A stretch of 64,000 bases of DNA, from contig CASFBF010000001.1 of NCBI GenBank assembly GCA_949292985.1, positions 23,031 to 87,030 on the forward strand. The letters run 5' to 3'. Of this stretch, positions 1 through 64,000 are shown piece by piece. The notes under the pieces were generated by a model. It was not told the origin of the DNA. It did not search any database and was given only the letters and a program-made list of their open reading frames with translations. The DNA is from an uncultured Bacillota bacterium (GTDB lineage: Bacteria > Bacillota > Clostridia > Christensenellales > UBA1242). The translations under genes were made by a program, and so were the position numbers. Position 1 is the first letter of the stretch, and every line of letters begins with the position of its first letter.

Positions 1-411
1 GGCACGATTGTGGCGTTGATGGGAAACGCAGAAATGGGTATGCTTGCGCTTTCGGCGTTCGCAGTATGTGGAGGGCTGATTGCATTTTTATCGGTTAACA
101 CTTTCCCAGCCAAAATATTTATGGGCGATACAGGCTCATTGGCTCTGGGCGGGTTCATAGCCTGCCTTGCTCTGTTTTCGGGCAAGGCACTTCTTATTCC
201 TATAATGGGGATTATGTTTGTTTTGTCTGCGCTTAGCGACATTATTCAGGTGGCTTATTATAAAAAAACCAAAAAACGGGTGTTTTTAATGGCTCCGCTT
301 CATCATCATTTTGAAAAAAAGGGGGTGCATGAAAATCGCATTGTCACAATATATATAATTGTGACAAGCCTTCTTAGCGCGGTTTGTCTGTGTTTAGAAA
401 TCGCATTGTAG
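1..411 (+). CDS. mraY: phospho-N-acetylmuramoyl-pentapeptide transferase MraY, C-terminal part (5' end lies off the window)
   Basis: The frame is open from base 1. It carries the motifs FMGDTGSLALGGF and MAPLHHHFE and is followed by murD, as in dcw clusters. Confidence 0.93.
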   Translation, partial: GTIVALMGNAEMGMLALSAFAVCGGLIAFLSVNTFPAKIFMGDTGSLALGGFIACLALFSGKALLIPIMGIMFVLSALSDIIQVAYYKKTKKRVFLMAPLHHHFEKKGVHENRIVTIYIIVTSLLSAVCLCLEIAL

Positions 412-420
412 AGGGGGAAG

Positions 421-1725
421 ATGAACAAAAAACTTAAAGGTAAAAAGGTTTTGGTATATGGCCTCGGTGGCAGTGGTCAAGCCGCATGCAAACTTCTGCA
501 CACATTTGGTGCTTGCGTGAGTGTGTATGACGAGGATAAAAAATTCCGAAATCTTTTTTGTTATGTTGATGAGCCATTGTTTCACAAGTATGATTTGGTT
601 GTGGTTAGCCCTGGTGTTAAAGTGCTTGGCAACTCGTTAATCTCTGGGCTTAGAGCAAAGAAAACAAATATTCTAAGTGAAATAGACCTTGGCAGTATTT
701 TTAGTTTGGGAAAATTGATTGCTGTAACAGGCACAAATGGCAAAACCACAACTTGCTCACTTTTGGGTAAAATTTTTGATGAGGCCGGCAAAAAGAATTT
801 TGTATGTGGCAATATTGGGTTGCCAATAAGTTCTATTGCCCTAAAAACAGATAAAAAAAGTTTTGTTATTTGCGAAACTTCAAATTTTCAACTTGAATTA
901 TCAAGATTGTTCGCTCCCAGCATTGCTTGTGTTCTAAACATCGAGCCCGACCACTTAGATAGGCACGAAACTTTTGATGAATACAAGCGAGTTAAGTCTA
1001 AAATCTTTCAAAATTTTTCCGCTTTAAAACATGCAGTTATAAATTTGGATGATGAGGAAGCCAGAGAAATTGCCCCTCAAAAAAAGTGTGCGTATTACAG
1101 TTTTAATCCGCTTAAAAAGGGGGTTTGTGTAAGAAACGGTTGCATTTATAGTGGCAAAGCACGAATTATAAGTTTAGACGAAATTCCGCTTATAGGATTA
1201 AAAAACATATCCAATGTTATGGCTGCAATCAGCGTGGCATTGTTATGCAAAATTAAAATAAAACACATTAGAAATGCTATTATGTCTTTTTCACCGCCAG
1301 CGCATAGATTGGAGTTCGTAGATGAAATAAACGGTGTCACATTTATAGATGATTCAAAATCTACAAACATTGCTTGTGTAAAAATGGCAATTGAAAGTTT
1401 AAATTCAAAAAATTTGATTTTGATGCTGGGTGGGCAAAATAAAGGCTTGGATTTTAGCGAATTGTTTTCACTTTCTCCAAACTTAAAAAAGGTTATATGC
1501 TTTGGTGAGGCGGGTGAAGAAATTGACACAGTAGCCAAAAAATATGGCTACGATAGTCAAAGTTTTGGCACTTTAAAAGAAGCCACATATTTTGCAAAGT
1601 CAACTGCGAAAAGTGGAGACACTGTGCTTTTAAGCCCAGGTTGCACAAGTTTTGATGAGTTTTCTTCATATGCAGTTCGTGGACAAATTTTTTCGGAGTT
1701 GGTGAGAAGTGAGGACCAAAACTAA
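421..1725 (+). CDS. murD: UDP-N-acetylmuramoylalanine--D-glutamate ligase MurD
   Basis: N-terminal GLGGSG Rossmann motif and the Mur ligase P-loop GTNGKTTT. A GGGGGAAG RBS precedes the ATG. The gene sits between mraY and ftsW. Confidence 0.95.
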   Translation: MNKKLKGKKVLVYGLGGSGQAACKLLHTFGACVSVYDEDKKFRNLFCYVDEPLFHKYDLVVVSPGVKVLGNSLISGLRAKKTNILSEIDLGSIFSLGKLIAVTGTNGKTTTCSLLGKIFDEAGKKNFVCGNIGLPISSIALKTDKKSFVICETSNFQLELSRLFAPSIACVLNIEPDHLDRHETFDEYKRVKSKIFQNFSALKHAVINLDDEEAREIAPQKKCAYYSFNPLKKGVCVRNGCIYSGKARIISLDEIPLIGLKNISNVMAAISVALLCKIKIKHIRNAIMSFSPPAHRLEFVDEINGVTFIDDSKSTNIACVKMAIESLNSKNLILMLGGQNKGLDFSELFSLSPNLKKVICFGEAGEEIDTVAKKYGYDSQSFGTLKEATYFAKSTAKSGDTVLLSPGCTSFDEFSSYAVRGQIFSELVRSEDQN

Positions 1726-2830
1726 TTATATTTTAATAGCTTGCATAGTTTTAGGTTTAACTGCTTTTGGCGCAGTTATGGTTTATTCCGCAAGTTCTTA
1801 TTCTGCCGCTTATCACTTTAACAACGAGTATTTCTTTTTGTATAAGCAAATTTTTGGAATTGTGATAGGTGCTGTTCTAATGATTTTGCTTTCCTTTTAC
1901 GACTATCACAAACTTAAAAAATATAAGTGGCTTTTTGTGATTATAACTGTTATTTTACTTGTTTTGGTTTTTATACCTGGAATAGGGACAGAAAGTTATG
2001 GGGCAAAAAGGTGGCTTTCAATTTTTGGATTTTCCATTCAACCTTCCGAAGTTGCTAAATTCGCTTTGGTTATTTTTTGTGCAGCATATTTAAGTGAAAA
2101 TCATGAAAAAATAAAATCTTTTAAAACGCTTTTGCCGGTTTTGGGTGTGGCGGGGGTGTTCTGCCTGCTTGTTATCTTAGAGCCTTCCATGTCGGTTACT
2201 ATGTGCCTTGCTTTTATCACACTTTTTATGTTGATTGCGGGTGGGATAAGTAAGAAACATACCATAATGTTTTCCATTCCTGCGGCTGCTGCGGTTCCAG
2301 TTTTAATAGCGCTTGAACCTTACAGGCTTAAAAGATTGTTTGCTTTCATAAATCCTTGGGCATCACCACAAGGTGAGGGATTTCAACTTATTCAATCGCT
2401 CTATTCACTCGGCTCAGGCGGTTGGTTTGGGGTTGGACTTTTTAATTCAAGGCAAAAATATCTTTTTCTTCCATTTGCTGAAAGCGACTTTATTTTTGCA
2501 GTTATGGGTGAAGAGTTGGGACTTATTGGCTGTTTAATTTTCATGTTTGTTATGGCGGGTTTGGTATTTTTGCTAATTAAAATTGCACTTAATGCCTCAG
2601 ACCGTTTTGGAGCATTATTGGCCAGTGGTATTGGGTTTATAATTGCCATTCAAACTATTTTGAATATTGCAGTAGTAACGGGTTCGATCCCGCCAACGGG
2701 ACTTCCTCTTCCATTTATTTCAAGTGGCGGAACATCTGTTATGATGTTTATGGCGGGGATTGGAATCTGTTTAAATGTACTAAGGCAAAGTAAGGTTAAG
2801 GACAAAATATCTTTTAATGTGGCGAACTAA
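1709..2830 (+). CDS. ftsW: SEDS-family peptidoglycan glycosyltransferase FtsW/SpoVE
   Basis: Multi-TM protein with the motifs GSGGWFGVGL and LPFISSGGTS. The GTG start overlaps the murD end. It occupies the classic mraY-murD-spoVE position. Confidence 0.9.
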   Translation: MRTKTNYILIACIVLGLTAFGAVMVYSASSYSAAYHFNNEYFFLYKQIFGIVIGAVLMILLSFYDYHKLKKYKWLFVIITVILLVLVFIPGIGTESYGAKRWLSIFGFSIQPSEVAKFALVIFCAAYLSENHEKIKSFKTLLPVLGVAGVFCLLVILEPSMSVTMCLAFITLFMLIAGGISKKHTIMFSIPAAAAVPVLIALEPYRLKRLFAFINPWASPQGEGFQLIQSLYSLGSGGWFGVGLFNSRQKYLFLPFAESDFIFAVMGEELGLIGCLIFMFVMAGLVFLLIKIALNASDRFGALLASGIGFIIAIQTILNIAVVTGSIPPTGLPLPFISSGGTSVMMFMAGIGICLNVLRQSKVKDKISFNVAN

Positions 2831-2931
2831 ATAATTAAAAAAAATTATGAAAAATCATAAAGCGAAGTTTGCAAATTTTAATGTTTGACTTTAAGATTAA
2901 CATATGATATACTGTCTTACAGGAGAAAGTG

Positions 2932-3708
2932 ATGAAAGAATTTGAAATAATTAAAAAAGCCATAAAAAATGCAGGAAAAAAAATTTTTTTAAAAGGAAGT
3001 AAAGAAATAAATTTAAAAGGTGAATACGATTATTTTACAAACACTGATTTGAATTGTGAAAAATACTTGATTTCAAAGATAAAGAAATATTTCCCCGAAG
3101 ATGAAATTTTGAGTGAAGAAACTTGTAATACAACAAAGTTACAAAACAGAGTTTGGATTATAGATCCAATAGATGGAACTCACAATTATGCAAATGGATT
3201 AAAAGAATGTGGGATACAAATCGCTTTTTTTGATAAAAATGAAGTGAAGTTTTCTGTGATTTATTTGCCTTATTATAATGAATTATATTCTTGTGTTAAA
3301 GGCGATGGAGTTCGTTTAAATGGGCGTGAAATTAAAATAATGAGAGATATACCGCTTGGCAGATCTTTAATTGAGATGTGTACATTAACACACGAAGAAA
3401 AAGTTAAGAAAATTTCACTTAACTGTTTAAACGAAATACATAAAAAGATATTGGAAGTGCGCATTGTAGGCTGTGGTTGTTGTGAATTTATAAATATGAT
3501 AAACAAGAATTTTGGTGCCTATGTTTTAATAAGGCAAGAAATTTGTAAATGGGATTTGTTGCCAGGGCTTTTTATGTGCCAAGAAAGCAATTTAAGTACA
3601 TCCAATAAGATTTACAAAGGTTTTGAATATTGCATTGTCGCAAATAATAAAACAATTTTAAATTATATTGAAAGAAAGGTAAGGAAATGTATTTTAGAAG
3701 TGAATTAG
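2932..3708 (+). CDS. inositol monophosphatase (SuhB/CysQ) family protein
   Basis: WIIDPIDGTHNY metal-binding motif. An AGGAGA RBS lies 8 nt upstream of the ATG, and a TTGACT-17-TATACT promoter lies near 2885-2913. Confidence 0.8.
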   Translation: MKEFEIIKKAIKNAGKKIFLKGSKEINLKGEYDYFTNTDLNCEKYLISKIKKYFPEDEILSEETCNTTKLQNRVWIIDPIDGTHNYANGLKECGIQIAFFDKNEVKFSVIYLPYYNELYSCVKGDGVRLNGREIKIMRDIPLGRSLIEMCTLTHEEKVKKISLNCLNEIHKKILEVRIVGCGCCEFINMINKNFGAYVLIRQEICKWDLLPGLFMCQESNLSTSNKIYKGFEYCIVANNKTILNYIERKVRKCILEVN

Positions 3709-3918
3709 TTAAAAATATGAAATTTGTGTAATCGCAAAAACAAGAGCATTTATAGTTGTTGTCAAAATTTGAAGCATGGTGTTAAAAAAGGCTATCGTTC
3801 ATATTGTTATTCATGTTTTAAAAATTTAATTATTTTAAATAAAATTTTTGTTTAGTAGTTGATTTTTTTAAAAATTGGTTTATAATAAAAGAGTAATATT
3901 AAATTGGGGAGGTGGGTA

Positions 3919-4515
3919 ATGCAAATTATTCCTGAACAAGCAAAAATGATAGAAAATTTAAAAGAAAATGGGATTGATGCGGAGTATCAAAATATCAAGT
4001 CCCTTCAACATTATTTAATTAACTTTGGAGGTAAGTACATAAAAATAATGACAAGTTATGGTCCTACTTTGTGTGTTGCTTCATTAGTTAATGAAAAAAA
4101 CAATGAACGATTAGTGGTCGCTTGTGGAAAAATGAAAGTTGGCAACAACTTAAAAGATGTTGAAGACTTTAATAAAATGGAGGACAAGTTAGTTATCATA
4201 GGCGACAAAGGCACAAATGTAGGCATAAATTTAGAAGAAAAAAGGATAATAAAAAGAATTCATAGTGCGTATTTGGATATAAAAGAAAATAATTTGCTGA
4301 TTGCGTTAACACAAAATGAAATGTTACCTGTGTACAATGACCGAACAGATTATGTAGTTTGTGATTTAGATTCAAAAGAAGTTTTGGTTTTCCAGGATTC
4401 CGATAACAAATATAGAACAAAAGCGAATAAGAAATTGGAAGACATTACTCGCGTTGACATAGAAAACTTTATTAAAGCGGAAAACAAACGCATAAATGAA
4501 ATGGTAATGTCATAA
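3919..4515 (+). CDS. hypothetical protein (198 aa, no family recognised)
   Basis: A GGGGAGGTGGG RBS lies directly before the ATG at 3919. The frame is clean and ends at a strong bidirectional terminator. Confidence 0.6.
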   Translation: MQIIPEQAKMIENLKENGIDAEYQNIKSLQHYLINFGGKYIKIMTSYGPTLCVASLVNEKNNERLVVACGKMKVGNNLKDVEDFNKMEDKLVIIGDKGTNVGINLEEKRIIKRIHSAYLDIKENNLLIALTQNEMLPVYNDRTDYVVCDLDSKEVLVFQDSDNKYRTKANKKLEDITRVDIENFIKAENKRINEMVMS

Positions 4516-4544
4516 ATCGAACTTAAATTATTATTTGAAATACT

Positions 4545-4582
4545 AAAAAACCAGTTGAAATAATTAAACAACTGGTTTTTTT
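4545..4582. terminator. bidirectional intrinsic terminator between convergent genes
   Basis: AAAAAACCAGTTG-loop-CAACTGGTTTTTTT, with an A-run on one side and a T-run on the other. Confidence 0.8.
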
Positions 4583-4658
4583 ATTCTTAGCAACAAATTA
4601 TTATATGAATACTGTTTGTAAAAAAGTTAAACCGTGTAAATTAAGTAAAGGGAACTTG

Positions 4659-5300
4659 TTAAAGTTCTCTTTCTTCTTTTCCATAAATATAGTCAGAAAT
4701 GTCAGAACAATAATCTAATAGAAAGTTTGATTGCTTTGATAACGTATCATCTGGCAACTCTTCAAATATTTCATATTTAGGTTTGTTTAATTCTTTTAAA
4801 TAAGTGTTTTTAGCATCTAATACTCTGGCGGTTGCCATGTAAAAGTCATCTTTATCATTGAAGTGTTGATTTATAAACTTTTCCTGACAATCATCAAGGG
4901 TTTTGCCTTGTTTTTCCAAATCTCGACTTTCTAAAAAGTTGATAGTTGCAAACGCACCACCAGGCAATATTGATGCAACCGTTCCAGCAACTACACCTGC
5001 AACTGCAACATCTGTTAATGCTAAAGCAGTGCCAATTACCGTTGATGCTACTGCCGCACTTGCAAGAAAAACTAAACCTCTCACTTTTTTAGTTTTTGAA
5101 AAATCATGAATGGTTCTTCTAACTTGAAAAAGAGTAGCCTGTTTAAGAATTTCATCTTTTTGTTCTTGTGGTATTTCTATGTCTAAACTGTTTGACAACG
5201 AAAGCATGGCAAGATTAGATGCGGTTTCTTTTGTTGCCTTGTTAAAGTCACTCGTTAACAGATTTTTTAATTTTAATATAGGATTTTTTATTTTTCTCAT
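4659..5300 (-). CDS. hypothetical membrane protein with a central Gly/Ala-rich TM hairpin; probably translated from a leaderless mRNA
   Basis: The hydrophobic core is GLVFLASAAVASTVIGTALALTDVAVAGVVAGTVASILPGGAF. I moved the start to the ATG at 5300 because the TTG start in the track (5336) is the -35 box of a consensus promoter. Confidence 0.6.
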   Translation of the reverse strand: MRKIKNPILKLKNLLTSDFNKATKETASNLAMLSLSNSLDIEIPQEQKDEILKQATLFQVRRTIHDFSKTKKVRGLVFLASAAVASTVIGTALALTDVAVAGVVAGTVASILPGGAFATINFLESRDLEKQGKTLDDCQEKFINQHFNDKDDFYMATARVLDAKNTYLKELNKPKYEIFEELPDDTLSKQSNFLLDYCSDISDYIYGKEEREL

Positions 5301-5307
5301 GCTAAAA

Positions 5308-5336
5308 ATTATAGCATTTTTTGCGCTGTTTGTCAA
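5308..5336 (-). promoter_or_regulatory. sigmaA-type promoter TTGACA-17-(TGc)TATAAT ending 7 nt before the ATG
   Basis: The minus strand reads TTGACAaacagcgcaaaaaatgcTATAATttttagcATG. No Shine-Dalgarno sequence is present. Confidence 0.6.
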
Positions 5337-5411
5337 TATACAATATGAACACAGGTGCGCATGTGAGCATACAATAAAATGTGGCTAAAACAAATTCAAA
5401 AGAGGAACTTT

Positions 5412-6668
5412 ATGAGTAAACTTTTAATCCATGGTGGGAACAAACTTTTTGGTGAAATTTCAATTACCGCCGCTAAAAATTCTTATCTTCCAATTCTTGC
5501 TGCATGTGTGCTTTGCGAAGAACAAATTGTTTTACATAACTATCCAAATTACACAGACACACAAAGCATGTGTAAAATTTTATCGTCATTGGGGGCCAAC
5601 ATTGAAAATCATGATGGGAATTTGATTATAGACCCATCGTCCCTTTTTTCATGGGGTATAGAAAGTGAACTTGCATGTCAAGTGCGTTCTTCCATTTTTA
5701 TGCTTGGTGCACTACTAGGAAGATTTAAAAAGGCAAGAGTGGCTTATCCCGGCGGTTGTGAAATTGGGGCAAGGCCAATAGACATTCACCTTTCGGGCTT
5801 TAAAAAACTTGGAGTTAAAGTTGAAGAAAAACATGGCTATATTTATTGTAATGCTGATAAAATGCATTCAGGCACAATTTTACTGGAATTTCCAAGCGTA
5901 GGCGCAACCGAAAGTCTCATGATGGCAAGCGTGCTTTTAGACGGGGAAACCCGTATTCTTAACGCAGCAAAAGAACCGGAAATTGTGGATTTGCAGAATT
6001 TTTTAGTCAAAATGGGTGCAAAAGTTAGGGGCGCTGGTAGTGGCGAAATTGTAATTGATGGTGTTAAAAAATTGCATGGTTGCGAATTTACTCCTATAAA
6101 CGATAGAATAATTGCAGGGACATATATGATTGCAACCGCAATGTGTGGGGGAGATGTTTTGTTAAAGGGAATAAATCCTGAACATTTGCGGGCGCTTATT
6201 GATAAATTAGACAAAACTGCTTGCGTTGTTGAGGCGAAAAATGATAAAATCAGAGTGACAAGTGATGGAAAGCCTGTTGCTATTGGAAAGGTTGAGACAT
6301 CGGTCTATCCAGGTTTGCCCACCGATTTGCAGGCACAAATTCTTGCACTTTCTTGTATAAGTGACGGAAGCAGTATGATAATTGAAAATGTTTTTGAATC
6401 AAGATTTAAACATGTTCCCGAACTTATCAAAATGGGCGCAGATGTGCATGTTAAAGATAGGGTGGCGTTTGTGCGAGGAGTTCCGCATTTATATGGTGCA
6501 TCGGTTTGTGGCATGGAACTTAGGGGCACGGCTTCGCTTATTCTTGCAGGGTTGGTGGCGGAAGGTTATACAACTGTTTCTAACATCAGGCATGTTGACA
6601 GGGGATACAAAAACATTGAAAAAGAATTGGCATCACTTGGGGCAGATATAGAAAGGGTTGAGGATTGA
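5412..6668 (+). CDS. murA: UDP-N-acetylglucosamine 1-carboxyvinyltransferase MurA
   Basis: Full-length MurA-like sequence (LIHGGNKLFGEISI.AAKNSYLPILAA, GCEIGARPIDIHL). An AAGAGGA RBS precedes the ATG at 5412. Confidence 0.93.
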   Translation: MSKLLIHGGNKLFGEISITAAKNSYLPILAACVLCEEQIVLHNYPNYTDTQSMCKILSSLGANIENHDGNLIIDPSSLFSWGIESELACQVRSSIFMLGALLGRFKKARVAYPGGCEIGARPIDIHLSGFKKLGVKVEEKHGYIYCNADKMHSGTILLEFPSVGATESLMMASVLLDGETRILNAAKEPEIVDLQNFLVKMGAKVRGAGSGEIVIDGVKKLHGCEFTPINDRIIAGTYMIATAMCGGDVLLKGINPEHLRALIDKLDKTACVVEAKNDKIRVTSDGKPVAIGKVETSVYPGLPTDLQAQILALSCISDGSSMIIENVFESRFKHVPELIKMGADVHVKDRVAFVRGVPHLYGASVCGMELRGTASLILAGLVAEGYTTVSNIRHVDRGYKNIEKELASLGADIERVED

Positions 6669-7519
6669 AAAAAAGTTGGATTATTGCACTAAGCGTTGTT
6701 GGAGTTGTTATCGTAACGATAATAATTTTGTGTTTTACGCTTTTTACTGTGCAAAATGTTAATGTTCAATTTTGGACAAGCACCCAACATGAATATGAAG
6801 ATGAAAAAATAATTTCCGCATCTAACATTCAAATGGGTAAAAATATTTTCTTTTTGGACAAGCAAAATTTTGCGGATAACATAGAGCGTGAATATCCGTA
6901 TTTGCAAGTTATAAACATTGAAATCTCATTTCCTTCGTCATTTACCATACATGTTAGAGAACGTCAAAGTTTTTATGCGGTTAAAAATGATGAAGGGTAT
7001 TTGATTTTAGATGATTATTTAAAAGTGTTGGAACAAAGCCAAGAGTTGTCTATACCAGCAATATTTGTGGAAAGCAAAATTGAAACCTTAGATGGTAGTG
7101 AAAAATATATTACAGATGCGCAAGGCAATGCCGGTGATTTTTTGCAGATTGACCTTTTAAAAGAGTTTTATGACGCTTTGCTTGTAAACGGCCTGACAAG
7201 GTCCGATTGTTTAGCGATGATAAAACAAATCACTTTTTTTGAAAGTGAAAATGAAGTTTTTGGAAATACAGAACTGGGATTAAAACTAACCTTATATTCT
7301 GGCAGAGAAGTTTATTTGCATAATGCCAATGTTATTTTGGAATATAAATTGGCAAAGTTTTTTGCGGTTGAAAAAGCGCTTCCGTCTCTTGCTCCTGACC
7401 TTAGCGACGAAGTTATAAACCAAAGCGAAATACACATAAACAATTTTATTGGAAGTGATTATCCAGAAGAAGATTGCTATTTCTATTTAGTATATGAAGG
7501 TGAAAGAGTGACATTATGA
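6665..7519 (+). CDS. ftsQ: cell division protein FtsQ/DivIB
   Basis: N-terminal TM segment followed by a POTRA-like region. The TTG start overlaps the murA stop. The gene lies directly upstream of ftsA-ftsZ. Confidence 0.8.
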   Translation: MKKSWIIALSVVGVVIVTIIILCFTLFTVQNVNVQFWTSTQHEYEDEKIISASNIQMGKNIFFLDKQNFADNIEREYPYLQVINIEISFPSSFTIHVRERQSFYAVKNDEGYLILDDYLKVLEQSQELSIPAIFVESKIETLDGSEKYITDAQGNAGDFLQIDLLKEFYDALLVNGLTRSDCLAMIKQITFFESENEVFGNTELGLKLTLYSGREVYLHNANVILEYKLAKFFAVEKALPSLAPDLSDEVINQSEIHINNFIGSDYPEEDCYFYLVYEGERVTL

Positions 7520-7558
7520 ATACATATTCACAAAAATTTATAAATATAAAAAATTCTC

Positions 7559-7587
7559 TTGACAAAATGCGCTAAAAATATTAGAAT
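7559..7587 (+). promoter_or_regulatory. sigmaA-type promoter TTGACA-17-TAGAAT upstream of ftsA
   Basis: The hexamers and spacing were read directly from the sequence. Confidence 0.55.
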
Positions 7588-7606
7588 GGGAGGGTAAGGA
7601 TTAAAA

Positions 7607-8728
7607 ATGTTTAAAAAAGAAGTTGTTTGTTTAGAAATTGGTTCGTCAAAACTTAGGGTTATCGTTGCAAGCGAGGGTGTAAACAACACCCTTAAAATTA
7701 AAGAACTTGCTTCAAGAGATTATGACGGATATTTTCAGGGTGAGTTCGTTGACGAAAAGCATTTGGCGCCAAATCTTTTTGAACTTTTTAACAGCATTGA
7801 TTTTAAAAGCAAAAAATACTATAAAAAACTTTACATATCACTTCCATCTGAAATGTGTAAGGTTGTGAATTCGGTTGCTTCAATTGATATAGACGGTTTG
7901 GGCAAAGCAACCAAAAATGATTTAGATAATTTAAGTTTTCAAGCCATTGAAAAAGCGGGAGTTGATGATTATGAAGTTGTCAGCATTTCACCTATTAGTT
8001 ATTCTATTGATGACAGTCAAGTGGAAAATCCACTGGGTAAAAAGGGCAGATTGCTTTCTGGGGAATTTTCTATAATTTTATGTGAAAAAACTTTAATAGA
8101 AAAACTAAACAACATTTTTTCTGATCTTGGATTTATCAATGTTGAATATATAAGTGAAGTTTTGTGTGGCGCGTTGTTTATAGTTCCTGAGGAAGAAAGG
8201 AAAGAAGGCGCAATTTTGATTGATATTGGGCATCTTACAACAAGCGTAACATATGCAAAAAATGATGGAATAAACAGTTTAACATCTTTCTCGATAGGCG
8301 GAGGGCATATCACCAACGATTTAAGCGAAGCGTTTGACCTTGTTTATGATGATGCAGAAAGATTAAAACGAATGGTTGTTATTTCAGTGGAAGCAGACGC
8401 ACTTGATTATTATGACTTGCCGTCTGTTGAAGGAAGAATTCAACGCATTCCACAGGCAGACGCAAATGCTGTGGTTTCTTACAGGTTGGAAGCAATCGCA
8501 TCTGCAATCAATCAGTGTTTGATAATGCAGGGAATAAATCTTTCAAGTTATGTTCCAATTTATTTGATTGGCGGGGGAGCAAGCAAAATTAAAGGCGGAA
8601 AAGATTTCCTATCAAAATGTCTTGGAAGGAACATAACTTTGGGCAGAGCACCTTTGCCAGGAAAGGACAAGCCAGAAGAAGCAATTATTTATGCAATTGC
8701 CGATTATGTGCTTAAAAATTGCGAATAA
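7607..8728 (+). CDS. ftsA: cell division protein FtsA
   Basis: Actin-like ATPase sequence (CLEIGSSKLRV, IDIGHLTTSV, LIGGGASKIKG). It lies directly upstream of ftsZ. Confidence 0.93.
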   Translation: MFKKEVVCLEIGSSKLRVIVASEGVNNTLKIKELASRDYDGYFQGEFVDEKHLAPNLFELFNSIDFKSKKYYKKLYISLPSEMCKVVNSVASIDIDGLGKATKNDLDNLSFQAIEKAGVDDYEVVSISPISYSIDDSQVENPLGKKGRLLSGEFSIILCEKTLIEKLNNIFSDLGFINVEYISEVLCGALFIVPEEERKEGAILIDIGHLTTSVTYAKNDGINSLTSFSIGGGHITNDLSEAFDLVYDDAERLKRMVVISVEADALDYYDLPSVEGRIQRIPQADANAVVSYRLEAIASAINQCLIMQGINLSSYVPIYLIGGGASKIKGGKDFLSKCLGRNITLGRAPLPGKDKPEEAIIYAIADYVLKNCE

Positions 8729-8794
8729 ACATACATTTTGCTTGCAAAATTATATGTTTTCGATTATAATTACAATAGTTTAAGGAGATTTTTT

Positions 8795-9979
8795 ATGGAA
8801 AACAATACTTCATTTGGCAACAACACTTCATTTGCTAAAATTAAGGTAGTCGGCGTTGGCGGGGGCGGAAACAACGCTGTAAATAGAATGATTGAGGCTG
8901 GCGTAGATTCTGCTGAGTTTGTTGCAGTTAACACTGACAAACAGGCTTTGGTGGTTAGTAAGGCACCAGTAAGACTTCAAATTGGTGAAAGATTAACTGG
9001 TGGTCTTGGCGCTGGTGGTATACCTGAAATTGGTCAAAAATCTGCTGAGGAATCAAAGGCGTCTATTACAGAAATGCTTGAAGGTTCTCATCTTGTTTTC
9101 ATCACCGCAGGTATGGGTGGCGGAACAGGAACAGGTGCTGCACCTGTTGTTGCTCAAATTGCAAAAGAGATGGGCATTCTGACAATTGCCGTAGTTACAA
9201 AACCTTTCGCTTTTGAAAGCAGAATTAGGGCAGAGAACGCAGAAAAAGGTATCAACGAATTAAAGAAATATGTTGACACAATGGTTATCATTCCAAATGA
9301 AAGATTGTTCCAAATCGTTCCAAAGAAAACACCTATTTTAGAGGCGTTTAGATACGCAGACGATGTTCTTCGTCAAGGTATTCAAGGCATTTCAGATTTA
9401 ATTGTTAAACCTGGTCTTATCAACCTTGATTTTGCCGATGTTAAAACCATTATGCAAAATAAAGGACTTGCACATATGGGCATTGGTCATGGTAAGGGTG
9501 AAAATAAAGCGCTTGACGCTGTTAAACAAGCAGTTGCCAGCCCACTTATTGAAACAACAATTGAAGGCGCAAAAGGCTTACTGTTGAATGTTAAAGGTGG
9601 AATGGATCTTACTCAGGAAGATGTAAGCGAAGTTGCAACTCTTGTTCAAGAAGTTATCGACCCAAGTTGCCAAGTTATTTTTGGAAATAGCATTGACCCT
9701 GATATGCACGATGAACTTGAAGTAACAATCATTGCAACAGGCTTCCCAACAACTGAGGAAAAAGCAAAAACAACAGAAGCAGAAGAGGCAAGGGACTTTA
9801 ATCCAGATTTTGCTGAAAAAGAAGGATTGAAAGGATTGGCAGGTTTGAAAAATCAGCCAAGAGAAGAAGTTAGGCCAGAAGTTTCAATCAAGAGAGATGA
9901 AAATGCAGGCTCATCAAGGGTTGAAGTTGACACTTCTATTCCTGCTTGGCTTAGACAACTTAGAAGCAAGAAAAAATAA
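8795..9979 (+). CDS. ftsZ: cell division GTPase FtsZ
   Basis: [14 protein letters not shown] and the tubulin signature [11 protein letters not shown]. An AAGGAG RBS precedes the ATG at 8795; the upstream extension in the track has no RBS. Confidence 0.97.
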
Positions 9980-9990
9980 CTGAAAAATTG

Positions 9991-10017
9991 ATGCTACTTT
10001 AAAGTAGCATTTTTTTT
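9991..10017 (+). terminator. intrinsic terminator after ftsZ
   Basis: The palindrome ATGCTACTTTAAAGTAGCAT is followed by TTTTTTT. Confidence 0.8.
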
Positions 10018-10109
10018 GCTAAAAAAAGCATATAAACCTTTTTATTTCGCTAAAATTTTATTCTCGAATTAAAAAATTTTGAGGTTAAAATTAGTCAAAA
10101 GGGGAAAGT

Positions 10110-10916
10110 ATGCAGATTGTAATTGAATATGTGCTGATTGAAAACTTAATTATAAATTATTTTATTCTGTCTTGTTGCGGGGCGCTTTTTAAGGTTAAAC
10201 CAAAATTTTGGTTTCTAAGTGCTTTTCTTGGCGCAGTTATAGCGCTATTTTTGCCTATTTTCAACTTTCCAGTAACAGTTAAAATTATTGTAATGTTGTT
10301 GGTTGCAATAATAATGGTTTGCATCAGTTTCCCTATTAAAAGTTTTAAAGATTTTGCTTTCTACGGGTTCGGTTTAATTTTCTTGACTTTTGTATTTGGT
10401 GGGGCGTGCTACATGATTACAATGTGGTTTGGCTCGCTCAGCACTTTGGTAATTTGTCTTGTTTGTTTGACTACTTTTATTGCTGTAAAAATGTTTTTAA
10501 GGCGCCTTTCAAAAAAGCGCGCGTTAGCCTCTTTCACTTGTTCGGTGCAAATTGCTTGCAAGGATAAGGTGATTGAAGAAATGGGTTATATCGACAGCGC
10601 AAATGTTTTATATGATCCTATTACATCTTCACCCATAGTGTTGATTTCGAAGCAGGTTTTTGAAAAAATTGCAGGTGAAGACTATTTGTTTTATTTACTG
10701 AAAAAAGAAAAAATTAAGCGTTTACCATATGGGCATTTTGTTAATGTTGGCTGTGCAATGGGTGATGGAAAAATGTTGGTGTTTATGGCTGATAAACTTA
10801 CAATCACCGAAAAAGGCAGAGCAAGGGAGATTGAACATCCACTTTTGGGGTTGAGTTTGGCTGATTTTTCTAAATCGCTGAATGCTGGGGTGCTTATTCA
10901 TAGTGAACTTGCTTAA
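10110..10916 (+). CDS. spoIIGA: sigma-E processing peptidase SpoIIGA
   Basis: Polytopic N-terminus (MQIVIEYVLIENLIINYFIL) and a C-terminal aspartic-protease-like part (IDSANVLYDPITSSPI). It lies immediately upstream of sigE. Confidence 0.9.
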   Translation: MQIVIEYVLIENLIINYFILSCCGALFKVKPKFWFLSAFLGAVIALFLPIFNFPVTVKIIVMLLVAIIMVCISFPIKSFKDFAFYGFGLIFLTFVFGGACYMITMWFGSLSTLVICLVCLTTFIAVKMFLRRLSKKRALASFTCSVQIACKDKVIEEMGYIDSANVLYDPITSSPIVLISKQVFEKIAGEDYLFYLLKKEKIKRLPYGHFVNVGCAMGDGKMLVFMADKLTITEKGRAREIEHPLLGLSLADFSKSLNAGVLIHSELA

Positions 10917-10926
10917 AAGGAGAGGC

Positions 10927-11652
10927 ATGAAAAAAGTTTTATTTTATATTAAACAGTTTTTATGGAAACTGTTTTCAAAGCATGATTTACTTAATGCAGA
11001 AGGCGTTGTTTGTTACATTTGTGGCAATGAGGCTTTGCCTCTTCCGCTTGACCCAGAAGAAGAGCGAATGTTGGTTGAACAAGCCGAAAATGGAAGTGAT
11101 TTTGCCAGAGAAAAACTTGTTGAGCATAATTTAAGGCTTGTTGTTTACATTGCCAAAAAGTTTGAAAACACGGGGATTGATTTTGAGGATCTTATTTCTA
11201 TTGGCTCGGTGGGTTTGATTAAAGCGGTTAAAACATTTAGAGGAGATAAAAACATAAAACTTGCAACATATGCATCTCGTTGCATTGAAAATGAACTTTT
11301 GATGCAACTTAGAAAACTTTCTAAACTTAAAGGAGAGGTTTCCCTAGATAAACCTCTTTGTGATGATGGCGAAGGCAATGAACTTGTTCTTGCAGACATT
11401 ATGGCAACAGAAAGCGAAGAGGTTAGCGCAGGGTTAGACCATTCCGCAGAAAAAGATGCGATTTGGCAAATTTTAAATCGATTAGAGCGCCGTGAGCAAG
11501 AAATTATGATTTTGCGTTTTGGGCTTGAAGGCAAGGACGAACTAACACAAAAAGAAGTGGCTGATAAACTTGGAATTAGTCAAAGTTATATTTCAAGAAT
11601 AGAAAAAAAGATTTTGGTGAAAATGAAAAAAGAACTTTCCAAGATTTTATAA
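10927..11652 (+). CDS. sigE: sporulation sigma factor SigE (pro-sigma-E)
   Basis: Pro-sequence followed by YICGNEALPLPLDPEEE, then sigma-70 regions 2-4. An AAAAGGAGAGG RBS is present. Confidence 0.95.
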   Translation: MKKVLFYIKQFLWKLFSKHDLLNAEGVVCYICGNEALPLPLDPEEERMLVEQAENGSDFAREKLVEHNLRLVVYIAKKFENTGIDFEDLISIGSVGLIKAVKTFRGDKNIKLATYASRCIENELLMQLRKLSKLKGEVSLDKPLCDDGEGNELVLADIMATESEEVSAGLDHSAEKDAIWQILNRLERREQEIMILRFGLEGKDELTQKEVADKLGISQSYISRIEKKILVKMKKELSKIL

Positions 11653-11711
11653 TGAAAAATTACTCAAATTGTAGGAAATTTCTACGAGTTTTGTCAAATA
11701 TTGCGCTTTGT

Positions 11712-11741
11712 GCATAATTGCGCCTCCAATAGGGGAAAGTA
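11712..11741 (+). promoter_or_regulatory. forespore (sigma-F/sigma-G type) promoter upstream of sigG
   Basis: GCATA-15 nt-GGGGAAAGTA is a near match to the published sigma-F pattern GYATA-N15-GGnnAnAHTR. sigG is known to be sigma-F/G dependent in Bacillus. Confidence 0.4.
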
Positions 11742-11761
11742 TTATCCTATGGAGGCTTTTT

Positions 11762-12538
11762 ATGTCTAATAAAGTTATCATAGCGGGTGTAAACACCTCT
11801 CAACTGCCTAAACTTTCAAATGACGATATCATGGCACTTATGAAAAAAGTTAAGCAGGGTGATGATTTTGCCAGAGATGCTTTTGTTGTGGCAAATTTAA
11901 GGCTTGTGCTCAGCGTTGTTCAACGATTTGGTGGAAGAAGTGATAAAGCAGACGACATGTTTCAAGTTGGTTGTGTTGGCTTAATGAAAGCAATTGATAA
12001 TTTTGATGAAAGCCTTAATGTTAGATTTTCAACCTATGCTGTACCAATGATAATTGGTGAGATTAGAAGATTTTTAAGAGATAATAATTCAGTGCGTGTT
12101 TCTCGCTCGCTTAGGGATATCGCATATAAGTCGTTGCAAGCAAAAGAGCAACTTTCAAAAAATTCTGTAAACGAGCCCACAGTGGAAGATATTGCAAAAT
12201 ATTTGAATGTTCCTGCAAAAACCATAAATTTTGCTTTGGACGCAATAAGTGAAACCGTTTCGCTTTCCGAACCTATCTACAACGACGGAAGCGACACCAT
12301 TGAATTAAAAGACCAAATTTCAGACCTTAAAGATAGTGAAGATAGTTTATATGAAAAGATAGCAATAAAAGAAGCGATAAAAAAACTTTCGCCAAGGGAA
12401 AGGGAGATATTGCTGTTAAGATATTATGTTGGAAAAACGCAAATGGAAGTAAGCCAAGAGGTTGGCATTAGCCAAGCCCAAGTTTCTCGTCTTGAAAAGA
12501 ATGCTTTAAAAGAAATTAAAAATAAAATTTCAGAATAA
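11762..12538 (+). CDS. sigG: sporulation sigma factor SigG
   Basis: Sigma-70 family sequence (DAFVVANLRLVLSVVQRF, STYAVPMIIGEIRRFLRD). A GGAGG RBS is present. The gene follows sigE as in spore formers. Confidence 0.93.
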   Translation: MSNKVIIAGVNTSQLPKLSNDDIMALMKKVKQGDDFARDAFVVANLRLVLSVVQRFGGRSDKADDMFQVGCVGLMKAIDNFDESLNVRFSTYAVPMIIGEIRRFLRDNNSVRVSRSLRDIAYKSLQAKEQLSKNSVNEPTVEDIAKYLNVPAKTINFALDAISETVSLSEPIYNDGSDTIELKDQISDLKDSEDSLYEKIAIKEAIKKLSPREREILLLRYYVGKTQMEVSQEVGISQAQVSRLEKNALKEIKNKISE

Positions 12539-12590
12539 AAATTTGACGAATTTTGTCATGACAAGGCTTTTACAATCATATATGTAAAGC

Positions 12591-12872
12591 GTGGAAAGTT
12601 CATTTTTAGAATTAAGGTGTAAAGAAGTTGTTAATGTTGTAGACGGTCGTAGATTGGGGCACATTATTGATGTGGTTTTCAATCTGTCTACCGCTTGTGT
12701 AACGGGGGTTGTAGTTCCAGGCGAAAAAAGTTTTTGGAATGTTTTCAAAAGTGGCGCAGAATTTTTTATTCCTTTTAATCAAATTGTAAAAATAGGGGAA
12801 GACACCATTCTTGTTCAAATTTACGGTGGCCAGCCAAACCAAAACCCATATATTTTAAGTGATAAAAAATAA
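12591..12872 (+). CDS. ylmC: YlmC/YmxH-family sporulation protein (PRC-barrel)
   Basis: CKEVVNVVDGRRLGHIIDVVFN is typical of YlmC/YmxH. The start is GTG and the product is small (93 aa). Confidence 0.85.
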   Translation: MESSFLELRCKEVVNVVDGRRLGHIIDVVFNLSTACVTGVVVPGEKSFWNVFKSGAEFFIPFNQIVKIGEDTILVQIYGGQPNQNPYILSDKK

Positions 12873-12880
12873 TAAAAAAA

Positions 12881-12906
12881 CAGCACAAAAATCTGTGCTG
12901 TTTTTT
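12881..12906. terminator. bidirectional intrinsic terminator
   Basis: AAAAAAA-CAGCACA-aaaatc-TGTGCTG-TTTTTT. Confidence 0.8.
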
Positions 12907-13169
12907 AATTTATAAATTTTGTTAGCATTCTAATTCTCTAAACATATTTTTACTTCTTTTGAATTATAAACTTATTGTCATTTTATAAACATACTAGTAA
13001 TCACTATATTTATTTTAAAATCAAATTATCCTCTTGTTATTTCAAAATACTTTTTCATGGGGAACCACCTCATAACACTTATTATAACATTTAAAATATT
13101 TAACCAACACCCATTGTTCTTCTTCTCTTATATTATAATACTCGATTTTGTGTTAAAATTCCTTTATTT

Positions 13170-13613
13170 TTACAATTCTTCTAAAAGTTTTTTGAAACTG
13201 TCGATGTCTTTAAATTGGCGATAAACCGATGCAAAACGCACGTATGCAACTTCGTCAAGTTTTTTAAGTGCTTCCATAACCATTTGACCAATGGTGGAGG
13301 ATGGCACTTCTTGTGAGAAGTTGTTTTGCAAGGTTTTTTCAATGTCAAGCGCAACTTCTTCAATTTGGCTTATGCTTACTGGACGTTTTTCACATGCCTT
13401 TATCATTCCATTTTTTATTTTGTTTATATCAAATGCCTGTCTGCTTCCATCAGTTTTGATAACCAAGATAGGTGTCATTTCCACTGTTTCGTATGTAGTA
13501 AAACGCTTTCCACAGCCAAGGCACTCTCTTCTGCGTCTGATTGCGTTTGCCTCGTCGGTGCTTCTAGAATCTAAAACTTTGCTTTCTTCACAACCACAAT
13601 ATATGCACTTCAT
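13170..13613 (-). CDS. nrdR: transcriptional repressor NrdR
   Basis: N-terminal zinc ribbon [18 protein letters not shown]...[17 protein letters not shown] followed by an ATP-cone. Confidence 0.96.
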
Positions 13614-13714
13614 GATTTACTCCTTGAACTTATTTTAGCATATAAGTTTTTAAAAAGCAAATGTTTATGGCAAAAAATTGTTTTAAAGCGCCTGTCAAAA
13701 CAATACATTATTTT

Positions 13715-13939
13715 ATGCTTAATTTATGTGATGCAAAAAAGAATAAAACTTATGTGATTGTGGATTATCAAAACCTTTCCACAAAAATTTTGCGACGACT
13801 TTGTGATTTGGGACTTACCAGGGGACAAACTGTGGTTGTGGCAAGTCGTTCGCTTCTTAAAAAAGCCTTGCTTGTGGAAGTTAGGGGCTATCTTCTTTCG
13901 CTTAAAGCCGACATTGCCAAGGGGGTGTGCATAAAATGA
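13715..13939 (+). CDS. feoA: ferrous iron transport protein FeoA
   Basis: SH3-like FeoA pattern (LCDLGLTRGQTVVVA ... VEVRGYLLSLKADIAKGV). Its stop overlaps the feoB start (ATGA). The start codon is uncertain; 13661, 13667 and 13715 are all possible. Confidence 0.8.
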   Translation: MLNLCDAKKNKTYVIVDYQNLSTKILRRLCDLGLTRGQTVVVASRSLLKKALLVEVRGYLLSLKADIAKGVCIK

Positions 13940-16038
13940 ATAAAACAAAAAAAGTGTTGCAATGCCCAACCGAACATATAACAGAAGTGTTGCTTGTAGG
14001 AAATCCCAACACTGGTAAAACAACGCTTTTTAACAAACTTACTTCATCAAATGAGCATGTTGGCAACTGGCATGGTGTAACCGTTGACAAAAAGGCAAAA
14101 GTGTTTGATTGTTTGGGTCAAAAAAGATTGCTTGTGGATTTACCCGGCATTTATTCTCTTTCAGCGCTGAGTTTTGAAGAACAAGTTGCAATTGATTATA
14201 TTAGGTCGCACCCTAAAACAAAAATCATCAATATTTGCGATTTGAATAACATTCAACGCAATCTGGCGCTAACTTTGGGGCTTTTAGAGTTTGGTGCAGA
14301 TGTTGTTTTGGCGGTGAACTGTATGGATAAACGCCCGCTTAATAGGCTGGATTATAATGCGTTAGAAAAAGAATTAGGTGTGCCTGTTGTTGAGATAAAT
14401 GCAGACAAGGGGTGGGGATTTGATAAATTAAAGCAAGCAGTTTTAAATCCTTTTTCCTTGCCACCATCACCAAAATATTTAAAAAAATTAAATTTGAACA
14501 ATGTTAAAATCAACTTTTCAAAAAAAATAGACGACTTTACTGCCATAAAAATTATGGAAGGTGATGAGCCGATTTTAAAAGAACTTGGCATTAAAGAAAA
14601 CAAGTTTTTGGATATTCAAAAAATTGCAGAGGCTAGATTTGAATATATTTCTTCATTACAAAAGCGGTTTTTTGTTTGCAGTGGGAAAGTATACGGCAAA
14701 AGCATAATTGATAAAGTTGTTTTGAATAGATTTTTAGCATTCCCGATATTTTTGCTGGTTTTGGCTGTTATTTTTTATCTAACTTTTTTCTCTATTGGCG
14801 CATGGCTTTCTGACGGACTTAACAAACTTTTAGACATCAGTGTGGGAACTTGGACAAGACAACTTTGCCTTGCATGGTTTGGTGAAAGTTCGTGGCTCAC
14901 GCACTTGTTTTGTGATGCTTTAATTGGCGGAGTTGGAACTGTGCTTTCATTTCTGCCACAAGTAGGGCTGTTATTCTTGTTCCTATCAATATTAGAAGAC
15001 AGTGGCTATCTTTCACGAGTTGCCTTTGCTAGTGAAGATATATTTGGAAAAATTGGGCTTTCAGGAAAAAGCGTTTACACTTTGCTAATGGGGTTTGGTT
15101 GCTCTACCACCGCAGTGCTTACAGCAAGAAATATGGAAGATAAAAATTCGAAAATTAAAACCGCACTGCTTACACCTTATATGAGTTGCTCGGCAAAATT
15201 TCCTATCTATGTTGTAATTGGCGCAGCGTTTTTTGGCGCTAGCAATGTGTTTGTAATTATGGGACTATACCTTTTAGGGCTGGTGGTTTCAATTATTTTA
15301 AGTTTGATTTTTGAAAAAACAGTGCTTAAAAGCAAAGCGCAATCTTTTATTTTAGAGTTTCCGCCTTACAGATTTGGTGGGGCTAAAAGAATTTTTAAAG
15401 TGCTTTGGGAAAACATTAAACAATTTTTAATTCGTGTTGGCTCGCTTTTGATTTCCATGAATGTTATTGTGTGGTTGCTTGCAAACTTTTCTTTTGATTT
15501 TTCCTTTGTGTCTGAATCGGGCAAAATGAGCATGCTTGAAGGTTTTGGCAAAGTTCTCGCACCTATTTTTGTTCCGCTTGGATTTGGCAGTTGGGGAGTT
15601 GCCTCCGCCTTGGTTGCAGGTATTGTTGCAAAAGAGGTGATAATTTCTTCAATCGCTATGTTCAACGGCGTTGCAAATGAATCGCAAATTGGCCAAACTT
15701 TGCATGACAGTAGCAGTATGGTTTATTTTGCTTCTCCCGCTTCTGTTATGTCGTTTTTAGTTTTTTCGTTATTGTATTTGCCGTGCATTTCAACAATGGT
15801 GGTGCTTTCAAAAGAAATAGGCAAAAAATGGACCTTTATAGGCATAATTATTCAATTTGCTGTGGGATATTTAACAGCACTGTTCACTTTTAACCTTTTC
15901 AGAGCAATTGAAGCGTTTGGCGTTTGGCCTGTGCTGGGAGTTGTTGTTGCCTTTGTGGTTATTATTCTAAGCATTTTTAAGATTGTAGGGCACATTAAAA
16001 AGCCAAGGTCTTGCAAAGGTTGCAAAGGTTGCAACTAA
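13936..16038 (+). CDS. feoB: ferrous iron transporter FeoB
   Basis: G-domain motifs GNPNTGKTTLFN and DLPG, then a polytopic permease. The tail is Cys-rich (CKGCKGC). Confidence 0.95.
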   Translation: MNKTKKVLQCPTEHITEVLLVGNPNTGKTTLFNKLTSSNEHVGNWHGVTVDKKAKVFDCLGQKRLLVDLPGIYSLSALSFEEQVAIDYIRSHPKTKIINICDLNNIQRNLALTLGLLEFGADVVLAVNCMDKRPLNRLDYNALEKELGVPVVEINADKGWGFDKLKQAVLNPFSLPPSPKYLKKLNLNNVKINFSKKIDDFTAIKIMEGDEPILKELGIKENKFLDIQKIAEARFEYISSLQKRFFVCSGKVYGKSIIDKVVLNRFLAFPIFLLVLAVIFYLTFFSIGAWLSDGLNKLLDISVGTWTRQLCLAWFGESSWLTHLFCDALIGGVGTVLSFLPQVGLLFLFLSILEDSGYLSRVAFASEDIFGKIGLSGKSVYTLLMGFGCSTTAVLTARNMEDKNSKIKTALLTPYMSCSAKFPIYVVIGAAFFGASNVFVIMGLYLLGLVVSIILSLIFEKTVLKSKAQSFILEFPPYRFGGAKRIFKVLWENIKQFLIRVGSLLISMNVIVWLLANFSFDFSFVSESGKMSMLEGFGKVLAPIFVPLGFGSWGVASALVAGIVAKEVIISSIAMFNGVANESQIGQTLHDSSSMVYFASPASVMSFLVFSLLYLPCISTMVVLSKEIGKKWTFIGIIIQFAVGYLTALFTFNLFRAIEAFGVWPVLGVVVAFVVIILSIFKIVGHIKKPRSCKGCKGCN

Positions 16039-16102
16039 TATTTTGACGAAAAAATATTGCTTTTACTTGTAAAACAACGGTTAAATATGATAACATATAA
16101 CT

Positions 16103-17413
16103 ATGGCAAAACCTATTGTTGCAGTTGTTGGCAGACCTAATGTTGGCAAAAGCACTTTTTTTAACAAAATATGCGGTGAAAGAATCAGCATTGTAGATGA
16201 TGCCCCTGGTGTAACCAGAGACAGAATTTATGCTGACGCTGAATGGGCAGGCAGAAGTTTTACCATGATTGATACTGGTGGGTTAGACCCAAAAAGTGAA
16301 GATGTTTTTCAAAAAGAAATCGCTTTGCAAGCAGATGTTGCAATTGAAATGGCAGATGTTATTGTTATGCTGGTTGATGGTAAAAGTGGGATAAAACTTG
16401 CCGATGAAATGCTTGCAAAAAAATTAAGAAAAATTTCAACGCCAGTTGTTTTAGTTGTAAATAAACTTGACAGGTTTGATGTTTCTGACACTTTTGAATT
16501 TTATGCTTTGGGGCTGGGACAACCTTTTCCTTTGTCGTGTGAACAAGCGAAAGGAATTGGTGATGTGCTTGATGAAATTATCTCACATTTTCCGCCCAAA
16601 AGCGAAAGTGAAGATGAAGACGGCATTTTAAAAATAGCCATTGTTGGCAGACCAAATGTTGGTAAAAGTAGCATTATAAACAGATTGCTGGGTGAAAAAA
16701 GAGTTGTTGTGAGTGATGTTGAAGGAACCACTCGTGATAGTGTTATGGTCCCTTTTAAATATAACAAGCAAAAATATTATTTAGTTGACACAGCAGGGCT
16801 TAGGCGTGCCAGAGGTGTGGAAAAAGAATCGGTGGAAGGATATTCAGTTCTTCGAACAATGCGTGCGATTGAAAAAGCAGATGTTGTTGTCATGGTTGTG
16901 GAGGCTGGCACTAAACTTACCGAGCAAGATGTTCGCATAGCGGGGTATGTGCATGAAGAGGGCAAGCCAAGCATTATTGCTATTAACAAAATTGACACAT
17001 TTGAAGGGGATAGACAAGAAATTATTAAAATGCTGGATAGAGATTTGGCGTTTATGGATTACTACATTCCTGTTTTCGTCTCCGCTTTAAAGGGAACAAA
17101 AATGGGCGATTTAATGCCAAATGTGTTGTTGGCTTATGAAAATGGTTCAAAAAGAATTAAAACTGGCGTTTTAAACGAAATGCTTTCTGATGCGTTATTA
17201 AACTTTGAACCGCCTTCAAAAGATGGAAGAAAAGCCAAAATTAAATACATCACTCAGGCTTCAACACTTCCTCCAACATTCGTGTTGTTTACAAACGATG
17301 CCAAACTTATAAATTTTTCATACTTACGATATTTAGAAAATCGTTTCAGAGAAAAGGTTGATTTTTCAGGAACTCCAATTAAGTTTGTGGTTAAATCCAA
17401 GGAGGAAGAATGA
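16103..17413 (+). CDS. der: ribosome-associated GTPase Der (EngA)
   Basis: Two tandem GTPase domains (GRPNVGKST twice) plus a KH-like C-terminus. Confidence 0.96.
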   Translation: MAKPIVAVVGRPNVGKSTFFNKICGERISIVDDAPGVTRDRIYADAEWAGRSFTMIDTGGLDPKSEDVFQKEIALQADVAIEMADVIVMLVDGKSGIKLADEMLAKKLRKISTPVVLVVNKLDRFDVSDTFEFYALGLGQPFPLSCEQAKGIGDVLDEIISHFPPKSESEDEDGILKIAIVGRPNVGKSSIINRLLGEKRVVVSDVEGTTRDSVMVPFKYNKQKYYLVDTAGLRRARGVEKESVEGYSVLRTMRAIEKADVVVMVVEAGTKLTEQDVRIAGYVHEEGKPSIIAINKIDTFEGDRQEIIKMLDRDLAFMDYYIPVFVSALKGTKMGDLMPNVLLAYENGSKRIKTGVLNEMLSDALLNFEPPSKDGRKAKIKYITQASTLPPTFVLFTNDAKLINFSYLRYLENRFREKVDFSGTPIKFVVKSKEEE

Positions 17414-18159
17414 TTTACTATTGGTTTATTTTAGTAGTGGTGCTTTGCTATTTTATTGGTAACATAAATTTTGCAAGAGTTATTGCAAGGGTTTTTAAGC
17501 ATGAAGATATAACCACAAAAGGCAGTGGAAATCCCGGCACAATGAATGTGTTAAGAGTATATGGCATAGGCTATGCAGTTTTAACTTTAATTTTAGAGTG
17601 CATTAAAGCAGGTGTGCCTGCAATAGTTTGCGGTTATATTTTTGCTGGCGAAGGTATGTTTGAACTTGCATTTTTCACCGCAGGTATTTCAGTAGTGCTG
17701 GGGCACAACTTCCCTGTTATTTACAAGTTTAAAGGGGGGAAGGGAATTGCTTGCACTGCGGGTATGTTCTTTTTTAGTCCGCTTTGGTGGGTTGGACTTA
17801 TAATGTTTGTTGTTTGTTGCATCTTTTTGTATTTTGTTGATTATGCGTTTCTGGCTTCTCTAATATTTGTTTCGGCTTTATCGATTTCTTGGATAATTTA
17901 TTTAGGCTTGCTTCAACCATATCTTTGGTGGGTTTGCATAATCTTGATTGCTTTCAACTGGGTGCTAGATATAGCAATGCACCATGCAAACATAACAAGG
18001 TTTGTAAAAGGCACAGAAAACCCTACAAATTTCAGGCAAAAAGTCAACAAGTTGTTTGGCAAGAAAGAAAAAATTGAACAAATTGAAGAAAAACCTGAAA
18101 AAGAAATCATCATAGAAGATGACGAAGAAAATAACAACAATTCAAATCAACAAAACTAG
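17410..18159 (+). CDS. plsY: glycerol-3-phosphate acyltransferase PlsY with an acidic low-complexity C-terminal tail
   Basis: GSGNPGTMNV and KGGKGIA motifs. The der-plsY pairing is conserved in Firmicutes. Confidence 0.93.
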   Translation: MIYYWFILVVVLCYFIGNINFARVIARVFKHEDITTKGSGNPGTMNVLRVYGIGYAVLTLILECIKAGVPAIVCGYIFAGEGMFELAFFTAGISVVLGHNFPVIYKFKGGKGIACTAGMFFFSPLWWVGLIMFVVCCIFLYFVDYAFLASLIFVSALSISWIIYLGLLQPYLWWVCIILIAFNWVLDIAMHHANITRFVKGTENPTNFRQKVNKLFGKKEKIEQIEEKPEKEIIIEDDEENNNNSNQQN

Positions 18160-18180
18160 CGCAAATGTTTGCGCTTTTTT
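18159..18180 (+). terminator. intrinsic terminator after plsY
   Basis: GCGCAAATGTTTGCGC followed by TTTTTT. Confidence 0.65.
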
Positions 18181-18254
18181 ATTATAAAAATATCGAATAT
18201 TTTGTTATAAATAACCTCTTTAAAGCATATTTTAGAATATCTTTGGAGGTCAAA

Positions 18255-19733
18255 ATGGAAAAATATGAAATCTATGACGACATTAAAACCCGCACTAATG
18301 GCGAGATTTATGTCGGCGTTGTTGGCCCAGTTAGAGTTGGAAAATCAACTTTTATCACCGAATTTATGAAAAAACTTGTGCTTCCAAATATAACGGGCAA
18401 ATACCCAAAAGAACGGGCAATTGATGAACTTCCACAATCAGCAGATGGTAAAACCATCATGACCACTCAGCCAAAATTTGTTCCAAACGAGGCTGTTAAA
18501 ATTTGCGTGAATGACAAAGTGGACATGAAGGTTAGGCTTATTGATTGTGTGGGATATTTAGTGTCGGGGGCAATGGGACACATTGAAAATAATGCTCCTA
18601 GAAAGGTTAAAACTCCTTGGTCAGATGAAGAAATGCCTTTTGAAGAAGCAGCCGAACTTGGCACAAAAAAAGTCATGAGAGAACATTCCACTGTTGGTGT
18701 GGTTGTAACAACTGACGGTTCGGTTACAGACATTCCAAGAGCCAACTATGTTGAAGCAGAAGAAAGAGTTGTGCAAGAAATGAAAGAAAGCAATAAACCT
18801 TTCGTAATTGCATTAAACTGCAATTCGCCTGCTTCAAACGAAGCAAAAAAACTTGCTTCATCTTTGGAAGAAAAATATGAAGTGCCAGTTATTGCATTAA
18901 ATGCACAGGAACTTAAAGAAAGTGATATTGATAAAGTTTTTGAAAAACTTTTATATGAATTCCCAGTAACATCTATCAAACTTAAAATGCCTAAATGGTT
19001 GCAAGCGCTTTCTTTTGATGACGAAATCATTCAAGAAATTGCAAGTGAAGTTCAATCTTTTGCAGAGGGAATGAGCAAACTTAGCGATGTTGACAAGTCT
19101 AAACTTGTTTTCACAGAAAGCGAAGCCTTTGACCCTATCACATTCTCAAATATTGAAATGGGTGATGGGACTGTAAAATTCAGTGTTATTCCAAAAGAGG
19201 GGTTGTTCTATAAAGTTCTTTCAAAAGAATGTGGTTATCAAATTAACGACGATTTTGAACTTATCGGTTATATCAAAGAACTTGCCGTTGCTAAACTTGA
19301 ATATGATAAATTGAAAACAGCACTTGAACAAGTTAAAGAAACAGGTTATGGCATTGTTGCACCAAGACAAGATGAATTTGAACTTGAAGAGCCAGAAGTT
19401 ATCAGACAAGGTTCTAAGTTTGGCGTTAAAATTAAAGCAAGCGCACCAAGTTTGCATATACTCAGGGTAGATGTAAACACCGAAGTAACGCCACTTGTTG
19501 GAACAGAAGAACAAAGCAGAGAAGTTGTAAGCGATCTTTTAAGTCAAATTCAAGAATGCCCAGAATCAATATGGGAAACAAATTTGCTTGGCAAAAGTTT
19601 GTCTTCGCTTATTGGCGACAATATCAATTCAAAAATTATTATGATGCCAGTTGATGCTCAAAGAAAAATGCGCAAGACTCTTGGCAGAATAATAAATGAG
19701 GGCAGAGGAGGAATTATCTGCATATTGTTATAA
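18255..19733 (+). CDS. spoIVA: stage IV sporulation protein A (SpoIVA)
   Basis: MEKYEIYDDIKTRTNGEIYVGVVGPVRVGKSTF (Walker A) and the overall length are typical of SpoIVA. A GGAGG RBS precedes the ATG at 18255. Confidence 0.95.
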   Translation: MEKYEIYDDIKTRTNGEIYVGVVGPVRVGKSTFITEFMKKLVLPNITGKYPKERAIDELPQSADGKTIMTTQPKFVPNEAVKICVNDKVDMKVRLIDCVGYLVSGAMGHIENNAPRKVKTPWSDEEMPFEEAAELGTKKVMREHSTVGVVVTTDGSVTDIPRANYVEAEERVVQEMKESNKPFVIALNCNSPASNEAKKLASSLEEKYEVPVIALNAQELKESDIDKVFEKLLYEFPVTSIKLKMPKWLQALSFDDEIIQEIASEVQSFAEGMSKLSDVDKSKLVFTESEAFDPITFSNIEMGDGTVKFSVIPKEGLFYKVLSKECGYQINDDFELIGYIKELAVAKLEYDKLKTALEQVKETGYGIVAPRQDEFELEEPEVIRQGSKFGVKIKASAPSLHILRVDVNTEVTPLVGTEEQSREVVSDLLSQIQECPESIWETNLLGKSLSSLIGDNINSKIIMMPVDAQRKMRKTLGRIINEGRGGIICILL

Positions 19734-19734
19734 C

Positions 19735-19763
19735 AAAAAACCGAACTTAATGTTCGGTTTTTT
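19735..19763. terminator. bidirectional intrinsic terminator
   Basis: AAAAAA-CCGAAC-ttaat-GTTCGG-TTTTTT. Confidence 0.8.
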
Positions 19764-20443
19764 CATCTACTTAACAATTTATTTAGTTCGTAATGTGATG
19801 AATCTAAATCATAAAACTTTTGTTTAAATTGTGGGTTGTTATCCATTTCTTCTTGTGAAGCAACAAGTTTTGCTTTTATGTGTAGTGCCAAATGCTTTTG
19901 AGAAGCGCTAAGCAATGATGCTCGGCAATATACATCTTCTTCTTGTTTCACCCAGTTTAATTTTTTAGCCATACTTTCTGACACCGAAACTTTAACTGCA
20001 CTTTCATGATAAATTCTTCCATAATTTACAAGCATTGTGCTTATGCTATGCCCAGATGGCAGGGATATTGGCATTAAGTTTGCTTTTACTTTTCCAGTTA
20101 TAAGGCAAATGTCGCTAAATTCTGGCAAAAATTTATTTAGGTAAAGTTTTTGGTAAACAACATAACTTGAATATTTATCACCATTTAATCTCTGTGTTTT
20201 GTAAGAGCCATAAACTATTACATTGTCGCCTATTTTAGTTTCATTCATTATTTCGTCTTTATGTGTTTCGCTGACTATGACTGGAATTAAATTAGGCGAG
20301 CGTTTGCTTCCAGAAACATTTACAAAAAACAAATAATAGTTTGTGTTATGTACAACCGAAGTGTAATATACGGTTGGATAGTCAACCAATGTGCCAGTTA
20401 TTCTAACTCTGTTTGTTGGTTTATCAAATGCGAAGTTATCCAT
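19763..20443 (-). CDS. hypothetical protein, possibly a tandem OB-fold (SSB-like) architecture
   Basis: Clean 226-aa frame. Both halves start with an OB-like strand pattern (NRVRITGTLVDYP and SDICLITGKVKANL). No family was recognised. Confidence 0.55.
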   Translation of the reverse strand: MDNFAFDKPTNRVRITGTLVDYPTVYYTSVVHNTNYYLFFVNVSGSKRSPNLIPVIVSETHKDEIMNETKIGDNVIVYGSYKTQRLNGDKYSSYVVYQKLYLNKFLPEFSDICLITGKVKANLMPISLPSGHSISTMLVNYGRIYHESAVKVSVSESMAKKLNWVKQEEDVYCRASLLSASQKHLALHIKAKLVASQEEMDNNPQFKQKFYDLDSSHYELNKLLSR

Positions 20444-20550
20444 ATTTTTCCCTTTAATTTAGTTTTGTAGCAGTTTGATTTTATAACAATTTGGAATGTT
20501 AGTCAATACTGTTTTTAACATTTTATGAAATGCTTGCATATAAAATTGGC

Positions 20551-20652
20551 ATGAAAAAAGAAGAAGAAAAACAATTTAAAATCATTTGCATCAAAGCGCC
20601 TAAATGGATGCGGCCTTTTTTAAAGCCTTTTGTTAAAAAAGGCGAAAAATAG
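20551..20652 (+). CDS. candidate SpoVM-like sporulation micro-protein (33 aa)
   Basis: MKKEEEKQFKIICIKAPKWMRPFLKPFVKKGEK. The core IK-x-PK-[FW]-[LM] resembles B. subtilis SpoVM (YTIKLPKFLGG). It is convergent with rpmB next to yloU/yloV, as spoVM is in Bacillus. There is no SD; a CATATAAA -10-like box lies 7 nt upstream. Confidence 0.4.
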   Translation: MKKEEEKQFKIICIKAPKWMRPFLKPFVKKGEK

Positions 20653-20749
20653 GCGAGCGCTTACATGTGCCTGCTTTGCAGGCAACATGTTGCACCTGCG
20701 CTTTTGTGCGCAGGTGCTTGTCCCGTCTGGGACGGGACAAGCGCTCGCC
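20652..20749. repeat. GC-rich nested-palindrome element A (closing stem plus three hairpins, four-way junction)
   Basis: Closing stem GGCGAGCGC/GCGCTCGCC. Inner hairpins span 20663-20690, 20692-20717 and 20718-20740. The element starts at the TAG stop codon and is about 60 percent G+C by hand count. Confidence 0.7.
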
Positions 20750-20793
20750 GTTGTTATATCTCTTTGGCAAAAGGCGTATAATTACATATAAAC

Positions 20794-20816
20794 AAAAAAA
20801 CCTCCATAATGGAGGT
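20794..20816 (-). terminator. intrinsic terminator of rpmB
   Basis: The minus strand reads ACCTCC-attat-GGAGGT followed by TTTTTTT. Confidence 0.7.
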
Positions 20817-20833
20817 GGATTGTTTAAACTTTA

Positions 20834-21019
20834 TTATTTTGATTTTCTAGCGGTTTTAATGCATTTTGTGCAAGCCTTAACTTTTGTAGGTTTTCCATTA
20901 ACATCAATGGTTGTTTCTTGCAAGTTAAGTTCAAACGTTCTGTTAGTTTTATTTTCAGCGTGGCTAACTTTTTTACCTGTCATTTTTCCACGACCACAGA
21001 TTTCACAAACTCTTGACAT
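20834..21019 (-). CDS. rpmB: 50S ribosomal protein L28
   Basis: [34 protein letters not shown] is canonical L28. A GGAGG RBS is present. The longer ORF in the track is an upstream extension. Confidence 0.95.
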
Positions 21020-21191
21020 ATTTTCACCTCCTATTAGGACTTTTTCAGCATGGCAAGTATAACATAAAACAAAACTAAAATCAACAAAAATAACAAAATT
21101 TTTAACAAACATTTTAAAAGGATATTAAATTACTTGAAAATTTTTTTTGTTTATTGTAAGATAGTATAGACTGAATTTAAGGAGTTGTAGT

Positions 21192-21542
21192 TTGACAGTT
21201 GATACAAACAATTATTATGGCAACATTTCTATAAGCGACGACGCAATTAGAGTGGTCGCTGGTTTTGCTGTGCTTGATTGTTATGGTGTTGTCGACCTTG
21301 TGTCAAAAACCTTTAAAGACAGCGCAAAAGAATTATTTAATAAAGAATCCTATTCAAGGGGAGTAAAAGTTCGCCATATAGATAACCGAATATTTTTGGA
21401 TGTGTACTGTATTATGAAATACGGTGTGTCTATCAGCGCAGTTTCTGAGTCTCTAAAAAAATCGGTTAAGTACAGCGTGGAAAATTTTACGGGAATGATT
21501 GTCGACTCGGTTAATGTCCATGTTGTAGGCGTTAGAGTTTAG
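21192..21542 (+). CDS. Asp23/Gls24 family envelope stress protein (YloU-like)
   Basis: ISDDAIRVVAGFAVLDCYGV is typical of Asp23/DUF322. It is divergent from rpmB and upstream of yloV, as in Bacillus. The start is TTG after an AAGGAG RBS. Confidence 0.85.
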   Translation: MTVDTNNYYGNISISDDAIRVVAGFAVLDCYGVVDLVSKTFKDSAKELFNKESYSRGVKVRHIDNRIFLDVYCIMKYGVSISAVSESLKKSVKYSVENFTGMIVDSVNVHVVGVRV

Positions 21543-21550
21543 GAGATATA

Positions 21551-23185
21551 ATGATAAAGTCAATCAACGGCGCAACCTTCCGCAAGATGATTGTGGCAGG
21601 GGCAAGCCTTTTGGAACAGAATAAAAAGTATGTAGATTCGCTCAATGTGTTTCCAGTGCCAGATGGAGACACAGGAACGAATATGTTTTTAACAATGAAA
21701 TCTGCCGTTACAGAAGTTGGAAAATGTATAAGTGCAAATATAGATGAACTTAGTGCTGCTTTTGCAAAGGGCGCTTTGAAAGGTGCGAGAGGAAATAGTG
21801 GAGTTATTACTTCACAGATTTTTAAAGGCTTTTGTAATGTTACTGCAAAATATAGTGAAATCACAACAAAAACTTTTGCAAAGGCAATGGAAGAAGGCGC
21901 CAATGTTGCATATAAAGCAGTTACAAAGCCAAAGGAAGGCACAATTTTAACTGTTATTCGTGTTATGGCTGAAAATGCAGTAAGTTTGGCTAAGCGTATA
22001 GACAACTTTGAAACTTTCCTTAAAAAAGTGTTGGAAACAGGTGAAGAGATTTTAAAGCAAACCCCAGAAATGCTTCCAGTTCTTAAAAAAGCGGGCGTTG
22101 TTGACGCAGGTGGAAGGGGAATTATTATTATTTTCACAGGTTTTTATAAACTTCTCATGGGTGAAGAAAACCTTGAAATCATTTTTGACGATGAAAAACA
22201 GGCTCAAACTGTTGATGATGTTATTGCAGACATCAACAATTTGGAAGAAATAGAGTTTGGGTACTGCACTGAATTCATGATTACGCATATGCACAAGAAA
22301 ACCACAGAGGCAGATATTGACAAACTGCGTGAAAAGTTAATGGATTTTGGTGATAGTGTTATTTGTATTGGTGACTTATCGCTTGTCAAGGTGCATGTGC
22401 ATTCAAACGAGCCGAATAAGGCACTAGGCTATGCTCTTGAATTGGGTGAGATTATCAATGTTAAAATTGATAATATGCGCGAGCAAAATCGTGAACTTAA
22501 AAAGAAAGCCAGCGCAGTTGAAGAAACTAAAAATCTTGGTATTGTTGCTGTTGCTCCGGGGGACGGAATTGCTGCAATATTTAAAGATTTAAGTGTTGAC
22601 GAAATTATCACTGGTGGACAAACCATGAATCCTAGCGCCGCAGATATTGCTGCTGCTGCTGATAAGGTTCCTGCAAGAACAGTGTTTGTTTTCCCAAACA
22701 ACAAAAATATTGTGCTTGCTGCTGAACAGGCTAATGAACTTACAAACAAAAACCTTGTTGTTATTTCAACCAGAAGTATTCCAGAGGGAATTTCTGCAAC
22801 AATTGCATTTAACCCTGATGGAAGTGTTGAAGAAAACATAGAGGCTATGAATGACGCAATAAAAAATGTTAAGTCAGGCTCTGTAACTTATGCTGTTCGT
22901 GACACGCATGTGGACGGATTTGATCTTACGACTGGCGAAATTATTGGCCTTGATGATAAGGCAATTTTGGCAAAAGGCAAACTTGTTTCTCAAACTACAG
23001 AAGAATTGATTGATAGAATGATGGATGATAATATTATGACTATCACACTTTTCTATGGAGAAGATATCAAAGAGGAAGATGCGTCTGCATTACAAGAAAA
23101 ATTAGCAGAAAAGTATCCTGAATGCGAAGTTACAGTTGCAGATGGCGGACAACCTGTTTACTACTATTTAATAAGTTTAGAATAA
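21551..23185 (+). CDS. fakA: DAK2-domain protein YloV / fatty acid kinase subunit FakA
   Basis: DGDTGTNM and GARGNSGVI Dak-domain motifs, plus a DegV-like C-terminal region. Confidence 0.88.
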   Translation: MIKSINGATFRKMIVAGASLLEQNKKYVDSLNVFPVPDGDTGTNMFLTMKSAVTEVGKCISANIDELSAAFAKGALKGARGNSGVITSQIFKGFCNVTAKYSEITTKTFAKAMEEGANVAYKAVTKPKEGTILTVIRVMAENAVSLAKRIDNFETFLKKVLETGEEILKQTPEMLPVLKKAGVVDAGGRGIIIIFTGFYKLLMGEENLEIIFDDEKQAQTVDDVIADINNLEEIEFGYCTEFMITHMHKKTTEADIDKLREKLMDFGDSVICIGDLSLVKVHVHSNEPNKALGYALELGEIINVKIDNMREQNRELKKKASAVEETKNLGIVAVAPGDGIAAIFKDLSVDEIITGGQTMNPSAADIAAAADKVPARTVFVFPNNKNIVLAAEQANELTNKNLVVISTRSIPEGISATIAFNPDGSVEENIEAMNDAIKNVKSGSVTYAVRDTHVDGFDLTTGEIIGLDDKAILAKGKLVSQTTEELIDRMMDDNIMTITLFYGEDIKEEDASALQEKLAEKYPECEVTVADGGQPVYYYLISLE

Positions 23186-23186
23186 T

Positions 23187-23211
23187 AAAAGCGCTTGAAC
23201 GGCGCTTTTTT
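23187..23211 (+). terminator. intrinsic terminator after fakA
   Basis: AAAAGCGC-ttgaacg-GCGCTTTTTT. Confidence 0.7.
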
Positions 23212-23247
23212 GTTTGGATAAAACACTTTTTATGATAAAATATCACT

Positions 23248-24036
23248 ATGAGATTGGATGTTTTTTTAGTAGAAAATTTAGGTGTCGCTTCAAGGGCTAA
23301 GGCTCAGGATTTAATCAAAAATGGCAAAGTGCAAGTTGATGGAAAAATTATTTTAAAGCCTTCGTTTGAAGTAAACCAAAATGATGTGGAAATTGCGCAA
23401 AATGATGAGTTTGTTTCGCGTGGGGCATACAAATTGCTTGGGGCGAAGCATTGTTTTGGTGTGAATTTTGACCGAAAAACAGTGCTTGATATTGGTGCTT
23501 CTACCGGTGGGTTTACGCAAGTTTGTTTAAATTTTGGTGCGAAAAAAGTATATGCGCTTGATGTGGGGCATGGGCAACTTGACAAAACTTTAAAAAGTTG
23601 TGATAAAGTTGTAAATTTGGAAGGGGTTGATTTCAGACAGGCAAAAAAGTTAGATGATGTAAATTTGATTGTAAGTGACATTTCGTTTATTTCTCTTTCT
23701 CATATTCTTCCTATTTTAAGCCGAGATTATCCTTCAACCGAAATGGTTTTATTGTTTAAACCGCAATTTGAATGTGGAGAAAAATTAGCAAAAAAATTCC
23801 GCGGGGTTATTTTAGATAAAAAAACTCATGTAAAACTTTTGCTTCAATTTATTCAAAGTATAAAAAATTGCAACCTTCGTATAAGCGATTTAACATTTTC
23901 ACCAGTTTGTGGAAGGAGCGGAAATATTGAATATCTTGTTCATATAAATGGTGAAAAAGACAATATTGTTGATGTTAATTTGATTGTAGGACACGCTTTT
24001 GAAAAATTAAAAGTGTCAAAAAATAAAAATAAATAA
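23248..24036 (+). CDS. tlyA: TlyA-family rRNA 2'-O-methyltransferase (S4 domain plus FtsJ-like domain)
   Basis: MRLDVFLVENLGVASRAKAQDLIKNGKVQVDGK (S4 domain) followed by the SAM motif LDIGASTGGFT. Confidence 0.9.
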   Translation: MRLDVFLVENLGVASRAKAQDLIKNGKVQVDGKIILKPSFEVNQNDVEIAQNDEFVSRGAYKLLGAKHCFGVNFDRKTVLDIGASTGGFTQVCLNFGAKKVYALDVGHGQLDKTLKSCDKVVNLEGVDFRQAKKLDDVNLIVSDISFISLSHILPILSRDYPSTEMVLLFKPQFECGEKLAKKFRGVILDKKTHVKLLLQFIQSIKNCNLRISDLTFSPVCGRSGNIEYLVHINGEKDNIVDVNLIVGHAFEKLKVSKNKNK

Positions 24037-24048
24037 TATAAAATTTGC

Positions 24049-25044
24049 ATGAACAAAAAATGGCTTGACAAGCAAGCGCTTTTAAGTAATGCAAATTTTT
24101 TTAAGGGTTATGCTCCTAAAATTTGTGCTGTGGTTAAAGCCGAAGCATATGGGCATGGCATGGAAGAAGTTGCAAAAATATTGCAAGACGAAGTAGAGTA
24201 TTTTGGAGTTGCGAATATTTCAGAAGCAGAAAAACTGAAAAAAATACTTCCAAACGCCAACATAATCATTTTAGGAAAGTGCGAAAACTTTAAATTTTTG
24301 CACGAGTTTTATCTTACTGCTATGACGGTTGCAGATATTAAAAAAGCGATTAAATTAAATTTGACCAACAGGTGTTTTATTAAATTATGTACTGGAATGA
24401 ACAGATTTGGAATTGACTGTAAAAATGAAAATTTATTAAAAAAAGTTAAAAATTTAATAAAAAATCATGATTTTGCGGGTTTTTCTGTTCATTTTTCAAG
24501 TATTTCTTCAAAAAAAATAACAAAAATTGAATATCAAAGATTTTTAAAAGCCAGAGCATTTTTACAAAAACCGTATCCGATTTGTTTTGGTGGGAGTGGC
24601 GCAAAGGATTTGCCGTGTGATATTTTGCGAACGGGAATAGGTCTTTACGGTTATGGTTGTGAGGGGTTGCAAAAAGTTATGAGCCTTGAAGGTAGAGTTT
24701 TGCAACTTAGAAGTTTGGAAAAAGGTGAAAAGGCTGGTTATGATGGCACATTTAAAGCAAAAAAAAGAACTACGCTTGCTGTGGTAAGTGTTGGATATGC
24801 CGATGGATTTGATAGACAAAACTTTAAAAAAATAAATGTTTGGATTGATAACAAACCATTTAAAGTGGTTGGAAATTTGTGCATGGACGCTTGCTTTGTT
24901 GATGTTACGGGATCGCTTGTAAATGTGGGAGACAAGGTTTGTTTGATGAATGACGCAAACCAACTGGCAAAAGCATTTAACAAATGCACATATGAGGTGC
25001 TTACATCATTTAATAATTTTAGGGGAGATGTGCACATAAAATGA
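24049..25044 (+). CDS. alr: alanine racemase (short form)
   Basis: PLP-lysine motif VVKAEAYGHG and the C-terminal pattern VSVGYADGF ... GNLCMD. Confidence 0.9.
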   Translation: MNKKWLDKQALLSNANFFKGYAPKICAVVKAEAYGHGMEEVAKILQDEVEYFGVANISEAEKLKKILPNANIIILGKCENFKFLHEFYLTAMTVADIKKAIKLNLTNRCFIKLCTGMNRFGIDCKNENLLKKVKNLIKNHDFAGFSVHFSSISSKKITKIEYQRFLKARAFLQKPYPICFGGSGAKDLPCDILRTGIGLYGYGCEGLQKVMSLEGRVLQLRSLEKGEKAGYDGTFKAKKRTTLAVVSVGYADGFDRQNFKKINVWIDNKPFKVVGNLCMDACFVDVTGSLVNVGDKVCLMNDANQLAKAFNKCTYEVLTSFNNFRGDVHIK

Positions 25045-25046
25045 TA

Positions 25047-25074
25047 ACAGAATTTTTGCACCTCGCATATTATA
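25047..25074 (+). promoter_or_regulatory. sigma-K-like promoter (AC-N17-CATATTATA) upstream of the orphan gene
   Basis: Matches the published mother-cell pattern AC-N16/17-CATAnnnTA and is placed about 30 nt before the ATG. This is a pattern match only. Confidence 0.3.
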
Positions 25075-25104
25075 AAGTGTATAGACAAAACAGGAGGTAG
25101 GAAA

Positions 25105-25773
25105 ATGTCTTTTTACATCAACAATACAAATCCTAGCAGACCGGGCCCTATTGTAGGTAATCCGCTTAACGGGATTTGTGAAAAAATCTTGATTGAGACA
25201 ACGAAAGTTTTTGATGCTTGTGTTTCACAAAGCACTGAAACGGGAATTGTTCTGCCTGTAACCGATTTGACACCTGCCAGCCCTGCAACGCCTCTTACAT
25301 TTGTTTCGGCAGTTAATGCACCAAACGAACCAGTTGTTATTTCTGACCTTGTTGTTGACAGATTGGAAAGTTGCCCTAACTACGCAAATGTAAGCGCAAC
25401 AGTTACAATACCAGTTGTTGTAACTTATCGTGATAACAATGGCGTGCTGGGAAGTGGTAGATCAACCATTACAGTTAGCAAAAACGTTGTTCTCTTTGTT
25501 CCTCAGCCTTCTGTCACTCCTGTCAATATTTCTGCAAGCGCTGTATTTTCTAGTGAGATTGGTTCTTATACTGCCGAAAACACATTTACAGTTACTGGTT
25601 GTTTGCAGATTATAATCAGAGTGACGGCAGTTGTGGATGTTCTTGTGCCATCATATGGCTATCCAGTAATCCCGCCATGCCATTCTGCTCCGGCTGCAAG
25701 TTCGTGCCCTGGATTATTTGAAATGCCACTTTATCCAACGGCATCAGGACCTGTTGTTCCACCAAGAGTTTAA
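25105..25773 (+). CDS. hypothetical beta-rich protein with Pro/Cys-rich ends (possible spore coat/surface component)
   Basis: Strong AGGAGG RBS and a clean 222-aa frame rich in V/T/S/P. A terminator hairpin lies at about 25787-25821. No family was recognised. Confidence 0.6.
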   Translation: MSFYINNTNPSRPGPIVGNPLNGICEKILIETTKVFDACVSQSTETGIVLPVTDLTPASPATPLTFVSAVNAPNEPVVISDLVVDRLESCPNYANVSATVTIPVVVTYRDNNGVLGSGRSTITVSKNVVLFVPQPSVTPVNISASAVFSSEIGSYTAENTFTVTGCLQIIIRVTAVVDVLVPSYGYPVIPPCHSAPAASSCPGLFEMPLYPTASGPVVPPRV

Positions 25774-25885
25774 GGCGGTAACTTTAACAACTCGGGTAAA
25801 TCCTGAGTTGTTTTTTATTGCTTTGCTAGACAAATAATATTTTTTTTGATATACTCTTTTAGAAAATATTAAAAGCGAGATTATT

Positions 25886-26981
25886 ATGATATTAGATACT
25901 GAAAAAACCAAATTAAAAGAACTTAGCGAAAATTTTAACTTCTTAAAGGAGTGTCTTTGACGTTGCAAAATTAAAAGGTGAAGTGGAGCAATTAAAACAG
26001 CAACAACTTGAACCTGATTTTTATTTGGATAGACATAATGCCAGTGAGGTTGGCAAAAAACTTAGAAACAAAGAAAATTTAATCAGCCAAATTGAAAATC
26101 TTGAAAAGCAAGAGGCTGATTTGCAAACACTTATTGACCTTTGTGAGAGCGAGGACGATAACGAATTGTATGGTGAACTTACTCACTCGCTTTCAGATTT
26201 TGAAAAGAAATGTGAAAACCTTAAAATTGTTACTTTGCTTTCGGGCAAGTATGATAGTTGCAACGCCATAATGAACATTCATGCTGGCGCTGGTGGAACA
26301 GAGGCTCAGGATTGGGCAGATATGCTGTTTCGTATGTACAGCATGTATGCAGAACAGCAAGGTTTTAAACTAACTGTTTTAGATGTGCTTGATGGTGAAG
26401 AAGCGGGTATTAAAAACATAAACTTTTTGATTTCTGGCGAAAATGCATATGGTTATTTAAAGGCAGAAAAAGGTATTCATAGGTTGGTTAGAATCTCGCC
26501 ATTTGACGCAAATTCTCGCAGGCACACAAGTTTTGCAAGTGTGGAAGTTATGCCTGAAATTGAAGAAGACGATGAAATAAAAATTAAACCAGAAGACCTT
26601 AAAATTGACACTTTTCGTTCAAGCGGAGCGGGTGGGCAACATATTAACAAAACCGAATCAGCAATCAGAATAACACATATTCCAACAGGCATTGTTGTGG
26701 CATGCCAAACGCAACGCTCTCAAATTCAAAATCGTGAAGTAGCAATGAAAATGTTGATGTCAAAACTGGCTGAAATGAAAGAGCGAGAAGAAATGGAGCA
26801 TATGGCACAAATAAAAGGCGAAATTAAAAAAATTGAATGGGGAAGCCAAATAAGAAGTTATGTATTCTGCCCATATACTTTGGTGAAAGACCATAGAACA
26901 GGCTTTGAAACCAGCGATATTCAATCTGTTATGAATGGTGATATTCAAGAATTTATTAACGCCTATTTGCAAAAGATATAA
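25886..26981 (+). CDS. prfB: peptide chain release factor 2 with a programmed +1 frameshift (join 25886..25957, 25959..26981)
   Basis: Frame 0 reads MILDTEKTKLKELSENFNFLKECL and then TGA. The site AAGGAG-TGT-CTT-TGA-C matches the canonical RF2 shift site (SD-like, CUU UGA C). The downstream frame carries the SPF and GGQ motifs. Confidence 0.93.
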
Positions 26982-26990
26982 GAGGATAAT

Positions 26991-28043
26991 ATGAAAAAAT
27001 ACATGCTCAATGAATTTAATGAATTAAAAAACAAACAAGATTTGACTATTCTTGCCATTGAAAGTTCTTGCGATGAAACCGCTGTAAGTGTTGTGAGAAA
27101 TGGCAGGGAGGTTTTATCAAATGTAGTTGCTTCGCAAATTGAAATTCATAGGCGTTTTGGCGGGGTTGTTCCAGAAATTGCTTCTAGAAATCACCTTATG
27201 GCTATTTCCAATCTGTATGAGCAGGCTTTAAAATCGGCTGGAATTAAGGCGCAAGATTTAGATGCCATCGCAGTTACTTATGGTGCTGGGCTTGTTGGGG
27301 CTTTGCTTGTGGGGGTTAATTTTGCAAAAGGGCTTAGTTATGCGCTTAAAAAACCTTTGATTGCAATCAATCATGTGCATGGACATATTGCTTCCAACTA
27401 CATTTCACACCCAGATTTAAAACCACCTTTTTTGTGTTTAATGGTAAGTGGTGGGCATACAGCATTATTGAAAATTTCTGATTACAACAAATTTAAACTT
27501 ATCGGCACTACTGTTGATGATGCCGTTGGCGAGGCTTTTGACAAAGTTGCAAGAGTGCTTGGGCTTCCTTATCCGGGAGGACCAGAAATCGATAAACTTG
27601 CCAAAGAGGGAAAAAATAATATTAAATTTACAGTTTCAAATTCGTTGCATGCAACACTTAACTTTTCTTTCAGTGGAATAAAAACCTCTGTTATCAACTA
27701 TGTTCACAAGTTTGAACAGAAAAAAGAAGATTATAATATGGCCGATGTGGCAAGAAGTTTTGAAGAGGCTGTTACCGATGAACTTGTGGACAAGGCAATC
27801 AGGGCAATGCGTCTTACAGGCATGAAAAAAGTTGTTATTGCGGGGGGAGTGGGAGCAAACTCTATGCTTAAAGCCAAGATGACAAAACAGTGCAAAGAAA
27901 AGGGCTTTGAAGCGTATTTCCCAGTTTTAAAATATTGCACTGATAATGCTGCAATGATTGGCTCAGCGGCTTACTATTATATTAAAAGTGGAATTGGTCT
28001 TGCGTCGCTTGATTTAACAGCAAAGCCAAGTATAGATTTGTAG
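26991..28043 (+). CDS. tsaD: tRNA N6-adenosine threonylcarbamoyltransferase TsaD
   Basis: ESSCDETA, GGVVPEIASRNH and HVHGH motifs. Confidence 0.95.
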   Translation: MKKYMLNEFNELKNKQDLTILAIESSCDETAVSVVRNGREVLSNVVASQIEIHRRFGGVVPEIASRNHLMAISNLYEQALKSAGIKAQDLDAIAVTYGAGLVGALLVGVNFAKGLSYALKKPLIAINHVHGHIASNYISHPDLKPPFLCLMVSGGHTALLKISDYNKFKLIGTTVDDAVGEAFDKVARVLGLPYPGGPEIDKLAKEGKNNIKFTVSNSLHATLNFSFSGIKTSVINYVHKFEQKKEDYNMADVARSFEEAVTDELVDKAIRAMRLTGMKKVVIAGGVGANSMLKAKMTKQCKEKGFEAYFPVLKYCTDNAAMIGSAAYYYIKSGIGLASLDLTAKPSIDL

Positions 28044-28050
28044 GTGAATT

Positions 28051-29241
28051 ATGGAACTTTTATCACCAGCAGGTAATTATGAAAAATTTTTAACTGCTCT
28101 GCAATTCGGGGCAGATGCTGTTTATTTGGCTGGGCAAGCGTTTGGGCTTAGGGCGTTTGCTGGCAATTTTTCCATGCAGGAAATTTTTGAGGCTTGCAAA
28201 GAGGCACACTCAAAAGGCAAAAAAGTTTATGTTACTGTCAACATAGTGGCAAAAGATGAAGATTTTAACGGTTTGAAAGAATATCTTTCAGATTTGCAGA
28301 ACGCAGGCGTTGATGCTGTGATTGTTTCTGATGTGGGAATTATAAACTTTATAAGAAAAAATTTCCCAGCATTAGATGTGCATGTAAGCACACAAGCAAA
28401 TGTTACAAACATTCAATCGGCAGAATTTTTTGCTGAAATGGGCGTAAAAAGAATTGTGCTTGCAAGAGAACTTAATATAAATCAAATCTCTGCCATTGCC
28501 AAAGCGCTCAAAGGTAGGGTTGAAGTTGAATGTTTTGTCCATGGCGCAATGTGTATTTCGTATTCAGGCAGATGTTTGCTTTCCAATTATTTGGCGGGCA
28601 GGGATGCAAACCATGGCGAATGTGTTCAGGCATGCAGGTGGAAATATTTTATCCGTGAGCAGTCGAGAGAAGACGAGTTGGAAGTGGAAGAAGACGAGCG
28701 TGGCACATATTTCTTAAACTCTAAGGACCTTTGCATGATTAGGCATTTAAAAGAACTTCAAGATGCGGGTGTTGCATCACTTAAAATTGAAGGAAGAATG
28801 AAGTCGAGTTATTATGTTGCCTGCGTTACTAATGCTTATCGAAAAGCAATAGACATGTTGCCAGTTCAGGTAGGGGAAGCGTTTGTGAAAGAACTTGAAA
28901 AAACATCTCATCGTCGTTTTACAACAGGCTTTTATTTTGGTGAGCAGGATAAAGAATTCAGGGAAAGTTCAACGCCTGTTCAAACGCATGAGTTTGTTGG
29001 CGTGGTTAAATCTTGCGAAAATGGAATTGCAACCATAGAGCAACGCAACTTTTTGCAAGAAGGCGACGAAGTGGAAATTTTGAGCCCAGATGAAACCGTT
29101 TTCAACAAAACTTTCAGCATTTTAGATATGAAAAATATGGATGGCGAAAGCATTCAAAAAGCAAATGTTGCACGCATGCTTTTCACTTGCAATTGTCCGC
29201 TTCAACTAAATCAGGGAGATATTTTAAGAAGAAAACTGTAA
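28051..29241 (+). CDS. peptidase U32 family protein
   Basis: MELLSPAGN start, (ARE)LN and CISYSGRCLLS patterns, and a length typical of U32 (YrrO/RlhA-like) proteins. Confidence 0.85.
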   Translation: MELLSPAGNYEKFLTALQFGADAVYLAGQAFGLRAFAGNFSMQEIFEACKEAHSKGKKVYVTVNIVAKDEDFNGLKEYLSDLQNAGVDAVIVSDVGIINFIRKNFPALDVHVSTQANVTNIQSAEFFAEMGVKRIVLARELNINQISAIAKALKGRVEVECFVHGAMCISYSGRCLLSNYLAGRDANHGECVQACRWKYFIREQSREDELEVEEDERGTYFLNSKDLCMIRHLKELQDAGVASLKIEGRMKSSYYVACVTNAYRKAIDMLPVQVGEAFVKELEKTSHRRFTTGFYFGEQDKEFRESSTPVQTHEFVGVVKSCENGIATIEQRNFLQEGDEVEILSPDETVFNKTFSILDMKNMDGESIQKANVARMLFTCNCPLQLNQGDILRRKL

Positions 29242-29295
29242 ATTAAAAAATGTTAAAATTTGTTAAAAAAATTTACAAAAATATGTCATTTTTGG

Positions 29296-29324
29296 TTGAC
29301 ATATTTTTTTATTCTGCATATAAT
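29296..29324 (+). promoter_or_regulatory. sigmaA-type promoter TTGACA-17-TATAAT of the hrcA-grpE-dnaK-dnaJ operon
   Basis: Consensus hexamers were read directly, and the CIRCE operator follows immediately. Confidence 0.7.
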
Positions 29325-29328
29325 AGTG

Positions 29329-29355
29329 CTAGCACTTAAAAGTCGAGAGTGCCAA
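29329..29355 (+). promoter_or_regulatory. CIRCE operator (HrcA binding site)
   Basis: CTAGCACTT-N9-GAGTGCCAA versus the consensus TTAGCACTC-N9-GAGTGCTAA. It lies between the promoter and hrcA. Confidence 0.85.
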
Positions 29356-29370
29356 CTTTAAGGAGTTTAA

Positions 29371-30365
29371 ATGCAACTTTCAGATAGAAAAAAGCAGATT
29401 TTGCAGTTCGCCATTGAAGATTATATTGCCTCTTGCTGTCCAATAACAAGCGCAGGGCTTAAAAATCTTGCAAGCCTTGATTGTTCAACTGCCACTCTTA
29501 GAAGTGAACTTAACGCTTTGGAAGCAATGGGGTATTTAAGACAACTTCACACTTCTGGCGGGCGTGTGCCAACAGCACAAGGTTACCGCTTTTATGTTGA
29601 AGGTATGCTTTCAAATTTTAAGGCCACGAACAGCGAACTTGAAAAAATTAGAAGATTGATTGAGCAAAAAACTTCATCACTTTCAGACCTTATTTCTTCT
29701 ATTGCAAAAGTGATTGGTGAAGCCACTAACTATCCAACAGTTGTTATGGCAAGCGGTGTTGAAAATTTGGTGTTGCAAGATTTTCAAATAATTCCGCTTT
29801 TAAGTCAAGAAGTGCTGGTGCTTATTGGAACAAATGCGGGTTATATAAATGAAAGATTAAATATAAATGCAACACAGCGAGAATGCGATGATGCTGGCAG
29901 ATATTTTAAAAAGCACTTTGTGGGCAAAACAATTAAGCAAATGACCAAAGAATTTGAAGAAGGCGGGCTGACAGAAGAAATAAGCCAATTTCAAAATATT
30001 GTTGATTGCTTAGTTAGTGGGTTAAAAAGATTTAATAATCGCAAACTATTAGATGTTCAAAAAAGCGGAGCGGTTAAACTTTTGGAAAGTGGCGAAATTG
30101 AAAAAGCAAAACATATTTTTTCGGTTTTGGATGACGAAGATGAACTTATTGAAGTTTTAGAAACTCAGCCAACTGATGAACAAATTATAGTAACAGTTGC
30201 TGAAACTGATGACGAACTTTCGGTGGTAAAATTGCCGATTAAGATGGGCTCGGTTGAACTTTCAGTGGGGGTGCTTGGACCTCAGCGCATGGATTATGGC
30301 TCTGTGAGCGCAGCACTTAAACTGCTTGCCGATGAACTTGAAAATATTAAAGGAGGAAATAAGCC

Positions 30366-30369
<4 letters not shown>
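29371..30369 (+). CDS. hrcA: heat-inducible transcription repressor HrcA
   Basis: N-terminal winged-helix region (LSDRKKQILQFAIEDYI). It is the first gene of a CIRCE-controlled dnaK operon. Confidence 0.93.
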
Positions 30370-32742
<2,373 letters not shown>

Positions 32743-32758
32743 TAAAAAGTAGAGTATT

Positions 32759-33877
32759 ATGGCAAATAAAGATTATTATAAAATTTTAGGTGTTGAAAAA
32801 GGGGCGAGTGCGGACGAAATTAAGTCCGCATATCGTCGCTTGGCTAAAAAATATCACCCAGATATAAACAAAACCCCAGAGGCTGCTGAAAAATTTAAGG
32901 ATATCAACGAAGCATATGAGGTTCTTGGCGATGATAAAAAACGCGCCAACTACGATCAATTTGGTTCGGCCGATGGCCCACAGTTTGGTGGCGGTGGTGC
33001 AGGCGGTTTTGGTGATTTCTTCGGCGGTGGTGGCGGAGGATTTTCTGATATTTTCTCCGACATATTTTCTGCATTTGGCGGGGCTGGTGCAAAACAAAGG
33101 GTTATGGAAAAAGGTGATGATATTTTCATGAATATGACCATATCCTTTGAAGAAGCGGCTTTTGGCGTGGAAAAAAATGTAGTTTTCTCTAAAATTGAAA
33201 AATGTTCTTATTGTGATGGCACGGGTGCAAAGGACGGCAAGGAATATTCGGTTTGTCCAGATTGCCACGGCAGTGGAAGAGTTAGATTTCAGCAGAACAC
33301 AATGTTTGGAACAACAATAAGAGAAGCAGGTTGCACAAGATGTAACGCTACCGGAAAAATAATTAAAGAAAAATGCACCGAATGTGGCGGGAAAGGATAC
33401 AAAAAAATTAACAAAACACTTAAAGTTAAAGTTCCAGCAGGAATTGACGACGGTCAAACAATAAGGTTGCGTGGCGAAGGAAACGCACCTGTAAGAGAAG
33501 GAATAAACGGAGATTTAAATATAAGAATTTCAGTTACTCCTCATAAAATTTTAACAAGAAAGGGCAACGACATTTATCTTGACCTTTACATTCCATTTAC
33601 TCAGGCATTGCTTGGAACAAAAGTTGAAATTCCAACACTTAAAGGACCTTATACTTTAACGATTCCAGAACTTACAGCCAGTGGAACTGTTATGCGATTA
33701 AAAAATAAGGGCGTGAAAATATTAAATAGAGAATCTTATGGTGATATGCTTGTGTCGATTAAAGCCGAGCCTCCAAAGACACTTGATAAATCTACAAAAA
33801 AATTGCTTGAAGAATTGAATGCAAAGATTGACCCAAAATCTTATTCAAAATATCAAAACTTTCTTTCAAAAAGGTGA
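32759..33877 (+). CDS. dnaJ: molecular chaperone DnaJ
   Basis: J-domain with HPD, a G/F-rich region and four CxxCxGxG zinc-finger repeats. Confidence 0.97.
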
Positions 33878-33902
33878 AATGTGTTGCCATTTCACTTTTT
33901 TT
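33874..33902 (+). terminator. intrinsic terminator after dnaJ
   Basis: GTGAAATG-tgttgc-CATTTCAC followed by TTTTTTT. Confidence 0.8.
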
Positions 33903-33918
33903 ATTGTAAACTAATCCC

Positions 33919-34620
33919 ATGAAAAGATTTATTGGCACAATCCAAAATGATGAGGCGATTATTGAAGGCGAAGAGTTAAATCATCTTCGCAATGTTTTGC
34001 GTCTAAAAGTTGGAGACGAGGCGGTTGTTGTTAATGGAGATGGGAAAGACTACATTTGCCAAATTACTAAAATTGATAAAAATATTGCAAAATTAAGCGT
34101 AAAAAATAAAAAAAATAATAAAAATAATGCAAAAAATAATATTTCGTTATTTATTTCCGCTATAAAAAGGGAAAAGTTAGAAGTGGTTGTGCAAAAAGCA
34201 GTAGAACTTGGTGTTAAAAATTTATATATTTTTGAAAGCCAATTTTCTACCATGAAATTAAACGGTGAAAAATTGATTCGCTATCAAAAAATAATTGAAA
34301 GCGCAACAAAACAATGTGAGCGTGCCGACTTTATGAAAATTGAATTACAAAATTTTTCTCAAATGCTTGAAAAATTTGCTGAGCATAAAATCAAATTATT
34401 TGCTAATGAAAGAGAAGGCGAGGCGTTTGATTTTTCAAGTTTAAAAGGTGAAAAAGATATTGCTGTTTTGATTGGTTGTGAAGGTGGTTTTTCACAACAA
34501 GAAAAAGCGGAAATTCTTAAAACTAAACCCGAAAATATTTCACTAGGTGAAAGAATTTTAAGGGCAGAAACAGCGGCAATTTTGCTTATAGGAATTGCCA
34601 GTTTGTTTTCGGGCAACTAA
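33919..34620 (+). CDS. rsmE: 16S rRNA (uracil1498-N3)-methyltransferase RsmE
   Basis: N-terminal PUA-like part (HLRNVLRLKVGD) and the C-terminal motif LIGCEGGFS. It occupies the yqeU position after dnaJ. Confidence 0.88.
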   Translation: MKRFIGTIQNDEAIIEGEELNHLRNVLRLKVGDEAVVVNGDGKDYICQITKIDKNIAKLSVKNKKNNKNNAKNNISLFISAIKREKLEVVVQKAVELGVKNLYIFESQFSTMKLNGEKLIRYQKIIESATKQCERADFMKIELQNFSQMLEKFAEHKIKLFANEREGEAFDFSSLKGEKDIAVLIGCEGGFSQQEKAEILKTKPENISLGERILRAETAAILLIGIASLFSGN

Positions 34621-34630
34621 GGAGGGCGAA

Positions 34631-35857
34631 ATGAAAGTTTGTGTTTTAACCTTAGGTTGCAAAGTTAACAAATATGAAAGCGACAGCCTTTTGAACATCT
34701 TTAAACAAAAAGGATATGAAATAACAGACAGTCTTGAAAAGGCTGATGTTTATATTGTTAACACCTGCGCTGTTACCGGCGAGGCAGAAAAGAAATCTAG
34801 GCAGATGTTGGCAAAATGTAAAAAATTAAATCCTGATGCAAAAATTTATGTTTGCGGTTGCGCTTCTCAACATAACCCAAATCAGTTTTTGGGCAAAGCG
34901 ACACTTATTAAAGGTGTGGCAGGGAAAAATAAAATTGCTGATTTTGGCGAGGGCGTTTTGATAGATGAAGTGCCAAAGAGTTATGAAAAAGAAGAATTTT
35001 CGCTTCAACCTAGGACAAGGGCTTACATAAAAATTCAAGACGGATGTGACAATTTTTGTTCTTACTGTATTATTCCATATTTAAGGGGAAGAAGCAGGTC
35101 AAGAGATTTAAATTCAATAATTGAAGAAGTGCAAGCACTTGACAGCAGTATAAAAGAAATTGTGCTTACAGGCATTAACTTATCTGACTTCAAAATTGAA
35201 GGAAAACTTGGATTGCTTACACTTTTACAAAAACTTGATAAATATAACTTGCGAATGCGTCTTTCTTCTATGGAAGAAGTTATTGCAGACGAAGAATTTA
35301 TTAAAGGGTTAAGAGGGTTTAAAAACTTTTGCCCACATTTTCACTTGTCTTTACAAAGCGGAAGTGACAGCGTTCTTAAAAGAATGAACAGGCGCTATAC
35401 CACTGAGCAATTTAAAACAACTTGCACTCTTATAAGAAAATATTTTCCAACTGCTTCCATTACAACAGATGTTATCGTTGGATTTCCCGGAGAAAGTGAT
35501 CAGGAATTTAACGAAACCAAACGATTTATTGCGGACATTGCGTTTTCAGGGTTGCACATATTCCCATATTCGCATAGAGAGGGCACAGTTGCTTCAAGGC
35601 AAAAGGATTTGAATTTTTTAGTTAAAAAAGCCCGTGCAGAAGAACTTGCCATATTAGACGAGAAATTGCGAAAAGAGTTTATAGAAAAAAATAAATCGGG
35701 CAAAGTTTTGATTGAAGAAGTTGTTGGCGGGAAAAGTTATGGCTTCACGCAAAATTATATTAAATGCGAGATAGACGCAGTGCTTAATGTGGGGGATATT
35801 GTTGAAGTGGAAATAGTTGGGCAAAAAAATAAAAATGCATTGGCAAAATTGGTATAA
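34631..35857 (+). CDS. mtaB: tRNA t6A37 methylthiotransferase MtaB (radical SAM)
   Basis: MKVCVLTLGCKVNKYES, a CDNFCSYC radical-SAM cluster and a TRAM end. It occupies the yqeV position. An AAGGAGG RBS is present. Confidence 0.88.
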   Translation: MKVCVLTLGCKVNKYESDSLLNIFKQKGYEITDSLEKADVYIVNTCAVTGEAEKKSRQMLAKCKKLNPDAKIYVCGCASQHNPNQFLGKATLIKGVAGKNKIADFGEGVLIDEVPKSYEKEEFSLQPRTRAYIKIQDGCDNFCSYCIIPYLRGRSRSRDLNSIIEEVQALDSSIKEIVLTGINLSDFKIEGKLGLLTLLQKLDKYNLRMRLSSMEEVIADEEFIKGLRGFKNFCPHFHLSLQSGSDSVLKRMNRRYTTEQFKTTCTLIRKYFPTASITTDVIVGFPGESDQEFNETKRFIADIAFSGLHIFPYSHREGTVASRQKDLNFLVKKARAEELAILDEKLRKEFIEKNKSGKVLIEEVVGGKSYGFTQNYIKCEIDAVLNVGDIVEVEIVGQKNKNALAKLV

Positions 35858-35861
35858 ATGC

Positions 35862-35890
35862 TTGACAAACAATCATTAAATAAATATAAT
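35862..35890 (+). promoter_or_regulatory. sigmaA-type promoter TTGACA-17-TATAAT upstream of rpsU
   Basis: Perfect consensus hexamers were read directly. Confidence 0.7.
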
Positions 35891-35928
35891 GAAAAGGCAA
35901 TATTGAAATTAGAAGGTGGTGAAAAAGG

Positions 35929-36111
35929 TTGACAACGGTTAAAGTTGGCGAAAACGAAAACTTGGAAAGCGCTTTGAAACGCTTTAAGAGAAAATGCCAA
36001 AAAGACGGCATTATTGGTGACATTAGAAAAAAAGAAGCCTACTATAAGCCAAGCGTTGCAAAAAAACGCAAGAGAGAGGCTGCAAGAAAACGCGCTAGAA
36101 AAAGAGGCTAA
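35929..36111 (+). CDS. rpsU: 30S ribosomal protein S21
   Basis: [24 protein letters not shown] ... [16 protein letters not shown] is canonical S21. The start is TTG after a GGTGGTGA RBS. Confidence 0.93.
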
Positions 36112-36136
36112 GAAAAATTTATTTTAAAATTAAAAG

Positions 36137-36160
36137 CATGGCTAAACGCCATGTTTTTTT
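36137..36160 (+). terminator. intrinsic terminator after rpsU
   Basis: CATGGC-taaac-GCCATG followed by TTTTTTT. Confidence 0.75.
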
Positions 36161-36295
36161 GTTTTTATTTTGTTTCTTTATTTGTCAAAATTTTTCGAAA
36201 TAATTCGACAATTTGTTCTTAACTATTGCTTTGAAATAAATTTCATTTGCTTTAAAATAATTTTGTTTCCAGATTGGAAGTTAAAAGGAGAAATT

Positions 36296-36634
36296 ATGAA
36301 TCAAGAACTTAAAAGGCTTGCACAAAATGCACGCAACAGACTTATGAGCAAAGGAGAAAAAAGCGCTAATGGCGTTAAAAAGATGAATGCTCCGCTTAGT
36401 CCTAATGTTAAGTTTAAAATTATATCTACTTCCGAATCTGATGAAATTTTTAAAAACAGAGCAAAAGAGGTTTTGGAAAAAGATGTTTTAAATCCAATCA
36501 GTGAACTTATGGATTTAAGTTATTATAAAACTTTAGACGAAAGTAAAAAGCAAAAATATCTGCTTGATGTTATAGAAAAATTTAATAGATACAAAAAGGA
36601 ATTTGAAAGAAGAGAGCAAAAATTAGTTTACTAA
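36296..36634 (+). CDS. hypothetical protein (112 aa, Lys/Glu-rich)
   Basis: An AAAGGAG RBS lies 6 nt before the ATG at 36296. The upstream part of the track ORF is AT-rich and has no RBS. Confidence 0.6.
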   Translation: MNQELKRLAQNARNRLMSKGEKSANGVKKMNAPLSPNVKFKIISTSESDEIFKNRAKEVLEKDVLNPISELMDLSYYKTLDESKKQKYLLDVIEKFNRYKKEFERREQKLVY

Positions 36635-36661
36635 TTTTTTTACATTTGCTAAAATTATCTT

Positions 36662-38833
36662 ATGAATAATTTTGACATCAATTTACTTAATGATGAACAG
36701 CGCCTTCCTCTTCTTCAAACTGAGGGGGCTGTTTTAGTAACCGCCGGCGCAGGCAGTGGTAAAACAAGGCTTCTTACTCACAGAATTGCATACTTACTCT
36801 CATTGGGGGTTAGCCCTTATAATATTTTGGCAATTACTTTTACAAATAAAGCAACGCGTGAGATGGCGGAAAGAGTGCAAAATATGTGTGATGAAGGAGA
36901 GCGAATTTGGATTTCAACCTTCCACTCTATGTGCGCCAAAATTTTGAGACAAGACATTGAAAGACTGGGCTATTCTCGTTCTTTTACCATTTATGATGAA
37001 GACGACAGCGAAAAAGTTGTTAAAGACATTTTAAATGAATTCAGCCTGGCTGATGATAAGTGGAAAAAGAATGTGCTTTTTCATATCTCGAATTGGAAAA
37101 ACACTGTTATGAGTTTGGAAGATTATGAATATGCATGCAAAGATGTTACTGACATTAAAAAAATTGTTAAAGTTATGGCAGAATACGAAAAAAGATTGAA
37201 AAAAAACAATGCCTTAGACTTTGATGATTTGCTTATTAAAACTTATAAGTTGTTTTTAAAATGTGATGATATTAAAGATAAATATTCAAACCGTTTTAAA
37301 TATATTTTGGTTGATGAATTTCAAGACACAAATGTGGTTCAATATGAACTTTTAAAACAACTTGCATCTGTTCATGGAAATATTTTTGTTGTGGGTGATG
37401 AAGACCAATGCATCTATTCTTGGCGGGGAGCAAATTTTAAAAATATTTTTAATTTTAGAAAAGATTTTCCAGATGTAAAAGTTTATAAACTTGAAAGGAA
37501 CTATCGCTCAACCTCAAAGATATTGGATAGAGCCAACAAACTTATTGCACATAACAATTCTCGTTTGGAGAAAAAACTTTGGACGCAAAGAGAGGGCGGT
37601 GATGAGCCCGTAATTTATAATGCAATTGACGAGCGTGATGAAGCGCTGTTTGTTGCAAACACTATTGAAAGGTTGATAAGGCGGGGGGATAAACCTTCGG
37701 ATTTTGCTGTTTTAATGAGATTGAATGCTCTTTCTCGAAATTTGGAAGAGGCGCTTTTGTCGTATAATATTCCGCACAAAATTTATGGTGGTTTTAAGTT
37801 TTATGAGCGTGCTGAAATTAAAAATGTGGTTGCATATTTAAGAATTTTTGTTAACCCTGATGATGATGTTGCGTTTTTAAAAATTGTTAATTTCCCTCGT
37901 AGGGGGATTGGGGATAGCGCTGTGGCCAAATTGAAAGAGTTGGCGGGAGAACAAAGCATTTTAAAGTCGATTTTGGAAGGGAAACTTGAAAATGAACCAG
38001 CGCTAGAAAAGAAACTTGCTTCCTTTTTAGAAATTTATGTAGGTTTAAAAAATTTGAAGTTGGACCTTGCTGATTTTGTTAGCGAAGTAATAACTAAATT
38101 TGGGCTTAGAGATGTTTACGATAGAAAAAGTGAGGAAGGATTTGACAAACTTATGAACATCTCTTCATTCGAAGCGGGTGTTAGGGAATATGCAAGGCTT
38201 AATCCTGAGGCGCAACTTGGCGACTTTTTAGAGAGCATAACTCTTTCCACCGATGCAGATGAGATTGGAGAAGGTGGCAGTGTTACTATTGCCACAGTGC
38301 ATGCAGTGAAAGGGCTGGAATTTAAAAATGTTTTCATAATTGGGCTGGAAGAGGGGCTTTTCCCAATCAGCAGAGCCAACAGCGCAGATGATATTGAAGA
38401 AGAGCGTCGGCTTATGTATGTTGCGGTTACAAGAGCGGAAGAAAAAGTGATTATTACTCATTGTTCGAAACGATTCTTGTATGGCAAAACAAACTATCAA
38501 ATTCCAAGCAGATTTTGTAAAGAACTTGGGTTTTATCAGTTTAAGCCTAAGGCTGTTGAAGAGCGCAGTGTGTTTGGCGAAGGAAAAAGTTTTTCACAGT
38601 CAATACCATTTTTTGATAAGTCTTCAATTTTAAACCGATTTGAAGAAGAGAAAGATAAAATTGATACTTCCAAATATAAATGCGGGCAAAAAGTTGTTCA
38701 CCCTAAATTTGGCAAAGGTAAAATAGTTGAAATTTCTGATGACGGATTGGTGGGTGATATCAATTTTGAAGGAGTGGGCATAAAAAGTTTGATGCTTGAA
38801 ATTGCACCACTTACAATAGAGGAGGAAGAGTGA
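36662..38833 (+). CDS. pcrA: ATP-dependent DNA helicase PcrA (UvrD family)
   Basis: GAGSGKT, VDEFQDTN, TVHAVKGLEF and VAVTRAE motifs. It is paired with ligA as in Firmicutes. Confidence 0.95.
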   Translation: MNNFDINLLNDEQRLPLLQTEGAVLVTAGAGSGKTRLLTHRIAYLLSLGVSPYNILAITFTNKATREMAERVQNMCDEGERIWISTFHSMCAKILRQDIERLGYSRSFTIYDEDDSEKVVKDILNEFSLADDKWKKNVLFHISNWKNTVMSLEDYEYACKDVTDIKKIVKVMAEYEKRLKKNNALDFDDLLIKTYKLFLKCDDIKDKYSNRFKYILVDEFQDTNVVQYELLKQLASVHGNIFVVGDEDQCIYSWRGANFKNIFNFRKDFPDVKVYKLERNYRSTSKILDRANKLIAHNNSRLEKKLWTQREGGDEPVIYNAIDERDEALFVANTIERLIRRGDKPSDFAVLMRLNALSRNLEEALLSYNIPHKIYGGFKFYERAEIKNVVAYLRIFVNPDDDVAFLKIVNFPRRGIGDSAVAKLKELAGEQSILKSILEGKLENEPALEKKLASFLEIYVGLKNLKLDLADFVSEVITKFGLRDVYDRKSEEGFDKLMNISSFEAGVREYARLNPEAQLGDFLESITLSTDADEIGEGGSVTIATVHAVKGLEFKNVFIIGLEEGLFPISRANSADDIEEERRLMYVAVTRAEEKVIITHCSKRFLYGKTNYQIPSRFCKELGFYQFKPKAVEERSVFGEGKSFSQSIPFFDKSSILNRFEEEKDKIDTSKYKCGQKVVHPKFGKGKIVEISDDGLVGDINFEGVGIKSLMLEIAPLTIEEEE

Positions 38834-40791
38834 TGGATAAAATTGAAGAAATGAAAAAATTGATTGCTCAAATCAATAAACATAATCACAATTATTATGA
38901 TTTAGATGCTCCGACTATCTCTGACGCTGAATACGATAAACTATATTATCGGCTTATTGATTTGGAAAAGGAAACGGGGAAAGTTCTTCCCAACTCGCCT
39001 TCTTTAAGGGTTGGAGGAAATATTTTAGAAGGATTTAAAAAGCGTGAGCACCCTAAAAAACTTTATTCACTTAATAAAGTGAGAGATGAAAAAGATTTGT
39101 TTGCATGGGTAAAAGATATGAAAGATGTTCACCCCGCAATGACTTTTTCGGTGGAATATAAATTTGACGGACTGCATCTTGTTATTGAATATGACAACGG
39201 AGAGTTTGTAAGTGCAACAACAAGGGGAAACGGATATGTAGGTGAAGATGTTAGCGCACAAGTAAAAACTATTCGTTCTGTTCCTCTTCAAATTCTTTTT
39301 AAAGGGCATTTGTTTGTTGAAGGCGAGGGTATGATGACCAATCATGCTTTGAAAATATACAATCGAAATGCGGAAGAGAAACTTAAAAATGCAAGAAATG
39401 CCGCTGCTGGCGCTATTAGAAATTTAGACCCAAAAGAAACTGCCAAGAGAAATCTTGATTTCTTTTGTTATGCAGTTTTGCAGGCAGAGGGGAAAAAGTT
39501 TGACACACAACAATCGCTTCATAACTTTTTGTTTGACAATGGTTTTTTAACAGGTGATTATTTTAAAGTTGTATCAACCGCCGAAGATGTTATGAAAGAA
39601 ATAAATGCGATTGATAAGCGTAAAGCGGGTTTGGATATTTTGATTGACGGGGTTGTTGTCAGCATAAATGAAATTGCATATCGTGACGAGATTGGCTGGA
39701 CCACCAAATTTCCAAAGTGGGCAATGGCTTATAAGTTTGAAGCAGAGGAAATTTCAACGGTTTTAGAAAATGTTGTGTGGCAGGTGGGTAGAACTGGCAA
39801 GGTAACACCTATTGCAATTTTACAACCAGTTGAACTTGCTGGCGCAACTGTACAAAAAGCCACTCTTAACAACTTTGATGATATTGTAAGGAAACAAGTT
39901 TCGATTGGAAGCAGGGTGTTTGTTCGAAGAAGCAATGAAGTTATACCAGAAGTTTTAGGGCTGGCTGAAAAAGCAGAAGACGCAAAAGAAATTGAAGAAA
40001 TTTCAATTTGCCCTTGCTGTGGCCATAAACTTGTAAAAAAAGGGCCGTTACTTTACTGCACAAATCATGATGGTTGTTTCGATCAAATTGAAGGCAGAAT
40101 CACACATTTTGCAAGCCGTGACGCTTTTAATATTGAGGGGCTTAGCGAGAAAACTGTTAGCACACTTATAACCGAACTTGGAGTTAAAAATCCTTCCGAT
40201 TTATATAAACTTAGCAAAGAAGATTTTTTAACTTTGGAAAATTTTAAAGACAAAAAATCTGATAATTTAAAAAAATCCATTGAAAAAAGCAAAAAAATTG
40301 AACTTTTTAGGTTTATTTTTGCGCTTGGAATAGGTGAAGTGGGTATTAAAACCGCTCGGGATATTGCAAACCATTTTTCAAGTCTGCAAGCAATTAAAAA
40401 TGCAAAACTTAGAGAAATTGAAAATATAAGCGATATTGGTCCTGTGATTGCTAAAAATGTTTTCGACTATTTTAAAGATGATGAAAACTTGAAAGAGATT
40501 CAAAATTTGCTTGATGTGGGCGTTGAAATTCAAAATCCTAAACAACGAGATTTTTCTTCGCCTATTGCAGGGAAAAAGTTTGTGCTTACAGGAACATTGC
40601 CAACGCTTTCAAGAGGACAAGCGACTGAAATTATTTTGGAAAATGGTGGCGAAGTTGCGGGGTCAGTTTCCAAAAATACTGATTATGTTCTTTTAGGAGA
40701 AAGCCCTGGTTCAAAATATACCAAGGCACTACAACTTAACATTAAAATTATTTCGGAGCAAGATTTGTTTGAAATGGTAAAAAAAGACTGA
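38833..40791 (+). CDS. ligA: NAD-dependent DNA ligase LigA
   Basis: Adenylation motif EYKFDG, a Cys4 zinc finger (CPCCGHKL...C..HDGC), HhH repeats and a BRCT end. Confidence 0.96.
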   Translation: MDKIEEMKKLIAQINKHNHNYYDLDAPTISDAEYDKLYYRLIDLEKETGKVLPNSPSLRVGGNILEGFKKREHPKKLYSLNKVRDEKDLFAWVKDMKDVHPAMTFSVEYKFDGLHLVIEYDNGEFVSATTRGNGYVGEDVSAQVKTIRSVPLQILFKGHLFVEGEGMMTNHALKIYNRNAEEKLKNARNAAAGAIRNLDPKETAKRNLDFFCYAVLQAEGKKFDTQQSLHNFLFDNGFLTGDYFKVVSTAEDVMKEINAIDKRKAGLDILIDGVVVSINEIAYRDEIGWTTKFPKWAMAYKFEAEEISTVLENVVWQVGRTGKVTPIAILQPVELAGATVQKATLNNFDDIVRKQVSIGSRVFVRRSNEVIPEVLGLAEKAEDAKEIEEISICPCCGHKLVKKGPLLYCTNHDGCFDQIEGRITHFASRDAFNIEGLSEKTVSTLITELGVKNPSDLYKLSKEDFLTLENFKDKKSDNLKKSIEKSKKIELFRFIFALGIGEVGIKTARDIANHFSSLQAIKNAKLREIENISDIGPVIAKNVFDYFKDDENLKEIQNLLDVGVEIQNPKQRDFSSPIAGKKFVLTGTLPTLSRGQATEIILENGGEVAGSVSKNTDYVLLGESPGSKYTKALQLNIKIISEQDLFEMVKKD

Positions 40792-40806
40792 TTGATTTCA
40801 GTCTTT
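40784..40806. terminator. bidirectional hairpin between ligA and the convergent gene
   Basis: AAGACTGA-ttgatt-TCAGTCTT flanked by an A-run and a T-rich run. Confidence 0.65.
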
Positions 40807-41134
40807 ATTTTGTTAATTCTTCACAGTGGCTTGTTTTTTCACTTATTAATGGTTTTGCTTTTTTAAGTAATTCTTCATAAGCAGTATCTAAAAATGTGCC
40901 AAGAACTCTGCCCTCTAAATCTTCGGGTATTTCACAACTCGCAATAGGGGCATAGTATTTATTTTGCCTAAGTTTGCGCGCAGCAAGTGTTGAATACAAA
41001 ATTGGATACTGTTTCCTTCCAACATTGAGTTTAACAAAATCATTATCTCTAAAAGGAATGTCGCATTTTAAAAAGCCAATGCTGACTTCTCTATTTTTAT
41101 AGTCTTCAAAAAAAATTACTGTATTTGTTTTCAT
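40805..41134 (-). CDS. hypothetical protein (109 aa)
   Basis: A GGAGGCACAC RBS precedes the ATG at 41134. No family was recognised. Confidence 0.55.
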   Translation of the reverse strand: MKTNTVIFFEDYKNREVSIGFLKCDIPFRDNDFVKLNVGRKQYPILYSTLAARKLRQNKYYAPIASCEIPEDLEGRVLGTFLDTAYEELLKKAKPLISEKTSHCEELTK

Positions 41135-41267
41135 GTGTGCCTCCAAAAAAATGCCTCTACATTCATTATATTTTAAAATCAAAATTTGTCAATAATAAAT
41201 TTGCTAAGTTCGTTAAATCCAGCATGAAAATTAAGCAAATATTTTTTCTAAAAATTGCCATAATTCC

Positions 41268-41296
41268 TTGACAAATTCTTACTAAATTGATATATT
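41268..41296 (+). promoter_or_regulatory. sigmaA-type promoter TTGACA-17-TATATT of the str operon
   Basis: The hexamers and spacing were read directly. Confidence 0.65.
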
Positions 41297-41303
41297 TATT
41301 TAG

Positions 41304-41489
41304 TCTTGTTGTCGGGGACTGTCTTTTTTAAGGCATAAACAAACGACAGGTGAAGGCAAACAAGCCTTTCACCGATTTGGCGAAATAGCTTCGCCAAAGT
41401 CACAAAGTTGTTGTGATTGTGTTGTTCGTGTTTAAACAAAAAGCAAATTAAGGCGTTTGCCTAGACAAATCTAAATAAGGAGGAAAGAA
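41304..41489 (+). promoter_or_regulatory. long structured 5' leader of rpsL-rpsG-fusA-tuf
   Basis: The leader is about 190 nt between promoter and RBS. It contains hairpins CTGTC...GACAG (41319-41349), GGTGAAGGC-aaacaa-GCCTTTCACC (41349-41371) and TTTGGCGAA-atagc-TTCGCCAAA (41376-41398). Confidence 0.4.
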
Positions 41490-41867
41490 ATGCCTACGAT
41501 TAACCAACTTGTTAACAAGGGAAGAAAAACTTTTGAAAAAAAATCAAAAGCGCCACTTCTTAACGAGTGTCCACAAAAAAGAGGAGTTTGCCTTTCTGTA
41601 AGAACTGCTACTCCTAAAAAACCTAACTCTGCTCTTCGTAAAATTGCAAGAGTTAAGTTCTCAAATGGACAAGAAGGAACATGCTATATTCCTGGAATTG
41701 GTCACAACCTTCAAGAACACAGTGTTGTTCTTGTTAGGGGCGGAAGAGTTAAAGACCTTCCTGGTGTGAGATATCACATCATCAGGGGAACTCTTGATGC
41801 TGCCGGCGTTGCTAAGAGAAGTCAATCTCGTTCTAAATACGGCGCTAAAAAACCAAAAAGCAAATAA
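41490..41867 (+). CDS. rpsL: 30S ribosomal protein S12
   Basis: [10 protein letters not shown] ... [10 protein letters not shown] ... [14 protein letters not shown] is canonical S12. Confidence 0.98.
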
Positions 41868-41901
41868 AACTTTATAAAAAATGTAATAGGAGGAAATAAA
41901 A

Positions 41902-42375
41902 ATGGCAAGAAGAAATAGTGCCGTTAAAAAACCTGTCCTTCCTGATCCAATTTATAAAAGCAAAACCGTTACAAAACTTATCAACCAAGTTATGTATGAT
42001 GGTAAAAAAGGTCTTGCTCAGAGAATTGTTTATGGTGCATTCGACATCATTAAGGAAAAGATGGGATTAGAGCCACTTGATGTGTTTAATCAGGCTCTTG
42101 AAAATGTTAAACCTATGCTTGAAACAAAATCAAGAAGAGTAGGTGGAGCAAACTACCAAGTTCCTATGGAAATTAGACCAGAAAGACGCCAAACTTTGGC
42201 AATCAGATGGATTGTTACTTTCGCAAGAAAAAGAACTGGCGAAAGAAATATGGATGCTAAACTTGCAGGCGAACTTATGGATGCTTACAATGGAACAGGT
42301 GCTTCAATCAAGAGAAGAGATGAACTTCACAGAATGGCTGAGGCAAATAAGGCTTTTGCACATTACCGTTGGTAA
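41902..42375 (+). CDS. rpsG: 30S ribosomal protein S7
   Basis: [18 protein letters not shown] ... GGANYQVP is canonical S7. Confidence 0.98.
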
Positions 42376-42441
42376 AATTTAGGTTGCAAGCAGTTTAATT
42401 TGAATTAAATTTAAACATATTTATATAGGAGAAAATAAAAT

Positions 42442-44520
42442 ATGCCTACAACAGATTTAAAATTAACAAGAAACGTTGGAATTATGGCACACATCGATGC
42501 TGGTAAAACAACCACCACCGAAAGAATTTTATACTACACAGGCAAAAGTCATAAAATTGGTGAAGTGCATGATGGTCAGGCTACCATGGACTGGATGGCT
42601 CAGGAGCAAGAAAGAGGAATCACAATTACTTCCGCTTGCACAACTTGTAACTGGAAAGGCCACAAAATCAACATCATCGACACTCCGGGACACGTTGACT
42701 TTACTGTTGAAGTAGAAAGATCATTAAAAGTTCTTGATGGTTCAGTGCTTGTTTTGAGTGCGCGTGATAAAGTTCAGCCTCAAACTGAAACAGTTTGGCG
42801 TCAAGCAACAAAATACAAAGTTCCAATCATTGTTTATGTAAACAAAATGGATAGAGATGCAGCAGACTTTATGGGTTGCGTTGAATCTATTCAAAAAAGA
42901 TTAAAAACAAATCCACTTCCAATTCAACTTAATATTGGTGAAGCGGATACATTCACTGGTATTATCGACCTTTTAACCATGAAAGCAGAAATCTATAAAG
43001 ATGACATGGGAAAAGAAATTGAGATTGCAGATATTCCTGCTGAATACAAAGAAAAAGCACAAAAACTTCATGATGAAATGATTGAAAAAATTGTTGAAAC
43101 TGATGATGCGCTTTTGGAAAGATATTTTGAAGGTGAAGAAATCAGCATAGACGAACTTAAAAAAGCAATCAGAAAAGGAACAATCGAAAGAAAATTCACA
43201 CCTATTCTTTGCGGTTCTTCTTATAAAAATAAAGGTGTTCAAATGCTTCTTGATGCTATGGTTGAATATCTTCCTTCACCAGTTGATATTCCACCTATAA
43301 AAGGCATAAATCCAGACACTGGTTTGGAAGAAACAAGAGAAGCAAGTGAAACTGCGCCTTTTGCAGGCCTTGCATTCAAAATCATGACTGACCCATTCGT
43401 TGGCGGACTTACATTCTTCAGAGTATACAGTGGTCTTTTAAAAGCAGGCTCATATGTTTACAACTCTATCACTGGTAAAACAGAAAGAGTTGGAAGACTT
43501 ATAAGAATGCACGCTAACAACCGTCAGGAAATTACAGAGGTTGGGGCAGGTGATATAGCCGCTATCGTAGGGCTTAAAGATACAATCACAGGACACACAC
43601 TTTGTGATGAAAAACACCCAATCCAACTTGAAAGCATGGATTTCCCAGAGCCAGTTATTCAACTTGCTATCGAACCAAAAACAAAAGATATGCAAGAAAA
43701 AATGGCGCTTGCTCTTGCAAAACTTATGCGTGAAGACCCAACATTTAGGGTTAGCACAAACCAAGAAACAGGGCAAACACTTATCGCAGGAATGGGTGAA
43801 TTGCACCTTGATATTATCGTAGATAGACTTTTGAGAGAATTTAAAGTTGAAGCAAACATTGGTAACCCACAAGTTTCTTATAGAGAAACTATTAGAAAAC
43901 CAGTTAAAGCAGAAGGTAAATTCATTCGTCAGAGCGGTGGTAAAGGTCAATACGGACACTGTATCATTGAAATGGAACCTCTTGAAAGAGGCGCTGGATA
44001 TGAGTTTGTTGATAAAACCGTTGGTGGTTCTATTCCAAAAGAATATATTCAACCTATCAATAACGGTATAAACGAAGCAAGAATGAACGGTGTTATTGCT
44101 GGTTACGAAACAGTAGATTTCAGAGTAACTGTTGTTGACGGTTCTTTCCACGAAGTCGACTCATCAGAAATGGCGTTCAAAATTGCTGGTTCAATGGCTT
44201 TCCAAGATGGTGCTAAAAAAGCAGACCCAGTTTTGCTTGAACCTATCATGAAAGTTTCAGTTGAAGTTCCAGACGAATATCTTGGTACAGTTATGGGAAA
44301 TCTTACATCTCGTCGTGGAATGCTTACAGGAACAGAATCTAACCTTGGAATTCAAATTGTAAGCGCAGAAGTACCTCTTGCAGAGATGTTTGGATATGCA
44401 ACCGACCTTCGTTCTCAAACTCAGGGAAGAGGAAATTATGTTATGGAGCCTCTTAAATATCAAGAAGTTCCTAAATCAATCGCTGATAAAGTGGTTGGCG
44501 AAAGAGCAAAAAGAAATTAA
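42442..44520 (+). CDS. fusA: elongation factor G
   Basis: [21 protein letters not shown] and DTPGHVDF motifs. The length is 692 aa. Confidence 0.98.
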
Positions 44521-44539
44521 AAAATTTTGTTAAATCGTT

Positions 44540-44567
44540 TTGAAAAAAAATTTATATATGCTACAAT
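44540..44567 (+). promoter_or_regulatory. internal promoter TTGAAA-16-(TGc)TACAAT upstream of tuf
   Basis: Extended -10 promoter read directly in the fusA-tuf spacer. Confidence 0.5.
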
Positions 44568-44601
44568 AGCAAAGTAAAACAAAAAAGGAGAATTTTTAAA
44601 A

Positions 44602-45804
44602 ATGGCTAAGGAAACTTTTAACAGAAATAAACCTCATGTTAATATTGGTACTATTGGTCACGTAGACCATGGTAAAACAACCCTTACTGCAGCAATTACT
44701 ATGTATTGCGCTGCTAAAGGACACGCTCAGGCTATGAAATACGATGAAATCGATAAAGCGCCTGAAGAGAAAGCTCGTGGAATTACAATTAACACCGCTC
44801 ACGTAGAGTATGAAACTGACAAACGTCACTATGCTCACGTAGACTGCCCAGGACACGCAGACTATGTTAAAAACATGATTACTGGTGCTGCTCAAATGGA
44901 CGGTGCTATACTTGTTGTTGCTTCAACAGATGGCCCTATGCCTCAAACAAGAGAGCATATCCTTCTTGCTAGACAAGTTGGTGTTCCATATATCGTAGTT
45001 TTCATGAACAAAACAGATCAAGTTGACGACCCTGAACTTCTTGAACTTGTTGAAATGGAAATTAGAGATCTTCTTACCGAATATGGTTTCCCAGGGGATA
45101 AAACTCCTATCATTAAAGGCTCTGCTCTTAAAGCACTTGAAGCCGCTCAGGCAAACAACGTTGATAGCCCAGCATGTGCTTGCATTCAAGAACTTCTTGA
45201 TGCAGTTGATGCTTATATCCCTGAACCACAAAGAGATACAGATAAACCTTTCCTTATGCCTGTTGAAGATGTTTTCACAATCACAGGAAGAGGAACAGTT
45301 GCAACAGGTAGAGTAGAACGTGGTGTTGTTAAAATGAACGACACTGTTGAAATCGTTGGTATGGGTGCTAAGAAACAAACAGTTATCACAGGCGTTGAAA
45401 TGTTCAGAAAACTTCTTGACGAAGCAAGAGCAGGTGATAATGTTGGTCTTCTTCTTAGAGGAATTCAAAGAAGTGAAATTGAAAGAGGTCAAGTTCTTTG
45501 CAAACCTGGTTCAATTCATCCTCATACAAAATTTACAGCACAAGTTTACGTTTTGAAGAAAGAAGAAGGTGGGCGTCATACTCCATTCTTCAATGGATAT
45601 AGACCACAATTCTATTTCAGAACAACAGATGTTACTGGAACTATTGAACTTGAAAAGGGTGTTGAAATGGTTATGCCTGGTGACCACGTTAACATGACAA
45701 TTACTCTTATTACACCTATCGCTATTGAAGAAGGACTTCGTTTCGCTATTCGTGAAGGTGGAAGAACAGTTGGTTCTGGTGTTGTTTCTAAAATTGTTGA
45801 GTAA
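44602..45804 (+). CDS. tuf: elongation factor Tu
   Basis: [18 protein letters not shown] and DCPGHADY motifs. The length is 400 aa. Confidence 0.98.
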
Positions 45805-45825
45805 TTTTAGTTTAAATTAAAAAAA

Positions 45826-45850
45826 ACGGTTGTGTGTAACCGTTTTTTTT
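45826..45850 (+). terminator. intrinsic terminator after tuf
   Basis: ACGGTT-gtgtgt-AACCGT followed by TTTTTTT. Confidence 0.8.
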
Positions 45851-45906
45851 ATTTTTGTATTGTAAAATTTTGATTTACATGTTATACTAAAAAAGCGAGG
45901 TGAAAA

Positions 45907-46602
45907 ATGGTAGGACTAAAAGAAAAAATTTCCAAAAATTATGGACCAGGTCAGTTTTATGGTAAACACAATTTGCCAAAAATAATCGGTAGAGATTTAA
46001 CATTAGACCCTGGCGATAAAAAAAGAATAGTAGAAACAGGGTTATTGTTTGAAAATGAAAAGGTTGAAAATATATTTATTCCAGAAGGGTTTGATTATAT
46101 TCAAGATGTTGCATTCGCAAAATCATCAGTAAAAAAAATAGAAATAGACAGCGGATTGCTGGGAATTGATGCAATGGCATGTGCTGACTGTGTTGAGTTA
46201 GAAGAAGTTGTTTTGCCAAACACTTTAAAATATATTGGTAGAGAAGCATTTCAAGAATGTTACTCTCTTGAAGACATAATTTTGCCACCTAGTGTAGAAG
46301 CGGTCGGCGTTGATCTTTTTAAAAAATGTGCAAATTTAAGAAGAATTTGTTGTGGCGAAAAACTTGTTGAACGCATAAGTGAATGGAAAAGAAATGCTAT
46401 TGGCCTAACTAAAGTTTACATTATAGATGATAATTTTGATGTAGTGGGAAGTTATCAAGTAGGTGCTTACAGTGAAAAATATCCATTCAACGATAAACAA
46501 TTTACTAAACTTGAAAAATCTTTGGATAAAAAATTGGCTTATATGCGTAAAAAGTTTGGTGTTACTGTTCAAAAAACTGCAAGCCAAGAACGGACTTTGT
46601 AA
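45907..46602 (+). CDS. BspA-type leucine-rich repeat protein with no signal peptide
   Basis: Repeating pattern IPEG...I.D.AF..C..L..I.LP..L..IG..AF..C..L, as in LRR_5-type repeats. Confidence 0.75.
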   Translation: MVGLKEKISKNYGPGQFYGKHNLPKIIGRDLTLDPGDKKRIVETGLLFENEKVENIFIPEGFDYIQDVAFAKSSVKKIEIDSGLLGIDAMACADCVELEEVVLPNTLKYIGREAFQECYSLEDIILPPSVEAVGVDLFKKCANLRRICCGEKLVERISEWKRNAIGLTKVYIIDDNFDVVGSYQVGAYSEKYPFNDKQFTKLEKSLDKKLAYMRKKFGVTVQKTASQERTL

Positions 46603-46714
46603 AAACTTAGGGTTATTCCTAAGTTTTTTTCTACAATAATTGCGAAAAAAATTAAATCTATACTTTGAAAAAATGTTTTTGTGTGTTAAAATAAATTTGG
46701 AGGAGCAGTTCGCC

Positions 46715-47080
46715 ATGGGTTTTTTTGGTAATATTGCGAGGGCGCTGGGTTTTGAGACCGAGGAAGAACAGGTTAAATCAAAAAGGATAAAAAAATCCGA
46801 GCCAAAAGCAACTTTTAATTTGAAAAAAGATAAAATCGAGCGTCCTGATAAAATTGACGGCATTAAAGTTATTTATGTTGAAAAAATTGAAGATGCAAAA
46901 AAAGCACTTCAAATATTCAAAAACGATGAGCCAGTGCTTGTTAATGTTGAATATTCAGACGATAAAAGTCGTGCATTAGGATTTATTGAAGGCGCTATTG
47001 AAATGAGTAATGGTTCCATGTCGGTTATAGAAGAAAATCGTTTGTTGATTTTACTTCCAGAAGGAGTGGAAATTGAGTAA
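46715..47080 (+). CDS. sepF: cell division protein SepF
   Basis: MGFFGNIARALGF N-terminal membrane-targeting helix, plus a DUF552-like core (VIYVEKIEDAKKALQIFKNDEPVLVNV...ALGFIEGA). A GGAGGAG RBS is present. Confidence 0.85.
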   Translation: MGFFGNIARALGFETEEEQVKSKRIKKSEPKATFNLKKDKIERPDKIDGIKVIYVEKIEDAKKALQIFKNDEPVLVNVEYSDDKSRALGFIEGAIEMSNGSMSVIEENRLLILLPEGVEIE

Positions 47081-47585
47081 ACATTACAAGTTTTTGCTTT
47101 GTATAACTTTGCCTTTATTTGTAGTTTTATTGCTTGCGGACTTATTAAGCAAGCATTTTGTGGATAGTGCGCTTTCATTAGGAGAAAAAGCTGAATTTTT
47201 GTCAGGATTTATTGATATTGTAACAGTGCATAATGAAGGGGCTGCATGGGGAATTTTTTCAGGTTCGCAAACATTTTTAATTATTTTAACTTTCGTGTTT
47301 ATCATTGCGTTTATTTGGCTTATGATTGCCGAAAAAAGCAAAAACCCTCTTTTCCATGTTACGCTTGGTTTCATTTTTGCGGGTAGTATTGGGAATTTGG
47401 TTGATAGGCTTGCTTTTGGTTATGTTAGAGATTTTTTACATTTTCAATTTTGGAATTCCTTTCCAGTGTTTAATATTGCCGACATTTGCTTGACAGTCGG
47501 CGTTGTTTTGTTGGTTATTTATTTCATTATCATGCTAGTGAAAAATAAAAAAAGTAAAAAGGATAATTTTGAAGAAAATAATTGA
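47073..47585 (+). CDS. lspA: lipoprotein signal peptidase LspA
   Basis: VHNEGAAWGIF, GNLVDRL..GYVRDF and FNIAD motifs. Confidence 0.93.
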   Translation: MSKHYKFLLCITLPLFVVLLLADLLSKHFVDSALSLGEKAEFLSGFIDIVTVHNEGAAWGIFSGSQTFLIILTFVFIIAFIWLMIAEKSKNPLFHVTLGFIFAGSIGNLVDRLAFGYVRDFLHFQFWNSFPVFNIADICLTVGVVLLVIYFIIMLVKNKKSKKDNFEENN

Positions 47586-48474
47586 AGTTGATAAACAATA
47601 TGAAGGCGAAAGGCTGGACAAATTTTTAAGTAGTATGTTCAGTGATTTTTCTCGTTCTCATTTGCAAAGTTTAATTGAAAAAGGTGAGATTCTTTGTAAT
47701 GGTAAAATAGTTAAAACAGGGTTAAAACTTAAAGAAAATGATAAAATTCAAATTGATATCCAGCCTGCTGTACCATTGGAAGTCAAAGCCGAGGAAATTG
47801 ATTTTGATATCATTTTTGAAGATGATGATTTAATAGTTATAAATAAACCGCAAGGGCTTGTTGTTCATCCCTGTGAAACGAAAAAAGAGGGAACACTTGT
47901 TAATGGTTTGCTTGCAAGGATTCATAATTTAAGTGGCATAAATGGAGTCCTACGACCCGGAATTGTACATAGACTTGATAAAGATACCGCAGGTTTGATG
48001 CTGGTTGCAAAAAATGATTTTGCTCATAACAAACTTGCAGAAATGATTAAAAATAAACAAGTTAAAAGAAAATACCTGGCACTTTTAAGTGGCGTGGTTT
48101 GGGATAATAGTGGGAAAATTCAAACTTTTCTGGCTAGAGATAAAAAAGATCGAAAAAAATACACTGTTGCAAACGAGGGGAAAGAGGCTATCAGTTTGTT
48201 CAAGGTGAAACAGAGATATCAAAATGCAACACTTGTTGAGTTTACCTTAATTACAGGCAGAACTCATCAAATAAGGGTTCATAGCGCGTATATTGGGCAT
48301 CCAGTTGTAGGTGATAGCGTTTATGGACAAAAAGATAAAAATCTTAAAGGGCAGTTATTGTTTTCTTATTCAATAGAATTTTTACATCCAAGAACTGGGC
48401 AGATTATTAAATTTGAGTTGCCTTTGCCAGATTATTTTCAAAATTATATCAACAAACTTAAAAAATATCATTAA
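47569..48474 (+). CDS. rluD: RluA-family 23S rRNA pseudouridine synthase (RluD-like)
   Basis: N-terminal S4 domain, catalytic HRLDKDTAGLML and GRTHQIRVH. The lspA-rluD pairing is conserved. Confidence 0.92.
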   Translation: MKKIIEVDKQYEGERLDKFLSSMFSDFSRSHLQSLIEKGEILCNGKIVKTGLKLKENDKIQIDIQPAVPLEVKAEEIDFDIIFEDDDLIVINKPQGLVVHPCETKKEGTLVNGLLARIHNLSGINGVLRPGIVHRLDKDTAGLMLVAKNDFAHNKLAEMIKNKQVKRKYLALLSGVVWDNSGKIQTFLARDKKDRKKYTVANEGKEAISLFKVKQRYQNATLVEFTLITGRTHQIRVHSAYIGHPVVGDSVYGQKDKNLKGQLLFSYSIEFLHPRTGQIIKFELPLPDYFQNYINKLKKYH

Positions 48475-48496
48475 AAAACGCCATTCGGCGTTTTTT
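48473..48496. terminator. bidirectional intrinsic terminator
   Basis: AAAAAACGCC-attc-GGCGTTTTTT. Confidence 0.75.
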
Positions 48497-48893
48497 AATA
48501 TTGAAATTCTGATATTCGTATATTGCGCTTCGTCCTTTCTGCTTCCATATAATTTGAAAACATATCCCTTACTTTATATGGTTGCGAAATATGTCTTAAT
48601 TTAAACGCAGGTTGTCTTTCATCGTTTGAATATAAAATTACTGTTCCAGTACCAAATATTTTATCAAACAACGATTGATGTAATGATACGTCTTGAATAC
48701 GATATATATTTACTTCTTCCACAACAGTGTATAATAAACCAATGTCGGAAAAAACTTTGAACCATTTATCACCATTTTTTATTAGCGAATATCGTGTGAA
48801 TGACCAAGGTAATCCACAATATCTTTTTCTATCTTTCCAAATAAGTTCTGCATCAAGACCATACTTTCTTTTTACTTTTTTGTTTTTGTCCAT
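48495..48893 (-). CDS. bacterial PH-domain (bPH_2/YdbT-like) protein
   Basis: The pattern RYSLIKNGDKWFKVFSDIGLLYTVVEEVNIYRIQDVSLHQSLFDKIFGTGTV resembles the DUF304/bPH_2 fold signature. Confidence 0.7.
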   Translation of the reverse strand: MDKNKKVKRKYGLDAELIWKDRKRYCGLPWSFTRYSLIKNGDKWFKVFSDIGLLYTVVEEVNIYRIQDVSLHQSLFDKIFGTGTVILYSNDERQPAFKLRHISQPYKVRDMFSNYMEAERTKRNIRISEFQY

Positions 48894-48942
48894 AGCACAC
48901 CTCTACATAACTATTTTAACTTAAAAAACAAAAAAAGTAAAG

Positions 48943-48977
48943 AAAAAAGCCTAAATTTTCTTAATTTAGGCTTTTTT
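48943..48977 (-). terminator. intrinsic terminator of the Cys-rich micro-protein gene
   Basis: GCCTAAATT-ttctt-AATTTAGGC flanked by A6 and T6 runs. Confidence 0.8.
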
Positions 48978-48983
48978 CTTATT

Positions 48984-49175
48984 TTAGCATTTGTTCATAC
49001 AGTTTGAACCACCGCAGCAACCACAAAGTAAGAGAATCAATAATAATGTGCAGATATCAATTCCACAACCGTTATTGCCACAGCCACAGCATTGCAAAAG
49101 CATGAGAAGGATTAAAATTGAGCAGCAGTCGCATCCGCAACCATTTCCGCCGCCGAAGCCTCCAAAAAAGTTCAT
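48984..49175 (-). CDS. tandem Gly/Cys-rich tiny membrane protein (YjcZ-like style), 63 aa
   Basis: MNFFGGFGGGNGCGCDCCSILILLMLLQCCGCGNNGCGIDICTLLLILLLCGCCGGSNCMNKC has 14 Cys. An AGGAGG RBS lies 6 nt before the ATG, and the gene has its own terminator. Confidence 0.75.
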   Translation of the reverse strand: MNFFGGFGGGNGCGCDCCSILILLMLLQCCGCGNNGCGIDICTLLLILLLCGCCGGSNCMNKC

Positions 49176-49340
49176 ATGTACCTCCTAATTGTTTATCCTT
49201 TTGTGTGAGTGTGCTTACACATTAACATACTATTAAAATTTGCAAAATTTTGTTACAATATATTGAATTTTTTATTTTTATTATTACATAGATTTATTGC
49301 TTATGCGCAAAATATTTTAATTAAATAAGTCCAAAATTGA

Positions 49341-49369
49341 TTGACATTAAATTATATTTATATTAAAAT
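49341..49369 (+). promoter_or_regulatory. sigmaA-type promoter TTGACA-17-TAAAAT upstream of the giant surface protein gene
   Basis: The hexamers and spacing were read directly. Confidence 0.5.
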
Positions 49370-49405
49370 AAACTGTTACGAAATCATCTTTACTGAGGGG
49401 TTATT

Positions 49406-52400
49406 ATGATAAAGAATAAAATTATTAAAAAGAACAATCTATATAAAGGAGTTACTCTTGCTTTCGCAGGCATTTTGGCAACATCATTTTTCCCAGTAAA
49501 TATCATTCAGTCTAATGCCGATTGTTTGTTGGGCGGTGTTGGCAGTGAGGCAATAATTTTAAATAATGCACAGTCAGTTGCAAATAAGGGGTCTACATAT
49601 CAAATTAGAGCCGCTTATTTTGGTTCTGATTCACAAATTCCTGTCGGGTTGGACAATTATGGCGCAGAATATCTTGTTTCATATGATGGTGCCAACACCA
49701 TAGATGCGATCACATCTAATGTTACCGTTACTTATAAATCCTCAGGGCAGGAAGTTGAAATTGCAAAAGCGCAAGACAGCACTATTATAAGTGCGCTTTC
49801 AATTGATTCAGCAAGCGCAGTTTACGGAACAGTTGAACTTAAAAATGCAGGAGAATATGTTGTAACATATGAGTTTGATGTTACAGTTAATGGCGAAGTT
49901 AAATCATTTGCATCGGAGTACATTGTTTATAGTGAAATTACTACTGCTTATTTCGAGTTTAATGATAACGACGAAAAAATTGTTCCAAATGTTTATGATG
50001 TAACATTACAAGGTGATACTTTAAAAAATATTGAACTTCCTCTTCCAACTTTGTTCGATAGAAATGAAGAAGAGGTAAGTGGAGTTTCTTATGTGCTTAA
50101 CACAGATTCTGTGCCAAGCGAGGGTGAGTTTGTTAAAATTTCTGTTTCAGGTGGTGAAAAAGCAGTTGTTGTTGAGCAGAATGAAACAGGTTACTATATA
50201 GATTCAAAATACTTTAACCCTAATGACGAAAACTTCTTTGCTGGTTATGGTAACTATACAATCAGTTATGATTATTATTTAGCAGGTCAGTTTATTACTT
50301 CAATAAAGAAATCTTTCACTGTTTCTCAAAATTATTATAAAAATTATGAACTTGCTTTAACTCAAAATTCTTCGCTTTCTTCCGCTGTTACTGGCGTAGG
50401 GGTAACTTTGCCTACTATTTCTGGACAAACTGGTGAAGATTCTACACCTGCAAAGGAGAGTGTTGGTATAAGTTATACTATTGAAGCATATAGAAGAGAC
50501 AGCAATAATTCTTATTCAGAAACAAAAGCAGGAAGTATTGTAGACGGAGTGTTTACTCCTTGGGCTAACGGTTCATATAGAATTGTTTATACCGCCAAAG
50601 ATTTCTATGGAAATACAAAAACATTGGAATTCAGAATTGACGGAGTTACTGATAGTAAAGCACCAACAGTTTATATGTATGATGCTTCTCAAAAATTATC
50701 AGAAGATGAAGATGGAAACAAAATTTATCCTGACGCATCTACCGCTCTTAAATCTAAAACTTCTGTTGGCAATGTGATTATTTATGCTATAAGTGCACTA
50801 GATAATGTTTCGTCTTTGGACAATATTTCGCTTACCAGAGTAATTAAAAATTCTTCAAGAGAAATAACAATTGATAACCAACATAATGATAAGAATTTAA
50901 TTTTTGACTATAATTGGTCAACATTCCTATCAAACAATAATTACATAAGAGAAAAACTTGAAGACTTAGATATTGATACATCTTCTCAACAAGAAGTTGA
51001 AACTTGGTTAAAAAATAACAATTTCTTAATAGTTTCAAATAAAGTAGAAGATAAGGATAAAGAAGGTTACGCATATTTAGATATTACTGTAAGCGGAACA
51101 AACATTTTACCTGGTTCTTCATCTGGGACTTCTTACACAGTACTTTATTATGCAAAAGATGAAGCAGAAAACGAAAGCACTGAATTGTCATATTCTATTT
51201 CAATAGTTAGCGGTACAGGGCTTGAAGATGATGTTCCACCTGAAATCACTTTTGTAACTAACCTTAAAAATTCATATAGAGCAAATTCTATTATTTCGTT
51301 TGAAGCACCAACTGCTACTGATGATAACGATACAAGAATGGACGTTGTTACAGAATATTTCTATACTGGCGCAAATGATACCGTTTATGATTCGATCATT
51401 CTTGATGATGAAAATTACAAAATCGATCTTTCAGAAATCAATAACGCAATTTATTCAGAAGATGTACCTACAATGGTAACAATTAAAGTTTCAGCAAAAG
51501 ATGATTATGGCAATGTTGGTACTTGGACAAAAGAAATTGCAATAGCCGATGTTCAAGATACAAAAGCACCAAAAATTATTTTAGAAAAATATAACACTCA
51601 AAATGATCAACCAATTCAGCAAAATTCCGAAATTATTCTTCCTACAATTGTGTTAAGCGATGATAATGTTAAATATATCAACTCTGAAGTATTTGTAAAC
51701 AGAGTGGAATACGTTGAAAATAGTGAGGGGGTTAAAACAAAAGTTGAAACACCTATCACAGTTGTTGGGAAAACAGAAGTTAAAGACGTTCTTTCTCAAA
51801 GATATACTTTGGAAGCAGGCAAAGTAATTGCCTCATATGCTGGTGTTTATCAAGTTAAGGTTGTTATTACTGATGCTGGCAACAATCAAATAACCACTTT
51901 CTATAACTTTGAAGTTATTGGTTCCGGGGTTATTGAGGATCCTGTTATTACTGGCCTTCCAGCAGTTATCGGTGATGAAGGTAAAGCCGAAGTTGGAACG
52001 GCGATTGATTTAGGAACACCTTCTGTTGCTTACAAACTTTCAGGTGATCAGTATGATATATTTGGTGTAAGCAATGATGATTCTAATTCTGCTTTCGATT
52101 ATAATATAAAAGTAATCGGTGACGCTCCTTCTTCTTACAAATTTAATGAAAACGAAGAAAACACTTTTACCGCTTATGAGCCTGGAATATATAGATTGCA
52201 ATATACTGTTAACGTAAGTGTATTTGATACATCATTATTTGAAAAAAATACAACCAATACGGCAGTTATCGAGAAAAGTACTGATAACAAGGTTACAGCA
52301 TTTTCAGATGGAAATTTTGTGATGGTTTCAAGCACAACTAAAACTGTTAAGTATGCAATTAAAACTGACTCTCAATATTTGATTTATGACCTTAGTGAAA

Positions 52401-53485
52401 AAATAACAGGCTTTGAAGAAGGCCTTGGCCAGTATATTGAATCAAATGGAGTTAAATATTATCTTTCAACTGCTAACGGACTTGGATTTATTGCTAGAAA
52501 CGGCGCAGAGTTGAAGTTTACCTTAACTTCCGAAGAGTCAAACAATTTAACTATTGGAGATGCGCCAGCGGATACTCTTGCTTCATCTTCAACACTTAAT
52601 CTTGATGCTTACAGAGCATATTCTCTTACAAGCAATATATATACCTTGACTGTTTCTGACACTACCGCTCCTGTTATCTTAACAGAATATAATTATCCAA
52701 AATCTGTTACAAAAGGCACAACAATTTCTATTGAACAAGTAGAAGCAACAGATGCATCAATTAAAGGCATCAATCGTGAAAGTAGTTATGCGATAATTCA
52801 ATACAAAGGTGGAGAAACTTCTTTCTCAACACAGTATTATTTGAACAGATGGACACAGGCTGATGGTTACAATCCAGAAACAGGCAATATTGAATACACA
52901 CTTTCAAGAGATGGTAACTACACAATAACTTATTATGTTTACGATTACTATAACAATGTAAATTCACAGAAATCTTACTCAATCGCCGTAGGTGATACAG
53001 AATCTCCTGTTGTTGAAGTTGCTGATGATTTTGTTCAAGATAAATACGAACTTGGTGCAACATTAACTTTGGATATCAGTAAAATTACTATTTCCGATAA
53101 TAAAACAGAAGATGCATTGCTTTGGGATACATTAGAGATTAAGGTTACAAATACCACTAGTGGTAGTGAACCTCTTGAAAATTTGGGTAATGCTTCAGAA
53201 AACAGATTTAGTTATAAACTTGACACAGCAGGCACGTATAAAATTGAAATATCTATTACCGATCAAGCAGGTTGGACAACTACAAAAACTATTGAATTTG
53301 AAGTTTCAACCGAAGCAGAGGGCGGTGTTGATGTTTATGAAATTGTTGGCATAATCTTAATTGTTGTTGCTGTTTTAGTTCTTGCTGGCGTAATTGCTTA
53401 CTTTGTAATTAACAAAGTTAAAAAGAATAAAAAATCAAAAGGCAAAAACAACAAAAAAGACAAAAACGACAAAATCGTTAAATAA
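49406..53485 (+). CDS. 1359-aa cell-surface protein with repeated Ig-like (HYR/DUF5011-style) modules, an N-terminal signal peptide and a C-terminal TM anchor
   Basis: Signal-like N-terminus (GVTLAFAGILATSFFPVNIIQSNA). Module ends recur (Y.I.Y.A.D..GN....F.I), followed by D(T/S)xAP starts (DSKAPTVYMY, DTKAPKIIL, DTTAPVILT, DTESPVVEV). The C-terminus is IVGIILIVVAVLVLAGVIAYFVI plus a Lys-rich tail. Confidence 0.85.
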   Translation: MIKNKIIKKNNLYKGVTLAFAGILATSFFPVNIIQSNADCLLGGVGSEAIILNNAQSVANKGSTYQIRAAYFGSDSQIPVGLDNYGAEYLVSYDGANTIDAITSNVTVTYKSSGQEVEIAKAQDSTIISALSIDSASAVYGTVELKNAGEYVVTYEFDVTVNGEVKSFASEYIVYSEITTAYFEFNDNDEKIVPNVYDVTLQGDTLKNIELPLPTLFDRNEEEVSGVSYVLNTDSVPSEGEFVKISVSGGEKAVVVEQNETGYYIDSKYFNPNDENFFAGYGNYTISYDYYLAGQFITSIKKSFTVSQNYYKNYELALTQNSSLSSAVTGVGVTLPTISGQTGEDSTPAKESVGISYTIEAYRRDSNNSYSETKAGSIVDGVFTPWANGSYRIVYTAKDFYGNTKTLEFRIDGVTDSKAPTVYMYDASQKLSEDEDGNKIYPDASTALKSKTSVGNVIIYAISALDNVSSLDNISLTRVIKNSSREITIDNQHNDKNLIFDYNWSTFLSNNNYIREKLEDLDIDTSSQQEVETWLKNNNFLIVSNKVEDKDKEGYAYLDITVSGTNILPGSSSGTSYTVLYYAKDEAENESTELSYSISIVSGTGLEDDVPPEITFVTNLKNSYRANSIISFEAPTATDDNDTRMDVVTEYFYTGANDTVYDSIILDDENYKIDLSEINNAIYSEDVPTMVTIKVSAKDDYGNVGTWTKEIAIADVQDTKAPKIILEKYNTQNDQPIQQNSEIILPTIVLSDDNVKYINSEVFVNRVEYVENSEGVKTKVETPITVVGKTEVKDVLSQRYTLEAGKVIASYAGVYQVKVVITDAGNNQITTFYNFEVIGSGVIEDPVITGLPAVIGDEGKAEVGTAIDLGTPSVAYKLSGDQYDIFGVSNDDSNSAFDYNIKVIGDAPSSYKFNENEENTFTAYEPGIYRLQYTVNVSVFDTSLFEKNTTNTAVIEKSTDNKVTAFSDGNFVMVSSTTKTVKYAIKTDSQYLIYDLSEKITGFEEGLGQYIESNGVKYYLSTANGLGFIARNGAELKFTLTSEESNNLTIGDAPADTLASSSTLNLDAYRAYSLTSNIYTLTVSDTTAPVILTEYNYPKSVTKGTTISIEQVEATDASIKGINRESSYAIIQYKGGETSFSTQYYLNRWTQADGYNPETGNIEYTLSRDGNYTITYYVYDYYNNVNSQKSYSIAVGDTESPVVEVADDFVQDKYELGATLTLDISKITISDNKTEDALLWDTLEIKVTNTTSGSEPLENLGNASENRFSYKLDTAGTYKIEISITDQAGWTTTKTIEFEVSTEAEGGVDVYEIVGIILIVVAVLVLAGVIAYFVINKVKKNKKSKGKNNKKDKNDKIVK

Positions 53486-53490
53486 CAAAA

Positions 53491-53517
53491 AAAGCACTTA
53501 AACTAAGTGCTTTTTTT
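53491..53517 (+). terminator. intrinsic terminator after the surface protein gene
   Basis: GCACTTA-aac-TAAGTGC followed by TTTTTTT. Confidence 0.8.
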
Positions 53518-53519
53518 AC

Positions 53520-53549
53520 TTGACAAATGCATATGTTTTTTGCTATACT
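53520..53549 (+). promoter_or_regulatory. promoter TTGACA-18-(TGc)TATACT of the rplU-prp-rpmA operon
   Basis: The hexamers were read directly. Confidence 0.6.
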
Positions 53550-53555
53550 TGCAAA

Positions 53556-53628
53556 GTATCCGCATAGAAGTGGCATTTAAGTGGCTTTGCCCGCCATGAT
53601 AGCGAGTTTGGTTAGAGGAGGTAAAATT
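53556..53628 (+). promoter_or_regulatory. candidate L21 leader (ribosomal-protein autoregulatory 5' UTR)
   Basis: About 70 nt of GC-enriched leader (GTGGCATTTAAGTGGCTTTGCCCGCCATGATAGCGAG) lies between the promoter and the RBS. This is the position of the known Firmicute L21_leader. The structure was not verified. Confidence 0.4.
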
Positions 53629-53934
53629 ATGTTCGCAGTTGTTGCTACTGGTGGAAAACAATACAATGTTCAAGTTGGCGACATTATTAAAGTTGAAAAA
53701 CTTGTTGCTAATATTGGCGATAAAGTTAAACTTGATGTATTGATGATTTCCGATGAAAACGGCTCAAAAGTTGGCGATAAGTTGAAAAACGCTGTTTGCG
53801 AAGCAGAGGTTGTAAGCCACGGCAAAGCAGATAAAATTATCGTTTTCAAATATAAAGCAAAGAAAAATGAGCGTAAAAAACAGGGACACAGACAACCATA
53901 TACTGAAATCAAGATTTTGTCTGTGAAAGGTTAA
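53629..53934 (+). CDS. rplU: 50S ribosomal protein L21
   Basis: MFAVVATGGKQYNVQVGD is canonical L21. A GAGGAGG RBS is present. Confidence 0.96.
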   Translation: MFAVVATGGKQYNVQVGDIIKVEKLVANIGDKVKLDVLMISDENGSKVGDKLKNAVCEAEVVSHGKADKIIVFKYKAKKNERKKQGHRQPYTEIKILSVKG

Positions 53935-53935
53935 G

Positions 53936-54250
53936 ATGACAAAAATAAAATTCACTCGCAAAAATGGAAAATTCACGGCGTTTAAGTTGTCAGGACACAC
54001 TGGAAAAGCCGAAGCTGGAAAAGATGTGTTGTGTAGTGCAATTTCCACTGCATCTCAAATGGCGGTGCTCGCCATAACAGAAGTTGCAGACATCAAAGCA
54101 GATGTGCAAATTAGAGATGGTTTTTTAAGTTTGATGCTTGAAAAGCCAAGTCAGGAGACTGATTTGATTATTACATCATTGTACAAAACGCTGGAAAATA
54201 TTTGCGAGAATGAAAAAAAATATGTAAAGTTGGAGGTTGAAGATGTTTAA
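53936..54250 (+). CDS. prp: ribosomal-processing cysteine protease Prp (YsxB)
   Basis: [19 protein letters not shown] carries the His/Cys dyad. It lies between rplU and rpmA. Confidence 0.9.
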
Positions 54251-54521
54251 AATTAATATTCAACTTTTTGCTCACCACAAAGGTGGTGGAAGTACCAAAA
54301 ACGGAAGAGACTCTGCCGGCAAACGCCTTGGTGTTAAAGCAAGTGATGGACAAAGAGTTCTTGCTGGTTCAATCATTGTTCGCCAAAGAGGCACTGAAAT
54401 ATACCCAGGTGTTAATGTAGGGATAGGCAAAGATTATACTTTGTTTGCACTTAAAGACGGTGCTGTTAAATTTGGTTCTTCAAAGGGCAAAAAGATAGTT
54501 TCAATATTAGAAAATATTTAA
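54243..54521 (+). CDS. rpmA: 50S ribosomal protein L27 with a cleavable N-terminal propeptide
   Basis: [24 protein letters not shown] has the Firmicute-type N-terminal extension ahead of the conserved mature end. A GGAGG RBS is present. Confidence 0.95.
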
Positions 54522-54527
54522 TTTATT

Positions 54528-54553
54528 TCCCTGCTTTTTAGCGGGGATTTTTT
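54528..54553 (+). terminator. intrinsic terminator after rpmA
   Basis: TCCCTGC-ttttta-GCGGGGA followed by TTTTTT. Confidence 0.75.
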
Positions 54554-54559
54554 AAGATT

Positions 54560-55372
54560 ATGGAATACAAACTTTTTAAAAACAAAATTGAAATTTATTC
54601 AAAGGAAGATTTTAATCCACAACATATTCTTGAATGTGGACAAATTTTTTGCTACGAAAAAACAGAAAAGGGTTATCAAGTTTTTTCTAAGGATAAACAG
54701 GCGACAATCGTTGAAACACAAGAAGGTTATGAAATTTTATGTGATGACGAAAAATATTTTGAAATTTTTTTTGATTTGCAAACAGACTATTCAAAAATAA
54801 AACAGGAACTTCTTAAATTTGATATATTAAAAAATCCTATTGAGTTTGGCAGTGGAATTAGAATTTTGAAAAATGATATTTTCGAAATAATAGTTTCATT
54901 TATAATTTCCGCAAACAACAATATAAAAAGAATTCAAAAGATAATAAATTCGTTAAAAGAAAAATGCAATCAAGGCAGGGCGTTTCCTTCGCTTAGTCAA
55001 CTTTTAAAATTTACAGTTGATGATTTTTATAAAATTGGTCTTGGATATAGGGCACCTCAACTTTATAAATGTTTAAGGCAACTAGACGAAAATGAAATTT
55101 TAGCATGGCAACAAATTCCAACAGAACAGTTGCGCAGAAAACTGATTTCGCTTAGTGGTGTAGGTCCAAAAGTGGCAGATTGTATTTTACTTTTCGGGTT
55201 CGGAAGGAAAGATGTTTTTCCTGTTGATACATGGATAAATAAAATGTATAATATGTATTATTCGCCTTTAAATAAAAGGGAAATAATTAGAAATAATTTA
55301 ATAAATATTTTTGGAAATTTATCTGGATATGCTCAACAATATTTATTTTATTATCAACGCTCATCAAAATAG
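54560..55372 (+). CDS. ogg: 8-oxoguanine DNA glycosylase/AP lyase (OGG1-type HhH-GPD)
   Basis: HhH-GPD motif LSGVGPKVADCILLFGFGRKDVFPVDTW with the catalytic Lys and Asp. Confidence 0.85.
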   Translation: MEYKLFKNKIEIYSKEDFNPQHILECGQIFCYEKTEKGYQVFSKDKQATIVETQEGYEILCDDEKYFEIFFDLQTDYSKIKQELLKFDILKNPIEFGSGIRILKNDIFEIIVSFIISANNNIKRIQKIINSLKEKCNQGRAFPSLSQLLKFTVDDFYKIGLGYRAPQLYKCLRQLDENEILAWQQIPTEQLRRKLISLSGVGPKVADCILLFGFGRKDVFPVDTWINKMYNMYYSPLNKREIIRNNLINIFGNLSGYAQQYLFYYQRSSK

Positions 55373-55399
55373 GTGAGCGTTTTTTGTAGAAAAAGGGTA

Positions 55400-55428
55400 T
55401 TTACAAACAATTCCCCATGTGGTATAAT
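55400..55428 (+). promoter_or_regulatory. promoter TTTACA-17-(TGg)TATAAT upstream of nfeD-floA
   Basis: The hexamers were read directly. Confidence 0.55.
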
Positions 55429-55446
55429 TAAGCCAAGGAGGAAGAA

Positions 55447-55968
55447 ATGGAATTCGTAGAATTCTTTACACAAATGCACTGGTCTGTTATTGTGCTTTTG
55501 GTTGCAACAGTTATTTTGTTTATTATTGAAGCGGTTGTTCCTGGCTTTGGAATATGGGGAATATCAGGTTCAATAGCAGGTGTCGCAGCAATTATTTGTG
55601 AAGCAGTTTTTACAAAATCAGTTTTTGACGTTTTCTTTATGATTTTTTTTGTTTTGGTTCTTTTTACTATCTTATTCGTTATCTTTTCTCATTCGTTTAG
55701 CAAAGGTTTAATGCGAAAAACTCCATTAGTAGAGGAAAAAAGTGCTTTACCTGAAAATTACGGAATGAATCCAGATTTAAAGGAACTTATTGGAAAAGAA
55801 GGCGAAATTGTTTCAATTTGCAAACCTGTTGGAAAGGCAAAAATAAATGATAAAATTTATACAGTTTGTTCAATTAAAGACACAATATATGAAGGTGAAA
55901 AAATTATCGTTGTTGGTATTGAAAACAATACTTTAAGGGTTGAATTCAAAGGAGGAGAAAATGAATAG
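55447..55968 (+). CDS. NfeD-family membrane protein
   Basis: N-terminal TM bundle (EAVVPGFGIWGISG) plus a C-terminal OB-like soluble domain. It lies immediately upstream of floA, as yqeZ-yqfA do. Confidence 0.8.
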   Translation: MEFVEFFTQMHWSVIVLLVATVILFIIEAVVPGFGIWGISGSIAGVAAIICEAVFTKSVFDVFFMIFFVLVLFTILFVIFSHSFSKGLMRKTPLVEEKSALPENYGMNPDLKELIGKEGEIVSICKPVGKAKINDKIYTVCSIKDTIYEGEKIIVVGIENNTLRVEFKGGENE

Positions 55969-56974
55969 CAGTATGATTTTGGCAATAGAAGGTTGGGCAA
56001 TTGCACTTATTATTTTAAGTTGTTTGCTTGCAGTTGGTTTGGTTGTTCTTTTCGTTCTTGTGCCATTAAAACAATGGTTTGTAGCATTGGTTTCAGGCTC
56101 ACATATTTCCATGGCAAGACTTGTAGGTATGAAACTTAGAAAAACAAATTATAAATTGATTGTTAATGCTTACATTATGGCTAGAAAAGGTGGTATAAAC
56201 CTAACTGCAGGGGACCTTGAAACTCACTATATGGCTGGTGGTAATGTAGAAAATATTGTTAAAGCACTTATCGCAGCAAACAGTGCGGGGATTGAACTTA
56301 GCATTGATTTGGCTAAGGCTATTGACCTTGCAGGTAGTGATGTGGTTGAAGCAGTTGAAACTTGCGTTACCCCAAAAATTATTGAAGTCAACAATATCGC
56401 TGCTGTAGCACAAGATGGTATTGAAGTTATTGTAAATGTTAAAGTAACAGTTAAAACAGATATTGATGAACTCGTTGGTGGCGCAAGAGAAGATACGGTT
56501 ATCGCCAGAGTAGGTAAAGGGATTGTAAGTTGTATTGGTGCTGCCGAAACATATACTCAACTTCTTGAAAATCCATCAGACATTGCAGATGCAATTTTGG
56601 GCAAAGGTTTAGACGATGGAACTGCATACGATATTGTTTCAGTCGATGTTTCAGACATTGATATTGGAAGAAACCTTGGCGCTAAACTGGAAACAGAAGA
56701 GGCTGAAAAAGAGAAAAAACTTGCTGAGGCTCAGGCTGAAAGATTAAGATCTATGGCTGTTGCAGAAGAACAAAAAATGAAGGCTAAAACCCAAGAAATG
56801 AAAGCCGCCGTAGTTGCTGCTGAGGCAGAAATTCCTAAGGCTATTGCAAGTGCTATAAGAGAGGGAAAATTTGGCGTTTTAGATTACTACAAACTTAAAA
56901 ATTTGCAGGCTGATACCGCTATGCGTGCTTCAATAGCAGGAACAGAACAAGATAGCGGAGACGGGGAGGCTTAA
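55961..56974 (+). CDS. floA: flotillin-like protein FloA (YqfA)
   Basis: SGSHISMARLVGMKLRK...LIVNAYIMARKGGI...THYMAGGNVENIV is typical of FloA/UPF0365. A GGAGGAG RBS is present. Confidence 0.92.
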   Translation: MNSSMILAIEGWAIALIILSCLLAVGLVVLFVLVPLKQWFVALVSGSHISMARLVGMKLRKTNYKLIVNAYIMARKGGINLTAGDLETHYMAGGNVENIVKALIAANSAGIELSIDLAKAIDLAGSDVVEAVETCVTPKIIEVNNIAAVAQDGIEVIVNVKVTVKTDIDELVGGAREDTVIARVGKGIVSCIGAAETYTQLLENPSDIADAILGKGLDDGTAYDIVSVDVSDIDIGRNLGAKLETEEAEKEKKLAEAQAERLRSMAVAEEQKMKAKTQEMKAAVVAAEAEIPKAIASAIREGKFGVLDYYKLKNLQADTAMRASIAGTEQDSGDGEA

Positions 56975-56976
56975 TT

Positions 56977-57462
56977 ATGTTGTGGCTTTGGGTGTCATTG
57001 ATATTTTTAGGTGCCGCTCTTGTATGTGTGCTTTTGTTTATCTATGAAAAGCGTAAACAAATATTTAGAAAAAAAACAAAAGAAGAAAAGCAGGCAAAAA
57101 AACAAGCCAAATTAAACAAAAAAACAAAAATTATTGCTCCTGCTGTTCCAGCAGAAAAAAAACCAAGCGATGAAATAAATTTAAGCGAAAATTTGGTGGA
57201 AGTTATACCAGAAGACAAAATTTTACAGGAAGAATATTCCCCATCATCTGAATTTATTGAAGAAGAAATTTTCCCAACAAAAATCAATAACAGACCTTCA
57301 TTTAAAAGAGATATGTCTGCATATGATAGATTTAGAAAGAATTATGATTACAATGATAGCGGGAAACAGAGCGTAAAAGAGCAAATAAAAAATTTATCTC
57401 CTGAAATGAAAGTGCTTCTTTTTACGGGAGCGTTAGACAGAAAAGACGAAGACGAATTCTAA
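56977..57462 (+). CDS. hypothetical membrane-anchored Lys/Glu-rich protein (yqfB position)
   Basis: One N-terminal TM helix followed by a charged low-complexity region. The gene is tightly packed after floA. Confidence 0.6.
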   Translation: MLWLWVSLIFLGAALVCVLLFIYEKRKQIFRKKTKEEKQAKKQAKLNKKTKIIAPAVPAEKKPSDEINLSENLVEVIPEDKILQEEYSPSSEFIEEEIFPTKINNRPSFKRDMSAYDRFRKNYDYNDSGKQSVKEQIKNLSPEMKVLLFTGALDRKDEDEF

Positions 57463-57506
57463 ATAATTTTAAACACGCATACTTTAATTTATAAAGGGAA
57501 AAATGC

Positions 57507-57764
57507 GTGTTTAATTTTTTTGATGAGATAAAAAATTCTTTAAAAAATCAAAAACTGACCGAACGATACAACATAATCAATATGTCGGGCAGAATTTTAT
57601 ATATTGAAGGACATCTGGGAATTTGCAGACTTTCAAAGGAGCAAATTACTTTTAAAGTTAAAGGCGGGATTATAACGGTTCAGGGCAGTGATTTACTTTT
57701 ATTTGAACTTACAGATAAAACAATAAAAATCACTGGCGAAATTAAAACAGTTGAGGCCATGTGA
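57507..57764 (+). CDS. yqfC: sporulation protein YqfC (YabP/YqfC family)
   Basis: ILYIEGHLGICRLSKEQITFKVKGGIITVQGSDLLLFELTDKTIKITGEI fits the YabP/YqfC pattern. The start is GTG. yqfD follows. A CATACTTT sigma-E-like -10 box lies at 57478-57485. Confidence 0.85.
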   Translation: MFNFFDEIKNSLKNQKLTERYNIINMSGRILYIEGHLGICRLSKEQITFKVKGGIITVQGSDLLLFELTDKTIKITGEIKTVEAM

Positions 57765-58912
57765 TGAAACTGAAAAACTATCATTATTTTGAAATTAAGG
57801 GACTGAACCAAGAGCGTCTTTTTAATAAACTAAGCCAAAATTTTCAAATTTTTGAAATAAATAGAATTCAAAAAAATCGAAGTACATTTAAAGTTAAATA
57901 TTTTGACGGTGCAAAAGTTAAAAAAATACTGCTAGCCGATGGCTACGAAATTTTAACCCATAAAAAAGCAGGTTTTTTTAATCATGTTGCAATATTTGCC
58001 ACAAGTTATGGGTTAATCGCTGGGTTAGGAATAAGTGTTTTGTTGTATGCCATTCAGTCCCCTTATATTCAAAAAATTGAAGTTTGGGGGGTGGATAATT
58101 CAGCAGAGATTGCTGAATATGTGGAAAAAAATCTTCCAAGCAAAAATAAAAACAAAATTGATGTTTCAACTGTTGAACATATGATAAACAATAATTTTGA
58201 AAACATCAGTTTTGTCAGTGGCGCTGTTGTAGGCCAAAGCCTTGTAATAAATGTTAAAAATGAAATTATTCCACCGGAAATGGAAAGTGAATTTGAACCT
58301 ATTGTTGCACAATATGACGGTGTTGTTACTGATATTACTTTAATACAGGGCACTTTAAAGGTTCAGGTGGGAGACATAATTCAAAAAGGACAGATTCTGG
58401 TTGAGGGTTATGTTATTAACTCAGAAGGCGAAAAGTTTAACATTCAGCCAAAAGCCACAATTTATATGGATATTTGGGTGGAAGGTGAAGCCACTCATTT
58501 CGATGAACAAATTATAACCTACCGCACAGGTAATAAAGTTGAACATGTTTCTGTCACGCTTTTTGGTCAAGAATTTTATACAAATGGAGTTGAGTGTAAA
58601 TATGACCAATACGAAAGCGAGCAGACCGAACAAAATCTCTCTCAAAACAATTTATTGCCATTTAAAATTATTAAAACAACATATTACGAACTTGCGTCGG
58701 AAACAATAATATCTTCGTTTGAAGAAAAGAAAGATGAAGTAATCAAACAAGCCAGAGAAAACTGCTTGCAAAAATTACAAGGATATGAGATAATAAAAAA
58801 TGAAAATTATACAATAATACAAGCGTCAGGTTGCACAACTGTTAAGTATGTTATTACGGCAAATTTGCTTGTATGTGAAGGAGAAAATGAAAATTTATAC
58901 GAACAAACCTAA
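57764..58912 (+). CDS. yqfD: sporulation protein YqfD
   Basis: The size, the single central TM segment and the position after yqfC (start overlaps its stop) match YqfD. Confidence 0.8.
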   Translation: MKLKNYHYFEIKGLNQERLFNKLSQNFQIFEINRIQKNRSTFKVKYFDGAKVKKILLADGYEILTHKKAGFFNHVAIFATSYGLIAGLGISVLLYAIQSPYIQKIEVWGVDNSAEIAEYVEKNLPSKNKNKIDVSTVEHMINNNFENISFVSGAVVGQSLVINVKNEIIPPEMESEFEPIVAQYDGVVTDITLIQGTLKVQVGDIIQKGQILVEGYVINSEGEKFNIQPKATIYMDIWVEGEATHFDEQIITYRTGNKVEHVSVTLFGQEFYTNGVECKYDQYESEQTEQNLSQNNLLPFKIIKTTYYELASETIISSFEEKKDEVIKQARENCLQKLQGYEIIKNENYTIIQASGCTTVKYVITANLLVCEGENENLYEQT

Positions 58913-59360
58913 ACTGTTAAACCAAAAGGTTTTTGATGAGGCACTTAAACTTACAGACAATGAAGTTGAAGGTGTTACGGTTGGGATTACCTTTGTTTCA
59001 AAGGCAAAAATTAAAAAATTGAATTTGACAAGACGCGGTATAAATAAAGTTACCGATGTTCTTTCTTTTCCTATGTTTGAAACTAAGAAAAAGGGAACTC
59101 TTAAAAATTTTATAAATGAAGCAGACCCACTTACAAAAGAACTTGAAATAGGGGATATAGTAATTTGTTTGCCAGTAGCAAAAAAACAGGCAAAACAGTA
59201 TAAACATTCCTTAAATAGAGAAATTAACTTTTTGGCATTGCATGGTTTTTTGCATTTATTGGGCTACGACCACTTAAATGCTCGTCAAGAAAAAGAGATG
59301 TATTCATTGGCTGAAAAAGTATTAACAAGCCTTTCTATTACAAGAGGTGAACATGTATAA
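58887..59360 (+). CDS. ybeY: rRNA maturation RNase YbeY
   Basis: Zinc motif HGFLHLLGYDH. A GAAGGAG RBS precedes the ATG at 58887. Confidence 0.93.
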   Translation: MKIYTNKPKLLNQKVFDEALKLTDNEVEGVTVGITFVSKAKIKKLNLTRRGINKVTDVLSFPMFETKKKGTLKNFINEADPLTKELEIGDIVICLPVAKKQAKQYKHSLNREINFLALHGFLHLLGYDHLNARQEKEMYSLAEKVLTSLSITRGEHV

Positions 59361-60198
59361 ATTTGGATATGTCGCTATTTTGGGTAAGCCAAACGCAGGG
59401 AAAAGCACTTTAATTAACAGATTGGTTGGCATGAGACTCGCAATTATTTCGGATAAGCCACAAACAACTCGTGACAATATTTTGGCAATTGTTAATGGCA
59501 AAAATTATCAACTTGTGCTGATTGACACCCCTGGAATACATAAAGCAACTTCTCATCTTGATAAATTCATGATGAAAAATGTGCGCACAGCCAAAGCAGG
59601 CGCAGATGTTGTGGTGTATTTGCTGGATAGTTCTCTTCAACCTGATCCGCAAGAATTAGAGCATATCGCTAAAATGAAAAAAGATGGGCTTAATGTGATT
59701 GTGGCAGGCTCAAAAAGCGATAAGAAAAAATTTGAATTTGACTGTGATTTATATTTTTCAGCAGTTACAGGAGAAAATGTTTCAAATTTGATTGATAAAA
59801 TACTTGAATTTCTTCCATCTTCAAAAAAGAAAAACTTTTTATATGGGCAAGATGAAGTAACTGATAAACCTGTAAAGTTTATTGTGGGGGAGTATGTGCG
59901 TGAAGGGGTGTTGAGGATACTTAAAAAAGAAGTGCCTCACGGCGTTGCAGTTGTTACAACCGCTTTTGAAGAAAAGGCAAACATAGTTAATATAGAAACA
60001 GAAATTGTTTGTGAAAAACAATCTCATAAAGGAATTATTATTGGCAAAGGTGGGGAAACCTTAAAAAAGATAGGAATGTATGCAAGAGAACAATGCGAAG
60101 AACTTTTAGGCAAAAAAGTGATGTTGAAAATTTTTGTTAAAGTTGAAGAAGGCTGGAAAGATAAACCTAACAAACTTACCGATTTGGGTTATAACTAG
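59353..60198 (+). CDS. era: GTPase Era
   Basis: GKPNAGKSTLIN and DTPG motifs plus a C-terminal KH domain (IIGKGGETLKKIG). Confidence 0.95.
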   Translation: MYKFGYVAILGKPNAGKSTLINRLVGMRLAIISDKPQTTRDNILAIVNGKNYQLVLIDTPGIHKATSHLDKFMMKNVRTAKAGADVVVYLLDSSLQPDPQELEHIAKMKKDGLNVIVAGSKSDKKKFEFDCDLYFSAVTGENVSNLIDKILEFLPSSKKKNFLYGQDEVTDKPVKFIVGEYVREGVLRILKKEVPHGVAVVTTAFEEKANIVNIETEIVCEKQSHKGIIIGKGGETLKKIGMYAREQCEELLGKKVMLKIFVKVEEGWKDKPNKLTDLGYN

Positions 60199-60282
60199 GC
60201 GAGCAAGGCGCGTGCGAAGCACGCATGCCCCGTTAGGGGCAGAAAATTTTTGCGAGATAGCGCAAAAATTTGCCTTGCTCGC
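60199..60282. repeat. GC-rich nested-palindrome element B (closing stem plus three hairpins), followed by a T-run
   Basis: Closing stem GCGAGCAAGGC/GCCTTGCTCGC (11 bp). Hairpins are GCGTGC-gaa-GCACGC, TGCCCC-gtta-GGGGCA and AAATTTTTGCG-agatag-CGCAAAAATTT. It starts right after the era TAG, and T9 follows at 60284-60292. Confidence 0.7.
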
Positions 60283-60353
60283 ATTTTTTTTTGTGACAAT
60301 TCACCGATTTTTGAAATATAGTGTAACAAGACTACTACGCGAAAGAGGAAACA

Positions 60354-61115
60354 ATGAGTGACATTGCCAAAGTAATTTTAGGGATAAGTTTCATTTTTAT
60401 TATGACATCGTTAGGTGCTCTAACGGCGTTTTTATTTAAAGATAAAGTTAGCATTAAGTTTAATAAATTGATTGTTGGCTTTTCATCAGGAATAATGATT
60501 GCTGCTTCAATTTGGTCGCTACTTTTACCTGCAATTGATGGGGCAGAACATTATGGCAATCTTAAATTTTTGCCAGCAGTGTTAGGTTTTTTTGTTGGTG
60601 GGCTATTCTTGGCTTTGATAGATTTTTGTTGTAAAAAGTTAAACCATGGTGGAATGAAAAAATCAAATAAATTATTTTTAGCAATGACTTTACACAACAT
60701 TCCAGAGGGGCTTGCGGTTGGTGTTGCATTTGGCAGTGCTTGGGCGTCGGGTGATGCATCAGCAATGGCGTTGGCATTAAGTTTGGCAATAGGAATGGGA
60801 ATACAAAATTTTCCTGAAGGTATGGCAATTGCTTTGCCTATGAAGCAGGCAACGGGCAGTAAATTTAAAGGTTGTTTAATGGGCATTCTTAGTGGAATTG
60901 TAGAGCCAATAGGCGCAATAGTTGGATTTTTCTTGGCATCGAGTATAACTGTTATCATGCCTTGGGCGCTTTCGTTTGCAGCGGGAGCAATGATATATGT
61001 TGTTGTAAGTGAATTGTTTCCTGAAAGCCAGGTGGGAGAAGGGGCAAGTTTGGGGACATGGGGAACGATGCTTGGATTTATGTTAATGATGGCGTTAGAT
61101 GTGGGGCTTGGATAA
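60354..61115 (+). CDS. zupT: ZIP-family divalent metal transporter (ZupT-like)
   Basis: HNIPEGLAVG and QNFPEGMA motifs in a polytopic protein. Confidence 0.88.
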   Translation: MSDIAKVILGISFIFIMTSLGALTAFLFKDKVSIKFNKLIVGFSSGIMIAASIWSLLLPAIDGAEHYGNLKFLPAVLGFFVGGLFLALIDFCCKKLNHGGMKKSNKLFLAMTLHNIPEGLAVGVAFGSAWASGDASAMALALSLAIGMGIQNFPEGMAIALPMKQATGSKFKGCLMGILSGIVEPIGAIVGFFLASSITVIMPWALSFAAGAMIYVVVSELFPESQVGEGASLGTWGTMLGFMLMMALDVGLG

Positions 61116-61137
61116 AAAAAACGCCTAATAAGGCGTT
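61113..61137 (-). terminator. intrinsic terminator of the MBL hydrolase gene
   Basis: The minus strand reads ACGCCT-tatt-AGGCGT followed by TTTTTTTT. Confidence 0.7.
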
Positions 61138-61750
61138 ATCTAGAAAGAAATCTTATAAATAAATTCAAATTGCGTTTTTGTTGCTGAGCATTTGACATTT
61201 CACCATGGCCACTGGCAACTGTGTCAAAAGCAATTTTATTTTGAATGTAACTTAAACTTTCCAGCATTTCTTGTTTGCTTCCGCCGTAAAGGTCGGTTCT
61301 GCCAATGCCCTGTTTAAACAGCACATCACCAGCAAAGAAAGTTCCATCGATTAAATAACACATAGAACACTTAGAATGCCCAGGTAGTAAAGTCGCTGAA
61401 ATTTCAAACTCGCCCAACGAAAAATCTTGTTTATCTTCCAAAAATACAAAATTTGAAAAATCATTTATTTTAAAACTCTCTCCATAATTTTTGGCTGGAT
61501 CTGAAAGATTTTCTACAATTTTTTTTGAAGCGTAAATTTTACAATTAAAATGCTTTGAAATTTCAAGTGCGTTAAAAGCATGGTCATAATGTCCGTGCGT
61601 TAAAAGCAAGCCTTTAATTACATGACCATCAACTTTTTTTTCTATTTCGTTTAAATCTGCTCCCGCATCGACAATCAGGCATTCGTCTGATTTTTTTACA
61701 ACATATGTGTTGCTTTCAAGCAAGTTTGAGATAATTTGTTCTATTTGCAT
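61136..61750 (-). CDS. MBL-fold metallo-hydrolase (glyoxalase II-like)
   Basis: LLTHGHYDH metal motif, a downstream PGHS and a C-terminal GHG. Confidence 0.85.
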   Translation of the reverse strand: MQIEQIISNLLESNTYVVKKSDECLIVDAGADLNEIEKKVDGHVIKGLLLTHGHYDHAFNALEISKHFNCKIYASKKIVENLSDPAKNYGESFKINDFSNFVFLEDKQDFSLGEFEISATLLPGHSKCSMCYLIDGTFFAGDVLFKQGIGRTDLYGGSKQEMLESLSYIQNKIAFDTVASGHGEMSNAQQQKRNLNLFIRFLSR

Positions 61751-61789
61751 GTTTTAATTATACTCTCTTATATTTTTAAACACAAATGC

Positions 61790-61818
61790 TTGACAATAAA
61801 AAATAAAAATGGTAGAAT
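61790..61818 (+). promoter_or_regulatory. sigmaA-type promoter TTGACA-17-TAGAAT of tRNA-Trp
   Basis: The hexamers were read directly, about 15 nt upstream of the tRNA 5' end. Confidence 0.6.
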
Positions 61819-61832
61819 TTTTTTACCTTTGT

Positions 61833-61906
61833 AGGGGTGTAGTTTAGTGGTAAAACAGTGGTCTCCAAAACCATTGTCGAGGGTTCAATTCCTTCCACCC
61901 CTGCCA
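61833..61906 (+). tRNA. trnW: tRNA-Trp (anticodon CCA), CCA end encoded
   Basis: Acceptor stem AGGGGTG/CACCCCT, a D-arm with GTGG, anticodon loop CTCCAAA, a T-arm GGTTCAATTCC, discriminator G and CCA. Confidence 0.93.
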
Positions 61907-62017
61907 ATTAGAAAAAACACAATATATGGAGCATATATAAATTGAAAACCACTATATCTTGTATATAAAAAAATTTAGGAACAATTTAGGAACAGAAAAT
62001 AAAAAACGACCTTAAAA

Positions 62018-63181
62018 CTAGGTCGATTTTTTTAATCTTGATTGTAATTTATTTATTAAATCTTCTTCTTCATTAGGCATAAGGTGCGCGTAAGTATTTA
62101 AAGTTTGCTCTATACTGCTGTGACCTAGTCTTTTGGCGACTGCAACAATTGACGCACCTTGACTTATCAATAGGCTTGCATGGCTATGTCTTAAATCATG
62201 AACCCTAATTATTTTTACATTAGCTTCTTTGGCAGCGTTAGTAAGATATCTGCAGATGCTGGTTTCTGGCAATGGTGCAGTTCCTCCAAATACGAATTGT
62301 CCTAATGTATTGTTTTGTTTTTGAACTTCATGTAGTTTTTGAATCATATTAGATAGATTGTCGCTTATTTTAATTTTTCGCACAGAACTTGCGTTTTTAG
62401 GGGTGGTAACCATCCATGAAGCGCCAGTCACCTTTTTTGATATAGATTTGTTTATATTTAGTGTCTTATTTTTTAAATCCCAATCACTCCAATATGTCGC
62501 TAGCATTTCGCCTTTTCTTGCGCCAGTTAAATAAAGGGCGGTGTAGAAAACCTGATATTCAAAATCATGAACATTTTTTATTACACTATCAAATTCTTCT
62601 GGCGTCCAGATAAGCATTTCATGCGTTGGCTCCAGATTTCTAAAGCCATCGACTTTACGTAATTGATTTGGAATATCATAATATTTTTCTGCATAACGCA
62701 ACAATCCAGATAAACATGTTCTTAAATGACATTTGTAATTATAGCTATAATTTGTTAAAGAGTTCTGCCAATCCAAAATTTGTTTTGGAGTTATTTTTGC
62801 AACGTCGCTTTTTCCAAAATAATCAAGTAACTTTTTGGATTTAGAAACGAAATCATAATGTGTGCTTGGTTTTGTCCGTGTTTTTAAATAAGTTTCGTAT
62901 TCGTTGTATAATTCTTTAAAAGTTAAGTTCTTTTTTATTTTTTTATTTGTCGAAGGATTGTTAATATTAAATTCAAACACGGCATTTTGTGCTTCTTTTT
63001 TTGTTTGAAATCCAGATAATCTTTTTTGTATTTCAATTCCGTTTGCATTCACAAATCTAAAACGCGCCGACCAGCTTATATTAAAAGAATTGCCACCGCA
63101 ATGTTTGCAGTGACCTGCTTCGTCTAGACTTACATTCTTTTTACAGTTTTTGCAGTAATAAACTTTTTCAAAGCTTGCCAT
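62018..63181 (-). CDS. int: tyrosine-type site-specific integrase with an N-terminal zinc ribbon
   Basis: CKNCKK...CKHCGG N-terminus. Catalytic region GARKGE, HDLRHSHASLL and LGHSSIEQTLNTYAHL (R-H-R-Y). Confidence 0.93.
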   Translation of the reverse strand: MASFEKVYYCKNCKKNVSLDEAGHCKHCGGNSFNISWSARFRFVNANGIEIQKRLSGFQTKKEAQNAVFEFNINNPSTNKKIKKNLTFKELYNEYETYLKTRTKPSTHYDFVSKSKKLLDYFGKSDVAKITPKQILDWQNSLTNYSYNYKCHLRTCLSGLLRYAEKYYDIPNQLRKVDGFRNLEPTHEMLIWTPEEFDSVIKNVHDFEYQVFYTALYLTGARKGEMLATYWSDWDLKNKTLNINKSISKKVTGASWMVTTPKNASSVRKIKISDNLSNMIQKLHEVQKQNNTLGQFVFGGTAPLPETSICRYLTNAAKEANVKIIRVHDLRHSHASLLISQGASIVAVAKRLGHSSIEQTLNTYAHLMPNEEEDLINKLQSRLKKST

Positions 63182-63807
63182 TAGTGCACGCTCCTTCGCA
63201 CTTCTTTTACAATGCCCAAAATAGTGATAGGCAGTTCTATAACTTCTTTATTCGTGAAAAATAGTGGTTCATAATCTGGGTTAAGCGGCATCAGGGTGAT
63301 GCCGTTTTCTTTTTTTAATACTTTTTTGAAAGTGCATTCAGTGTGGTTAATCGAAACTGCGCAATAGTCGCCGTTCTCACAATCATCTTGTTGTTTAAGA
63401 ATTAAAATGTCACCATCTTCAAACTTTGGCATCATAGATTGTCCTCGAACTTTTAAACAAAAATAGGTGTTATCGCCTTTAAGCCAGTCAGCGGGAATTT
63501 CCTCTTCGTCTTCGATAAAAGAGTCATCCACCATCTCAATAGGGATGCCTGCGGGTATTTCGCCGAATACAGGAATTTTGACAACAGTTCTGTTAAGCTG
63601 CATTCCGCGGATGTTTCTATCGCTTCTGCCAGTTAGATAGTCTATTGAAACATCAAAAAAAGAAGCAATGGATTTAAGTGTTTCTAAATCTGGTTCACTG
63701 CCGCCAGTTTCATACATTGTGATTGTAGATCTAGCCAAACCTAACTTTTCGGCTAGCTTTTCTTGCGTTATTTTTCTGCTTTTTCTAAGTTCTCTTAATC
63801 TTAACAT
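63181..63807 (-). CDS. phage CI/LexA-like repressor (XRE HTH plus S24 peptidase domain)
   Basis: LRELRKSRKITQEKLAEKLGLARSTITMYETG (HTH) and VRGQSMMPKFEDGDILILK (S24 Ser site). A GGAG RBS precedes the ATG at 63807. Confidence 0.9.
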   Translation of the reverse strand: MLRLRELRKSRKITQEKLAEKLGLARSTITMYETGGSEPDLETLKSIASFFDVSIDYLTGRSDRNIRGMQLNRTVVKIPVFGEIPAGIPIEMVDDSFIEDEEEIPADWLKGDNTYFCLKVRGQSMMPKFEDGDILILKQQDDCENGDYCAVSINHTECTFKKVLKKENGITLMPLNPDYEPLFFTNKEVIELPITILGIVKEVRRSVH

Positions 63808-63826
63808 GTTAACTCCTGTAATTATT

Positions 63827-63929
63827 ATGTCAAATATATTGACATTTTTCAAGATTTTTTAAAAAAAATATGTCAAATTACTTGACAATATCGATTTTAT
63901 ATATTACAATATGTCAAGAAACTTGACAA
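63827..63929. promoter_or_regulatory. lysogeny-switch region with repeated operators ATGTCAA-N5-TTGACA(T) and divergent promoters
   Basis: O1 is 63827-63845 (perfect 7-bp arms), O2 is 63870-63888 and O3 is 63911-63929. The rightward promoter is TTGACA (63882)-17-TACAAT. The leftward promoter is TTGAAA-17-CATAAT and flanks O1. Confidence 0.7.
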
Positions 63930-63941
63930 AAGGAGGTAAAA

Positions 63942-64000
63942 ATGAATTTAAAACAATTGCGTATGTCAAAAAAGTTGACGCAAAAACAACTTGCAGAAAG
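63942..64000 (+). CDS. cro/XRE-like HTH protein, N-terminal fragment (3' end off the window)
   Basis: An AGGAGG RBS precedes MNLKQLRMSKKLTQKQLAE, a typical XRE helix-turn-helix start. Confidence 0.75.
   Translation, partial: MNLKQLRMSKKLTQKQLAE

Follow-up and report, generated by a model that had tools for sequence, protein, structure and literature searches.

Two nested palindromes at gene 3' ends in an uncultured clostridial genome: members of a three-hairpin family and candidate branched terminators

Why does a 98-nt palindrome of 62% G+C lie between two genes in a stretch of DNA that is 35% G+C overall, and what might it do there? The palindrome, which we call element A, is found in a 64,000-nt stretch of contig CASFBF010000001.1 (assembly GCA_949292985.1) from an uncultured bacterium of the Clostridia; we refer to this whole stretch as the window. 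The original prediction, made by a model from the letters of the window, described A as a stack of three hairpins enclosed by a closing stem, and pointed to a second element, B, built in the same way. The sequence, coordinates and fold of A are as claimed:

20652-20749, no strand assigned: element A, a four-way junction of 98 bases between spoVM and rpmB
20652-20661 / 20740-20749: closing stem of A, 10 bp
20663-20690: hairpin 1 of A, 12 bp with one bulged A
20692-20717: hairpin 2 of A, 10 bp with a 6-nt loop
20719-20739: hairpin 3 of A, 9 bp

The RNA minimum-free-energy fold of positions 20640-20765 reaches -75.4 kcal/mol (z = -10.6), compared with -41.6 +/- 3.2 kcal/mol for 200 dinucleotide shuffles of the region, none of which was as stable. 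The fold has three junction nucleotides and no G.U pairs, and an identical four-way junction is returned by folding with DNA parameters and by folding the minus strand. Among 80-nt segments across the 64 kb, A also shares the top G+C value. Three more assemblies of this species, obtained independently (L126-L128), carry an identical A, which is therefore not an assembly artefact. The 131-aa open reading frame that spans it was rightly considered spurious: it crosses the palindromes and runs antisense to rpmB. ARAGORN detected neither a tRNA nor a tmRNA at A or B, in agreement with the claim that A is not a tRNA, and Rfam searches, at the gathering threshold and at E <= 10, gave only noise, with no already described family for either element. 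An exact 39-mer of A had no match in 185,579 species genomes, and nothing in phage and plasmid collections matched A by blastn. The GGCGAGC heptamer has five matches against an expectation of 1.8, and at least as many turn up in 3 of 100 shuffles; by itself, the heptamer is weak evidence for anything beyond chance. Its third and fifth matches, at 20295 and 54067, fall within coding sequence and were set aside as chance.

The genes and signals around A are as follows:

18165-19733: spoIVA, adjacent to the spoVM homologue
19763-20443, minus strand: the gene beyond A
20551-20652, plus strand: spoVM homologue, 33 aa, MKKEEEKQFKIICIKAPKWMRPFLKPFVKKGEK, with its TAG stop at 20650-20652
20635-20651, minus strand: U-tract UAUUUUUCGCCUUUUUU, which follows the closing stem of A without a gap and, read on the plus strand, is the A-rich end of spoVM
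20790-20816, minus strand: primary rpmB terminator, a hairpin at 20800-20816 and a minus-strand T-run
20834-21022, minus strand: rpmB (ribosomal protein L28; Pfam PF00830, E = 1.9e-20), convergent to spoVM

The micro-ORF that the original prediction noted upstream of A is a genuine gene rather than an incidental reading frame; it encodes an N-extended homologue of SpoVM and is convergent to rpmB. Gene callers place its start at 20530, which gives 40 aa. The gene is kept in 42 of 81 related loci, with changes that are mostly synonymous and at third positions, and the motif IICIKAPKW(M/L) is seen at the same number of loci. One relative (L075) encodes the canonical 26-aa form, MRIIVIKAPKFLRGLFKLIFNRQLAK, and the motif I-K-x-P-K-(F/W)-(L/M) agrees with the confirmed sequence of Bacillus subtilis SpoVM. 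Pro9 of SpoVM is invariant, and the proximity of spoVM to rpmB is a conserved feature (PMC5607322). SpoVM is typically about 26 aa long, has Pro9 within I-K-x-P-K-F-L and has its gene beside rpmB in spore-forming bacteria, and the micro-ORF fits this description. Pfam and NCBIfam gave no match to the micro-ORF and BLASTP produced no alignment with B. subtilis SpoVM, because the peptide is short; its identity was settled by the motif, the bridging homologue and synteny.

Element B has the same plan as A, as claimed, and lies immediately 3' of era:

59347-60198, plus strand: era (GTPase Era), whose TAG stop at 60196-60198 abuts B
60199-60282, plus strand: element B, with an 11-bp closing stem at 60199-60209 / 60272-60282
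60210-60224, 60226-60241 and 60244-60271: the three hairpins of B, the first of the GCGTGC type and the third of the AAAATTTTTGCG type
60283-60292, plus strand: A+T9 tract right after the closing stem of B, the putative U-tract of the era terminator

The hairpins of B have 6, 6 and 11 bp, and its fold has a z score of -6.9. Both elements were said to begin at a TAG stop. In the window, G20652 is both the first base of A and the G of the spoVM TAG, while B begins one base past the G of the era TAG (G60198, which is unpaired). This arrangement is not conserved: the stops of orthologous genes are TAA or TGA, and the element starts 4-17 nt past the stop in A orthologues and 5 nt past it in L082, which carries a B orthologue.

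Relatives bear out the claim that the architecture is conserved while the sequence diverges. A is present in the window, in L001-L003, L005 (two copies), L006, L010 and L066, and in L141-L146, and B has orthologues in L082 and L086; the closure and three hairpins are kept, the hairpin sequences differ, and the changes are compensated. For example, the closing stem at orthologous sites is GGCGAGCGC/GCGCTCGCC, GGCAAGCGC/GCGCTTGCC or GGCGGGCGC/GCGCCCGCC. We read the compensation in the closing stem of A straight from the sequences. MAFFT alignments of the A orthologues, and of A with an AT-rich family, were structurally meaningless and were discarded, so we make no claim of column-wise covariation for A. 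At the same time, A is absent from L004, L007-L009, L011-L013 and L065, and at least four lineages of its own genus have lost it; B is missing from most of the relatives sampled (L081, L083-L085 and L087-L091), including the closest, L081. The elements are therefore dispensable, and relatives that lack them have simple hairpins at these sites. Empty and filled orthologous sites both exist, the empty ones being too diverged for clean boundaries.

When about 1 Mb of related DNA was screened for this structure, 23 three-branch matches emerged, compared with one in three block shuffles (0.33 per shuffle); chance favours two-branch structures, of which those three shuffles contained seven. The resulting family comprises 29 elements in 13 locus families. 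All have a closing stem of 6-14 bp, exactly three near-perfect Watson-Crick hairpins and 0-8 junction nucleotides, and the plan holds over 31-78% G+C and lengths of 80-155 nt. Only 30 of 1173 pairs (2.6%) are G.U, and there is no strand bias (24 plus versus 17 minus). Nearly all of the elements lie at a stop codon or up to about 100 nt 3' of it, most of them within about 20 nt. A common sequence core, made up of a AAAATTTT hairpin, a variable hairpin and a GCNNGC hairpin, is found in B and in six further locus families, whereas A resembles these elements only in architecture and in its GGCGAGC closure. In the family alignment, 87.9% of cells are paired, compared with 35-60% when the partners are slid, and both sides have changed in 17 of 29 pairs. 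A covariance model (R1), which runs from the closure through the AAAATTTT-type, variable and GCNNGC-type hairpins back to the closure, matches B, one of its training members, on the minus strand with 56.4 bits, and recovers two members outside the training set, L068 (45 bits, E = 1e-5) and L061 (28 bits). R1 has no match to A at E <= 10, and A cannot be aligned with other members. Four further R1 matches in the window (14591, 24051, 46545 and 54478) are ordinary hairpins or have no fold, and were not counted as family. Copy number appears low, with two in the 64-kb window and up to two per 8 kb in some low-G+C relatives, and the best-conserved module occurs in 12 stretches among the 185,579 species genomes. 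The further copies and the compensatory changes on which the original prediction staked its case are thus both found. No description of such elements came up when the literature was searched for terminators of branched or cloverleaf form and for nested palindromes, and the best reading of A and B is that they belong to a previously undescribed, clade-specific intergenic palindromic family of uncultured gut Clostridia.

What might the two copies in the window do? We propose, with a probability of roughly 0.5, that A and B come from a seemingly low-copy family of REP/BOX-like palindromes and that both serve, in RNA, as branched intrinsic terminators that also cap the 3' end. During transcription, the inner three hairpins would fold first and draw the two arms of the closing stem close to each other; this G+C-rich stem would then form right before the U-tract and release the transcript, as an ordinary terminator stem does, and the compact junction left behind may guard the 3' end against exonucleases. 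B would terminate era on the plus strand. On the minus strand, A would be a second, tandem terminator behind the simple one of rpmB; it would keep rpmB read-through out of both the opposed spoVM and the following minus-strand gene (19763-20443). For plus-strand transcripts, A would be the structured 3'-UTR of the very short spoVM mRNA.

This proposal draws on several likenesses to intrinsic terminators, which include tandem and bidirectional ones. A G+C-rich stem followed by a U-tract is found for B on the era strand (11-bp closure, then A+U9) and for A on the rpmB strand (10-bp closure, then UAUUUUUCGCCUUUUUU). The minus-strand tail of A, UAUUUUUC..., satisfies the usual 5-of-8 U rule, and the A-run directly 5' of the A closure occurs in six of seven A lineages, and in one of them, L010, it is not part of a coding sequence; the plus-strand tail, GUUGUUAU, is marginal and unconserved, satisfying the rule in the window and L001 only. 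In position, too, the elements resemble terminators, lying shortly 3' of a stop codon and before the promoter that follows. At the era locus, the U-tract and the downstream zupT promoter region, which in the window has a promoter-like site, GTGACA-18-TATAGT, at 60293-60322, are homologous behind B (in the window and L082) and behind a simple AT-rich hairpin (in L081, a sister species), indicating that B takes the hairpin slot of the era terminator. The original prediction had noted, correctly, that rpmB has its own simple terminator (20800-20816), which also satisfies the tail rule on the plus strand and is therefore bidirectional; its use of that terminator to dismiss such a role for A does not hold, given that the conserved A-run is a U-tract on the rpmB strand. 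That a good rpmB terminator is already present does count against a terminator role for A.

The elements differ from standard terminators in two respects. Whereas standard models allow a loop of 3-8 nt, the "loop" here is 60-130 nt long, and the closing stems of A and B enclose three helices; a consensus terminator scanner flagged neither element as a whole. In addition, most members outside the window (C, D, E, F, I, K, L, M and L086) lack a U-tract on either side, so termination cannot be the general function of the family. The scarcity of G.U pairs and the lack of strand bias are atypical of RNAs selected as RNA, and fit a DNA-level element equally well. We note that acting as a terminator or cap offers no reason for three hairpins over one or two. 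A bolder reading, which we hold only tentatively, is that the family is a distinct, undescribed class of bacterial 3'-end element in which selection acts on architecture rather than sequence; the junction would be read by a specific protein or act as an RNA knot resistant to exonucleases and helicases, and would be spread and kept perfect by a copying of DNA palindromes that requires no classical transposase.

Among the alternatives, one that we consider unlikely is that the elements are selfish or neutral palindromic DNA, either non-autonomous repeats of the REP, BOX or MITE kind or by-products of template switching in terminator regions, which would be functionless, kept by palindrome self-repair and tolerated only at terminators, with U-tracts that belong to the host terminators. 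Such DNA would account for a sequence core common to non-orthologous loci and to different genera, for the presence/absence polymorphism and repeated loss at the A and B sites, for the near absence of G.U pairs and of strand asymmetry, and for the missing U-tracts of most members. Moreover, B runs opposite to the orientation of the family consensus, which suggests insertion in either orientation. On the other hand, orthologues are more alike than paralogues, implying long vertical inheritance, and neither decay nor random template switching would keep the three-hairpin plan over its range of composition and length; a 62% G+C element in a 35% G+C genome also opposes mutational bias. Copy number appears low, as described above, and although the closing stem amounts to a terminal inverted repeat, no direct repeat flanks any copy. 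With no target-site duplication, no sign of high copy number and no transposase or other mobile-element gene among the six window proteins that were profiled, the suggestion in the original prediction of a cruciform recognized by a recombinase or transposase is unsupported.

REP/BIME sequences of Enterobacteria and Pseudomonas are likewise extragenic palindromes at gene 3' ends that form multi-hairpin mosaics, often lie within 15 nt of a stop codon, vary in presence among relatives and are credited with shielding upstream mRNA against 3' exonucleases. However, none of the 29 elements has a GT(A/G)G head, their hairpin sequences vary by locus, and they appear to be low-copy, whereas REP sequences number tens to hundreds per genome; a REP is a short, imperfect single palindrome of conserved sequence, and the elements described here are defined by a closed four-way junction rather than by a sequence consensus. 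BOX elements of Streptococcus pneumoniae and Correia elements of Neisseria are modular, about 100-150 nt long, with paired ends and inner hairpins, and lie in intergenic positions from which they can affect termination and RNA stability; they are high-copy and near-identical within a genome, with target-site duplications in the case of Correia, by contrast with the few copies, strongly diverged hairpins and lack of duplication seen here. The G+C clusters and double-hairpin elements of fungal mitochondria are also G+C-rich nested palindromes in A+T-rich spacers, of variable presence and, like the elements here, conserved in architecture above sequence. They differ in that they are organellar, evidently mobile (into genes as well), and have two hairpins and no closing stem. 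Two identities offered in the original prediction, a complex terminator or structured 3'-UTR and a REP/BIME- or MITE-like repeat, are each partly right; MITE and REP, like the attC site and the hairpin ribozyme, each miss a defining feature.

Loops are inverted in two orthologue or paralogue pairs: the hairpin 3 loop is TTGAAAA in one L005 copy (L005a) and TTTTCAA in the other (L005b), and the hairpin 1 loop is CGAG in L023 and CTCG in L036. Loop inversion between close relatives is part of the signature of template switching (Monttinen and Loytynoja, 2022; PMC8794818), and both cases agree with it, which suggests DNA-level template switching. Template-switch hairpins share with our elements perfect stems, one-step compensatory changes and loop inversion; template switching is a mutational mechanism rather than an element class, and does not predict a fixed three-hairpin plan (PMC8794818). 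We infer that template switching within the palindrome, or arm-to-arm conversion, may keep pairing near-perfect while turning hairpin sequence over fast, and that this process would act under selection for stability and architecture. The loop inversions speak both for branched terminators maintained in this way and for functionless palindromic DNA.

It is improbable, in our view, that the elements are instead binding sites for a structure-specific protein, with the junction, as extruded DNA or as RNA, being the putative ligand of an HU-like, RuvA-like or RNase III-like factor. A site of this kind would explain why three hairpins are kept while sequence varies freely, and why the three-branch plan is invariant over such wide ranges of size and composition. 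The helices are of about one turn each, with junctions of 0-3 nt in most copies, such that coaxial stacking is possible, and the AAAATTTT module is conserved beside the closure. Nonetheless, the elements have no linked gene that is a candidate partner, an OB-fold gene being a neighbour of A but of neither B nor the other element families, and many relatives dispense with the element.

We consider it more doubtful still that the elements modulate translation termination, with a very stable helix 0-15 nt past the stop stalling the terminating ribosome and cutting the output of the upstream gene. Liang, Rudd and Deutscher are said to have reported in 2015 that stop-proximal REP sequences in Escherichia coli lower upstream output, and in A, B, C, D and F the distance from the stop to the start of the closure is -1 to 17 nt. 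Across orthologues and families, however, the distance ranges from 0 to 97 nt, exceeding 30 nt in E, K and L117; the identity of the stop codon varies; and stop proximity is equally expected of any terminator. Recoding of the stop by a PYLIS-like element after UAG was rejected because stop type and spacing vary and there is no coding sequence downstream, and an integron attC site was rejected because neither end has a GTTRRRY core and the neighbours are the core genes spoVM, rpmB and era. Lastly, it is very improbable that the elements are small non-coding RNA genes in their own right, or ribozymes: the structure is strong and conserved, with covariation, and the natural hairpin ribozyme is likewise a four-way junction, but we found no dedicated promoter (the sole nearby plus-strand promoter serves spoVM), the helices are perfect and offer neither conserved internal loops nor an unpaired core as a catalytic or ligand site, Rfam gives nothing, and the hairpin sequences are not conserved.

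As a by-product, this analysis annotates an N-extended SpoVM in a clade where profile libraries overlook it. The elements also show, on a small scale and in nature, how hairpins remain perfect while their loops invert and one-step compensation takes place, which bears on how structured RNAs originate. If A and B are indeed branched terminators and 3'-end caps, terminator finders and RNA-family libraries are missing a branched class of such elements, and the family, with its 31%-78% G+C and always three hairpins, would be a natural series in which to ask what a four-way junction is worth for termination or RNA stability. Such elements would then stand in for ordinary hairpins in a large branch of uncultured gut Clostridia.

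Re-reading the DNA gave exact agreement with the original prediction on both the sequence of element A, a 98-nt palindromic element, and its coordinates (20652-20749). Its RNA fold is predicted at -75.4 kcal/mol, compared with -41.6 +/- 3.2 for shuffled sequences (z = -10.6; 0 of 200 shuffles equal), and the same four-way junction is obtained with DNA parameters and by folding the opposite strand. A 10-bp closing stem encloses hairpins of 12, 10 and 9 bp, with three junction nucleotides and no G.U pairs; G+C content is 62%, versus 35% for the window, and the element holds the joint highest 80-nt G+C value in the 64 kb. The sequence is unchanged in three more independent assemblies of the same species (L126-L128). 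Element B (60199-60282), placed between era and a ZIP-family transporter gene, has the same plan: its closure is 11 bp long and encloses hairpins of 6, 6 and 11 bp (z = -6.9). Neither element contains a tRNA or matches an Rfam family even at E <= 10. The observation of element A is correct and non-random; as shown below, the interpretation first attached to it was partly right.

The window is part of an ENA metagenome scaffold from an uncultured, spore-forming, low-G+C gut Clostridium. Around element A one passes in turn spoIVA (+), the gene of a 226-aa putative OB-fold protein (-), a micro-ORF (+), element A itself, a simple hairpin terminator, rpmB (-), asp23 (+) and fakA (+). The features closest to element A are as follows.

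20506-20478, minus strand: candidate promoter of the next minus-strand gene, TTGACT-17-TAAAAT
20551-20652, plus strand: spoVM homologue, 33 aa, N-terminally extended
20800-20816: rpmB terminator, bidirectional hairpin

The micro-ORF is a real gene, a SpoVM homologue conserved in related loci; this places element A between spoVM and rpmB, which are transcribed towards each other. The product from the ATG at 20551 is MKKEEEKQFKIICIKAPKWMRPFLKPFVKKGEK; gene callers place the start at 20530 (40 aa), and Pfam and NCBIfam profiles miss the gene. It is kept in 42 of 81 related loci, with changes mostly at third positions, and the 26-aa form in L075 (MRIIVIKAPKFLRGLFKLIFNRQLAK) is a bridge to Bacillus subtilis SpoVM (MKFYTIKLPKFLGGIVRAMLGSFRKD). 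For SpoVM, an invariant proline and a conserved gene location close to rpmB have both been described (PMC5607322). No Shine-Dalgarno sequence is visible upstream of the ATG, which lies about 7 nt beyond the end of a -10-like CATATAAA, so the spoVM mRNA may be leaderless. Farther upstream is a AGTCAATA box, conserved in all close relatives. The 226-aa protein (19763-20443, minus strand) has a weak, sub-threshold SSB/OB-fold match (PF00436, E = 2.6e-4, 21.4 bits versus a cutoff of 26); its gene is transcribed divergently from spoVM, and its position is conserved within the genus. Between element A and the rpmB terminator is a 13-mer, AAAGGCGTATAAT (20770-20782), conserved in L001, nearly so in L003 and absent from L002, which contains a TATAAT box with no -35 box at the proper spacing.

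Our comparison covered 80 fakA-anchored and 45 era-anchored loci from relatives, all MAGs labelled Clostridia, Christensenella or Catabacter. The closure and three hairpins of element A recur in L001-L003, L005 (two copies), L006, L066, L010 and L141-146. Hairpins 1 and 2 vary in sequence between loci and the closing stem carries compensated changes (GGCGAGCGC/GCGCTCGCC, GGCAAGCGC/GCGCTTGCC and GGCGGGCGC/GCGCCCGCC; L006 has a G.T intermediate), bearing out the proposal that the same architecture persists despite divergent sequence. The start on a TAG does not characterise the element, since the adjoining stop codon is TAG, TAA or TGA depending on the locus, and the gap between them is 0-17 nt in the A and B families and up to 97 nt elsewhere; the first G of element A just completes a stop that is TAA in relatives. 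Element A is absent from L004, L007-9, L011-13 and L065, where AT-rich sequence or a plain long hairpin follows spoVM instead. On a FakA tree its presence falls in three clades, two of which share CGGGACAAGCGCTCGCC, with absences interleaved, and this suggests that it is ancestral and was then lost at least four times. Among orthologues of element B, L082 has the closure AGGCAAAGC, an unchanged third hairpin and a retained U-tract, and L086 is 155 nt long (-131 kcal/mol); L081, L083-85 and L087-91 lack the element and have ordinary hairpin terminators.

In L005, the OB-fold gene and element A are duplicated together, along with the promoter region and terminator (513-3260); spoVM has been lost from the copy nearer to rpmB, which still has its element (3161-3248). 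Three-hairpin elements of unrelated sequence are found in the spoIVA-rpmB interval of more distant genera (L020 2780-2893, between spoIVA and spoVM; L036 2977-3061, with no spoVM detected), and this interval seems to be a recurrent home for them.

A structural screen of about 1.06 Mb of related loci, requiring a perfect 7-bp closure and an interior folding into at least two top-level hairpins, gave 23 three-branch and 11 two-branch matches, the latter mostly long and in coding DNA; three block shuffles together gave one and seven, respectively. With later finds, the family comprises 29 elements in 13 locus families, all 29 with three branches (closure 6-14 bp, junction 0-8 nt, size 80-155 nt, G+C 31%-78%). 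G.U pairs are few (30 of 1173) and without strand bias (24 plus versus 17 minus). Wherever the upstream gene is identifiable, elements start shortly 3' of its stop codon. Seven locus families have a common sequence core in the same orientation (element B as the reverse complement), running from a purine-rich closure through a AAAATTTT..AAAATTTT hairpin, a variable hairpin and a GCNNGC hairpin back to the closure. In the core alignment 87.9% of cells are paired, versus 35-60% with slid partners, and both sides have changed in 17 of 29 pairs. R1, a covariance model built from this alignment, detects members outside its training set, L068 with 45 bits and, at lower scores, L061, L025 and L035; element B is the only member it finds in the window. 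Because neither R1 nor the alignment recovers element A, we assign A to the family by architecture, position and the GGCGAGC closure common to B, not by detectable homology. The family is low-copy: across 185,579 species genomes, 12 stretches contain its best-conserved module, and all clostridial matches except L133 are inside a three-hairpin element.

In the hairpin adjoining the closing stem, both outer arms consist of the self-complementary octamer AAAATTTT (columns 14-21 and 35-42 of the family alignment A4; for example, window 60244-60271 and L023 784-809). All 11 aligned elements, which represent six locus families, have the same central six bases (AAATTT), with variation confined to the outer two positions. 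The octamer may be what is left of a bidirectional terminator with an A-tract and a T-tract, or may serve as a site of DNA bending or protein binding. Repeats were also seen in two relatives: in L061 (5775-5873) a tandem repeat, GACCGCACCAACCAAGCCC, starts directly after the three-hairpin element and reaches the end of the fetched locus, and in L001 (5641-5760), 3' of fakA, a long imperfect hairpin precedes GGGCTCGCC, present twice as a direct repeat, which reads as the GGCGAGC closure motif in reverse complement with one additional C. At the corresponding place in the window there is a plain terminator (23190-23212).

Within the family, stems pair almost perfectly, few intermediates are seen and loops can be inverted. 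Inversion of the hairpin 3 loop (TTGAAAA versus TTTTCAA) and one-base loop changes distinguish the two L005 copies, and inversion of the hairpin 1 loop (CGAG versus CTCG) distinguishes the orthologues L023 and L036. These are signatures of replication template switching within hairpins (PMC8794818), which could account for the lasting perfect pairing; it gives no explanation for keeping three hairpins.

Element B has A+U9 directly after its closing stem. It occupies the hairpin slot of the era terminator, because a homologous U-tract and downstream promoter region follow a plain hairpin in L081 and element B in L082. On its own, the segment 60226-60252, made up of hairpin 2 of element B and the U-rich 5' arm of its hairpin 3 (GAAAAUUUUU), is flagged as terminator-like, as in L082; this is a hint that an older simple terminator was the starting point around which the element grew by palindromisation. 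For element A, an A-run lies directly 5' of the closure in six of seven lineages, including L010, where it is outside coding sequence, so on the minus strand the closing stem is followed by UAUUUUUCGCCUUUUUU; on the plus strand, a U-rich tail is limited to the window and L001. Judging from this anatomy, the most economical reading is that element A would act as a second, tandem terminator for rpmB read-through, would shield spoVM from antisense transcription and insulate the promoter of the next minus-strand gene, and would also serve as a structured 3'-UTR of the tiny spoVM mRNA.

The family-wide role cannot be termination as such, because most members outside the window have no U-tract on either side. 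The position of these members agrees with a cap that protects the 3' end from exonucleases, the role suggested for REP elements, and also with a tolerated selfish palindrome; either may fit. A junction-specific protein with the four-way junction as its putative ligand would explain the number three, although nothing else supports it. A DNA-level or mobile element is kept alive by the near absence of G.U pairs, the inverted orientation of element B, the repeated losses and the modules common to unrelated loci. The evidence is against a simple MITE or REP model, given the lack of target-site duplications, the low copy number, the long vertical persistence and a three-branch plan strictly conserved across composition and size. 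Five further readings are either improbable or excluded: an effect on translation termination, an independent ncRNA, a ribozyme, an attC site and stop-codon recoding.

We propose that elements A and B are best described as branched four-way-junction terminators and 3'-end elements, belonging to a low-copy, structurally defined palindromic family. Our literature search found no description of this three-hairpin family, which is of the same general type as REP, BIME and BOX elements and as ordinary terminators. It would be more notable should a dedicated factor turn out to recognise the fixed three-hairpin plan.

Follow-up and report, generated by a model that had tools for sequence, protein, structure and literature searches.

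A two-unit cysteine-rich micro-protein of minimal-genome gut Clostridia, encoded behind a sigma-K-type promoter, as a candidate component of the spore envelope

The window, a 64,000-nucleotide stretch of DNA from an uncultured bacterium of the Clostridia, contains at 48984-49175 an open reading frame (ORF) for a protein of 63 residues, which raises the question of whether so small a frame is a gene and, if it is, what kind of protein it encodes. The product, MNFFGGFGGGNGCGCDCCSILILLMLLQCCGCGNNGCGIDICTLLLILLLCGCCGGSNCMNKC, is rich in Cys (14 residues), Gly (14) and Leu (11) and about 30% of it is Leu, Ile or Met; it has one Lys, no Arg and three charged residues in all, and neither a signal peptide nor a lipobox was found in it. 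The original prediction had called the gene very likely real, and had named a conserved frame on the opposite strand as one observation that would speak against it. Of 32 distinct orthologous coding sequences, all keep the sense frame open, whereas the best antisense frame is open in only 13. Single-nucleotide differences between the orthologues numbered 1491, 463 and 7579 at codon positions 1, 2 and 3, respectively, and 7195 of the single-nucleotide codon differences were synonymous compared with 2338 that were non-synonymous. The ORF is a genuine gene under strong purifying selection, and the expectation that it is real was borne out. Its predicted AGGAGG ribosome-binding site is present, but the spacer measures 5 nt rather than the 6 nt originally given. 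The strong terminator that had been attributed to the gene was also found, as an 18-pair hairpin followed by a T-run, and because of it the gene was taken to be monocistronic (Table 1).

Table 1. Positions of the coding sequence, its repeat units and the flanking control elements in the window.
Feature	Position	Strand	Remarks
CDS (with stop codon) for the Gly/Cys/Leu-rich micro-protein of 63 aa	48984..49175	(-)	ATG start
Repeat unit 1, residues 12-33, GCGCDCCSILILLMLLQCCGCG	49077..49142	(-)	Half-versus-half hhalign; AlphaFold2 helix 17-30
Repeat unit 2, residues 36-57, GCGIDICTLLLILLLCGCCGGS	49005..49070	(-)	Half-versus-half hhalign; AlphaFold2 helix 41-55
Intrinsic terminator, hairpin (18 pairs) then T-run	48940..48980	(-)	Directly 3' of the stop codon
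RBS AGGAGG	49181..49186	(-)	5 nt ahead of the ATG; kept in the genus members examined
Small hairpin (TGTG..CACA / GTGT-AAGC-ACAC), predicted mRNA 5' end	49202..49221	(-)	A hairpin with another stem occupies this position in relatives
Nearly invariant block TG(T/A)TAATGTG	49218..49227	(-)	Between the -10-like element and the hairpin; from upstream comparison
-10-like element AATAGTATG, sigma-K type (CATAnnnTA)	49226..49234	(-)	2 mismatches; type common to collagen-like genes of the genus
-35-like element GTAACA	49251..49256	(-)	AC at 49253-49252, 17 nt upstream of the -10-like element
Promoter of the giant surface protein gene, sigma-A type, TTGACA-17-TAAAAT	49341-49369		Consensus scan

The protein had been described as two repeats of one design, each with a Leu/Ile helix between a Gly/Cys-rich head and a Cys cluster. 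This description held when profiles of the first and second halves, built from 66 family members, were compared with hhalign: the two halves matched at 97.7% (E 2.5e-12), with GCGCDCCSILILLMLLQCCGCG aligned to GCGIDICTLLLILLLCGCCGGS. A unit reads G-x-G-x-D-x-C-(S/T), followed by eight or nine Leu/Ile and finally by x-x-C-G-C-G, and the 63-aa protein has a conserved MNFF start, D-x-C-(S/T) ahead of both helices and Gln behind helix 1. The MNFF start was considered as a specific targeting signal and set aside, similar M-x-x-(L/F)-F starts being found in SepF, in SecA-like and in other cytosolic proteins of the genome. AlphaFold2 predicted one helix in each unit (Table 1), with low confidence (pLDDT 53, pTM 0.35), and this low-confidence model suggests a hairpin of two short hydrophobic helices with Cys clusters capping both ends of each. 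Both the pure Leu/Ile stretches (8-9 residues) and the predicted helices (14-15 residues) are short for a membrane span.

A count of paralogues gave one copy of the gene in the source assembly (897 kb in 11 contigs, 99% complete). The source genus consists of uncultured gut Clostridia with genomes of 0.7-1.3 Mb, and 35 of its 36 genomes carry the gene in single copy (E 1e-11 to 1e-26), the sole exception being a 75%-complete assembly. That essentially all species of a genus with genomes shrunk to about 0.9 Mb have kept it, and in single copy, argues for an important role. A family profile run against about 400 genomes of the class gave full-length two-unit matches in all seven sampled genomes of the source family (f1) and scattered ones elsewhere; all 22 genomes with a match to the two-unit profile were SpoIVA-positive, compared with 301/399 across the class sample. 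A word-indexed search returned nine relatives of the same design, and a HMMER search of 1.84 billion representative proteins with the profile of these nine returned 45 clusters at E<=1e-3, all of 59-120 aa and of the same architecture. When the 63-aa protein, 46 relatives and the single-unit peptides described below were scanned against Pfam and NCBIfam, nothing meaningful matched, and a PDB profile search matched no chain; these curated libraries hold no such family, and no description of it was found in the literature searched.

The search of the class genomes also surfaced peptides of 36-48 aa that consist of a single unit and often lie two or three in tandem, an example from gut Clostridia being MPENRGCGGFGFGDDCCWIIILILLICCCCGGNRGGCC. 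They have the Gly/Cys head, a hydrophobic 9-11-mer and a CCxCG tail, and their genes have an AC-N16/17-CATAnnnTA-type promoter, the corresponding sequence of the 48984-49175 gene being AC-17-AATAGTATG. Aligned with hhalign, the two-unit and single-unit family profiles matched at 96% (E 4.1e-9), and in the two-unit relatives of family f39 the linker still resembles a second N-terminus (..LFNNGDNGCGCD..). The single-unit peptides are like the 63-aa protein in the design of the unit, in the sigma-K-type promoter and in the absence of a curated family, but they often occur as tandem copies whereas the 63-aa protein carries two units in one chain and is single-copy. Because its halves are homologous to each other (97.7%) and related to the single unit (96%), we conclude from these profile comparisons that the 63-aa protein is probably a fused tandem duplicate of a single-unit peptide. 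The single-unit profile matched 117 of the 400 class genomes and 67 of 216 genera, and it matched none of the seven genomes of the source family, so the fused two-unit form appears to replace the single-unit genes there. SpoIVA was found in 106 of the 117 genomes with single-unit matches and in 195 of the 282 others (odds ratio 4.3, p 3e-6, uncorrected for phylogeny); among the 11 that had a single-unit match and no SpoIVA match, some assemblies are incomplete and some of the single-unit matches are weak. The demonstration of unit fusion and the fused two-unit form as a single-copy core gene in a minimal-genome genus are new here, and they illustrate the evolution of a family by the fusion of tandem copies.

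The upstream region was compared in 21 members of the genus, where the order of elements is xxACA, about 15 nt, (T/A)AATAnnnTG, (T/A)TAATGTG, a hairpin that varies in sequence and length, and AGGAGG. The -10-like element of the genus (AATAnnnTG) is off at two positions from the sigma-K promoter form (AC, 16-17 nt, CATAnnnTA): in the 48984-49175 gene the AC, the spacing, the ATA and the T agree, but there is A for C and G for A. A relaxed pattern, AC-N16/17-[CA]ATAnnnT[AG] within 150 nt upstream, was found at 31 of 40 distinct family members and in 12 of 258 (4.7%) intergenic upstream regions of the source genome. The strict form, CATAnnnTA, occurred at five members and at a paralogue of another, compared with a background of 1/258. 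One clade of five genus members has GTA for ATA and was missed by the pattern. The family members that bear it come from about nine separate lineages, in which the rest of the spacer has fully diverged, and relatives in other families have perfect sigma-K matches (AC-16-CATATTATA, CATAAACTA, CATAGGATA and CATAAGATA). These comparisons place the gene behind a putative sigma-K-type late mother-cell promoter, and its use by sigma-K and the start of transcription are predicted from sequence.

The same promoter type was found at two collagen-like (BclA-type) genes of the source genome and, again with a small hairpin after it, at four of five collagen-like genes in other genomes of the genus (four genomes), and the encoded collagen-like proteins have a similar N-terminal F-N-(F/L)-F and a Cys/Asn-rich module. 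That a promoter type and a 5' hairpin are common to the 63-aa gene and to collagen-like spore-surface genes is also new here. The bclA gene of B. thuringiensis has its promoter at CAC-N16-CATATGTTA and is no longer transcribed when sigK is mutated (PMC4750369). A near-identical promoter (GTAACA..AATAGTATG-TAAT) precedes an N/C-rich gene of 191 aa in the source genome; this gene was rejected as a conserved calibrator, as it is present only in the closest relative. In an attempted regulon search, TGwTAATGTG was found in no other intergenic region of the source genome. For the 5' hairpin itself, folding with its own arms gave -6.5 kcal/mol versus -5.2 kcal/mol with swapped arms (Wilcoxon p 0.02), which lends slight support to it. 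From the 5' leaders aligned with MAFFT, whose loops vary in length, RNAalifold derived no consensus structure, and own and foreign arms could not be told apart by their ungapped 7-nt complementarity (5.8 vs 5.5 of 7). A search of 48900-49420 with Rfam gave nothing beyond sub-threshold, terminator-like noise.

No upstream element is better conserved in the genus than the TGwTAATGTG block, and it has a second reading as the extended -10 (TGnTAATGT) of a sigma-A promoter, as it keeps T-12, A-11, T-7 and the upstream TG. On that reading the gene would be served by the housekeeping sigma factor and encode a vegetative small membrane protein, a metal- or redox-buffering hairpin in the manner of a membrane metallothionein or CYSTM. 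CxC and CC are characteristic motifs of metal-thiolate proteins, so the Cys clusters would suit this role, as would the retention of a core gene in a 0.9-Mb genome. However, the TGnTAAT block does not extend beyond the genus and its family, and relatives from other lineages share AC-N16/17-xATAnnnT(A/G) instead. Moreover, there is no -35 at a constant sigma-A distance and a consensus scan gave no sigma-70-type site there, an extended -10 would start transcription inside the hairpin and leave its beginning untranscribed, and the Pfam models for metallothionein and CYSTM are not matched. Vegetative expression of this kind was consequently judged unlikely.

The source genome, at about 0.9 Mb, encodes Spo0A, SpoIVA, GPR and SpoVAC/EB, together with a SpoVM-like ORF and a YabP-like gene with sigma-E-type boxes. 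It has six sigma factors, with best matches to SigA, SigE, SigG, SigF, SigH and SigK, the SigK match scoring 273.7 bits against a cut-off of 252. Searches of the genome for YabG, DpaA and alpha/beta SASP found no match, so the sporulation programme is atypical. The original prediction had connected the protein with sporulation through its resemblance to YjcZ-like proteins of Bacillus. The connection is supported by the full sigma cascade in the genome, by the sigma-K-type promoter of the gene and its relatives and by the assignment of B. subtilis yjcZ to the sigma-K regulon (PMC517825).

Membership of the YjcZ-like family did not survive, and the likeness is one of design and regulation without demonstrable homology. 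The YjcZ proteins of Bacillaceae (TIGR01732 'tiny_TM_bacill', PF09680) are likewise tiny and run from a head rich in Gly and Cys through a very hydrophobic helix to a short tail that contains Cys, but they have one long helix, GGFALLVVLFILLIIVGA, after a Gly/Tyr/Cys head, whereas the 63-aa protein has two Leu/Ile stretches of 8-9 residues between Cys clusters. Alignment of 16 retrieved YjcZ sequences showed GGFALLVVLFILLIIVGA to be an invariant long helix with 11 invariant positions, and the 63-aa protein has no helix of this type. Neither TIGR01732 nor PF09680 matched the 63-aa protein, the 46 relatives or the single-unit relatives even at E<=10, and a six-frame search of the whole source genome with TIGR01732 gave 0 matches while a B. 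subtilis control was positive. In hhalign comparisons with YjcZ the two-unit family scored 2.6% and the single-unit family 32%. TIGR01732 was present in 5 of 301 genomes of a phylum sample, all of 2.6-5.6 Mb and with up to 12 copies each, and the relaxed promoter pattern was found at 6 of 19 retrieved YjcZ genes.

Two other groups of Cys-rich proteins offer points of comparison. CotY/CotZ of Bacillus and CdeC/CdeM of Clostridioides difficile are late, sigma-K-controlled, Cys-rich cross-linkers of the outermost spore layers. exsY is similarly a late mother-cell gene under sigma-K control whose Cys-rich product cross-links these layers (PMC4750369). CotY/CotZ/ExsY and CdeC/CdeM are soluble, self-assembling proteins of 150-400 aa, however, and the 63-aa protein has no sequence similarity to them; its kinship with Cys-rich spore-surface proteins is one of promoter type, by way of the collagen-like BclA-type genes, and its place in the spore is presumptive. 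CYSTM proteins of eukaryotes (PMC2804304) are likewise small, with a Cys-rich hydrophobic segment after a Gly/Pro/Asn-rich head, and thiol chemistry at the membrane interface is proposed for both; yeast members are reported to be palmitoylated (PMC10840359). As CYSTM proteins are eukaryotic, tail-anchored and single-module, whereas the 63-aa protein is bacterial and has two modules, this is an analogy only, and membership was rejected, the CYSTM Pfam model giving no match at E<=10.

On one side the gene is flanked by a bPH_2 protein gene, rluD, lspA and sepF, and on the other by a divergent gene for a giant surface protein of 1359 aa, followed by rplU. The divergent pair had been thought to share a control region of 230 bp. 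The distance is correct (intergenic region 49176-49405), but the sharing is physical only, as the surface protein gene has its own sigma-A-type promoter (Table 1), and co-regulation was ruled out on account of the separate promoters. The bPH_2 protein was considered as a functional partner and rejected: the pairing is kept within the genus and not in other genera, and the bPH_2 gene has its own weak sigma-A-like site. Outside the genus the context is not kept, and the arrays of relatives lie beside mutL and housekeeping genes. As the original prediction had noted, none of the adjacent genes encodes a modification enzyme, and no maturase, transporter, immunity or lysin gene was found near the gene or beside the arrays of its relatives.

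Taken as a whole, the account that we consider somewhat probable is that the gene is transcribed by sigma-K and encodes a hydrophobic hairpin micro-protein that is made late in sporulation, belongs to the spore envelope and is cross-linked through its cysteines. Sigma-K RNA polymerase would transcribe the gene in the mother cell from AC(49253-49252)-N17-AATAGTATG, giving a short monocistronic mRNA that would start at or beside the small 5' hairpin, carry the perfect AGGAGG and end at its own terminator, with the hairpin probably serving to stabilise it. Its product would be a fused duplicate of the unit of Gly/Cys/Asn head, D-x-C-(S/T), 8-9 Leu/Ile and Cys cluster, and the two Leu/Ile stretches with their flanking Cys would form a hairpin of two 14-15-residue helices. 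We infer, by analogy, a membrane or envelope location and a cysteine cross-linking chemistry: the helical hairpin would be buried either in the outer membrane of the forespore or in a hydrophobic layer at the base of the spore envelope, and the four Cys clusters at the helix ends would be free to anchor it into the coat/exosporium matrix by disulfide or metal-thiolate bridges. That matrix would also house the co-regulated Cys-rich collagen-like BclA-type proteins.

A more elaborate version of the spore-envelope account, which we offer as a conjecture and consider quite unlikely, makes the protein the hydrophobic, thiol-rich anchor layer of a minimal exosporium, hydrophobin-like and built from a unit of 20 residues. 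With its helical hairpin lodged in the forespore's outer membrane or a lipid-like basal layer, the protein would offer its four Cys clusters as a disulfide or metal-thiolate hub that ties down the BclA-type filaments. Cross-linking in a strict anaerobe would have to wait until the spore meets oxygen outside the gut, so that the spore would harden as it leaves.

All of the promoter evidence for a spore-envelope protein applies equally to a membrane-active peptide that is timed by sigma-K and is not built into the spore, but acts like a holin and helps to permeabilise or lyse the mother cell once sporulation is ending. Lysis of the mother cell is a sigma-K-stage event, and two short hydrophobic helices without a signal peptide would fit such a function. 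Holins and lytic peptides usually have charged C-termini and few Cys, however, whereas this protein has 14 Cys and three charged residues; there is no adjacent lysin gene, and the strict single copy and strong purifying selection suit a structural role at least as well. A lytic function was therefore considered very unlikely. The suggestion that the protein is a peptide precursor found no support, and a RiPP or bacteriocin precursor with modified Cys, or a type I toxin with lethal hydrophobic helices, is highly improbable: small size, Cys-richness and the precursor-like tandem arrays of two or three single-unit relatives would fit, but maturase, transporter and immunity genes are absent beside the gene and the relatives' arrays, there is no division into leader and core, genomic context is not kept outside the genus, the antisense frame is not conserved and Rfam gave only terminator-like noise, and loci for accessory toxins or bacteriocins do not resemble a gene kept universally, in single copy, by reduced genomes.

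Annotation largely overlooks tiny sporulation proteins and tryptic proteomics does so equally, and the 63-aa protein would be invisible to the latter because it has one Lys and no Arg. Its 63-codon gene connects a widespread and uncatalogued group of Cys-rich micro-peptides of gut Clostridia with the late mother-cell programme and with the collagen-like spore-surface proteins. If the proposed role in the spore envelope is true, the family would add a very simple structural element, new to science, to the spores by which many gut anaerobes spread between hosts. The sole public name found among the relatives is that of one MAG protein, MBP3344989.1, automatically named "chorion class high-cysteine HCB protein 13". 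Homology to silk-moth chorion proteins was rejected, as 0 of the 46 scanned relatives match a Pfam chorion family; we read the name as a compositional artefact of automatic naming, and a role in the spore envelope, if true, would mean that this public label needs correction.

The 897-kb genome (G000) that carries the window at C1:23031-87030 (an uncultured Bacillota bacterium, UBA1242) is 99% complete and retains the full sporulation regulatory cascade. Genes for Spo0A and the sigma factors SigH, SigF, SigE, SigG and SigK were found together with those for SpoIVA, a SpoVM-like ORF, GPR and SpoVAC/EB, and no match was obtained in the genome to YabG (PF05582), DpaA (TIGR02853) or the alpha/beta SASP family (PF00269). 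The spore-former gene set is very small and atypical.

Several genes besides that of the 63-residue, 14-cysteine micro-protein are candidates for expression from promoters of the late mother-cell sigma-K type. Two encode collagen-like, BclA-type proteins with GPT repeats, and both are preceded by AC-16/17-CATAnnnTG, a promoter of this type, which in the case of the C2 gene is followed by a small hairpin. Their N-termini are rich in Cys and Asn (MFNLFNNRCCCSNNC.. and MYNIFCNLKNNCRCNRC..), and the collagen-like genes of other genomes in the genus have a similar appearance. These heads resemble that of the micro-protein, although the motif itself is not specific.

In the window, the only strict sigma-K consensus (CATAnnnTA) with sensible spacing was AC-17-CATATTATA, located 30 nt upstream of the start of a 222-aa protein (MSFYINNTNPSRPGPIVGNPLNGICEKILIE..). 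This protein gave no Pfam match and is a candidate spore-coat protein. On contig C8, a 191-aa Asn/Cys-rich protein (N-terminal sequence MNFLNNCNNRCNCQNN..) is encoded behind a promoter, GTAACA-N..-AATAGTATG-TAAT, that nearly matches the one in front of the micro-protein gene base for base. Beyond this genome the gene was found only in the closest relative, G007, and it is therefore fast-evolving.

Upstream of the micro-protein gene itself, the block TG(T/A)TAATGTG is near-invariant throughout the genus, and no further occurrence of it was detected among the intergenic regions of the genome. It could belong to the transcript as its initial transcribed sequence, or act instead as a regulator site or an alternative extended -10 element.

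Features of the genome and their positions
Feature	Position	Strand	Remark
222-aa protein gene	window 25105-25773 (G000:C1:48135-48803)	+	
132-aa bPH_2 (bacterial PH domain) protein gene	window 48495-48893	-	
Block TG(T/A)TAATGTG	window 49218-49227	-	between -10-like element and leader hairpin
Collagen-like gene 1	G000:C2:21392-22696	+	outside window
Collagen-like gene 2	G000:C10:~126703-127659	-	outside window
191-aa Asn/Cys-rich protein gene	G000:C8:52306-52878	-	outside window
65-aa Cys-rich micro-protein gene	G000:C11:220009-220206	+	outside window; apparently unannotated

Downstream of the micro-protein gene lies the gene for a bPH_2 protein with no membrane helices, an arrangement that is always seen within the genus and not outside it; the bPH_2 gene has a separate, weak sigma-A-like site.

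A second Cys-rich micro-protein, of 65 aa (MKNCYTPGCYYNMPCHCPPPSFPQQCCNSPCCNNNMMGGCGYLNIAIPIGLLIFAGGFLLGQKCN), has a hydrophobic tail at its C-terminus. No sigma-K-type motif was found upstream of its gene, which has its own terminator. Single-unit Cys-rich peptides, relatives of the two-unit micro-protein, are encoded by tandem gene pairs adjoining mutL in one Clostridia family (loci L058 and L064 of genomes G310 and G336).

Follow-up and report, generated by a model that had tools for sequence, protein, structure and literature searches.

What is the GC-rich structure that follows the era gene of this uncultured Clostridia bacterium, and what does it do there? The question arises from 64 kb of DNA (the window, as we call the whole stretch analysed), in which GC content is 32-38% and era is the final gene of a yabP-yqfD-ybeY-era cluster. 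At the base after the era TAG begins a dense palindromic element, element B, which runs into a T-tract; a second such element, element A, lies elsewhere in the window (Table 1). A first-pass annotation had read element B as an elaborate terminator or 3'-end stabiliser, and the pair as members of a dispersed family.

Table 1. Positions of the features of the window that are discussed in the text, counted from its first base.
Feature	Position	Strand	Remarks
SpoVM-like ORF, 33 aa, MKKEEEKQFKIICIKAPKWMRPFLKPFVKKGEK	20551-20652	+	read from sequence; TAG stop shares the first base of element A
Element A	20652-20749	+	closing stem GGCGAGCGCT/AGCGCTCGCC and three hairpins; architecture as in element B
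era (GTPase Era)	59353-60198	+	281-aa product from ATG at 59353; stop TAG at 60196-60198
75-aa ORF across element B	60134-60361		no Pfam family
Element B	60199-60282	+	four GC-rich helices: a closing stem round three perfect hairpins
Closing stem of B, 5' arm GCGAGCAAGGC	60199-60209	+	perfect pairing with 60272-60282
Hairpin 1 of B, GCGTGC-gaa-GCACGC	60210-60224	+	sequence and RNAfold
Hairpin 2 of B, TGCCCC-gtta-GGGGCA	60226-60241	+	sequence and RNAfold
Hairpin 3 of B, AAATTTTTGCG-agatag-CGCAAAAATTT	60244-60271	+	sequence and RNAfold
Closing stem of B, 3' arm GCCTTGCTCGC	60272-60282	+	sequence and RNAfold
A at 60283, T9 at 60284-60292	60283-60292	+	U-tract of the presumed intrinsic terminator
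Promoter-like site GTGACA-18-TATAGT	60293-60322	+	consensus scan, 10/12 matches; serves the downstream ZIP transporter gene
ZIP transporter gene	60354-61115	+	Zip Pfam match; downstream of element B

The Era product has a record on 10 public contigs and matches the Pfam families MMR_HSR1 and KH_2. Exact protein look-ups returned matches for Era read from its ATG and for L28, and none for Era read from a GTG or for SpoIVA. Era orthologues were found in 45 species, and the Era and SpoIVA proteins of the window have matches solely in MAGs of uncultured gut Clostridia. Directly past the T-run of element B starts a promoter-like site for the ZIP gene, and the ATATAGTG block of this region is kept in orthologous loci. 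The 75-aa ORF drawn across the element, which had been set aside as an artefact, is indeed one, as it has no Pfam match and received no gene call in any of eight independent assemblies. A stop-codon readthrough or pyrrolysine-type signal at the era TAG was dropped, since the Era C-terminus, LGYN, ends alike in orthologues that use TAA. Further downstream, the region past the tRNA-Trp gene (window 61833-63852; L046-L050, where L numbers designate loci and contigs compared with the window) differs among strains: the window and L047 have a phage-type integrase and an HTH/S24 repressor there, and L046, L048 and L049 have IstB-like and DnaB_2-domain genes instead, which suggests that an element has integrated at the tRNA.

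The coordinates and pairing first described for element B were borne out exactly, from the start right after the era TAG to the 11-bp stem, the three hairpins and the T9. Eight of the 11 closing pairs are G-C, the 62 nt of the interior are laid out in the three hairpins, and the linkers of the junction are 0, 1, 2 and 0 nt long. All pairs (34/34) are Watson-Crick. With RNAfold, the MFE and the centroid structures are the same four-way junction, with an energy of about -54 to -56 kcal/mol (-55.6 with flanks; z = -7.35) that none of 200 dinucleotide shuffles matches; the structure is far beyond chance. When folded as DNA, the two strands give -37.8 and -36.7 kcal/mol (z = -10.9 and -8.5), and they are equal in folding.

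Several known types of element were considered and rejected. ARAGORN and the Rfam tRNA model, run over the window, matched only the tRNA-Trp at 61833-61906, and the stem and loop sizes of element B are unlike those of a tRNA, which argues against a tRNA or tmRNA. Rfam 15 at the gathering threshold gave no family for element B in the window and only tRNAs in 13 junction loci; a permissive scan of the B region (E < 10) returned two noise matches, scoring 15.9 and 12.4 bits where the thresholds are 57 and 95. By inspection, element B has none of the RYYYAAC/GTTRRRY core sites of an integron attC, and its stems are perfect, with no bulged bases. A MITE was rejected on the lack of flanking direct repeats and of dispersed copies and on the reuse of host sequence in closing stems; a REP/BIME, on the presence of A and B alone in 64 kb, the branched, perfect palindromes of 84-155 nt and the lack of a GTAG tag.

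The evidence on function comes mostly from the comparison of era 3' ends. Within the species, element B is present on 8/8 contigs read and is nearly invariant: variation is limited to one loop base (GTTA vs GTTC in hairpin 2), the length of the T-run (T7-T9) and one compensated stem change (hairpin 3 of strain L049, AATTTTTTGCG/CGCAAAAAATT). An orthologous junction follows era in L002 (84% Era identity), where the stem of hairpin 3 is identical to that of B, hairpin 2 is longer, the closing stem has three compensatory double changes and hairpin 1 has one compensatory change, from U-A to C-G. RNAalifold on the orthologues of B recovers 34 pairs, with five compensatory double changes (five pairs changed in L002) and no one-sided change. 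L006 (74% Era identity) has a bigger three-hairpin junction after TAG, closed by the same GCGAGCAAG as in B and without a T-run, which speaks against termination as a general role; L037 (48%) also has a three-hairpin junction after era, unrelated in appearance to B. In the closest species, L001 (90%), the hairpin is simple and AT-rich (GGATATAA-ttaaaag-TTATATCC); it extends over the era stop and has a T7 behind it. L003-L005 have simple GC hairpins and T-runs. In the window, L001 and L002, the T-run lies at the same aligned position (T7 in the latter two). The Era identity matrix groups the species as ((window, L001), L002), so the junction was most likely ancestral to all three and swapped out in L001.

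At the era end, the T-run stays constant and the hairpin ahead of it can be exchanged, and it is chiefly on this ground that we read element B as an elaborated intrinsic terminator or 3'-end protector at the transcript boundary of the yabP-yqfD-ybeY-era operon, a role that we consider probable on balance. The role first proposed for the ybeY-era transcript gains from the comparison, since the T-run is kept in the two nearest species and the junction (window, L002) and the simple hairpins (L001, L003-L005) appear interchangeable. Like the Rho-independent terminators of Firmicutes, element B pairs a GC-rich stem with a U-rich tract that starts at most 2 nt further on (A+T9), after the stop of the last gene of an operon, and it lies at the end of the transcription unit, in the same place as the simple terminators of L001 and L003-L005. 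It is unlike them in its three-hairpin 'loop' of 62 nt, where a simple hairpin has a loop of about 3-8 nt, and in its energy of about -54 kcal/mol. To our knowledge, a structured 'loop' of this length is beyond the range of characterised intrinsic terminators. We propose that the three inner hairpins would fold during RNA synthesis and that the GC-rich closing stem would zip next, straight ahead of the A+U9 tract. An intrinsic-termination signal of the canonical kind would result, with a perfect four-way junction, already folded and with scarcely any single-stranded nucleotides, as its 'loop'. Such a 3' end would be highly resistant to 3'-exonucleases, and the element would also insulate the ZIP-transporter promoter.

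The count of two such elements in the window also holds, as a GC-island scan and a relaxed structural scan returned A and B alone. Element A has an energy of -75.4 kcal/mol (z = -10.2) and orthologues in L054, L055, L056, L100, L134, L058 and L063; these are too divergent for MAFFT or RNAalifold and were compared through per-element folds and pairwise. The SpoVM-like ORF that precedes it sits between spoIVA and rpmB, with rpmB convergent on it, and its IIC[IF]KAPKW motif is kept in 69 species of uncultured Clostridia. This ORF is below the size of ordinary ORF lists. On the rpmB strand, element A and its orthologues have a short T-run (CTATTTTTCG, or TTTTT directly). There they would back up the rpmB terminator and guard spoVM against antisense read-through.

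The surroundings of element A have features of their own. Between the element and the rpmB terminator, the window (20768-20790), L054 and L056 have a conserved block, AAAGGCGTATAAT, with a perfect -10 hexamer and without an obvious -35. Adjoining spoVM, on the minus strand (window 19763-20443), is a fast-evolving protein of 226 aa with a weak SSB/OB-fold match (21.4 bits vs a cut-off of 26 bits), which is only 41% identical in L054, against 95% for SpoIVA. L063 has four tandem paralogues of this gene (11505-14717), two of which are flanked by duplicate copies of the junction and of the rpmB terminator. A tie between the junction and the SSB-like gene was rejected, because presence of the gene does not track the junction.

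How common are such junctions among relatives? Loci were obtained from era, from spoIVA, from the back-translated SpoVM motif (69 species) and from a second Era query, and all DNA gathered was scanned for a perfect closing stem round a dense fold. The scan was then tightened to closing stems of 8 bp or more and branches of 6 bp or more, with up to 5 unpaired bases allowed in the junction and up to 3 outside it. In 1.40 Mb of relatives it found 24 clean three-branch elements, of -31 to -92 kcal/mol, and four weak two-branch folds, of -9 to -18 kcal/mol; the same scan of 0.46 Mb of unrelated genomes with GC < 0.45 gave no junction. Overall, there are about 30 junctions in related species, with three inner hairpins in every strong one; the members of the class are 84-155 nt long, have energies of -31 to -131 kcal/mol and linkers of 0-2 nt. 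They are a small, lineage-restricted structural class at gene ends of related uncultured gut Clostridia, apparently undescribed so far.

The junctions recur at a few sites. One follows spoVM in nine species (window, L054, L055, L056, L058, L063, where it is duplicated, L100, L106 and L134), and one separates spoVM from feoB or spoIVA in eight (L094, L105, L135, L115, L146, L125, L127 and L152). Downstream of era, junctions are also found in L146, L150 and L151, about 240 nt away and after a TTGACA/TATAAT promoter. This strong promoter, some 55 nt ahead of the junction (L146 at about 330-400 on the minus strand; L150 and L151 at about 5990-6075), would place it in a transcribed leader or a small RNA, with a lipoprotein-like gene next. 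Other junctions are found after a tRNA gene (L154, L155 and L164), after yloV (L087), between dnaK and dnaJ (L101) and at one further site (L141). Only 9 of the 30 have a T-run on either strand, so canonical termination cannot be the general function of the class, whose general role we infer.

Some of these sites show further peculiarities. In L105 (about 5980-6000, minus strand) and L135 (about 5895-5915, plus strand), the last FeoB-like codons (..CRGCKRGRK*) enter the closing stem, which is thus partly coding. Downstream of the tRNA gene, L154 (9087-9300) and L155 (8705-8878) have a 64-nt tandem array whose units comprise the tRNA 3' end AGCTCCAG and its inverted complement, with the three-hairpin interior in the first unit; L155 has a second, 5'-truncated copy of the interior at about 8905-8975. 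In L087, a 19-nt tandem repeat (GACCGCACCAACCAAGCCC; 7526-7624) directly follows the post-yloV junction, up to the end of the locus as fetched. A 160-nt inverted repeat in L083 (5074-5233), with a GCTTCCCCTCAAGGGGAAGC hairpin near either end, differs in kind from the three-hairpin junctions.

The way in which the junctions change bears on whether they are selected at all. Over 22 elements, 901 pairs are Watson-Crick (about 98%) and 18 are G.U, and there are 12 single mismatches. Counted on the gene strand, there are 9 internal G.U pairs to 5 A.C mismatches, and on the opposite one 7 to 5. The strands show no asymmetry, and this symmetry in pairing and folding leaves no sign that the era-strand RNA is the selected molecule. 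Several changes look like single events at the level of DNA that keep palindromy. The two junction copies of L063 have a hairpin loop that is exactly inverted (TTGAAAA vs TTTTCAA), and in the conspecific strain L265, hairpin 2 of element A has a cluster of four changes at its tip, with flanks identical at 90/91 and 147/150 positions. Between L154 and L155, the flanks are about 95% identical and the closing stem is identical, and all three inner hairpins are different. Closing arms are also built from local sequence, namely the tRNA 3' end (L154, L155 and L164) or the final FeoB codons (L105).

These patterns, together with the patchy presence and absence of junctions in close species, are consistent with DNA-level palindrome clusters without a dedicated function, in which B would only incidentally stand in place of a terminator hairpin. 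They would arise by mutation at hairpins, through template switching (which turns quasi-palindromes into perfect ones), processing of the tips and inversion between the arms, and be tolerated at gene ends. We consider this unlikely in view of the orthologous pair L115/L146, in which 40/44 pairs are identical and two compensated, whereas 10/13 unpaired bases are different and the downstream flank matches no better than at random. Helices so much more conserved than loops and flanks indicate purifying selection on the helices, with the loops free, when conversion-driven drift would give about neutral change of pairs. Moreover, the number of branches is always three, and we know of no mutational process that favours three branches. 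Junctions are kept at the same sites (after spoVM, after era) in species whose Era is only about 50-75% identical, and a U-tract that looks functional is kept in element B and in its L002 orthologue. Loops and hairpin tips thus appear to be remodelled fast, with the helices kept, and we infer that selection for the architecture acts along with hairpin-directed mutational remodelling, the two being not fully separable.

If the architecture is selected, the perfect four-way junction itself might be the recognised object and the T-run of B secondary, a reading that we find doubtful, slightly more so than the previous one. Recognition could be by RNase III acting on coaxially stacked helices of about 22 bp or by a junction-binding protein, or the junction could be an orientation-independent barrier to transcription. 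In its favour are the three hairpins and 0-2-nt linkers of all of the about 30 cases, the unconserved sequence of loops and junction, and the U-tract missing in most members. It would also suit the sites between co-directional genes (feoB-spoVM, spoIVA-spoVM, dnaK-dnaJ and era-zip) and the one in a leader downstream of a TTGACA/TATAAT promoter (L146, L150 and L151), and the strand symmetry fits a bidirectional barrier at the convergent spoVM and rpmB. However, no candidate factor was found, there is no sequence signature that a protein might read, and the element is lost from many species with nothing visible in its place.

More broadly, we tentatively suggest that perfect four-way junctions may be a distinct selected class, recognised by an RNase, a junction-binding protein or RNA polymerase, and may serve as orientation-independent boundaries round spoVM, era and other genes. 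Their sequences would be renewed by rewriting at the level of DNA, of the tips and sometimes of whole interiors, with the architecture kept. The fixed number of three hairpins, the equivalence of the two strands and the rapid turnover that keeps palindromy leave room for this broader reading.

The suggestion of a dispersed family stood in part. The architecture recurs, in about 30 junctions that all have three hairpins, but the sequence is not shared: BLAST of 29 junctions against all fetched DNA (about 2 Mb) found orthologues only and no likeness between different sites, which indicates a structural class and not a dispersed repeat or mobile family. Elements A and B share only 9 nt (TAGGCGAGC...GCTCGC is common to both), and the closing stems of orthologues vary widely (GGCAAGCGC, CAGGCAAAGC, ACCCGCCCC, ACCCGCCCCTCGC, GCGGCTATCGGAAAC and others), so that the GCGAGC/GCTCGC closure, once taken as a family mark, is no signature. 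The abutment on TAG fared no better, as orthologous junctions come 0-13 nt after a TAA or TGA, and in one case about 240 nt off. TAG as an insertion target or as part of the element was thereby rejected; TAG accounts for 7 of the 51 stops in the window, where, the genome being compact, the ordinary terminators (6-11-bp stems and T-runs) touch or overlap stop codons too. Nor did comparison of era 3' regions reveal B as an insertion, since the copies are orthologous, there is no target-site duplication and the L001 site is no clean excision. A scan of JGI metagenomes for the closing stem of B round a 45-75-nt interior gave 35 matches, none a three-hairpin junction; they are unrelated long palindromes or chance matches in organisms of 44-73% GC, and the collection scanned was evidently without this lineage. 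Five environmental metagenome contigs (L230, L232, L241, L248 and L263) have a separate family of long perfect palindromes starting tcattGCGAGCAAGGCGAAGCAATC, from GC-rich organisms, which came up only through the 11-nt closing sequence that they have in common with B.

RAYT-associated REPs, including BIMEs, are GC-rich extragenic palindromes found after genes, with a tetranucleotide that ends in TAG beside them, and have been proposed to be terminators or mRNA stabilisers (PMC3733652). They form high-copy families of single, imperfect palindromes of 20-40 nt, unreported in Firmicutes in that survey, and the junctions are unlike them in being single-site, perfect and branched, with no sequence common between sites. 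It is very improbable, and already disfavoured, that A and B are transposase-mobilised repeats of the REP/BIME or MITE type inserted after TAG stops: their common TAGGCGAGC...GCTCGC, their GC-rich palindromes in a genome of 35% GC, the REP-like position after genes with a tag beside the palindrome and the absence of the element from L001 would fit, but sites share no sequence likeness over about 2 Mb, target-site duplications are absent at every boundary read, copies are orthologous and not scattered, with differing closing stems, the tag is CTAG or ATAG here and missing in orthologues after TAA or TGA, REPs are high-copy and of another build, the 'empty' site of L001 is no clean excision and the metagenome scan returned only unrelated palindromes of GC-rich organisms. 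The positions of the junctions, orthologous and not scattered, thus argue against any insertion-type repeat family.

Known 3' structures offer partial parallels to element B as an elaborated terminator or 3'-end protector. The 3' stem-loop of the Bacillus thuringiensis cry1A mRNA, in the work of Wong & Chang from 1986, is reportedly a positive retroregulator that lengthens the life of the mRNA. Like it, the junctions are 3' structures in a sporulating Firmicute, and several flank sporulation genes (spoVM, spoIVA and yqfD-era). The retroregulator is however a single hairpin with experimental support, and the junctions are predicted from sequence. In Clostridium cellulolyticum, upstream cistrons, dnaK included, have their 3' ends stabilised by stable stem-loops in the intergenic regions, most of which lack a U-run; these stem-loops have orthologues across species and became more compact over evolution (PMC4423207). 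These are single stem-loops of -6.6 to -31.8 kcal/mol, unlike the predicted junctions, which are branched and reach from -31 to -131 kcal/mol. Clusters of hairpins only a few bases apart, just past stop codons, have been proposed to terminate jointly, with a poly-U tail not always present (Gupta & Pal 2021, PMC8355165). They are adjacent hairpins, mostly two, whose frequency drops with their number, whereas here three hairpins always lie inside a long closing stem. For the terminator hairpins of Bacillus subtilis, a mean of -16 kcal/mol is quoted (de Hoon et al. 2005, cited in PMC11736430); the junctions are several-fold stabler than this quoted mean, and most members of the class differ from Rho-independent terminators in having no U-tract.

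If the reading of element B as an elaborated terminator or protector is true, intrinsic terminators and 3'-end protectors can be perfect four-way junctions and not only simple hairpins. Standard terminator finders miss such junctions, as our consensus scan left the closing stem of B unflagged. Because about 30 natural examples are unrelated in sequence, they offer a clean system to study what a junction adds to termination, RNA stability and insulation. In the fast turnover of hairpin tips, which preserves palindromes, mutagenesis by template switching or hairpin processing would show its traces in wild populations. Finally, the recurrent junction beside spoVM, a tiny sporulation gene that ordinary ORF calling misses, aids the annotation of poorly known gut Clostridia.
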